DNA of 64,000 nt from Zootoca vivipara (lineage: Eukaryota). The stretch is from assembly GCF_963506605.1 (NCBI RefSeq), contig NC_083280.1:16926001-16990000 (forward strand). The letters are read 5' to 3'. Of the stretch, positions 1-64,000 are shown piece after piece. Every line of letters starts with the position of its first letter. The stretch's first letter is position 1. Position numbers and translations under genes: made by a program. The notes beneath the pieces are model-generated. The model saw only the letters and a program-made list of their open reading frames with translations, was not told the origin of the DNA and searched no databases.

Positions 1-867
1 ATTACATTACCTGTTTCTAGGTGTATTCATTCTATTTATTTAGTTTTTTGATGAATGGGCAGCGGTTAGAAAATGCTAGCACTGAGAATAGAAGTTACTG
101 GGTACTATTCAACCATTTGTTATTTTATCTGTCATTTATTTTTTAAATTTGTATACCACCCTATACCCACAGGTCGCAGGGTGGTTCACAACATAAAATC
201 ACAATATAAAAACACAAAAAACATAATAAAAAGAACAACCAGGTTTTAGTCAGATGTATTGAAATCAATGGACTTCACAGTCACGCTCATTAGTTTCCAT
301 GAGTCTTCTCACAGAAGGTTATCTATCCCATTTAGACCCTGTTTGTACGTCGTGTTTAGCTAAACCAGGGCTTAGTACTAACTTGTGTACTCCCAAAAGA
401 ATCCTTTCCCTAGTATCATGTAGCATCACAGATGTTGCAGATAGAGCATGCAACATTGAGGTAGGCCTACTCAGCCCAGTCCTCTTCCTTGGTCCCAATG
501 TTATTCAAGATGGAAGCAATGAACACCCTAACAGGGTTCTTAACATCACTAGCGATTTCAGTCTAATTCAGAGCACATTCAGAAGGAACTACGCTCTTTG
601 GTCATGGAGACAATGTAAATGTCTGGAGACCTGCTTTTTATCATATATTAAAAAGATCAACCATGAAGGGATTTCCCATGCGATCATCCAAAGGAAATCA
701 AAGAACAGACTTCATCACTATGGAAAACACCTTGAGGTCAGCTTCCCCCCCCCCCCCCGCCTGAAAAATAGTTGTTTGATGCTTAATGAAATCCACCACT
801 TTCCCCTCCGTCCATTTCTATAGAGCTCTTCCATGCTTATTTCACTGCTCCCTTTCTGCTGGTGCTA

Positions 868-2748
868 CCGTGTTTCCCCTTTTTTAATACGTACTCATAA
901 AGTAAGCCAGGGCAGCAATTTTAAGCATTTGAGAAATATAAGACATACCCCGAAAATAAGACATACCCCCCTGCCTGCCAGCTCGGGGCCTGGAACCAGC
1001 TGCTGCAGCGTGGAACGCTCAGCAGCGGCTGGCAAAGCAAGGAAGCAGAGCACGGAGATACGTATTAGCTGTAGCGCGGAAATGAGCTGTTCCTGGCTCA
1101 GCTGTAGCGCGCGCCTAGCTAAGTCAGCCGTGAGGAGGGAAAATGGCGTTTAAAAACGCCGTTTGAAGTGATTTCAGCCTGCCACCCTGCCGCCCGGAAC
1201 CGGCTGCTGCAGCGCAGAGCGCTCAGCAGCGCCCGGGTGGAGCGCCCAGCAGCGCAGACGGGAGCGTCCACCGGCGCGGACGGAGCGCTCAGCAGCGCCA
1301 GGCGGCGGGGCGGCAGGCGTCCTGCAGGAAGAGACGAGGCTGCTGGCTTGGGCACTCCTGACCCCAGCCGCTTCCACGCGGCAGCAGCAAAAGAGCTGTG
1401 CGGCCACATGGAGAGGCGAGCGCCCGAGCGGGAGACGCGCGCTCTGCAAAGCTCCGCACTCACCCCATCCGCCCGACGGGAAAGCGAAGTGGGGAAGAGA
1501 AAAAACCGAAGCGGCTCTTTTTCTCTTCCCCACTCCCCCCCCCGTCAGGCAGATGAAGCGAGTGCAGAGCTTTGCAGAGCGTGCGTCTCCCGCTCGGGCG
1601 CTCGCCTCTCCAAGCAAAGTGGGGAAGAGAAAAAGAGCCGCTTCGGTTTTTCTCTTTTTCTCTTCCCCACTTCGCTTTCCCGTCGGGCGGATGGGGTGAG
1701 TGCGGAGCTTTGCAGAGCGCGCGCCTCCCGCTCGGGCTCTCGCCTCTCCAAGCGAAGTGGGGAAGAGAAAAATCAAGTGTCGAAGATCCTCTGTTAATGG
1801 TAGAAAATGGGTGGATTTCTTGCCTTTTCCAGTCCTAGAATGCTATGCTTAATATTAATTATGCAAAGCAGTAATATGTATGCAATCATGTGTATGCAAA
1901 TACCTTTAATTAACATAACTTGCTCAATTGGCATATTTTCTTCTTAACCAAATATTTGAGTATTAGGAGAATTTACAGTTCTTTTGGCAGAGGGTGGTGG
2001 AATGGCTGGATGAAATGCATGCATGGGTGGTAATAGGAGAACAAAGATGAAGGGCACAAAGGTGGACCAGGAGGCTAGGAAGAGCCACCCAACCTTACTG
2101 CCCTGAGAAGTGTAGCCTTCTGGAGATAAGTGCTCCAATGCAGAAATTTATTGTGGGTGCAGGCTCTCCCATGGGTTAGCATGTTCTCTTGAGCGCATTG
2201 ATCTTTTCTCTCTACTGAAATTAGTGGAGCATCCTATTCTTATTCGAGTTCTCTGTGTGCATCACATCTCCAGGCTGTGGCTCAGTTGCAAAGCATCTGC
2301 TTTGCATGCAGAAGGTCCCAGGTACAATCCCCAGAATCTCCAGGTAGGACTGGGAGAGACTTCCCACCTGAAATCCTGCAGAAGAGCCACTGCCAATCAG
2401 TGTAAACAACACTGAGCTAGATTGACAATCGTCTGACTAGGTCTAAGGCAGCTTCTTATGGTCTGGATGGGTATTTTTGGATATTCTCTATGAGAACTAG
2501 ACACACGTTTTAGAAAAAAGCTAAATTATGCACCTGATGCCATACATACTTCTGTCCATGCATAACTGATGATGGTGATGATGGAGTCATATTTATAGTG
2601 GATCACAAACTGGATGTGCCAGAAAGTGTCATGTGTGATTGCACTACTAGAACACCAAGCCTTAAGACATCCCCTGAAAATAAGACACCGTGTGTTTTTT
2701 TGAGGAAAAAAAGTTATAAGACGGTGTCTTAAAAAAGGGGAAACACGG
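868..2748. mobile_element. Non-autonomous Tc1/mariner-superfamily (Tc2/pogo-like) DNA element with ~1.7 kb internal cargo
   Basis: TA|CCGTGTTTCCCCTTTTTTAA...TTAAAAAAGGGGAAACACGG|TA terminal inverted repeats (TIRs) with TA target-site duplication (TSD); subterminal AAAATAAGAC repeats shared with the short copy at 29775..30009. Confidence 0.8.
2273..2461 (+). mobile_element. tRNA-Ala-derived squamate SINE (Squam3-like)
   Basis: gctcagt...agcatctgctttgcatgcagaaggtcccaggt...ctccaggtagg...ctgagctagat...aaggcagcttc; related copies at 24041, 42075, ~55725 and 63045 (-). Confidence 0.75.
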
Positions 2749-3756
2749 TACACATCAGAGAATCCCTCATGCAATTGTTTCCCACAATCTCAAGTGTCGT
2801 TGAGAAATGAAGCACTGCAAAAAGAAAAGAGGTAACTAAGATCCACTTTAATAATATAGGATGCTCGCAATGACTGGGGATGCTATTGAGAGTGGAACAC
2901 AGGTAACTGCATCACAGCAAGCTGTTGCTCTCTGGTTAACTATCACCACCTTTTTTTAGGTCGTAAGCTTGACAATGGACAGTTGCTTTTTGATGCGATT
3001 CAGAGCAAGATAATTAGGATTTCCTGGTACAGGTGGGGGTTCCACAATATTACAGGGCAGGTAACAACTAGAGATGAGCTGGGTGACTTGGTTCTGCTCT
3101 GAAAAGTCCATCAAAACACCAAGCAAGCACAAATGGTCTTGGCAGCACCTGAAATGCTCCAACACCTAATGCAACTTCCCACAAGCATGTTGGTGGTTCC
3201 TGTGACTTGAAGCTGCATGCAAAATGTCTCAACGGAGCTATGCCATGGGAGCATCAGAGGTGTCCAAATCCAAAACAGATGTGCATGGTTGGAATGTAGC
3301 CTCCTTAGCAAGATTAGAATCACACCCATTGCTCCACCCACTTTTGCCTCTAGCCCTGCCCACCATTGACATGAAGGCCCTGGAAGTTGCCCACCGCTTC
3401 CTTAAGGCCACAAGTCGGCTACTTCAGTCCTAAGTTTTTCCAATGAACGCATGCCCTGTGCCTCTCATCGAGCCTCAATTGAAGTGCTACCTTTTTTATT
3501 ACCTTTAGAGTACGAGACTCATATTTCAGGGTTGTAGCAAAAGATTCCTGCAATGCAGGGGGTTGGACTAGATGACATTCAGGGTCACTTCCAAATCTAC
3601 AGTTCTATGATTCTAAGTGGCTTGTAACATGGGCACTCAACCTATGCAAATTGTTGTCAGACCCGAATCCTTTCTCTACCAAGCTAAGGAGCAATGGGCT
3701 TACTGCTGAAACCATTGTGAAAATAAAGCAGCCGACGCAAACAAAATGTTCAAGTT

Positions 3757-3902
3757 CATAGAACTGTTGAGTTGGAAGGGACCCGGAGGACCATCTAGTC
3801 TAACCCCCTGCAATGCAAGAATATGCAACTGTCCTATACAGGGATCGAACCTGCAACCTTGGCGCTATCAGCACCACAATCTATCAACTGAGCCATCCAA
3901 CT
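3757..3902 (-). mobile_element. tRNA-Ile-derived SINE with CR1-derived tail
   Basis: Minus strand: gctcagttgatagattgtggtgctGATagcgccaaggttgcaggttcgatccc, then gcagggggttagactagatggtcc...ccaactc. Confidence 0.8.
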
Positions 3903-4539
3903 GTCTTCAAATAGCAGTTTTTAAGAGGAACAGGTTTTCCTGGCATGAGAAAGAAAAGGCTTCACTTCCCCTCCCAGTCTGCTTTTTTAGCTTGGCACGC
4001 AAGTGAGCAGGCATCAATAAATATTTCAGGCTGCAAAGGCATTTATGATCTATTTATTTGGCGGCAAGAATGGCATCCTGAAAAATGTCAGCAACCATTC
4101 ATCAACATGATGGATGATATCCTCTCAACAATGCAGATTAGTCTCCTTGTCAGTCATTATAAGAGCTCTCTATTGCAGATGTCTAGCATTCTATGCTATT
4201 TGGATATTTAGGATTATTGAGGGAAAGGGGGTATTAAGAGGCTTCCAAGATCACATCGCCAGGCTAAATCAGACAAGAGGATTAAAGGCTTGCAAGTTTC
4301 CTTTGAGCCTTGGCTCAGTGGGCCATGCTGCAGCAACACAAGCGCTTCCTTGAACTCCCACACACCTGCCAACGCCATCTTTGCAACGTGCTGACTATGC
4401 CAGGTAAGTAGATTTGGGGGTTTTATAGAGCAGTAGCAGCTGAGCCCAAAAGCACTAATGTAGATTTAGACTCAACAGAGGCATCCAGGGCAAAGGGCCA
4501 TCGCTCAGTGGCAGAGCATGTGCCATGCATGCAGAAGGT

Positions 4540-4668
4540 CAGTTGGGTTAGAACATAGTGCAGATAATGCCAAGGTTGCAGGTTCGATCCCCGTATGAGA
4601 CAACTGCATATTCCTGCATTTCAGGGGGTTGGACTAGAGGATCCTCAGGGTCCCTTTCAATTCTATGA
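4540..4668 (+). mobile_element. tRNA-Ile-derived SINE nested inside a tRNA-Ala-derived SINE (4495..4539 + ~4669..4715)
   Basis: cagttgggttagaacatagtgcaGATaatgccaaggttgcaggttcgatccccgta plus CR1 tail; the host SINE resumes after gaagg. Confidence 0.8.
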
Positions 4669-5177
4669 AGGCTCCCTTGGAGAATCCAGGGCATCTCCAG
4701 GTAGGGCTGGGGATGTAATATTTGCAAACAAACTCAAAAGCCAAGGTTCCTTTGATGTACCCAATAGCACATTTTAGATCACCAGATATTTAGCACATTT
4801 TATTTAACTCCTGTTAAAAACACACACACACACCACAGAGGTAAACTTCAAGCTCCAAGTTGAATCTTGACAATTTCCATTGATTTACAGATTTAATTTT
4901 GCTTTCTCCCACAACAGGCCCCAGTCTAAAAATAATTCCGAAGTCTGTGCAACTACTTTCACCTCCTAAAAGGAACAAGCAGCAGCTATTCGTTTTCAGA
5001 AGCATTATATGTGCCGGAATAAATATCTCTGGCTTTGGAAGCTTAATTCCGCCGAGTCAATGTCACTATGCAGTTTTTTCTTTTCTTTTCTTTAAAAAGG
5101 AGGTTTAGTAGAGTCTTATTATGATGAATGAGGCAGAATTCATTTTGAAATGAGAACTAAAATTTGGCATATTTCCT

Positions 5178-5640
5178 TTTTTTTATAATAATTTTATTAA
5201 TTTTCAAACAAAACTAAACAAACTACACAACTACACAGACATACAATACAACACTGTCCCTTCGTCTTCCCTCCACCCACTGGTCCACCTCTGCCACCAG
5301 TGAAACCAGTGCGCTTTGAGAATCCAAGGGGGTCCATTGTGAGCTGGGTTTGACCTCCCCCCTCCCTCCTCCCCCCTTTCCCCCCCCCTGCCACTGAAGG
5401 GACAGGAATGGAGGAGCTCTGAGGATTGGTTTTCCCCAGCTCTTTCATAAACATACTTAAACAAACATACACATAACAATAGTAGGGGAGAGTTTTGACT
5501 CCCCAATTCTTATTATCTTAACCTTAAAATTGTGACTTCCTCGATAGTCTTCCTCCTGGTTTTCCCTAGACAAAATCTAAAAGCTTATGGCGGGTTTTCT
5601 ATTTCAGTTTAAAATCCTTTTCTTATACTATTAACTCAAT
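5178..5640 (-). mobile_element. Probable L1/Tx1 LINE 3'UTR with poly(A)
   Basis: Poly-T plus ttttatt at the left edge; C-rich runs (G-rich on -), as in L1 3'UTRs; family not confirmed. Confidence 0.5.
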
Positions 5641-6799
5641 CCTCCTCCTTTTCCATGCTGCCCTCCCACAGGCCCCCTCCTGCCACAAGAGGAACCTGTA
5701 GGGCACAGCATTTCCAAGGTTCCATTATATCCCCTCCTCACCCCCCCCCCCCGAGCACTCCCTGCCACTGAGTAGCTCAGAGTAAGGAGAGGAGAGTAGG
5801 CAGCTTTCTGCCTAAAAACCTAACTTAACTTACAAAAATTTACATTAACTTGAATACTTTCCTAAGCCGTTCTTATGAAAATTTGGCATATTTCCACCGA
5901 CACAAGCATACAACAATAATTCTGCATGGCTCAAGACCAATTCATACACTTGCCTTTTCTCCAGGTTGCTGGCCTACTTTCCCACAGATGTACCTATGAT
6001 GGCATGAAGAACCGCCAAACTGAACCAAACACAGATAACATGTAGAGCCGGCAGCCCAGAACAAATGAGAGCTTAGAGAAGCCTTTCCTCTAATGGCCTA
6101 CCTGCTGGAAGGATTACTAAAGACTGAGTATAACACTTTGCAATCTTGCAAAGTATAACAATTGACACTAGACATTTACTGGTTCATTTACTGGTCAGGC
6201 TATATAATCCTCTTCACAGTTGGCTACCTGAAATTTATTTTTAGGGCAGTATAGAGATCTGAGAAGTTGGGAGTTGATAAGTGATCTATTATCAGAAGCC
6301 AGAGTCTTGGTGGCCCAGGTCTGGAGTGACTTCCATGCGTATCTGTAGATGCCTGAGTGCCAAAAGATTTGGCAGGTAGCACTACTTGAGAAATTGGCCA
6401 TGAAGCAGGGCCGGTGTAGAAATGATTCATTTTTGGCAGTATGGCATGATTTCATTGTCTTTACAAGCATAGAGGAACATACCCCAGTCTCTACTGATGC
6501 ATTTCCTCACCTGTGAGTTTTATGAACAGGAAAGAGATATACTGTATTAAAGTTTAATAATGACCTTAATATTGACAGTCCACAACAGCTCCTCTGAAGC
6601 ATCTTCCAGGATAATTTGTTCTTTGTAATTTATATTTGCTCCATTTTATTTCATGTTTGCCCTTATGTCTATAGTGCTTTATATAATTTGAGATGTGGAT
6701 GTGCTTTGTTTTCCCCTTCACCCATCTTCTGCAACCACTGTGTGCAATTATTCCCAGTTTTGCTACATAATTTGCTATTAGTATATAACAATATCAAAC

Positions 6800-6803
<4 letters not shown>

Positions 6804-6830
<27 letters not shown>
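6804..6830. repeat. (AC)n microsatellite
   Basis: Direct reading. Confidence 0.95.
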
Positions 6831-6831
<1 letters not shown>

Positions 6832-8274
6832 AGTACGTATCCCACTTCCTCCACCCAAGGAACCCTCCTTGGGGGCTTACAGAAACAACAGAAGAAACAT
6901 ATGCATTAAAATATCCCACAAAATGCAGCATTAGAGAACAATACACATCTTTCTCCTGTACTAAGCAGTTATTTCAAGGTACGCTTCCTATGAAAACTTT
7001 AAGAAAATGCATCTCATGGAAGCATTTAACCTCAAGCAAGTCTGACTTGCACAATGCTTTTTAGTGCACAAAGCATGCTAAAATAAACAAATGGATTTAA
7101 AAAATTGCCAGCAGGGGAAATAAATTATTTCCCCCAATGCTTCTATAGCTTGCATAAAGACATCAATTACGGCAGCCTGTCTTGTAAGTTAATGATTCAC
7201 AGTGATGGATTATTTATGCAAGTCGGCCAACTGAACATTCTACTTTGACTCTAAAAGGGGGAAAGTATAGCATGTCTCAATTAATTATGCTTTGTGGAGG
7301 TTTGGAGACAGTCATCAGAAACGTAAATAAAATGTTTTCCACCTAGTAAAATTTCAAAAACAGAAAGATTTAGGATTGTCAACACACACACACACACCAC
7401 CTTTAAATCTGAAAAATAATGTTAATTGGCTAGTTAGGTCAGATCACAGGCCCATCTAAGGTTAGTGTTATGTTTCTAACACCAGCCATTCATTACTGAA
7501 TATGGAAGTTCTGTTTAGTGAGCAATAGACCTTTGGGGAATATAATTTTTTCGGAAGAAAGTTGACCAATAAATATTATTGGTTTAAACCAAATTGTTCC
7601 CAACCTTTTGGTATATTGCTCCTATGATGCAAATGTGCTTGGTATGATGATGCATCCTTTTATTGTCACATTAATTTTGGACCTTAGTTTATTTGGCTGC
7701 CATCAGTTTCATGCATTTTGACTGCCTATTTTATAACTCAAGGCATCCAAGTGAAAAATCATGCAACACCCTTATTAATGTGAAATTTGTTGAAATATTT
7801 ATAGTCCTTACACAGTTATTCAGAGTTTTGTTTATGGGAATGTAAGAATGCCAACCATCTGACTGCAGGATATTGCTTCAAAAGCTATAAAAATGCATTC
7901 TAAAAACATACGGTTACACAAGTACTGTAGTGTTAAAAATAATCATACTTGTAATATCCAGTAGTTTCATTCACAGTAAAGTCCATTTGGGCAAGTTTCA
8001 GGGGGATGGCTAAGCTTGCATTTTGCCAATGAGTAGGTCAATGAATTGACGATTGCCAGGAATAGTCTCAGATCATTATCGATACATAGCATACCTCTAG
8101 ATTTTGTCTTCCTAAGATAGGGTTAATAAATTCTTACTTTAAGCAAACTTCAAATTGCCTTTGGCTAACCCTGGCAGCAGATCTAGTGAAATTTCATCAC
8201 AAAGTGCTTATACAGCAAGTTGTTCTTTTTAGGCATTTTGGACTCTTGTGGTCTCTTCCAACTATGATTCTATG

Positions 8275-8845
8275 ACTCACAGCTGTCCATGGAGGTGCAG
8301 GTCAATTCTGTGTCCAGGGCAGCTGTCTATCAGCTCCATCTGGTACACAGGCTGAGACCCTACCTGCTTGTAGACTGTCTTGCCAGAGTGGTGCATGCTC
8401 TAGTTGTCTCCCGCTTGGACTACTGCAATGCGCTCTACGTGGGGCTACCTTTGAAGGTGACCCGGAAACTGCAACTAATCCAGAATGCAGCAGCTAGACT
8501 GGTGACTGGGAGCAGTCGCCGAGACCACATAACACCGGTCTTAAAAGATCTACATTGGCTCCCAGTACGTTTCCGAGCACAATTCAAAGTGTTGGTGCTG
8601 ACCTTTAAAGCCCTAAATGGCCTCCGTCCAGTATACCTGAAGGAGTGTCCCCACCCCCATCGTTCTGCCTGGACACTGAGGTCCAGTGCCGAGGGTCTTC
8701 TGGCGGTTCCCTCTTTGCGAGAAGCCAAGTTGCAGGGAACCAGGCAGAGGGCCTTCTCGGTAGTGGTGCCTGCCCTGTGGAACGCCCTCCCACCAGATGT
8801 CAAAGAGAAAAACAGCTACCAGATTTTTAGAAGACATCTGAAGGC
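8275..8845 (+). mobile_element. L2 LINE ORF2 3' fragment
   Basis: SRLDYCNALYVGLPLK...LQLIQNAAARLVTG...HITPVLKDLHWLPVRFRAQFKVLVLTFKALNG. Confidence 0.92.
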
Positions 8846-11800
8846 ACCACTTTTAATAAGACTCACCTTCTTTTGTCTGTACTGACCCTGCCTCTAGCCG
8901 ATTTCATTGTGTGTCCCAAGTTATAGGCTAATGGCAGACTGACGAAGACTGCTACGCACACTGCTAAGTTTTCATAAACTTATGCTATTCATCATCTTTT
9001 TTATTCAAGTGCAAAGCCTTCTATGTTGTACCCTTTTCTCAGAGGAAAGAGGTTCCTAACTCTTGATCATTTCTGTTGCCCTCCTCTTTATCTTTTCTAG
9101 CCCTTCTCTTCTGTGGTCTCTGCAATATTCTATAGATTAAAAACTCTCATAAGAGAGAGCACTGGACCCTCAAGCAACCCTGCAATACGAGTCTCCGATT
9201 ACTCTTTTAAGAAATACGTTTTACTCGGCAAATTGACTTCAGCTCTGTTCTATCAAAGCTTGATGAAGCAATTCAAATTTTATCCAATTCCGTCTGTCTC
9301 ATATCATTTCTGCTACATTGCAAGGCTGCAATTGCCTACTTCCAGAGTACGGGGGGAAGCTAATTCTCTTAGATTTGCTCTAACCATACTCAACATAATG
9401 AATTTTTGCATGAGTGACAACGCATTTCAGTTTCTTGTATGCTTTCTAAGCAAAAAATAAATGAAACTGTTTCCTTTACAACGAGTAGCTTTATATGTAT
9501 TCTTTAGTGTGAAAAATTGTTTCCTTGCTATTCTATTCCCAAAACAGCTATTCCCCTTTCACAGAGGGACAGAAGACCCCCAGTGAGTACATTACTAAAT
9601 TGGTCTCTAGTTCCAACACTCTATCTGCCGGGACCATAGTCTTAAAACATGCTAAGATGTAGTAGTGTTGAGAATACTTCTCTGGAAGCATCTCCCATTA
9701 ACACCAGAATTACTTATGTGCAAACATAGTTCAGACTGGTGTTTAAGTGGGACTTACTTTTGAGTAAACACAATTAGTATCAATAGGTCATAATTCATGT
9801 GGGTATTCTTTCCGAAATGAAGGAGTTTGCTCCAGTCTATGTTTCATGGAGGAAGAGGTATTCACTACGAATGTGAATACATTTGGAAAAATCGAAATCT
9901 GCACTTGGAGAATTCTATGTGCCACAGATCAGACTATACTCACAAGGCTACTGTATGACTAATGGACCCCTGTCAAATATATTTCCTTTGCAGCTTTGCA
10001 GCTCTATTTTTCTCATTTTGAATTCCATCATCTTTATGACCTATGTTAACAGGTGGCATTTGGATCAGAGCTTTGGCACACTGCGTACGCTGCCACACAA
10101 GCTCATCCCAGGAAAAGGTATATATCATCTGCTGCAAGATATATAGAGTTCAGGGCTTCCAAATTGAAACCTTGATCAATGAACTTGCTCCTCGTATTCC
10201 TGCCTTGCATTTACTTTTACATTTACCATTTGCTAGTATGTCGTGTTGCTTACCAAAGCTGCATTCTAGCTGTGGGTGTAGTTAGTTGCTGAAATCAACA
10301 GGACTTCCCAATGTGTAGCTTATGGAATTCCTAATGTTGATCCCTTCTCAATACTCTCAACCTGTCTTCTCTTTCTGGAACATCCTTTTATCAGGTTTCA
10401 TTCAGGCTGCTGCATGCAACCTGAATTCATTCAACATGTCACATGTTGAACAAAGGAACCCCTAATATCCCCCCTTTCCTGGGCTGGCCAAGATGGACAG
10501 GTAGATTCGGTTGCCCACCTATCACCCAACGACATAATATCAGTTGAGAATGAGCTCCTTTGAAGCTGTTTGGGGCCGACAGCCCATCTCACCCTCAGTG
10601 CCAAGAGAAGTGGTGGCTGCTGAGAGGGAGCCCCTTTGAAGTCCGTTCGTAGACATGTGCTCTGAATTCAAATTCCACCTGCAAATGGACATTTCCCTCT
10701 TCTTGCAGACAGGCAGAGGGAAGACAGTCGTTGGCAAGCATGGTTTGAGTCAGATCATGCCCACTTGAAAATAGAGGCCCATAATGTTGTGTGTAGCTTA
10801 TGGAGACTCGGCTACTTCAGTGGGCAGGGCCACCAACATGTCAATCACATGATTGATACTAGTGATGGCAGGAGCCTACCTAAAGGCAGCTTTGCCCAGG
10901 ACCCCTTCCAATTTTGAATCAGCTCCTCTACTGGAAGGTGGGCCTCCTGGATGGTATCAGGCAAATGATGGAACTCCTTCCCTAAATACATTCCATACTA
11001 TCTTTCAGGGGTTAGACAGAGCCCATCCATTTTTTTAAAAAAAGAATCTGACTTGTCTTTTTATGGTGCTTGCCCTTTGTGTTTTGTTTGAATGTCTCCC
11101 TGTCTGTGAATTTTATTATTTTTGTGCTCCCTTTGTTGTTTTTCCTTGGCTCTTTTGTTCCTTCTTTAGCTGTCTTGAAATACTTTTTTTTTTTTAAAAA
11201 AGGCCTTAAAATGAACAGAATAAAATAAGCACACTTCTCATCCCAGGAGCCCACAAGGTTTCAATCAATTTCAATGTGGCTGAAAGGCTCGGTGGAAAAG
11301 AACCCAAAGGAGACAAAGACAGGCGTCTGGGCATTAATTATTATCTTGTCTGCCGGATTACCTGGAAGGTACTTAACCTTTTTGCTGGAGGTGTTTCTTT
11401 GCCAAGCCATTTCTTTCATTGACCATTCTCTCTCCTCTTCTATCTGGCAACCAAACGCTTGACATTGTACAGATGTAGCCAAATCCAACAGAGAAATAAA
11501 CTAGTATGTGCAGAGTTTGGCTTTTCCCACAACATAATGGCAGCAAAAATCACAGCAGCGTTTTGTGAAGCTAATGGGTTTGGGGACTTTTTTTTATTTT
11601 GCAGGGAGGAGGAGAATATCAACACCTCATTGATTCAGTCCATGTCATGCTGAGAGACAAAGATGGTTAATTCGTGCAGGGAGCATTCTAATGTGATGAA
11701 TATATACACGAGACAATCTGAAATCTGGGGTAGAATTTATTATACAATCTAGCCACACATCACACGCTAGGGTTACGTTCCAGAGACAGTGCCTTTATGC

Positions 11801-24197: not shown

Positions 24198-26409
24198 AGT
24201 AAACACATTTAGGATTACACCTTAAAAAAAAAAACCAGAAACTTCCATAACAAAATCCTAGACAATCTTTTATTTTCACCTAGGCGTGACTGACATCGGT
24301 TTCCTATTATTATTTTGGCTCAAATCCAGTTTGGAAGCATAAATTGTCAAGCTTAAGAAAATGCCAACATCTGCTCCTCTCAACACTTGAATTCTTCTCA
24401 TAATCTCATGGACTGTTCTGAAAAACACAACGCTGGAAACTTGACATGTCTGCATTTCTCTGTCATAGGATTACTTCACCTTTAGCCTACAAGTAGCATC
24501 ACAGAACACAATGCTGAGAAGCGCTCTGTGATTCACTATGGGAAGAAAGGGAAAAATGTGAAGACTAGCACACTAAGGAGATTTTTCTTCTTCTTAAGAG
24601 GGCATAATATTCGGATAACGTTCTTGCTTCTTACCCTTTGTCAAATGGGGGAAATTGATGAATGATGACACACTATGCTGCTGTCTCACTTGCTCTGAAC
24701 AGAGGCAGTAGTTTCAAAGGTAACACAGATTTTCTGCACAGTAGTTCTTCATTATCACCACTGGTTGACAGGGTCAATCATCTGATGCAACTAGTATGGA
24801 AGATTGCTGATTCTCTTTCCCCTGGGCTTAATTTTAAACACCAACTTTTGGTTTTGCAATTTCACATGAAATGTGAAACTTCCAAAGTTCTAATCAAAGA
24901 TGGGTCTCGTATTTTCAAGTGGCATGCATTAGCAACCATCTAGAGAGAAGCAGATTATAGAATTGGAAGCATAATATAAAGGAGACTCACTGATTAGTAG
25001 GAATAAATCTCTGCACACTTACCCAGAAGTATGTCCCAATGAAGGCCCTACTTCTGAGTAAACATTTCCAGAATTAGGCTGCAGATCCAAGTTTCTCAGC
25101 ACACAACCAGATCTCTACACAGAAGTAAACCCCCCTGTGTTGAATGGGGCATACTCTTAAGAAAGTGTACAGAGAATTACAACCTTAAATGTACTGGAGA
25201 CCCAAATGTAGATGGCTTGTTAAAGCTGCATAATTCTCCCCCTCTCGATCACTACATCACCTCCTTTTCTATTGTTGGTAAGATTGTTTAATACTGTATA
25301 CAGTTTGAGAACTCACTTTCATTTTCTTCTTTTAACAGCAGCTGGAGCTACTAAACAATGATACATTGAAGTAAATCGCAAAACTGTCACCGATTTCAGT
25401 TTGCATCAATAGACATGAAAATTTACAATGCCTACAGGCTGTGGATACTTTTACTGGACTGATATTAAATATACCTAAAGATTCAATATAAAACGTCCAA
25501 CATGTTTCAAAACAGTTCATTAAGAGAAACCCTGATGCTATGCAGCAGAAAGCACCTTAGGAGCAGATAGGTGTGAAATTAACACAGATAGCATCTAGAG
25601 CAAATATCAAGAGCACCTAATCTAAGGTGATACATATTAAGAGGCAGCATTCATAGCGTCTGTCACACACACAGAGACGCACCCACAAACACTAAAATGC
25701 TACTTCTCAGTGTTACATTTTAAAGTTCTGCACATCTCTTACAGTACATGGCAGCATTGTCTGAATGACTCCCAGCAAAGAGCACATGTGAATCGCCGCT
25801 TGCGGAGAATGGCAATGGGTGAAAACGAGACTCCCTTCGAGTAGAAGGAGCATTTTCTCTAAGGACTCAAGAGAAATCGGGCATTGGCCAAAATCCCGAT
25901 GAGGAAAAGAAAGAGAAAGAAAAGACCGCAGGGCTTAGTTTGGCTTTTGTTTCTGAAGGAAACGCGTCTAGTTTGCATAATATGCGGGCACAAGAATATA
26001 CACACCCTCTTAGGCACCAGAGGGAAGAAAACAGCCGCGGCTCTTTATCAGTGCCTCGGAGGGATTCGCAAAGCAGCGTCTATGAAACCGAGGCGGCATT
26101 TCCTAAGAGATCGAAAGTGGCTTAAGTTGTTTTGCTGAAACATCTGGCATCCGCGATAAAAGAAAAAGGAGCAGCGTGCCGTTCTTTTGAGCAGCAAGGG
26201 AACATTTTTTTTTAAAAAAAATATTTTTGAGAACACCACCAAACACAACCCCTTGTGCTGTTGCCGTTCTTTCAAAAGCGCTGAAAATAACTATTCTATT
26301 TAAGAAAGAGAGATAGCCCAGCTCTGCTTCTTCCACGCCGCAAAAGCGGCGGGCGAAGCGGCGCTGGCTGCAGCACCCGGTTGTTGCTGCTGTTGGCGCG
26401 CTCGCCTAC

Positions 26410-26580
26410 CTGAGAGCCGGTCTGGCAATGCGGGCGACGCAGCTGTTGCAGGTGTGGCTGCACCCCTGGCTCACTCCGCAGCAGCAGCTCCTTTCACCGG
26501 AGCAGAGAACGCAGCAGCGAACGCGAGCACCGCCTCCGGGGTTGTTTCTCTCGCGTCTCTCAGCGCCTGGAATAGTTTCC
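26410..26580 (-). other. SERPINI1: Probable non-coding first exon of SERPINI1 (neuroserpin); 1..26409 would be part of its long intron 1
   Basis: Minus-strand donor CAG|GTAGGC at 26410/26409 on the left edge of the CpG island; synteny with PDCD10. No serpin coding exon was found in the window, so the identity is inferred from synteny. The TSS position is approximate. Confidence 0.6.
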
Positions 26581-26799
26581 CCCTTTTCCCCGCCCCGCTC
26601 TTTCCATACATGGTCAACGCCGCGCCTCCTTCCCCTGTCCCGCTCCCTGATTGGCTGGCTCTCCCACCCTCCTCCTGGCCCCTTTCATGCCTCCCTTTCT
26701 TTCCCCTTCCCGCCCCCTCCGTCGCCTGGCTTCGTCCTTCCCGCAATGCTTCTCGGGAGCTGTAGTCTTTCCGAGAAGCGGACTACAGGTCCCATGGGC

Positions 26800-27100
26800 C
26801 CGCGCGGTCGCCGGCTAGTTCCGGACAACGCCTGGTTGTGTGGTAACGGCGGCGGCGGCGGCTGGCGAGAGGAGGAGGAGGAGGGTGCTTCCTTTCCGGC
26901 TGGTACTTCCGGGAGCAGCGACGGTGGAGCCCGCTCGGGAGCCCTAAAAGGCTTCGAGGGGCGGGTGGGGCAGGGAGGGGAGGTAAGGAGGCTTAACTGC
27001 TGCGGCTCCGGCGGCCTTTACCGCTGTTGTTGTCGTCGTTTACCACAGCCATTACTATTACCCTTATCATTAGCGCCGGCAATGTCCGCAGGGGTCACTG
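26800..27100 (+). other. PDCD10: Probable non-coding first exon(s) of PDCD10, with candidate donors at 26983 (GAG|gtaagg) and 27101 (CTG|gtaggt)
   Basis: Plus-strand donor consensus sites inside the CpG island; the nearest coding exon has an acceptor at 40556, so an upstream exon is required. The start is approximate. Confidence 0.6.
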
Positions 27101-27864
27101 GTAGGTTTGCGCGGGGCCTAGCCGCACCGCAGAGGTTACGCCGCCCCGGAGGCGTAAGAGGCCTTGGAGAATCCCGTGGTCGGGATAGAACCGGCGAGGG
27201 GCCTAGTTGCCTCCGTCAGGCGCAGCTCGGAGGAACCCCAAGCAGGAGAGATCCTCCCTCCCCCCGCCAGCCTTCTCCCCTGTGGGGCAGGGCCTCTCGC
27301 CGACCCCGCCCCGAGATCTCCCAAGCGGAAGAGATTTGCCGGGAGAGGCTAGGCCGGTGTGTCTCCCAGGGAGGCGAGGGACGGGGCGGGGGGAGCAGGT
27401 GCAAGCTCTACGAAGCGGGGAGGTATGGCGTGTCCCGTTGGGGAGGATCTGGGGCTAGGGTGGCTTTGGTGCTGGGGGGCCAAGTACACATCAAGGGTAA
27501 GCGGGGAAGGTCAGAGGGAGAGAGAGAAGTGGGGTGGGGGAGAACTGGGAAGAGGAAGCAGTCTCGATGTGGGAGAGACCTTGAGCCTCTTGAAGCAAGG
27601 AAGGGTGTGTGTTTGCAGATATATATAACAAATATATTTCCCCCCCCCTTGACGGTATTTTGTCTAAATTATGCCAGTTATTTTGCTGAATAATAATATA
27701 ATATTGCAGGGGGTTGGGGACAGTAATGTTTTCCTCCCTCTGCCCAAAGAGGAACACAGCAGCATAGGCCAGAGAAGCCTGGTCTGTGTAAATAACAGAA
27801 GAAAAGAGACTGTCTCCTTTCAGGTTGCAGGTGGTAATGTGGTGGGCCATGTTCATTTTTATTA

Positions 27865-28169
27865 CAGTGGTACCTCGGTTTAAGTACACAATTGGTTCTA
27901 GAAGTCTGTACTTAACCTGAAGCGAACTTTCCCATTGAAAGTAATGTAAAGTGTGTTAATCCGTTCCAGACGGGTCCACGGAGTACTCAAACTGTAGCGC
28001 ACTTAACCCGAAGTATGAGTGTAATTGGTTCTGGAAGTCCGTACTTAACCTGAAGTGAACTTTCCCATTGAAAGTAATGGAAAGTGGATTAATCTGTTCC
28101 AGACGGGTCCGCGGAGTACTTAAACTGAAAGTACTCAAACCGAAGCGTACTTAAACCGAGGTATGACTG
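27865..28169. mobile_element. Tigger/pogo-type MITE with an internal ~133 bp tandem duplication
   Basis: TA|cagtggtacctcggtttaagtac...gtacttaaaccgaggtatgactg|TA; the block starting aattggttct occurs at 27890 and again at 28023. Confidence 0.85.
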
Positions 28170-28459
28170 TATTACTATTATTAATGCTTTCTGGCATGGG
28201 GAGGAAAGCTGGCATATTGTGGAAAAGAGTGTTATATTGTTATACAGCCCGTAGCAGGAAGTACCGGTAGCCCGGGAATGTTTTTGCTGCTTTCATCTGT
28301 TTCAGTAGACCGGTACTTCACTGGAGGGGTGTTCCTGTTGTGTGTCCACACATGTCCATCTCTCAAGTGTGGAGAGTTGATGTGCTTGTTAGAGATTTAA
28401 GACTTTGAAATGGTTAAGTTTGCCTAATACTGCACATGTAGTTTGTATCCACTCATTCT

Positions 28460-28591
28460 CCTTCCTTGGAGGTTTTTAAGGAAAGGTTGGATGGCCATCT
28501 GTCATGTATGATCCAGTTGAGATTCCTAAATTGCAGGGGGTTAGACTAGATGACCCTTGGGGTCACTTCCAAATCTACGATTCTATGATTC
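28460..28591 (+). mobile_element. CR1 3' end
   Basis: tctccttccttggaggtttttaag...gcagggggttagactagatgacc...ttctatgattc. Confidence 0.75.
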
Positions 28592-29057
28592 ATTGTCACA
28601 AAGGAATTTATGAAATGAAAAAATGCATAAAAATAAAACTTAGAAAATCTTTCCAATTTGGGAAATTTCCACCACACATCAATGGGCATAGCTTAGTTAT
28701 TTTGTTTATTAGGTTATACTATGTTGTCATGTGGCTTGGAAGTACTGTGAGGGTTGGTAGAATAATAGCAAGAAGAGTGTGTACAGTAGCTAAAGAGTTT
28801 GCTTTGGAGTCATTGAACTGAGCATGCAGGTTGCTGTCATAGACAAATTGTTATTGATAGGTCCTCTGCCTTTTGAACCAAGGCTCCCATGTTTTCAGCT
28901 GGAGAAGGCAGGAGTGGCATAACATGTATACCATCTTGATGTGACCAGGCTGAGCAGCTTTGGAATCCAGAGACTTGCAGAATTTGAGAGACCGTTTTTC
29001 TAACATGGCCAGGGAATAGGGCTGTTTGGAGACAGATGCCAGGCAGTAAATACTGTA

Positions 29058-29299
29058 CAGTGGTACCTCTGGTTACAAACTTAATTTGTTCCGGTGGTCC
29101 GTTCTTAAGCTGAAACTGTTCTTATCCTGAGACGTGCTTTCGCTAACGGGGTCCCCCACTGTGCACGCGCCTCCGGCACGCGATTTCCGTTCGCATCCTG
29201 GAGTAAAGTTCACAACCAGGAGCAGCTACTTCCGGGTTAGCGGAGCTCGTTACCTGAAGTGTTCATAACCAGAAGCGTTCATAACCAGAGGTACCGCTG
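29058..29299. mobile_element. Tigger/pogo-type MITE
   Basis: TA|cagtggtacctctggtta...taaccagaggtaccgctg|TA. Confidence 0.85.
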
Positions 29300-29774
29300 T
29301 ATACTGAAATTGTGAGGCAGGCAGTCTTGAAGTTTAGAGGTAGGTTTCTAAAAAAGAGGTGCTGATCTTTAGTGTATTGCTTCGTGGTAAAGAGAGATTG
29401 ATTTAATGACAGAAACCAGTTGTGTAGTAATGGTGCTCATTCCATTTGAAGTCTTCATTGGCTTAGCACTCATTCATGTGAAACTCTTGTGTTTATACAC
29501 TTGATTGTTGCACTTCCTGGATCTTTTGAGTTGCTTGGATTCTTTTATGGGCTGTTTATCTCATAATGCATCTAAAAACAGAAAATGAAACTGATCCATG
29601 TCATATGGATTTGCATGTTCTTTCAGTTTTTATAAGTTAATGAAGACTACAGAAATAGCTAGGTACAGAGCTGTTTACCATCTGACTTATCTTCTTTTTG
29701 AGGTTGTTTAAAAAAACACAAAAACATTTAACGTACATTAGCAAAATGTTGCTTTCCCCATTAGAACATTACTA

Positions 29775-30009
29775 CCCTGTTTCTCATATTTTAAGACATA
29801 CCCATAAAATAAGCCATAGCAGGATTTTTAAGCATTCAAGGAATATAAGCCATACCCCGAAAATAAGACATAGTGATAGGCGTAGCAGCAATGCCGGCCA
29901 CGGCAGAAGGAGGAGGAAAAAAATAAGACATCCCTTGAAAATAAGCCATAGTGTGTTTTTTTGAGGAAAAAATAAATATAAGACATGTCTTATAATATGA
30001 GAAACACGG
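29775..30009. mobile_element. Short (235 bp) MITE related to the 868..2748 element
   Basis: TA|ccctgtttctcatattttaagacat...atgtcttataatatgagaaacacgg|TA; repeated aaaataagacat/aaaataagccat motifs. Confidence 0.85.
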
Positions 30010-30678
30010 TAATCAGTGTTCAAAATTAGCCAGGCACCAGACACATTTTGCACCTGGCTATTGACCACTTTTGACCAAGCGAAGATGCCTGGGTCCCAGA
30101 ATGGTGCCTGACATGTCCTACATCTGGAAGCACATGCCTGGGGATCATTGGATCTGGAATATTTACACATACTACCAACACATCCTGTAGAATTCTATCA
30201 GTTAAATTGTATCTGCATAATCGGAATGAATTTCAGTGCAGCCTGAGCAGGAGCAGTCACCATTAGGAAAAAGAGGTTGGAATGGGGCAATATATATGGA
30301 CTGCTCCTGGATCAAGTGACTTTTCTTCTCTTAAACTCTCAACCTAGCACAAGGGTGTCATCTGAATTAGCCAGATATTTAACTGAGAATCAGTCATATT
30401 CAGGTCTTCATTTGAAAAAGAAGACTTTAGAGCTGTCTTGCTCAAAAATGGCAACCAGACATTCCATTTCGGTGACTGAAACCTGAGTTTAAGGAGCCAT
30501 TTGGCACCTAGCTTATGTATCTGAGTTTCTAACACTACTACTATTGCTAGTTGTCTTCAAGGTCACAGATGCATGGTAATCCCACACCATTCAGAATGTC
30601 CATGTAATTATACTTTTTGAGGTTTAGGTAGTCTTCCTGGTAGTATTCACTATTTTTTATAATTAAACTTTAAAGGTA

Positions 30679-30918
30679 CAGTGGTACCTCTGCTTACGAA
30701 TAACTCTACTTACGAAAGTTTCTACTTACGAATGGAGCTCCATCCGCCATCTTGGATGCGGTTTAGATAGGAATTTTTCTTACGAATTTTTAGATAGGGT
30801 TGCTTCTACTTACGAATTTTTTCTCCCAATGCATTCCTATGGGACTCGACTTACAATTTTTTTCAACTTACAAATGTGTGTTCGGAATGCATTAAATTTG
30901 TAAGTAGAGGTACCACTG
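30679..30918. mobile_element. Tigger/pogo-type MITE
   Basis: TA|cagtggtacctctgcttac...gtaagtagaggtaccactg|TA; internal ctacttacgaa repeats. Confidence 0.85.
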
Positions 30919-31209
30919 TACACAAAATAGGTGCAGATGTGGTGGAGGAGCAGAAGTAAGGAATTGTATTCTTTTTTTCTGATACAGTAGTTTCAAAAAG
31001 TGGCTTGCGATCCTTATGCTGCCACATTATACATGGGGTACTCTGCTCTGTTTTAAAAGCTACACTAGTTGGTGAAAGAATGGCATTTCCCCAGTGCCAG
31101 AATATTGCCTCTGCTCTGGAAAGTACAACGCCCAATAATAATGTTCATATAGTTGGGAAAATTTATATTGCAATCCTATGTACAAGAAACTGATGGAAAG
31201 TAAGCTGGT

Positions 31210-31308
31210 ATGAATCATAGAATCATAGAGTTGGAAGAGACCACAAGGGCCATCCAGTCCAACCCCCTGCCAAGCAGGAAACACCATCAAAGCATTCCTG
31301 ACAGATGG
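31210..31308 (-). mobile_element. CR1 3' end
   Basis: gaatcatagaatcatagagttggaagagaccacaagggccatccagtccaacccc, the reverse of ~39415..39502. Confidence 0.85.
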
Positions 31309-32451
31309 TATGAGTTAAGCCAGCAGAAAGTTACACCAAATCCAAATCCTGGTCATCAGTGGGGCTGATGCAGCTCTGTCTACGCTTGGTGGAGGGAGAG
31401 AACGATGCTTTAAATTAGAGTTCTGTGTTGGGTTGCCAGGTCATGTGACTGAGCTTATGGTCCAGCCTAAGTCCGTTCTCCCCTGTCCCAGTCCTGCTGT
31501 TGGAATGCCCCCTTTTGAGGACTTGGCTCAGATAGCTTCAGTTCAGTTAGGAAGAGCACATATTTGGCTGAGGGACATGGGTGGAGCTGGGATTGGGGGT
31601 TTAACACTGGCTGAAACAGATCCATTGCATCCTAAGCTGCCCATCTTGATGGATCTTACCATACGATTGTCCCCTGTGAACTTTTTTAAATAAAGAAAAT
31701 ACATTGAAGAAAGGTGCCTGGATTCATAGCAAATGAAGAAGAGCTCTGTGCTTGTGCACCAGGAAACTTGTCATTTGGAACTGCCCTTAATGAAAACCCT
31801 ATACCTATTTATTGTTTTTTTTAATTGAAATGTAATCTAATAATAGCAACTAATCTGTTAAATTTATATAGAATTTTTAAATAATGGGTAAGCAAATAAG
31901 TGATGTACTTGCAGAAGCAAAAATTGGTTAGAAAAGCTATTTTCCTTCAAAATGTATTGTTGCTCGTTTCTAAACCTTGGCAGCTTACTACCGGTAGTAT
32001 TTGGAGAGAGAAAAGTGTTAGTCTTTAAAATAAACATGCTTATTTCAGACCATTAGACACTTAAACAGTTGACTGTTTTTGTATCACTGCGGAAATGTTC
32101 TTAAACTTTGACAGACTTCAAGGGTAGGAAGTTGTAGAATTAAGTGACAGTAATGATAACGTTCTCCATGCAAACTTGTTGTTCTTGCCACAGACTATAG
32201 CGCATCATTAGCAGATAGTGTTCTGCAGCAGTTAGGCAGCCATTTTCCATGGTAAGTGAGTCTAGCACTGTAGAGGTCAACATGGGCATCCTGGATTGTG
32301 CCTAAAAATCAAATGTGGAGGGCCATTCTGTTAAATTCATGAAGTTTGGCCAGCACTACTCCAAAAAAGACTAAATAGTTTTGAATCAACGTAGAATAGG
32401 CCCTTGTTCTGTGTATAGATAAGCTCACAGAGGAATGGGTGAAGGTAACTT

Positions 32452-32808
32452 TGTTGTTTAGTCGTGTCCAACTCTTCGTGACCCCATGGACCAGAGCACT
32501 CCAGGCACTCCTGTCTTCCACTGCCTCCCACAGTTTGGTCAGACTCATGTTGGTAGCTTCGAGAACACTGTCCAACCATCTTGTCCTCTTTTGTCCCCTT
32601 CTCCTTGTGCCCTCGATCTTTCCCAGCATCAGGGAGGTGGCCAAAGTATTGGAGCCTCAGCTTCACGATCTGTCCTTCCAGTGAGCACTCGGGGCTGATT
32701 TCCTTCAGAAAGGATAGGTTTGATCTTCTTGCAGTCCATGGGACTCTCAAGAATCTCCTCCAGCACCATAATTCAAAAGCATCAATTCTTCGGCATCAAT
32801 TCTTCAGT
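32452..32808 (-). mobile_element. BovB 5'-truncated 3' end
   Basis: RVPWTARRSNLSFLKEISPECSLEGQIVKLRLQYFGHL and LMLGKIEGTRRRG in ORFs; 10-bp TSD aaggtaactt. Confidence 0.92.
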
Positions 32809-32870
32809 AAGGTAACTTACTGATGTCTAAGTGGTGCTGAAAACATTTCTGCCACCACCTCCTAAGCAAC

Positions 32871-33590
32871 TGTTGTTGTTGGCATCAGACTGTCTTGGGC
32901 AATGGACTGCTACTTCAGGGGTTAAACCAGACAGCTGGAGAATTGCAGTCCCTGTGTTGCCTCCGGCATTGTTTTTGCTGCATTAGCAGCACCCAAGTGA
33001 CCTCCCCAGGGCGCAAGCCTGGGCAATGTGGTTGAAGGTCCTGGGCTGCCCAGATTATTATTATTACTACTATTATTATTACTATTATTAATATCCCACG
33101 CTACATCCGGAAGGCGGTTCACAGGATAATATCAAAATATAAAAACACAGAATACATAATCAAAATAAAAACAAACACACACACACACACACACACATTT
33201 TTTAAAAGGGCATTTGATGACAAGCAACCAAATGCCTGGTTAAAAAGGAACATTTTCACCTGGCGCTTCACTGATGTGGTCCAAAGGAAAGCTGGGCAAA
33301 ACATTAGGCACCAATCTGGCTGCAGGAGTTGCCAGAAGGAGGAGTACAGGACTCCTCCCAACTGTTTTAGGGACTCTACTCCAGATTTGTGTAGGGTTTA
33401 CCCCTTAGCATTTTCTTCTCTCAAAGGTGTCCTGAAAGGCAGCTGAGTACAGATTTTTCCTCAGGGTTTATTCCTGAAGCCTTTCTCATGCATGAGTATA
33501 GCTGCAAGCCAGCAGAGGTTTAGGTTTAGGATCAGAGTTTTTCTTCTTCTAGATAAGCTACCTTCCCAGGTTGATGGGCCCCATTTCCCC
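32871..33590 (-). mobile_element. Probable degenerate RTE-clade non-autonomous element / 5'UTR relic, interrupted by an L2-type tail and (TTA)n at ~33055..33270
   Basis: The minus strand reads ...cctgggaaggtagcttatctagaagaagaaaaactctgatcctaaacc..., similar to the GGAGAAGGAAAACTC motif I recall from RTE 5'UTRs; (caa)n-type tail at 32871. Confidence 0.4.
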
Positions 33591-33623
33591 CTTAAGCAGC
33601 TGTAATTAGCTACTATTAGAAGT

Positions 33624-33970
33624 GGACCCAGGTGGCGCTGTGGGTTAAACCACTGAGCCTAGGGCTTGCTGATCAGAAGGTCGGCGGTTCGAATCCCCAC
33701 GATGGGGTGAGCTCCCGTTGCTTGGTCCCAGCTCCTGCCAACCTAGCAGTTCGAAAGCACGTCAAAGTGCAAGTAGATAAATAGGAACCGCTACAGCGGG
33801 AAGGTAAACGTGTTTCCATGTGCTGCTCTGGTTTGCCAGAAGCGGCTTTGTCATGCTGGCCACACGACCTGGAAGCTATACGCTGGCTCCCTCGGCCAAT
33901 AATGCGAGATGAGCGCGCAACCCCAGAGTCGGTCACAACTGGACCTAATGGTCAGGGGTCCCTTTACCTT
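33624..33970 (+). mobile_element. Sauria SINE
   Basis: Full-length, same structure as 14678; flanking direct repeat ttagaagtgg. Confidence 0.92.
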
Positions 33971-34759
33971 AGAAGTGGTAAACTGCCTTGTGATCTGATT
34001 TGGTTTGGCAGTACCGTACCTGCCCTGGGTTTGGTAAGTCATTAGTCATCATGATAAGATAAAATAATAGAGTTAAATAAATAAAAAGCTGTGGGACTGA
34101 AATTTCAAGCTAGTGCTTTCTTCTCCGGAGACTTTTAGAGAACAGGCTCTCTTCTGGAATGAAAATCTTCTCATAGACTTCATTAAGAGCAGGTAGTTCT
34201 TAATGGCAGTTTCCCCTGTGGCATATAAAGGTAAACTAGGTCAAAATAATTATGTAGAGAAATGCTGAATATTATGATACTCATGACTGCGTATGCACTG
34301 AAGAAGTTGCCATATATTTAACACTTGTACAAGTAAGAGTATAAACAGAGCATTGTATGCAAACGTAAAAGTTAGATTTTTTTTGGACAATTGTATGTGA
34401 GTTTCCATTTAGGATAATTGTTTGTTTACTTTAAGAGTCCTGTTTCTGTCCTCTCCAAGCACTGCTGTATCTCCCCAACAGGTAGAACAAAACAGCAGGG
34501 AAGTATTCCATTCTTCATCTAATTTAATTATATTACTCTTCAAAATTTGGGATCTGATAAAATCCTACACACCTAGATATTTGATGCTGGTACTTGAGAA
34601 TTTGAAAATTTAGCTCTGTTCAAGACTCGCAGTGGCTCATAATTTTGTCTGGTGCTCTCAGTATGAAATGGATTCAGCTCTGAATGCATACCTGAAATTT
34701 GAATATGGTGTAATAATAATAATAGTAATAATAAAAGTAATAATAATATTAATAATAAA

Positions 34760-36195
34760 TATTTTTACTATTTATACCCCTCCCATCTGGCTGGGTTTCC
34801 CCAGCCACTTTGGACGGCTTCCAACAAAATATTAAAATACAACAGGGCTGCCTTCAGATGTCTTCTAAAAGTCTGGTATATGTTTTTCTATTTGACATCT
34901 GGTGGCAGGGTGTTCCACAGGGCAGGTGCCACTACCGAGAAGGCCCTCTGCCTGGTTTCTGTAACTTGGCTTCTTGCAGCGAGGGAACTGCCAGAAGGCC
35001 CTTGGCACTGGATCTCAGTGTCCGGGCAGAACGATGGGGGTGGAGACGCTCCTTCAGGTATACTGGACTGAGGCCGTTTAGGGCTTTAAAAGTCAGCACC
35101 AACACTTTGAATTGTGCTCAGAAACATACTGGGAGCCAAGGTAGTTCTTTCAAGACCTTCGCTGGTTCTGATTTGAAAGAGAGGTAGAGCTGGGTATCAT
35201 CCGCATACTGATGAACACACAGCCCAACCCCCCTGATGATCTCTCCCAGCGGCTGTACAGTGGTGCCTCGCTTAACAAACGCCCCGTAAGACAAAATTTT
35301 CGCTTAAAGAAAGGATTTTTCTAGAGGAGGTTGCCTCGCTAGACAAATTCATTTTATGGAAAATTCGTCTAGCGAATCGCGGTTTCCCATAGGAATGCAT
35401 TGAAATTCAATTAATGCATTCCTATGGGCATTTTTTTTAAAAAAAATAAAAAATTGAATGCATTCCTATGGGATTCGCTAGACAAATTTTTCGTTATAAG
35501 AATAGACCCGTGGAACGAATTAAATTCGTCTAGTGAGGCACCACTGTATGTAGATGTTGAAAAGCATGTGGAAGAGGACAGAATCCTGAGGCACTCCACA
35601 AGTGAGAGCCCGGGGGTCTGAACACTCATCCCCCACCACCACTTTCTGAACACAGCCCAGGAGGAAGGAGCAGAACCACTGTATAACGGTGCCCACAGCT
35701 CCGAGCCCCTCTAGATGTTATGGTCGATTGTATCAAAGGCAGCTGAGAGATCCAGCAAAACTAGGAAACCGCTCTCACCTTTGTCTCTAGCCCGCCGGAG
35801 ATAATCAACCAGTGTGACCAAGGCAGTTTCAGTCCCATGGTGAGGCCTGAAACCTGACGGGAAGGGATCCAAATGGTCCGCTTCTTCCAGGCATGCCTGG
35901 AATTGTTCAGCATCTACTAGCTCAATCACCTTGCCCAAGATTGGAAGATTTGAGACTGGGCGATAGTTGGCCGTATTGGCTGGGTCTAAATATGTTTTTT
36001 TAAGAAGCGGTTTAATGACCGCCTCTTTCAGCGGGTCTGGGAAGGCTCCCTCACAGAGAGAAGCATTCACCACCCCAAGAAGCCCAATGCCCAGCCCTTC
36101 CCGGCTAGCTTTTGTAAGCTAGCCGGGCAAGGATCAAGGAGACATGTGGTTGGTTTCACTTGTCCAAGCAGCCTGTCCACATCCTCGGAGGTACC
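34760..36195 (-). mobile_element. L2 LINE fragment (RT domain + 3' end) with an internal deletion and a nested MITE
   Basis: [17 protein letters not shown]...[14 protein letters not shown]...[13 protein letters not shown]; HQYADDTQLY on - at ~35184..35213; the 3' part matches 8550..8845 in reverse. Confidence 0.92.
35258..35546. mobile_element. Tigger/pogo-type MITE nested in an L2
   Basis: TA|cagtggtgcctcgctta...tagtgaggcaccactg|TA; interrupts L2 RT-coding sequence. Confidence 0.85.
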
Positions 36196-36789
36196 GGTAA
36201 CAGATTGGAATTGGTGTACATTTCATTAGCCCAAAATGTTCTTTTGAAATCCAGTTTCAGCTTTTTTCAGAAATCCTGACTGGAGGCTGCAGTCTCTTCT
36301 GAAGCATGAGTGTTAATTTCTGTAAAAAGCTAAGTGTAGAAATAGTGTACGCTAACTTGGCTTGGCAGTATGCTTGTACTTTGGCCAAATACACAGCTGC
36401 CAGCTTCTATTTGCTTTTCTATTTGGCTTGCATGCTCAGGGAATATACATTAGAAAATTGGTCAAGGTTAATTGCCTTGCTGTAGCTTCCCCTAAGCTTT
36501 TTGTCTGTAAACCAGTAAATTTACTGCAGTGTAGCTAGACAGATGTCATCTTCCTTCTTCAAAACTTAACCTCTCTTTGCTAGGGAAATGCTGAATTCTG
36601 CGTGAGTTTAGATAAAACCAGCCTTGCAGGCAGTACTTGTGGAGTTGGTTATCCTCATGTCTCATAAGAGCCTGCAAGTGGTCCATCCTGCTCTCAAAGT
36701 AGTTAAACAGATCCCTATGGGAAGCAAACAAGCAGAAGCAGAGCATAACAATCCCCACTTGTGATTCACAGCAACTGGCATGCTGCTTT

Positions 36790-37580
36790 GACAGTGGATG
36801 TCGAACACATAGCCATTGTAGATAGTAGCACTTGATAGGCTTAACCTACATGAATTTGTCTAATCCTCTTTTAAAGCCATCCAAGTTGGCGACCATCACT
36901 ACTACTTGTGGGTGAAACTACTCCAGAGTTTAACTGTAGTAGTAGTAGTAGTAATAATAATAATAATAATAATAATAATTTCTTATTTATACCCTGCTCA
37001 TCTGGCTATGTGCTATGTGTCTGTCCTGAATCTTCCAGTGTTCAGCTTCATTGGATTTCCCTGAGTTCTAGTGTTATGAGAGAGGATGAAAAACTTGGCT
37101 CTGACAACTTTATCACCATGCATAATTTTATGCACTGCTACCAAATCTCCGCTTACTCACTTTCCCCCTTAAACTGAAAGCCCCTTTCCTCATAGAGGTT
37201 GTTCCATCCCTTTGATCCTTTTGGTTGTCCCTTTCTGAGCCTTTTCCAGCTCTACAGTTGCCTTTTTACATGAGGCAGCCACAACTCTGCATATTACATC
37301 AAGTGTGATCACTCCATAGATTTGTAAATTGGCATTGTGATATTTGCAATTTTGTTTTCAATTCCTTTCCTAATGATCCCTATAATGGAATTTGTCTTTT
37401 TCACAGCTTCTGTACATTGGATTAACATATTCACTGGATTATCTACTGTGGCTCCAAGGACTTGTTGCTGGCCATTAAACCCCATGAGCGTATATGTGAA
37501 ATTATGATATTTTTGGCCCAATGTGCATCACTTTAAACTATCCCCCCCACCCCACCCCATTTTCCTACCCATTTACTCAT
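36790..37580 (-). mobile_element. Older CR1 3' fragment with an (AGT)n(AAT)n insertion
   Basis: QCTEAVKKTNSIIGIIRKGIENKIANITMPIYKSM on - strand. Confidence 0.8.
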
Positions 37581-37918
37581 GCTTGGGTGAGTGAATGTAC
37601 TTGTTCAATACCTTATTAGATGAACCTGACATTCTAGAGGCTGTGCAGCTAACATTAACCTCAAAATGAGTTTTTATACTTAAAGTTGAAGGAAATCAGA
37701 GAGGAGCTCTTGACTGAAGCAATGCATGGATAATGGAAGTTAGCTTTTGTATGAGACAGGATCATAAAGTGATTTGGTAGAAACTGGAGCAGTAATTTCC
37801 AACCTTTTCAGACTCTGCACTCTCCTGAAATCTAGGGAACTTTGAATCTTTCTTTTGCCCTTTCTCCCTTCATTCCCCCTTACTTTCCATCTCCTTTGCT
37901 CACACTTTCCACTGTACC

Positions 37919-38021
37919 ACTGGATAGCTCAGTTGATTAGAGTGTGGTGCTGATAACACCAAGGTTGCAGGTTCAATACCCATACAGGACAGCTGCATAT
38001 TCCTGCAATGCAGGGGGTTGG
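37919..38021 (+). mobile_element. tRNA-Ile-derived SINE (tail truncated)
   Basis: tagctcagttgattagagtgtggtgctGATaacaccaaggttgcaggttcaatacc. Confidence 0.8.
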
Positions 38022-38522
38022 GCTCGGTGTTAGAACTCATATATAAGCCAATGGCCAAATGGCACCTTAAACCTAGGTTATAGTTACTACAATGGAATGT
38101 TTAGTTGCCTTTCTTTTTGCTGTGGGAATTAACCAGTATTATTATTGTCATTTCTCATTTCTATATGGGTTTATATTTTAAACAAAAAAAGCAGTTTACA
38201 GCACATTAAAACATCAAATAAAACAATCCAGAATAAAACAAATTCAAGCTTAAAGGAAATTATTTCAGATTTTTCTTTAAGTGGCATTTTGCTTTCCCCA
38301 TATTTATTTACTTACTTAATTTATATAGCTGTCCCATAGAAGTACCAGTGTGGAAGCCAGTGTGGTATAGTGATTAGAATGTCAAACTAGGACTTGGGAG
38401 ATTAGGCTTCAAATCCCCACTCATCATAAAACTCACCTTGGTCCAGTCATAGCCTCTTAGCCTACCTCACAGGGACATTGTAGGTATTAAACGAGATGGG
38501 GAGGAAAACATATACTGTAGTC

Positions 38523-38658
38523 CAGGCATCCCCAAACTTCGTCCCTCCAGATGCTTTGGACTACAATCCCCATCATCTCTGACCACTGGTCCTGTTAGCT
38601 AAGGATCATGGGAGTTGTAGGCCAAAACATCTGGAGGGCCGCAGTTTGGGGATGTCTG
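38523..38658. mobile_element. Palindromic hAT-type MITE (same family) inserted into an older SINE (~38353..38703)
   Basis: Perfect 8-bp TSD ctgtagtc (38515..38522 and 38659..38666); TIR caggcatccccaaact/agtttggggatgtctg. Confidence 0.9.
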
Positions 38659-38880
38659 CTGTAGTCCATGGAGAAAAGGGTGGGATATAAATGCAATAAA
38701 TAAGCTCTTCTGCTTACCTGCTTAAAAAATCTGGAGGGGCCAACCAGTTGGGGATGCCAGTTGCCAACCCAGCATCCAGAGATCTCCGCAAGGTCATAAT
38801 TGGACCTGTGCCAGTAACAAAACATGTCTTGGGCCTGCAGGATTTTGAACAGTGGTTGGACTAGATGATCCTCAGAGTCC

Positions 38881-39530
38881 CACAAACTTGCCATGAGTCA
38901 ACAGTGTGATGTAGCAGCTTAAAAAGCCAATGAAATTCTGGGCTGCATCAATAGGAGTATAGCATCTAGATCAAGGGAAGTAATAATACCACTGTATTCT
39001 GCTCTGGTCAGACCTCACCTGGAATACTGTGTCCATTTCTGGGCACCACAGTTCAAGAAGGATACTGACAAGCTGGAACGTGTCCAGAGGAGGGCAACCA
39101 AAATGGTCAAAGGCCTGGAAACGATGCCTTATGAGGAACGGCTTAGGGAGCTGGACATGTTTAGGTGAAGGGGTGATATGATAGCCAGGTTCAAATATAT
39201 TAAAGGATGCCATATAGAGGAGGGAGAAAGGTTGTTTTCTGCTGCTCCAGAGAAGTGGACACGGAACAATGGATTCCAACTACAAGAAAGAAGATTCCAC
39301 CTAAACATTAGGAAGAACTTCCTGACAGTAAGAGCTGTTCAACAGTGGAATTTGCTGCCAAGGAGTGTGGTGGAGTCTCCTTCTTTGGAGGTCTTTAAGC
39401 AGAGGCTTGACAGCCATCTGTCAGGAATGCTTTGATGGTGTTTCCTGCTTGGCAGGGGGTTGGACTGGATGGCCCTTGTGGTCTCTTCCAACTCTATGAT
39501 TCCCTTCTACCTCTACAATTCTATGATTCT
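38881..39530 (+). mobile_element. CR1 LINE 3' fragment
   Basis: [39 protein letters not shown]-type coding sequence; ends ccaactctatgattc...attctatgattct (CR1 octamer tail). Confidence 0.92.
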
Positions 39531-40673
39531 TCCTTGCCTTTTCTCTATAGCAGTTTAGCACATAACCTAAAATAGAGATTGTGTTGCTTTGTGACTCACT
39601 TTGGGTTCAAGGCAACCCGCTTGCGTTGCCTGGGTCACTGGTTGAAGACCAATGGACTAGATTAATTTTACCTGTCATATTATTAAAATCCCATTTAATA
39701 GATATTTTGAAACATATATGTCCTCCACAAACTTCTCATGAGGAAGAAAAAAATATTTCAGGTGTGTCGCGAGTTGGCATACTTAATTGTTAAGATCAAA
39801 TTTTTAGGCATACACTTGGTTAATGCTTTTCCAGCATAGTTTTTCATGTCTTCCGTGAAATAAGAGTAATTCCTTACCAATACTTGAAATTCAGGTCCAC
39901 TGTTCTCTGGGCTGGGCTGGGCTGGGCAGGGTGGAGGATCTCAAACCAGATTCTGTTTCATGAACCATTATTTTCCATTGAGCTAACAGTTGCTGGCACA
40001 CCCTTATGAAAACAGAGCTTGAGACTTTTGTTTGTTTTAAGCAACCTAAGCATAGAGGTTTGTGTAGCTTTTTGTACATTTTAAACTTATTACAGCATAG
40101 TCATACCTATATAGTAAATCTATCAAATAGACTATCAGATGACATTATGCTGGCATATATACAATTTACATGTTACTTGCTATTTTGGGACTCTTCGATC
40201 ACTTTCCAAGCAAGTCACTGTTGGATGTATGACTAACTTTACTAGCGCTGATGAACACTTACTGTATAAATTATAAAAATAGTATTGACCTTTAGCATTT
40301 TAAAGACATCATTTCTCATTTCCATTGCTCTTTTCAAGAAAGTGGCTGAAATGAGAACTTGTGATAAATCCTCAAGAACTTCATTAATTGCATACAGATC
40401 ATCAGCTAACCTGCAGCACATTTGAACTATGATTAGAAGGGAACTGATCTTATTGGGGCAGTACTGAATCTACTGCATTACATTTTTGGTAGTACTTCTT
40501 GTCTGAAAAGTGATACTGATCATAATGAAGCCTTTCTCTCTCTCTCTTCCTTCCAGGGTAGTTTTTTTAAAGTGCTCTAAGCATTCTGATACAACTAGAA
40601 GAAAGAAGAAACGCTTCATTGAATGAGAAGTCCATTGCTTTGATAGCCTTTTTCTTCAAGAGTGGGTCTTTGA

Positions 40674-53536
<12,863 letters not shown>

Positions 53537-53975
53537 AAAAAAACAAACTGTATATGTTGAGAGCTGTACTTTTCAATGGTGGATAGGATACCTTTATATG
53601 TAAACTTTAAAGTTTTGACTGTATAAATTATCAGTCCTAGTTGAAGGGACCTATTGCAGGATTTTGAATGGGATTTATTGCCATCTTACACCATATTTTT
53701 GTAAAAACATTGTAGCTTAATCATAATCTCACAATGAAGATTTTGCATCACTTTTTTGCTATTATCATTCTTTTCAGAATTATAAGCCAAAAGAATTTAC
53801 GCCTTAATGTGTCATTATGTAACATTCCTTATAAGAATTGTAAATATTTGGTGTTCTGTTTCTGACATTTTAACTTGAAAGCAAAAAAAACAAACAAAAA
53901 ACAAAAAAACTGCAAGATGATGTATTTAACGATATTGGTGGCAAATATTCAATAAATAGTTTACATCTGTTAGAT
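53537..53975 (+). terminator. PDCD10: PDCD10 3'UTR with AATAAA poly(A) signal (53951..53956)
   Basis: AU-rich, TE-free ~430 nt after the stop codon; AATAAA followed by tagtttacatctgt and T-rich sequence; cleavage site inferred near 53970. Confidence 0.75.
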
Positions 53976-55284
53976 TATCTGTATAATCTGTTTCCATTAT
54001 ATATTATCTTTTAGGATTGGAAATCCACTTCCACAAAGGTTTAAAATATTATCCCAAAGATGATAGCAGGGGAAGGGGAAACTACTTTTCTTATGTCCTC
54101 TTCAGGCATTCCATTAGTCACTAAAACATTGTGAAAGGTACTTCTCTTGAGTGTGACTGATGCTTGTGTCTTCTGCTGTGTGTGCCTGCTCAAAATGCTC
54201 ACAGCCAAACTTAACCCCCTGCTTGTCAGCTCTTAGTAGCTAATTACCTTTTGAGTCCTTTCTGTAAAGGGCATTTCTTGGTTTCTCTGAAATGCTGTTG
54301 TTGGAAAGTTAACAGCTTTTAAACCTCCTAGCTTCCAGATGTTCTGTATTTCTGGTAGCAACTGAGAAACTATAGAGTGGTGGGGTGTGCAGCTGCTTGT
54401 CTCCCTCAAAGCCCTGTTTGCACACAAGTTTTATACATAGTACTTGGAGTTTGCAGCTGGTTTGCATGTTTCAAAGCTCTGCTCCATTTGTTATGCGCAC
54501 AGCTCTTTCACGCCGGAGCTCATGGGGAAAGCCCTTGCCTCTTTTGGACCGCACAAAGATTTCTCAAGGCAGTTGACGGAAAAGAATATGAAACATTTAG
54601 TAAAATACATACAAGGCCACAACATATGCAGAACTGCAGAATATCAAAAGGATGTTGTGGATAATTAAAATGGATCTTCATTCAGCCCAAGTGGCTGTCA
54701 GGTCTTGGTTGAACAAGAGAGTTAAAATTCCACAATACAATTCACTATGATGGTTGCTCTTGCCAGTTGCTAGTTTAAAAGGTCCATAAAGTACTAGCAA
54801 TTTGGACCTTGGTGTCTGCCCTTGGTTTTTGCTAAAGAATTGACGTTTGTGCCTTTACGACATTTTCAGTAGGCATGTGGGGGTGGGGGGCAGGCTTGAT
54901 GACCTGTTGTCAGGTTTGAGGTGTGAAGCAGCTGATTGATCTGCCACAACATGAGAAAAGATGATGGACTTGCCATCACATTTCTTTCTTTTTGCTGGTA
55001 AGAGATCAGGTAACAAACCAGTGTGTGCATGGAACCCTCCCCACATTCAAATGTTAGATCAGGGCCCAGCAGGAGTTTTCCTTGTGCCTGCTCATTCCTT
55101 TGTTCTCTTGTATCTTTGCTTTTGATTGAAGTTTGATCTCCCGATTTGGAAGTAACATTTTCTTGTATTTTGAATAGCAGCTGCAGTTCTATTGGAGTAC
55201 TAGAAAGCAGCTCCTGTCCAGGTTTGTCCCCCCCCCCTGCTTTCTGAGATGGAGGTGTTAGTCCTTAGATTGTAGGGTGGGGAC

Positions 55285-55708
55285 TAGGAGTAGAGAGAAA
55301 AAAATCAGTCCAGTATTCACTTAAAGCTGAATCTTACCAGTTTTCCAAAACTACATAAATTGATACACAGCTATCCTTCAAAACCTGCACTTATCTGAAT
55401 TTTGTGACGTAGTTCTCTAGCCAGTATACAAAAATGCATATATTGGGGGGGAAGTGTGCATAAAAGTGAAGATATTGGTGAAAATTAACATGCAAAAATA
55501 TATTGCATCAAGGAAAACTGCAAAAAATGTGTACACGAGTCAAAGCTGCATATAAAAAGTTACCTGGAGAAGTTTGCACTAAAATGCTGATGAACCGTGA
55601 TATATATATTTTAAATCACAAAATGCTGAAAAATGGGGAGAACTGAGTTTAAGCCTGGAAAAAATGAGAAACGGAGAGCCAAAATTTGCCGGATCCTTCT
55701 ATCCCTAG
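55285..55708. mobile_element. Old non-autonomous DNA transposon (hAT-like, TAGG...CCCTA ends)
   Basis: A-rich interior with repeated aaaatgca/tgcataaaa units; ends ...ctatcccta. Confidence 0.45.
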
Positions 55709-56529
55709 GATAGGTGTGCAGACTTCCCTCCCAGAAGGTCCAAAATTCAATCCCAGTGCCCACCAGTAAAAAAGGTTCAGGTAGTAGATGATGTGAAGGA
55801 CCTCTGCCTTGAGAACCTGGAAATCTGCTGCTGCCAACACTATTAAGAAAACACCAATAAAGTGAAACACTATTTGGCTAGAAGAGGAAATGGTAGCTCC
55901 CTATGTACGGAACAGCAGCAAACTTCAGTAAAAGAAATTTTAAAAAAGAAATTGATTGTATGGGTTTTGGTTTCATGGGGATATAGCCCAGTAGCAGCCT
56001 CTCTATGTAAAGCTTTGACTTGCATTTTTGTTTTGTGAACATCTACAAAGCCTTGGATTACTCTCAACAGCAGGACAGAAATTGATCACAGCTCTAGAGG
56101 CAGCAGAAAAGGGATTAGCCTTTGAAGGTAGTTTTTAGGCCTGGTGACAGCGATGAAAGGGGCCTGTGATTTTAGTATAATTTGGAGTATCTGATGCATT
56201 GTGTAGGATAAGATCAAAGCATCCCCTGTTTAACGGGGACATAGCCATCAGAAAGAGCTGCATTGTCAATCCTTTCTCAATGCCCAGTGTTAAGCTTGGC
56301 TATGTTTGCTGCACAGCAGAATAATCTTGCAGCACCTAGAAGTGGAACAGTGGAGTGCCAACTGACTAGCAGATAGAGGCAAGTCTACCAAAATGTTTTC
56401 TTTAAAAAAATCCCATTCTTTCACCCATCAGCCCAGATGTCTTCAGTCTGCTGCTGAATCCCATGTTCAGTCAGGTGCTGGGACTGATAAAATTCAGTGG
56501 TCATCAAGCTTGTGACAATGACATCATTG

Positions 56530-56730
56530 TCCTGCCCTGTGGAACGCCCTCCCATCAGATGTCAATGAAATGAACAACTATTTGACTTTTAGAAGACATC
56601 TGAAGGCAGCCCTATTTAGGGAAGTTTTTAATGTTTGATGTTTTATTGTGTTTTTAATATTCTGTTGGGAGCCACCCAGAGTGGCTGGGGGAACCCAGTC
56701 AGATGGGCGGCATACAAATAATAACATAAT
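56530..56730 (+). mobile_element. L2 3' end
   Basis: gccctgtggaacgccctccca...tttagaagacatctgaaggca, shared with 8773..8847; tail ccagtcagatgggcgg...aataata. Confidence 0.8.
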
Positions 56731-57883
56731 TGTTACTTTTTTATTAAGGCTTGCAAACAGATGGAAGGCATTTTACAGTAGTTGGGGCTGGCCATGTGAA
56801 ATCCTAATCAGTCTTCAGCCATGCCAGTTAGGGGCAGTGGAGGACTAGATGCAATCCCCTAGTCCCCTAGCGTCTGCCCCCCCTCTCTCTCACACACCCT
56901 ATATTTCAGCAAGAGCAAAGAAACTACCACTGGTAGAGACCCTCTCTTGCCTAGCCCCTCCAGTTTTCATCCTTGATCATTGGTAGATGGACTTACGAAG
57001 CTCAGAAATGGGTTAAAGACCAAGGGATGTGGCTCTCTGGAGGTTGCAAGGCTCTAGCTCCCATCAGCCCCACCCAACATGGCTAGTGGTCAGAGATGAT
57101 GGGAGTTCTGGTACAGCAACCTCTGAAGAGGGCATCTAATGGTTCGTGTGAGTTTCCTAATAGATGTATATGAATTAGCCCCAGAGAAGCCAAACTGTTG
57201 CTCAGAAGGCTCATCATTCACATGTGAGATTTTTTTCTGGTGGTTGGGTGGAGGGAGACTGCACACGGCGGCTACAGTTTACTATGGTAGTAATCTCCAC
57301 CTCTCCTGCCGTTCCAGCTCCTTTTCTTTTGTGAGTAAAGCAAAAGCAGAGACCAAATACAACAAAGGAGCTCCTGGGCTGTCTTCTGCTCTGCGAACGG
57401 ACTACAGGTGGTCTAAAATATGGATGGAAAACCTACAGACCTCCCAATGATGCTGGACTCCAACCATCCTTGTATTGTTTAATGTTCGATGGGTGGGGTA
57501 CAAATAATAAATTATTGTTATTATCCCTATTGACCCTGTTGGCTGCGAGTAATGATAGCTGGAGGGCTATAGGTTCTTCACCTCTGGTCTAAAATTAGTA
57601 ATCATTGTGTTACAGCCAGGATCCCACTCAGTGCTCTGTAGTAGTGCTCTATAACAGCCATGCCAATCAGCAGCTCATGAGGGTTACACAAGCACTATGC
57701 GTGTCTGTGTGCATGCACCTGTTCAGAATTCAAGGCCCTTTGCTCTTCTGAACGGCTTCCAAGTCTTTAAATCAAATAGGTGGGCTTCCTTTCCCGGCTT
57801 GCTGCAACAGATCCTTCCTAGCTAAGCAATTTCAGCCACTAATTGGGAGGGGTGGAAAGGGCAGTTAGCTAGTGTTGTGCAAG

Positions 57884-57896
57884 GTTGCTAAGGAAC
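57884..57896. promoter_or_regulatory. RFX X-box-like motif (GTTGCTAAGGAAC) in the putative WDR49 promoter
   Basis: Matches the GTTNC.ATGGNAAC-type X-box of ciliary genes; followed by a candidate non-coding exon ending AAG|gtaagc at 58059/58060. Confidence 0.55.
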
Positions 57897-58460
57897 GCTA
57901 GCAAACTCAAGAAAAGGAAACTCAGCTACTCGAAGCAGTCCTGCGAAATGCCTATAGCCTCCACTCTGCACTCAAGAGAAAGTGCTGGAGCTAATCAAGT
58001 GTGGTTGGGAAAGATAATGGGATTTTAATCTAAATAAATAGCACATTAATAGCAACAAGGTAAGCAAAATGGATTTTCTCCAGGTGAACAGCTTCTGTTA
58101 CATTTCCAGGAAGAAACTGTAAAAGGTTAGAAATTTGCTGGGATGGATTCTATTTACCATCAGAGAAAGCCACTTACGTTTCCCCGGCTCGCATACGGCA
58201 TTCCAGAGCTCACATGCAACCTGTGAGAAATAAAAACCGAGATCATTGTGATCGAAGTCCGTGTTTTGTCCTTTTGGTTCTTGTCCATCCAAACTCTTTT
58301 TGACATTCCAGAGACGGCTGGCTCACTACAAATTATTCTGGAGGAAATTAAATTCTGAAAGGACCTAAAAGCCAAGCAAAGAACCACCTTTGGAGATGTA
58401 TTGATTGAGATAAAAGCAAATTAGGCACGAGCACCACATTTCCTGGGTCAAAAAAAAGCC

Positions 58461-58583
58461 ATGGCTGCTACTGGGAAGCAGCTGCTTAGCATGGCTGAAG
58501 ATTCTGTGAGAGAGAAAAGTACAGAACGACTTGAAAACAGGCTGACTATTCATGATTTTATGAGGATGCAGGAGTTTTTTAAG
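58461..58583 (+). CDS. WDR49: Probable first coding exon of WD repeat domain 49 (gene continues beyond the window)
   Basis: gccATGG Kozak context; MAATGKQLLSMAEDSVREKSTERLENRLTIHDFMRMQEFFK|gtaagt. LENRLTIHDFMRMQEFF resembles the LENQLSVGDFVKIQKAF segment I recall from the human WDR49 N-terminus. WDR49 lies downstream of PDCD10 in the same orientation in mammals. Confidence 0.7.
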
Positions 58584-58964
58584 GTAAGTTCTCAAGTGAC
58601 CTGAGGAGCTTTAGGGTTGCTTAGGGAAGATCACCTTTCCTATTATCATTGAGGTAGAAAACAAAGGGGTGGAAAGAGAGATCAGAGCAATGAGAGCCCA
58701 TTGGGTTGGGCAACATGTTTCCTCCCAAGGGACACATCCCTTTGTGGACAAACGTCTGGGGACTACATGGGGCAGGGATGGAGGCCAAGTGGGCAGAGTA
58801 ATGCACAGGAGGCTGGCTTCTATATACTCTCATACATACTCCTCTCTATTCTCCATCCAGATGAGTCAGAAGTATTAGCAAAAATTCAAGGACACATTCC
58901 CACCATGCAAAAGAGAGTGCAATGAAGGGCTGGGGAGAGGGGCATGACTGAAGAGGGTATAGCC

Positions 58965-59071
58965 TAGGCATAGGCAAACTTGGCACTCCAGATGTTTTGG
59001 GACTACAACTCCCATCATCCCTGACCACTGGTCCTGTTAGCTAGGGATGATGGGCGTTGTTTGCCTAGCCT
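58965..59071. mobile_element. Internally deleted copy of the palindromic hAT MITE
   Basis: aggcataggcaaac...ggactacaactcccatcatccctgaccactggtcctgttagctagggatgatggg...gtttgcctagcct. Confidence 0.75.
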
Positions 59072-60469
59072 TTAGGGGAGTCCTTCAGACCAGATAGAGA
59101 GGCCTGGAGGGCTGTGTTAAGCCCCAAGGCTTGTGGGTCCACACTTCTGACCTGGAGCAGTCACAACAAACTTGCACATTTTTGCATTATTTGCTGCACA
59201 TGGAGAATGCCATGATTCGATTGGGAGGTGCCCTGTACTTGCATCACCCTTCAAGTGGTGGTTCTGGAGAGGCAAGCGGGACCTAGGGAGACTGATCCAC
59301 CCAATGCCAAGAAGGGCAGACCTATTGTGCTAATAGTTGCAAAAACCAGAAATATGCCTAGCATAAATCCCAACACATGTTGATCATAGGTTTGTTTCAA
59401 AAGCAAGACTTACTTTGAGCCAGGGCTTGCCACACTGTAGACCCTGAACCTATTTTTAGTGGCAACGCTCAGCTCTAGAAATGGGCTTATAATACTGATA
59501 AACCGCCTTGAACATAGGCAGAGTGCTATCTCTCCAGCACTTGGTGATGTCCGACAGCTTCCATCTGGGATTAAAGGGGGGGGAACCACCCTCCCAGTGC
59601 CCACTCCTCAGGGTCCAGCCTGTCCCTGAGGGTTGGCATGTTTTAGTTCAAGAGGCCTGTTCCTTTTCAAAAGTGTAATTAGAGAGGAGTCTGGAAAGGA
59701 AATGGCAGTGTTATATTTTGTAATCTGTAAACACACACATGTGAAGCCCAGTGACAGCGTGTATGAAAATAAATGGTTGCTTTCGATTGTACCTCACACA
59801 CACACAAAAGGGGGGGGATGGCATAGATCTATTTTCAAAGGTTGCAAAAGCCAGAGGAGCAGAACAGCTTGGAACAAAAGCAGAAACAACCCCCAAACCT
59901 GAAGTGTGGCCCTGAGCTAACGCTGTAGCCCTGTGTGGGATGGCAGGTTAACAAACAGAGTGAGAGCATCAGTCTCAGAGTGGAGCTGGTCCAGCTGCTC
60001 TGAATTGTTAGACCCAGAAGGCCCACAGGTGCCATTTGCTCTCAAACTATACTCAGAGGAAGCTTTTACAGCCCGTGGAATTAAAAGGCAGTGGTGCTGT
60101 TGTTCTGCCATCACTCAGTAATGGGTCTCTGAGCAGTTCAAGTGCAAGTGATGGGGTTATGCTTTTTCGCTGGCTTTGCCTCGTCTGATTCTGGCAACCG
60201 GCTAAAAGGAAAAAATGTTGGCTCAGCCTGTAAAGCAGAAGAGGGAGGGGTGGGCTCCACACCTTTTTTTCTGCATAGGGCTGCATTTACTTGGAGGTTG
60301 CATGCTGGTGGGGCACCCCATTCTCTCCCTCTCTCTCTGCATGACTCCATTTTCTCACTTTCTTTTATCCTTTACTACCTGTTTTCTCCTCCTTTCCACC
60401 TATATGAAATTAAGGTTGCATTCACGTGGCCCTTTACTCCACTTCCCTGATTGTTTCCCTAACCGTTAA

Positions 60470-60926
60470 TGTCAGAGGGTTGTCGTGGCTACTCTAGAGT
60501 AACTCCGCTTGAGTCCAGTTTGTCTTTAAAGACTTTTATTGTGCAAAGTATTTACAGTGCAGAGATGGCTTAAAACATGACCTCTCATTCCGAATCAGAA
60601 TCCGGCAATGGTGTACGTTTGTTTCTACGCCAGCAAAGTAGTCGGGGCACCCCGAAACGCCTCCCCCTTGACCTGCATCGTGGTGCTCTCCTTAAGTCTT
60701 GCGCCGGAAGGAGTGGTGCCCTCTCAGCCTCCTCCCTGTCAAGGCGGTGGAATGGCTCTCCAGCATCCTTGAGCCCTTGCTTACATCTCTTCTCCCCTGA
60801 GCCTTCCCATCATTCCGCACACTGGCTTCCCTCTTCATCCAAGTCTTTCCCCTGGCTGCTTCAGACCCACTGCTGCTCCCTGTGCTTGGCGAGGCGGACG
60901 TCAGGATGATGGAGTCCACCCTTACA
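60470..60926 (-). mobile_element. Solo LTR (457 bp)
   Basis: TGT...ACA termini; perfect 5-bp TSD gttaa (60465..60469 and 60927..60931); imperfect terminal inverted repeat tgtcagagggt/acccttaca; AATAAA on - strand at 60535..60540. Confidence 0.85.
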
Positions 60927-61134
60927 GTTAATTTCCTCACTATATCTGAGTTTTCATACAATGTAAAAGCCACTTCTAGGGAAATGATGGAACGTAGCAC
61001 ATGTTTAGCACTCGTTTCCATGTTATTTGATTCCGGCAGTCCCCTTAACTTGGAAAACTGTGTGAGTAAAGTGACAAAACTTGGGGCGCAATACCGGCAT
61101 GCAGTTCCTTCCTGCTGTATTAATGGGGGAACGA

Positions 61135-61135
<1 letters not shown>

Positions 61136-61180
<45 letters not shown>

Positions 61181-61280
61181 TATTACTTACCCCCCAGCCA
61201 CTCTGGGTGGCTTCCAAAAGAATATAAAAAACATAGTGAATCATAAGATGTTAAAAACTTCCCAGTACAGGGCTGCCTTC
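61136..61280 (-). mobile_element. L2 3' tail with (AAT)n microsatellite
   Basis: (aat) run 61136..61181 followed by cagccactctgggtggcttcc...aaaaacttccc...agggctgccttc, the reverse of 56600..56690. Confidence 0.75.
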
Positions 61281-61469
61281 GCAGAAGCACACAGAAGGGG
61301 TACAGTAGTAGTGCCATTGTCCTGTGACATTGGTTGCTGAATGAAATTTAGCACGTCAATATATTGGTCCAAAAGCCACAGTCCCATAATACAAGGTTCT
61401 GCAGTGTGAAAGAAATGTTAGAAAGCATTGTTATAATGTTATAATCAGAAAAACCAACACAGAAAAACC

Positions 61470-61806
61470 AAAGGTAAAGGTACCCCTGACCGTTAGGTCC
61501 AGTCACGGACGACTCTGGGGTTGTGCGCTCATCTCGCTCTATAGGCCAAGGGAGCCGGCGCTTGTCTGCAGACACCTTCTGGGTCATGTGGCCAGCATGA
61601 CTAAGCCGCTTCTGGCGAACCAGAGCAGTGCACGGAAACGCCGTTTACCTTCCCGCCGGAGCGGTACCTATTTATCTACTTGCACTTTGACGTGCTTTCA
61701 AACTGCTAGGTTGGCAGGAGCTGGAATCACCCCGTTGCGGGGATTCGAACTGCCGACCTCTTGATCTGCAAGCCCTAGGCTCTGTGGTTTAGACCACAGA
61801 ACCACC
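61470..61806 (-). mobile_element. Sauria SINE
   Basis: Reverse complement of the same consensus; aaaggtaaagg tail at 61470; small internal deletion near 61725. Confidence 0.9.
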
Positions 61807-62677
61807 AACACATTATTCCCCAAATCTGAATGTAGTCTAGGCTGAGGGGTTGCAGGTTGCCCACAAAAACTCTGGTTTGGTGACATCTGACTTTTCAGTA
61901 ATGCTGCCTCCTGGGGACCATTCAGCCAACAGTTCCTGATTTCCTGCTCTTTATGTGCTTTTCTCTGATCCTGCCTGTGATGTGAAAAGGGAACAAGCAA
62001 ATTGTTGCCGAAGATGCTTACATTTCTGATAAAATTGCATTCAAAGAATAAAATGGGGGAGAATAAAAGAGTGTTATTCATTAAAAGAATAAAATGGGGG
62101 AGGTGCATATGCATAATCCGAACAAAGCCAGTCCTTGGTGTCACAATAATTTTTGCTATTCTAACTGAGAAAGCAGCATGAGGTAACATGTTTAATTATC
62201 TGTTTTGGGGATGTGAATTTGGTCTGGGATGTGAATTTGGATGTCTTTCCAACTGAACATCATTTCTTAAGAAGTTCTTCTCCAGCTGAGAATTTGCTAA
62301 TTGGTGAGTTTTCAGTTGCTCCTCAAAATATCGTCGTTGTTTTTTTTGGTCCAAGTCCTTGACACTAATCACAACTTGGATAGTCTAGTGTTGTGCCAAA
62401 GCTCATGGATACTTTTAAAGCCTTCTCCCTACAAATATAGAAAGAAGAGAACTGAAGGCTTCTGGGGGCAACTTAGGTGCTCAAGTGCAGAGAGAGAAGC
62501 AGTGAGATAGTAGAGATGGAATTTAAATAAGAGAGCATGATCAGACTACCCAAACCTGGGATATTGCAGGAAAAGAAGCTCCATATCTTGAAAGTGGAGC
62601 CAGCTCAAAGGGTGTGGTGAGAGGAGCCACATGGAATGGAAATCAACAAAGACCAATGTTAACATACATACCAGGAA

Positions 62678-62967
62678 CATACCCTCCAACTCCTGGATTG
62701 AAAAATCCGGGATCAGCGGCAGTGTGGCACCGGAAATTGCTTCTACGCATGTCCAGACATACTCAGAATTGACTTCTGGTGCCGGGCTGTCCGTGTCTGC
62801 ATGTCTGGGCACCAGAAATCGCTTCTGCGCATGTCCAGACATGCACAGACAGCCGGGAGCCAGGAAATACGAGATATTTACGGAATATAATCAATTTGGG
62901 TTAACAGCAGGAAACGGTAACAAAATACGGGGGTTTCCTGCGAAAAACAGGAGACTTGCCAGCTATG
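62678..62967. mobile_element. hAT (Blackjack-like) MITE with internal gcatgtccagacat repeats
   Basis: cataccctccaact...acttgccagctatg; 8-bp TSD accaggaa/acctggaa (7/8). Confidence 0.8.
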
Positions 62968-63044
62968 ACCTGGAACAGTTCCCAGGATTCTTCAAGAGAA
63001 GCCATGCAAGAGTGGCATAAGTGTGCTTTAAATGTAGATGTCAC

Positions 63045-63360
63045 CATAGGAAGCTGTCTTATAGTGAGTGAGATCCTTGGCCCATTTAGCTGAGTACGGT
63101 CTATTATCAGATATGTGGAATTTGTGGCTCTCCATATGTTGTTTGACTTCAACTCCTGTCAAACCCAGCCAGCATGCCCAATGGTCACAGATGATGGCAA
63201 GCAATACCTGGAGGACTCCGGGTTCCCAACCTCAAATCTATACTGAGTGTCGGTGCTTCTCCAGGGTTTCCAGAAAGGTTTCCTCCAGACCTACCTGGAT
63301 GATACCAAGGATTGAGTTTGAGCCATTTTGCACGCAAACCTTACCACCTGGCTACACCCC
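63045..63360 (-). mobile_element. tRNA-Ala-derived SINE (Squam3-like) interrupted by a degenerate palindromic MITE (~63110..63235)
   Basis: cataggaagctgtcttata...ggcccatttagctgagt / ctccagggtttc...cctacctggatgatacc. Confidence 0.65.
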
Positions 63361-63703
63361 TCCCAAAACATGTCTCTCCCATATCAGTTTCTGCAGCCAC
63401 AGCAGGTGCTGCAACCTTCCAAGAGTTTGACTTCACCCCCAAAGGCGCGCTCCTCCATTGTCTCCCGGGACAAACAGATACCAACCCATCACGGCCCTTC
63501 CAGAATAATACTGCATACCGAGGCAGAATATCTCAGTGAGCTCAAGGTATGAAAAGCAAATGACTATGGCTAGTTTATTACCAAAAGTCCTGCAATGTCA
63601 GGTAATGCATGTTACCCATGGGCATCAACACAGACGGAGACATGCACCCTGGCTGTCTCTTCCATGGGTTCTTGTTTTATTCCTTGCTATTCTACCGGCA
63701 CAA

Positions 63704-64000
63704 GGGACCCAGGTGGCGCTGTGGTTAAACCAAAGAGCCTAGGGCTTGCTGATCAGAAGGTCGGCGGTTCGAATCCCTGTGACGGGGTGAGCTCCCGTTG
63801 CTTGGTCCCAGCTCCTGCCAACCTAGCAGTTCGAAAGCACGTCAAAATGCAAGTAGATAAATAGGAACCGCTACAGTGGGAAGGTAAACAGCGTTTCCAT
63901 GTGCTGCTCTGGTTTGCCAGAAGCGGCTTTGTCATGCTGGCCACATGACCTGGAAGCTATACGCCGGTTCCCTCGGCCAATAATGTGAGATGAGCGCGCA
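63704..64000 (+). mobile_element. Sauria SINE (cut off by the window end)
   Basis: Nearly identical to 33624..33920. Confidence 0.92.

Follow-up and report, generated by a model that had tools for sequence, protein, structure and literature searches.

A multicopy Pack-TIR element carrying host DNA in the genome of Zootoca vivipara

We analyzed a stretch of 64,000 nucleotides from Zootoca vivipara (contig NC_083280.1, positions 16,926,001 to 16,990,000, forward strand), hereafter the window, to which all positions without a contig prefix refer. At 868-2748 it holds a 1881-bp, TA-flanked, non-autonomous element that is a real multicopy Pack-TIR. We consider it about 80% probable that this is a non-autonomous pogo-type transposon containing two host pieces, which moved as a unit to at least seven sites and was likely mobilized in trans by an intact Passer-type transposase with the same ends. 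The original prediction, that a lizard transposon had captured host DNA here, was upheld by TIR-bounded copies, a TIR-free donor and empty orthologous sites, all of which were found. The features of the window are as follows.

866-867, no strand: left TA target-site duplication (relatives carry a single TA at the site)
868-887, plus strand: left TIR, 20 bp, as in the autonomous elements (sequence comparison)
868-965, plus strand: left terminal region, family-wide, with subterminal repeats (first 26 bases with 372 exact matches in the genome)
966-1377, plus strand: GC-rich interior with short modules common to sister subfamilies, and a separate 1030-1170 module
1378-1504, minus strand: captured EMX2 5' leader piece of 109 bp, plus a 19-bp insertion (donor C5:52602196-52602303)
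1505-1772, no strand: repeats of the EMX2 piece in fold-back arrangement, both inverted and direct (self-comparison)
1770-2664, plus strand: captured AT-rich host fragment (donor C2:57742273-57743156, minus strand)
2273-2461, plus strand: old SINE carried inside the cargo, also in the donor (genome matches and donor alignment)
2663-2748, plus strand: right terminal region, TIR at 2729-2748 (94% identity to the autonomous right end)
2749-2750, no strand: right TA target-site duplication (sequence read)
18597-18700, plus strand: left-end-only piece of a related MITE (sequence comparison)
29775-30009, plus strand: separate 235-bp TA-flanked MITE of a sister subfamily (end comparison)

The element, its cargo and the donor loci

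The element ends in a perfect 20-bp TIR (868-887 and 2729-2748) bracketed by TA at 866-867 and 2749-2750, in agreement with the matching TIRs and TA duplications noted originally. The proposed homology to the MITE at 29775-30009 was also confirmed, as the first 98 and last 86 bases of the element align to the two halves of this MITE without large gaps. The MITE ends (CCCTGTTTCTCATATT and CCGTGTTTCTCATATT) are closer to those of a sister autonomous subfamily (L178-L182) than to the ends of 868-2748. Between the ends, the CpG-rich block described earlier was recovered at 966-1770 (GC 0.65, CpG o/e 0.91). The adjoining AT-rich DNA is a genuine host fragment as supposed, with its limits at 1770-2664 and not at 1790-2660; its 5' junction was placed at 1770 because cargo-bearing contigs of two related species (X14 and X15) align from there, other sequence lying beyond. 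The reported SINE at 2273-2461 has many matches elsewhere at 74-85% and is present in the C2 donor too. The octamer-like motifs, ATGCAAAG at 1861 and ATGCAAAT at 1894, are likewise present here and in the donor alignment, and nothing in the sequence suggests that they would matter.

A genome search with 1790-2660, in which the best 40 of 4565 candidates were scored so that copy counts are lower bounds, gave at least eight long matches among 43. As capture followed by transposition had been predicted to leave, at least seven TIR-bounded cargo copies were found, on five contigs and all with different flanks; six of the seven have TA/TA target sites and one TT/TT (L004, C12:58622020-58623999). 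A TIR-free donor, also foreseen, lies at C2:57742273-57743156; element ends are absent for ~10 kb in both directions from it, and the nearest cargo copy is 12.6 Mb away. Its GC content is 0.42, and no exon was recognized in or beside it. The donor differs from the copies by 5.5-6.4% and the copies from each other by 0.1-3.1%, and 39 fixed differences set the seven copies apart from the donor. Microhomology of AAA and TA was read at the junctions of this cargo, and up to 8 bp in sister elements, these being short tracts read by eye. The 18 bp at 1777-1794, absent near the C2 donor, were considered as filler and rejected as such, being shared by the copies and the relatives' contigs; a later deletion of them in the C2 donor seems likelier.

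At the window's own insertion locus, to which the empty-site test applies, the left and right flanks are joined at one TA in all three other species (X14, X15 and X18), which is the empty site that the prediction called for; contig bins of relatives without coverage were excluded as evidence. In a same-species run (X7), contigs end at 865 and restart at 2749, as expected with the element present. The right flank at 2749-2762 has 13 bases compared with 29 in the three relatives, ~17 bp being gone from ~13 bp past the junction.

Sequencing depth on cargo versus flanks was 9.65 versus 11.1 in X14 and 40.3 versus 42.2 in X15, which fits one donor without amplified copies. The cargo contigs of these relatives, probably orthologues of the C2 donor, show 3.2-4.9% divergence from the cargo in the window, comparable to the 3.1-4.2% seen for orthologous flanks; the C2 donor of the Zootoca genome itself is farther away (5.65%). 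Because the relatives' divergence is similar to that of the flanks and below that of the donor, capture dates from around the time of the species split, or else the donor evolved rapidly. Amplification of the cargo element came later.

The GC-rich interior at 966-1377 had no match in the interiors of the autonomous elements, and its derivation from an autonomous element was rejected, the similarity being confined to the ends. No donor was found for module 1030-1170 among the best 40 of 119 candidates scored, of which eight were fetched. A pattern search with the EMX2 unit gave 145 matches, 100 of them listed; among those listed, one isolated match (C5:52602223) has no TIR in the surrounding 4 kb and sits 167-275 bp before the ATG of an EMX2 exon. 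The EMX2 piece is antisense in the window element. By sequence comparison, 868-2748 is a two-donor chimera of this leader piece and the C2 fragment. An apparent splice donor (GG/GTGAGT) in the EMX2 unit was rejected, since it is a change that arose in copies on C5 and C8 and that EMX2 itself lacks, and no spliced reads were seen.

A palindromic subfamily (17 loci) was considered as a cargo-free parent and rejected, since all 17 loci hold a remnant of the C2-cargo end (~60 bp in 16 and ~10 bp in one) with copy-type alleles. As it keeps these copy-type bases, this subfamily descends from a cargo-bearing element. The interiors of five other members (L044, L056, L052, L076 and L025) contain expanded micro- or minisatellites, with up to eight alternating EMX2-derived units.

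A partner transposase and a cargo-bearing family

A search of the genome for DDE_1 domains gave 96 matches, and 50 loci were examined. All eight fetched copies of one subfamily (L170-L177) have the same TIR as the window element, TA/TA target sites and a 431-aa ORF with 99.8-100% identity among them; two (L174 and L175) are identical (100%) over 3081 bp on different contigs. This single ORF encodes HTH_Tnp_Tc5 and DDE_1 domains with DD35D catalytic spacing (D174, D278 and D314), in line with the pogo-like assignment made originally. BrkDBD was not detected at E 0.001, and the nearest protein matches are annotated as POGK-like; the protein is identical to one on record for Z. vivipara. The MITE at 29775 has its match in L178-L182, an autonomous sister subfamily.

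In the published descriptions of the Passer (PS) group of the pogo superfamily (PMC7386202, PMC9976928), its members have DD35D spacing, HTH_Tnp_Tc5 (BrkDBD being optional) and DDE_1 domains in one ORF of 400-500 aa, TIRs of <30 bp, TA duplications and a length of 1.6-4 kb, and occur in reptiles and bats; DD35D is also found in Fot elements, and POGK is derived from Passer. L170-L177 resemble Passer in spacing, domains, ORF, TIR and TSD, features on which their putative placement in this group is based. Unlike the Zootoca family, Passer as described in these sources is given no cargo-carrying derivatives (PMC7386202, PMC9976928). The transposase is apparently intact, the shared ends make mobilization of the window element in trans likely, and the family is probably still active.

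L170-L177 vary in length (3078-3715 bp) by a ~155-bp tandem unit at ~520-1190, upstream of the ORF. For the transposase at L175:2352-3644 (C4:33.91 Mb), identity is 85% with a domain of a protein modelled in a Rhinolophus bat and 72-78% with database entries from snake, frog and Pipistrellus. These matches are a hint of horizontal transfer, and of fusion with host gene models.

To describe the family at large, 56 members were sampled by position alone from the 100 listed of the 372 exact matches to the first 26 bases: 34 of 35 on C1 (one already seen being excluded), six on C2 near the donor and 16 on C3. In the fetched stretch 51 of the 56 were closed, all of them TA/TA, with lengths of 747-2422 bp (median of sampled members 1354 bp). 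MITEs are short elements of a few hundred bp; the sampled members are too long for this class, which only 29775-30009 fits. DNA traceable to a TIR-free host locus was found in 36 of the 56, namely AGFG1-like cargo in 26, a CpG island at C2:82.29 Mb in six, and in one each ATXN7L2, a gene start at C9:59.38 Mb, a GALNT-like leader combined with C6:20.73 Mb DNA, and EMX2. The other 20 interiors have no traced donor, eight with distinct cargo and 12 matching no test segment. Capture is thus a regular occurrence in the family.

The ATXN7L2 cargo has 10 TIR-bounded copies, in which exon 1 is open with a splice donor and ~400 bp of intron 1 is retained; the C6 cargo has seven copies. The C2:82.29 cargo has 24, of which 23 have both ends bracketing or matching as expected and one is rearranged, and 17 copies of the C9 cargo, its piece in antisense, were checked. 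Another two-donor element is L080. Absence of TIRs at the donors was checked over at least 10 kb for five and over 3.6-4.8 kb for three. The GALNT name rests on Pfam domains, and the C9:59.38 gene had no Pfam match. The ArfGAP exon of the AGFG1-like donor matches 'Nucleoporin-like protein RIP' in PDB, a name that we take to be a synonym of AGFG1.

Donor searches for other cargos returned only loci with element ends: at all 15 further loci fetched for the L055 type and, with at least one end, at each of 30 for the L047 type. Two further searches gave 0 matches and 30 loci that were all element copies, respectively. The GC-rich cargos of L047, L055 and L057 resemble first exons (one with an ATG and splice donor, one with a leader-peptide-like frame); none of the three could be traced to a donor. 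In L074, the 3' junction of the ATXN7L2 cargo (~985-1015) contains a second occurrence of a short sequence that lies just within the cargo, as in templated end joining. Same-type copies were also seen in pairs 6-9 kb apart (C1:84651100-84660500 and C1:88643400-88655550), which suggests local hopping or tandem duplication.

The donors are mostly gene starts (AGFG1, ATXN7L2, EMX2 and a GALNT). Six of the eight are CpG-island-like compared with 8 of 349 background tiles (binomial P 2e-5 even at 10% background), the tiles being a rough background of gene-near regions and the bias open to inflation by amplification or by choice of interiors. Across five cargos, 58 CpG changes run from donor to copy and five the opposite way, a loss that fixes the direction of copying and suggests that the copies may be methylated in the germline. 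The insertion flanks are ordinary, with a mean GC of 0.41, and only 2 of 51 are CpG-island-like.

Routes of capture

We propose that a break would arise inside an element, likely at GC-rich repeats or hairpins or after excision, and would be patched by copying an unrelated template with 2-8 bp of microhomology as a guide, whereupon the cargo-filled element would transpose and amplify. Hairpins in the repeat-rich interiors of the family could drive such breakage. CpG-island gene starts would be the usual templates, probably since they are open and GC-rich like the repeats of the element, and at least one template (AGFG1) went by way of spliced RNA. Later fold-back repair would have replaced most of the AT-rich cargo, producing the palindromic subfamily with its last 10-65 bp only. 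Aborted gap repair, the route named in the original prediction, may be the specific mechanism; none of the donors showed a capture intermediate or a precursor element, so that for this copy gap repair, fork switching and cDNA-templated repair are indistinguishable.

In the AGFG1 cargo, exon 1 runs precisely into exon 2, of which the initial 31-34 nt are present, the 2315-bp GT-AG intron being absent, and this exon junction has 64 genomic matches. We fetched 20 distinct loci with the junction: in 19 both ends of the element are present, and in the remaining one the right end lies within range. Complete AGFG1 exon 2 was seen in the gene only (17 of 17 candidates scored). Such a precise intron-less junction requires an RNA or cDNA step somewhere, whether repair took place directly on an RNA template, a retrocopy existed and was lost, or cDNA converted the element afterwards. 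At L054 and L100 (C1:46.70 Mb), an AGFG1-type copy is apparently split by an insertion of several kb.

It is possible, although rather doubtful, that capture itself proceeded from DNA and that the AGFG1 junction arose through an intermediate (a lost retrocopy or composite retroposon) or through later cDNA conversion. In favor of this, 44 bp similar to a dispersed repeat (86%) adjoin the exon-2 piece, but no TIR-free spliced copy occurred among the 20 distinct junction loci fetched of 64, and no retrocopy spanning exon 2 was found.

We regard as somewhat less likely still that RNA-templated capture is general, with breaks filled by cDNA from the 5' ends of nascent or spliced transcripts; the gene-start bias would follow from such a route. 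The exact AGFG1 junction at 64 genomic matches and the confinement of full exon 2 to the gene favor this route, as do the AGFG1, ATXN7L2, GALNT-like and EMX2 cargos, which begin at most 600 bp upstream of the start codon. However, ~400 bp of intron 1 is kept in the ATXN7L2 cargo, two cargos, including the large one of the window, are AT-rich DNA with no exon seen, and the C9 and first EMX2 pieces are antisense. RNA templating may therefore not be general, other cargos retaining intron or non-exonic DNA, and nothing in the sequence points to an RNA step for the large cargo of the window.

Composite transposition, in which two adjacent insertions or the bypass of an end would mobilize the DNA between them, has been put forward for Pack-CACTA in one published account (PMC13317346), and the family is abundant. 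It is nonetheless very improbable here, as the cargo junctions lack inner element ends, the donors are still in place and TIR-free, and most junctions join cargo to interior sequence and not to TA sites. Finally, the idea that two MITE halves inserted independently on either side of native SERPINI1 intron DNA, to which the related MITE pieces elsewhere in the window might lend color, is refuted here by the lack of the interior at the orthologous site in three species and its presence with both ends at six other loci.

Known capture systems and genomic context

The element has a non-TE interior between two TIR ends, parents without TIR elements, multiple copies at distinct targets and an empty orthologous site, and so falls under the Pack-TIR definition of Tan et al. 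(2021, PMC8277862). It resembles the Pack-TIRs of that study in host DNA between TIR ends, a TIR-free parent and distinct TSDs, and further in distal parents and, in the multicopy cases, GC-rich cargo; short microhomology, known from those Pack-TIRs, may be another common trait. That survey of 100 genomes, whose authors call their list conservative, names four multicopy Pack-TIRs (frog and alligator) besides Ssk-FB4 in flies, and gives zero for Anolis (PMC8277862). Unlike the Pack-TIRs as presented there, a single Zootoca family has eight traced donors, chimeric cargo, an intact-looking partner and spliced cargo, with subfamilies of seven to at least 64 copies (PMC8277862).

Family-scale capture with a preference for GC-rich genes, several loci per element and amplification after capture are likewise described for rice Pack-MULEs (PMC5861414) and plant Pack-TYPE elements, including Pack-Mariner (PMC8903248). 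Here, the preference for GC-rich genes was seen in six of eight donors and several loci per element in the window element and L080. Pack-MULEs, as characterized in that source (PMC5861414), are plant elements with MULE ends and 8-11-bp TSDs, whereas the Zootoca family has pogo ends and TA (51 of 51 closed elements) and is thus not MULE. In contrast to Pack-MULE and Pack-TYPE elements, its insertion sites show no CpG-island bias (2 of 51 flanks). The Heli1Xen1 Helitron of Xenopus, according to its description (PMC12001565), is also an active vertebrate family that recurrently captures gene pieces, but by a rolling-circle rather than a cut-and-paste TIR element. A paper on Z. vivipara elements describes, in the part relevant here, a truncated mariner-like piece and no capture (PMC10058329). 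Our literature search found no description of the Zootoca family, although repeat databases or supplements could hold one.

The phenomenon is known in kind, and what is new is its scale, the superfamily, the gene-start bias and the spliced cargo. We tentatively put forward, as a possibility that falls short of probable, that a currently active pogo/Passer family acts as a vertebrate Pack-MULE system, in which most of several hundred non-autonomous copies would carry host DNA, preferentially promoters and first exons, assembled out of several chromosomes and at least in part copied from RNA. If so, a cut-and-paste transposon would be harvesting the 5' ends of transcripts, and capture could be observed in cells. 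Such plant-style gene shuffling has rarely been reported in vertebrates; multicopy capture by TIR transposons has been considered rare in animals, and its mechanism is unsettled even in plant Pack-MULEs. One vertebrate genome here combines donors and dated copies with empty sites and a transposase that looks intact, so that the routes of capture become directly testable. Scattered promoter and first-exon pieces, among them an intact ATXN7L2 exon 1 that retains its splice donor in 10 copies, could give rise to new sites of transcript initiation, and lacertid annotation acquires spurious CpG islands and gene models from the family.

The coding exons of SERPINI1 (neuroserpin) lie on the minus strand beyond the left end of the window, the first ~19 kb from the element. 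A CpG island at 26001-27700 and a PDCD10-like first coding exon at 40674-40770 (plus strand) are arranged head to head with SERPINI1. In mammals, SERPINI1 has an untranslated first exon in such a CpG island. The element would thus lie in SERPINI1 intron 1, as originally proposed, if an untranslated first exon is located in the island at 26-27.7 kb. In three RNA runs (~6% of each), the unique flanks had zero depth and the cargo hardly any, the reads falling on the family ends and the SINE, so that the runs are uninformative on this copy. Many RNA reads from other loci contain the family ends (842-948 and 2661-2767), for the most part in short MITE forms.
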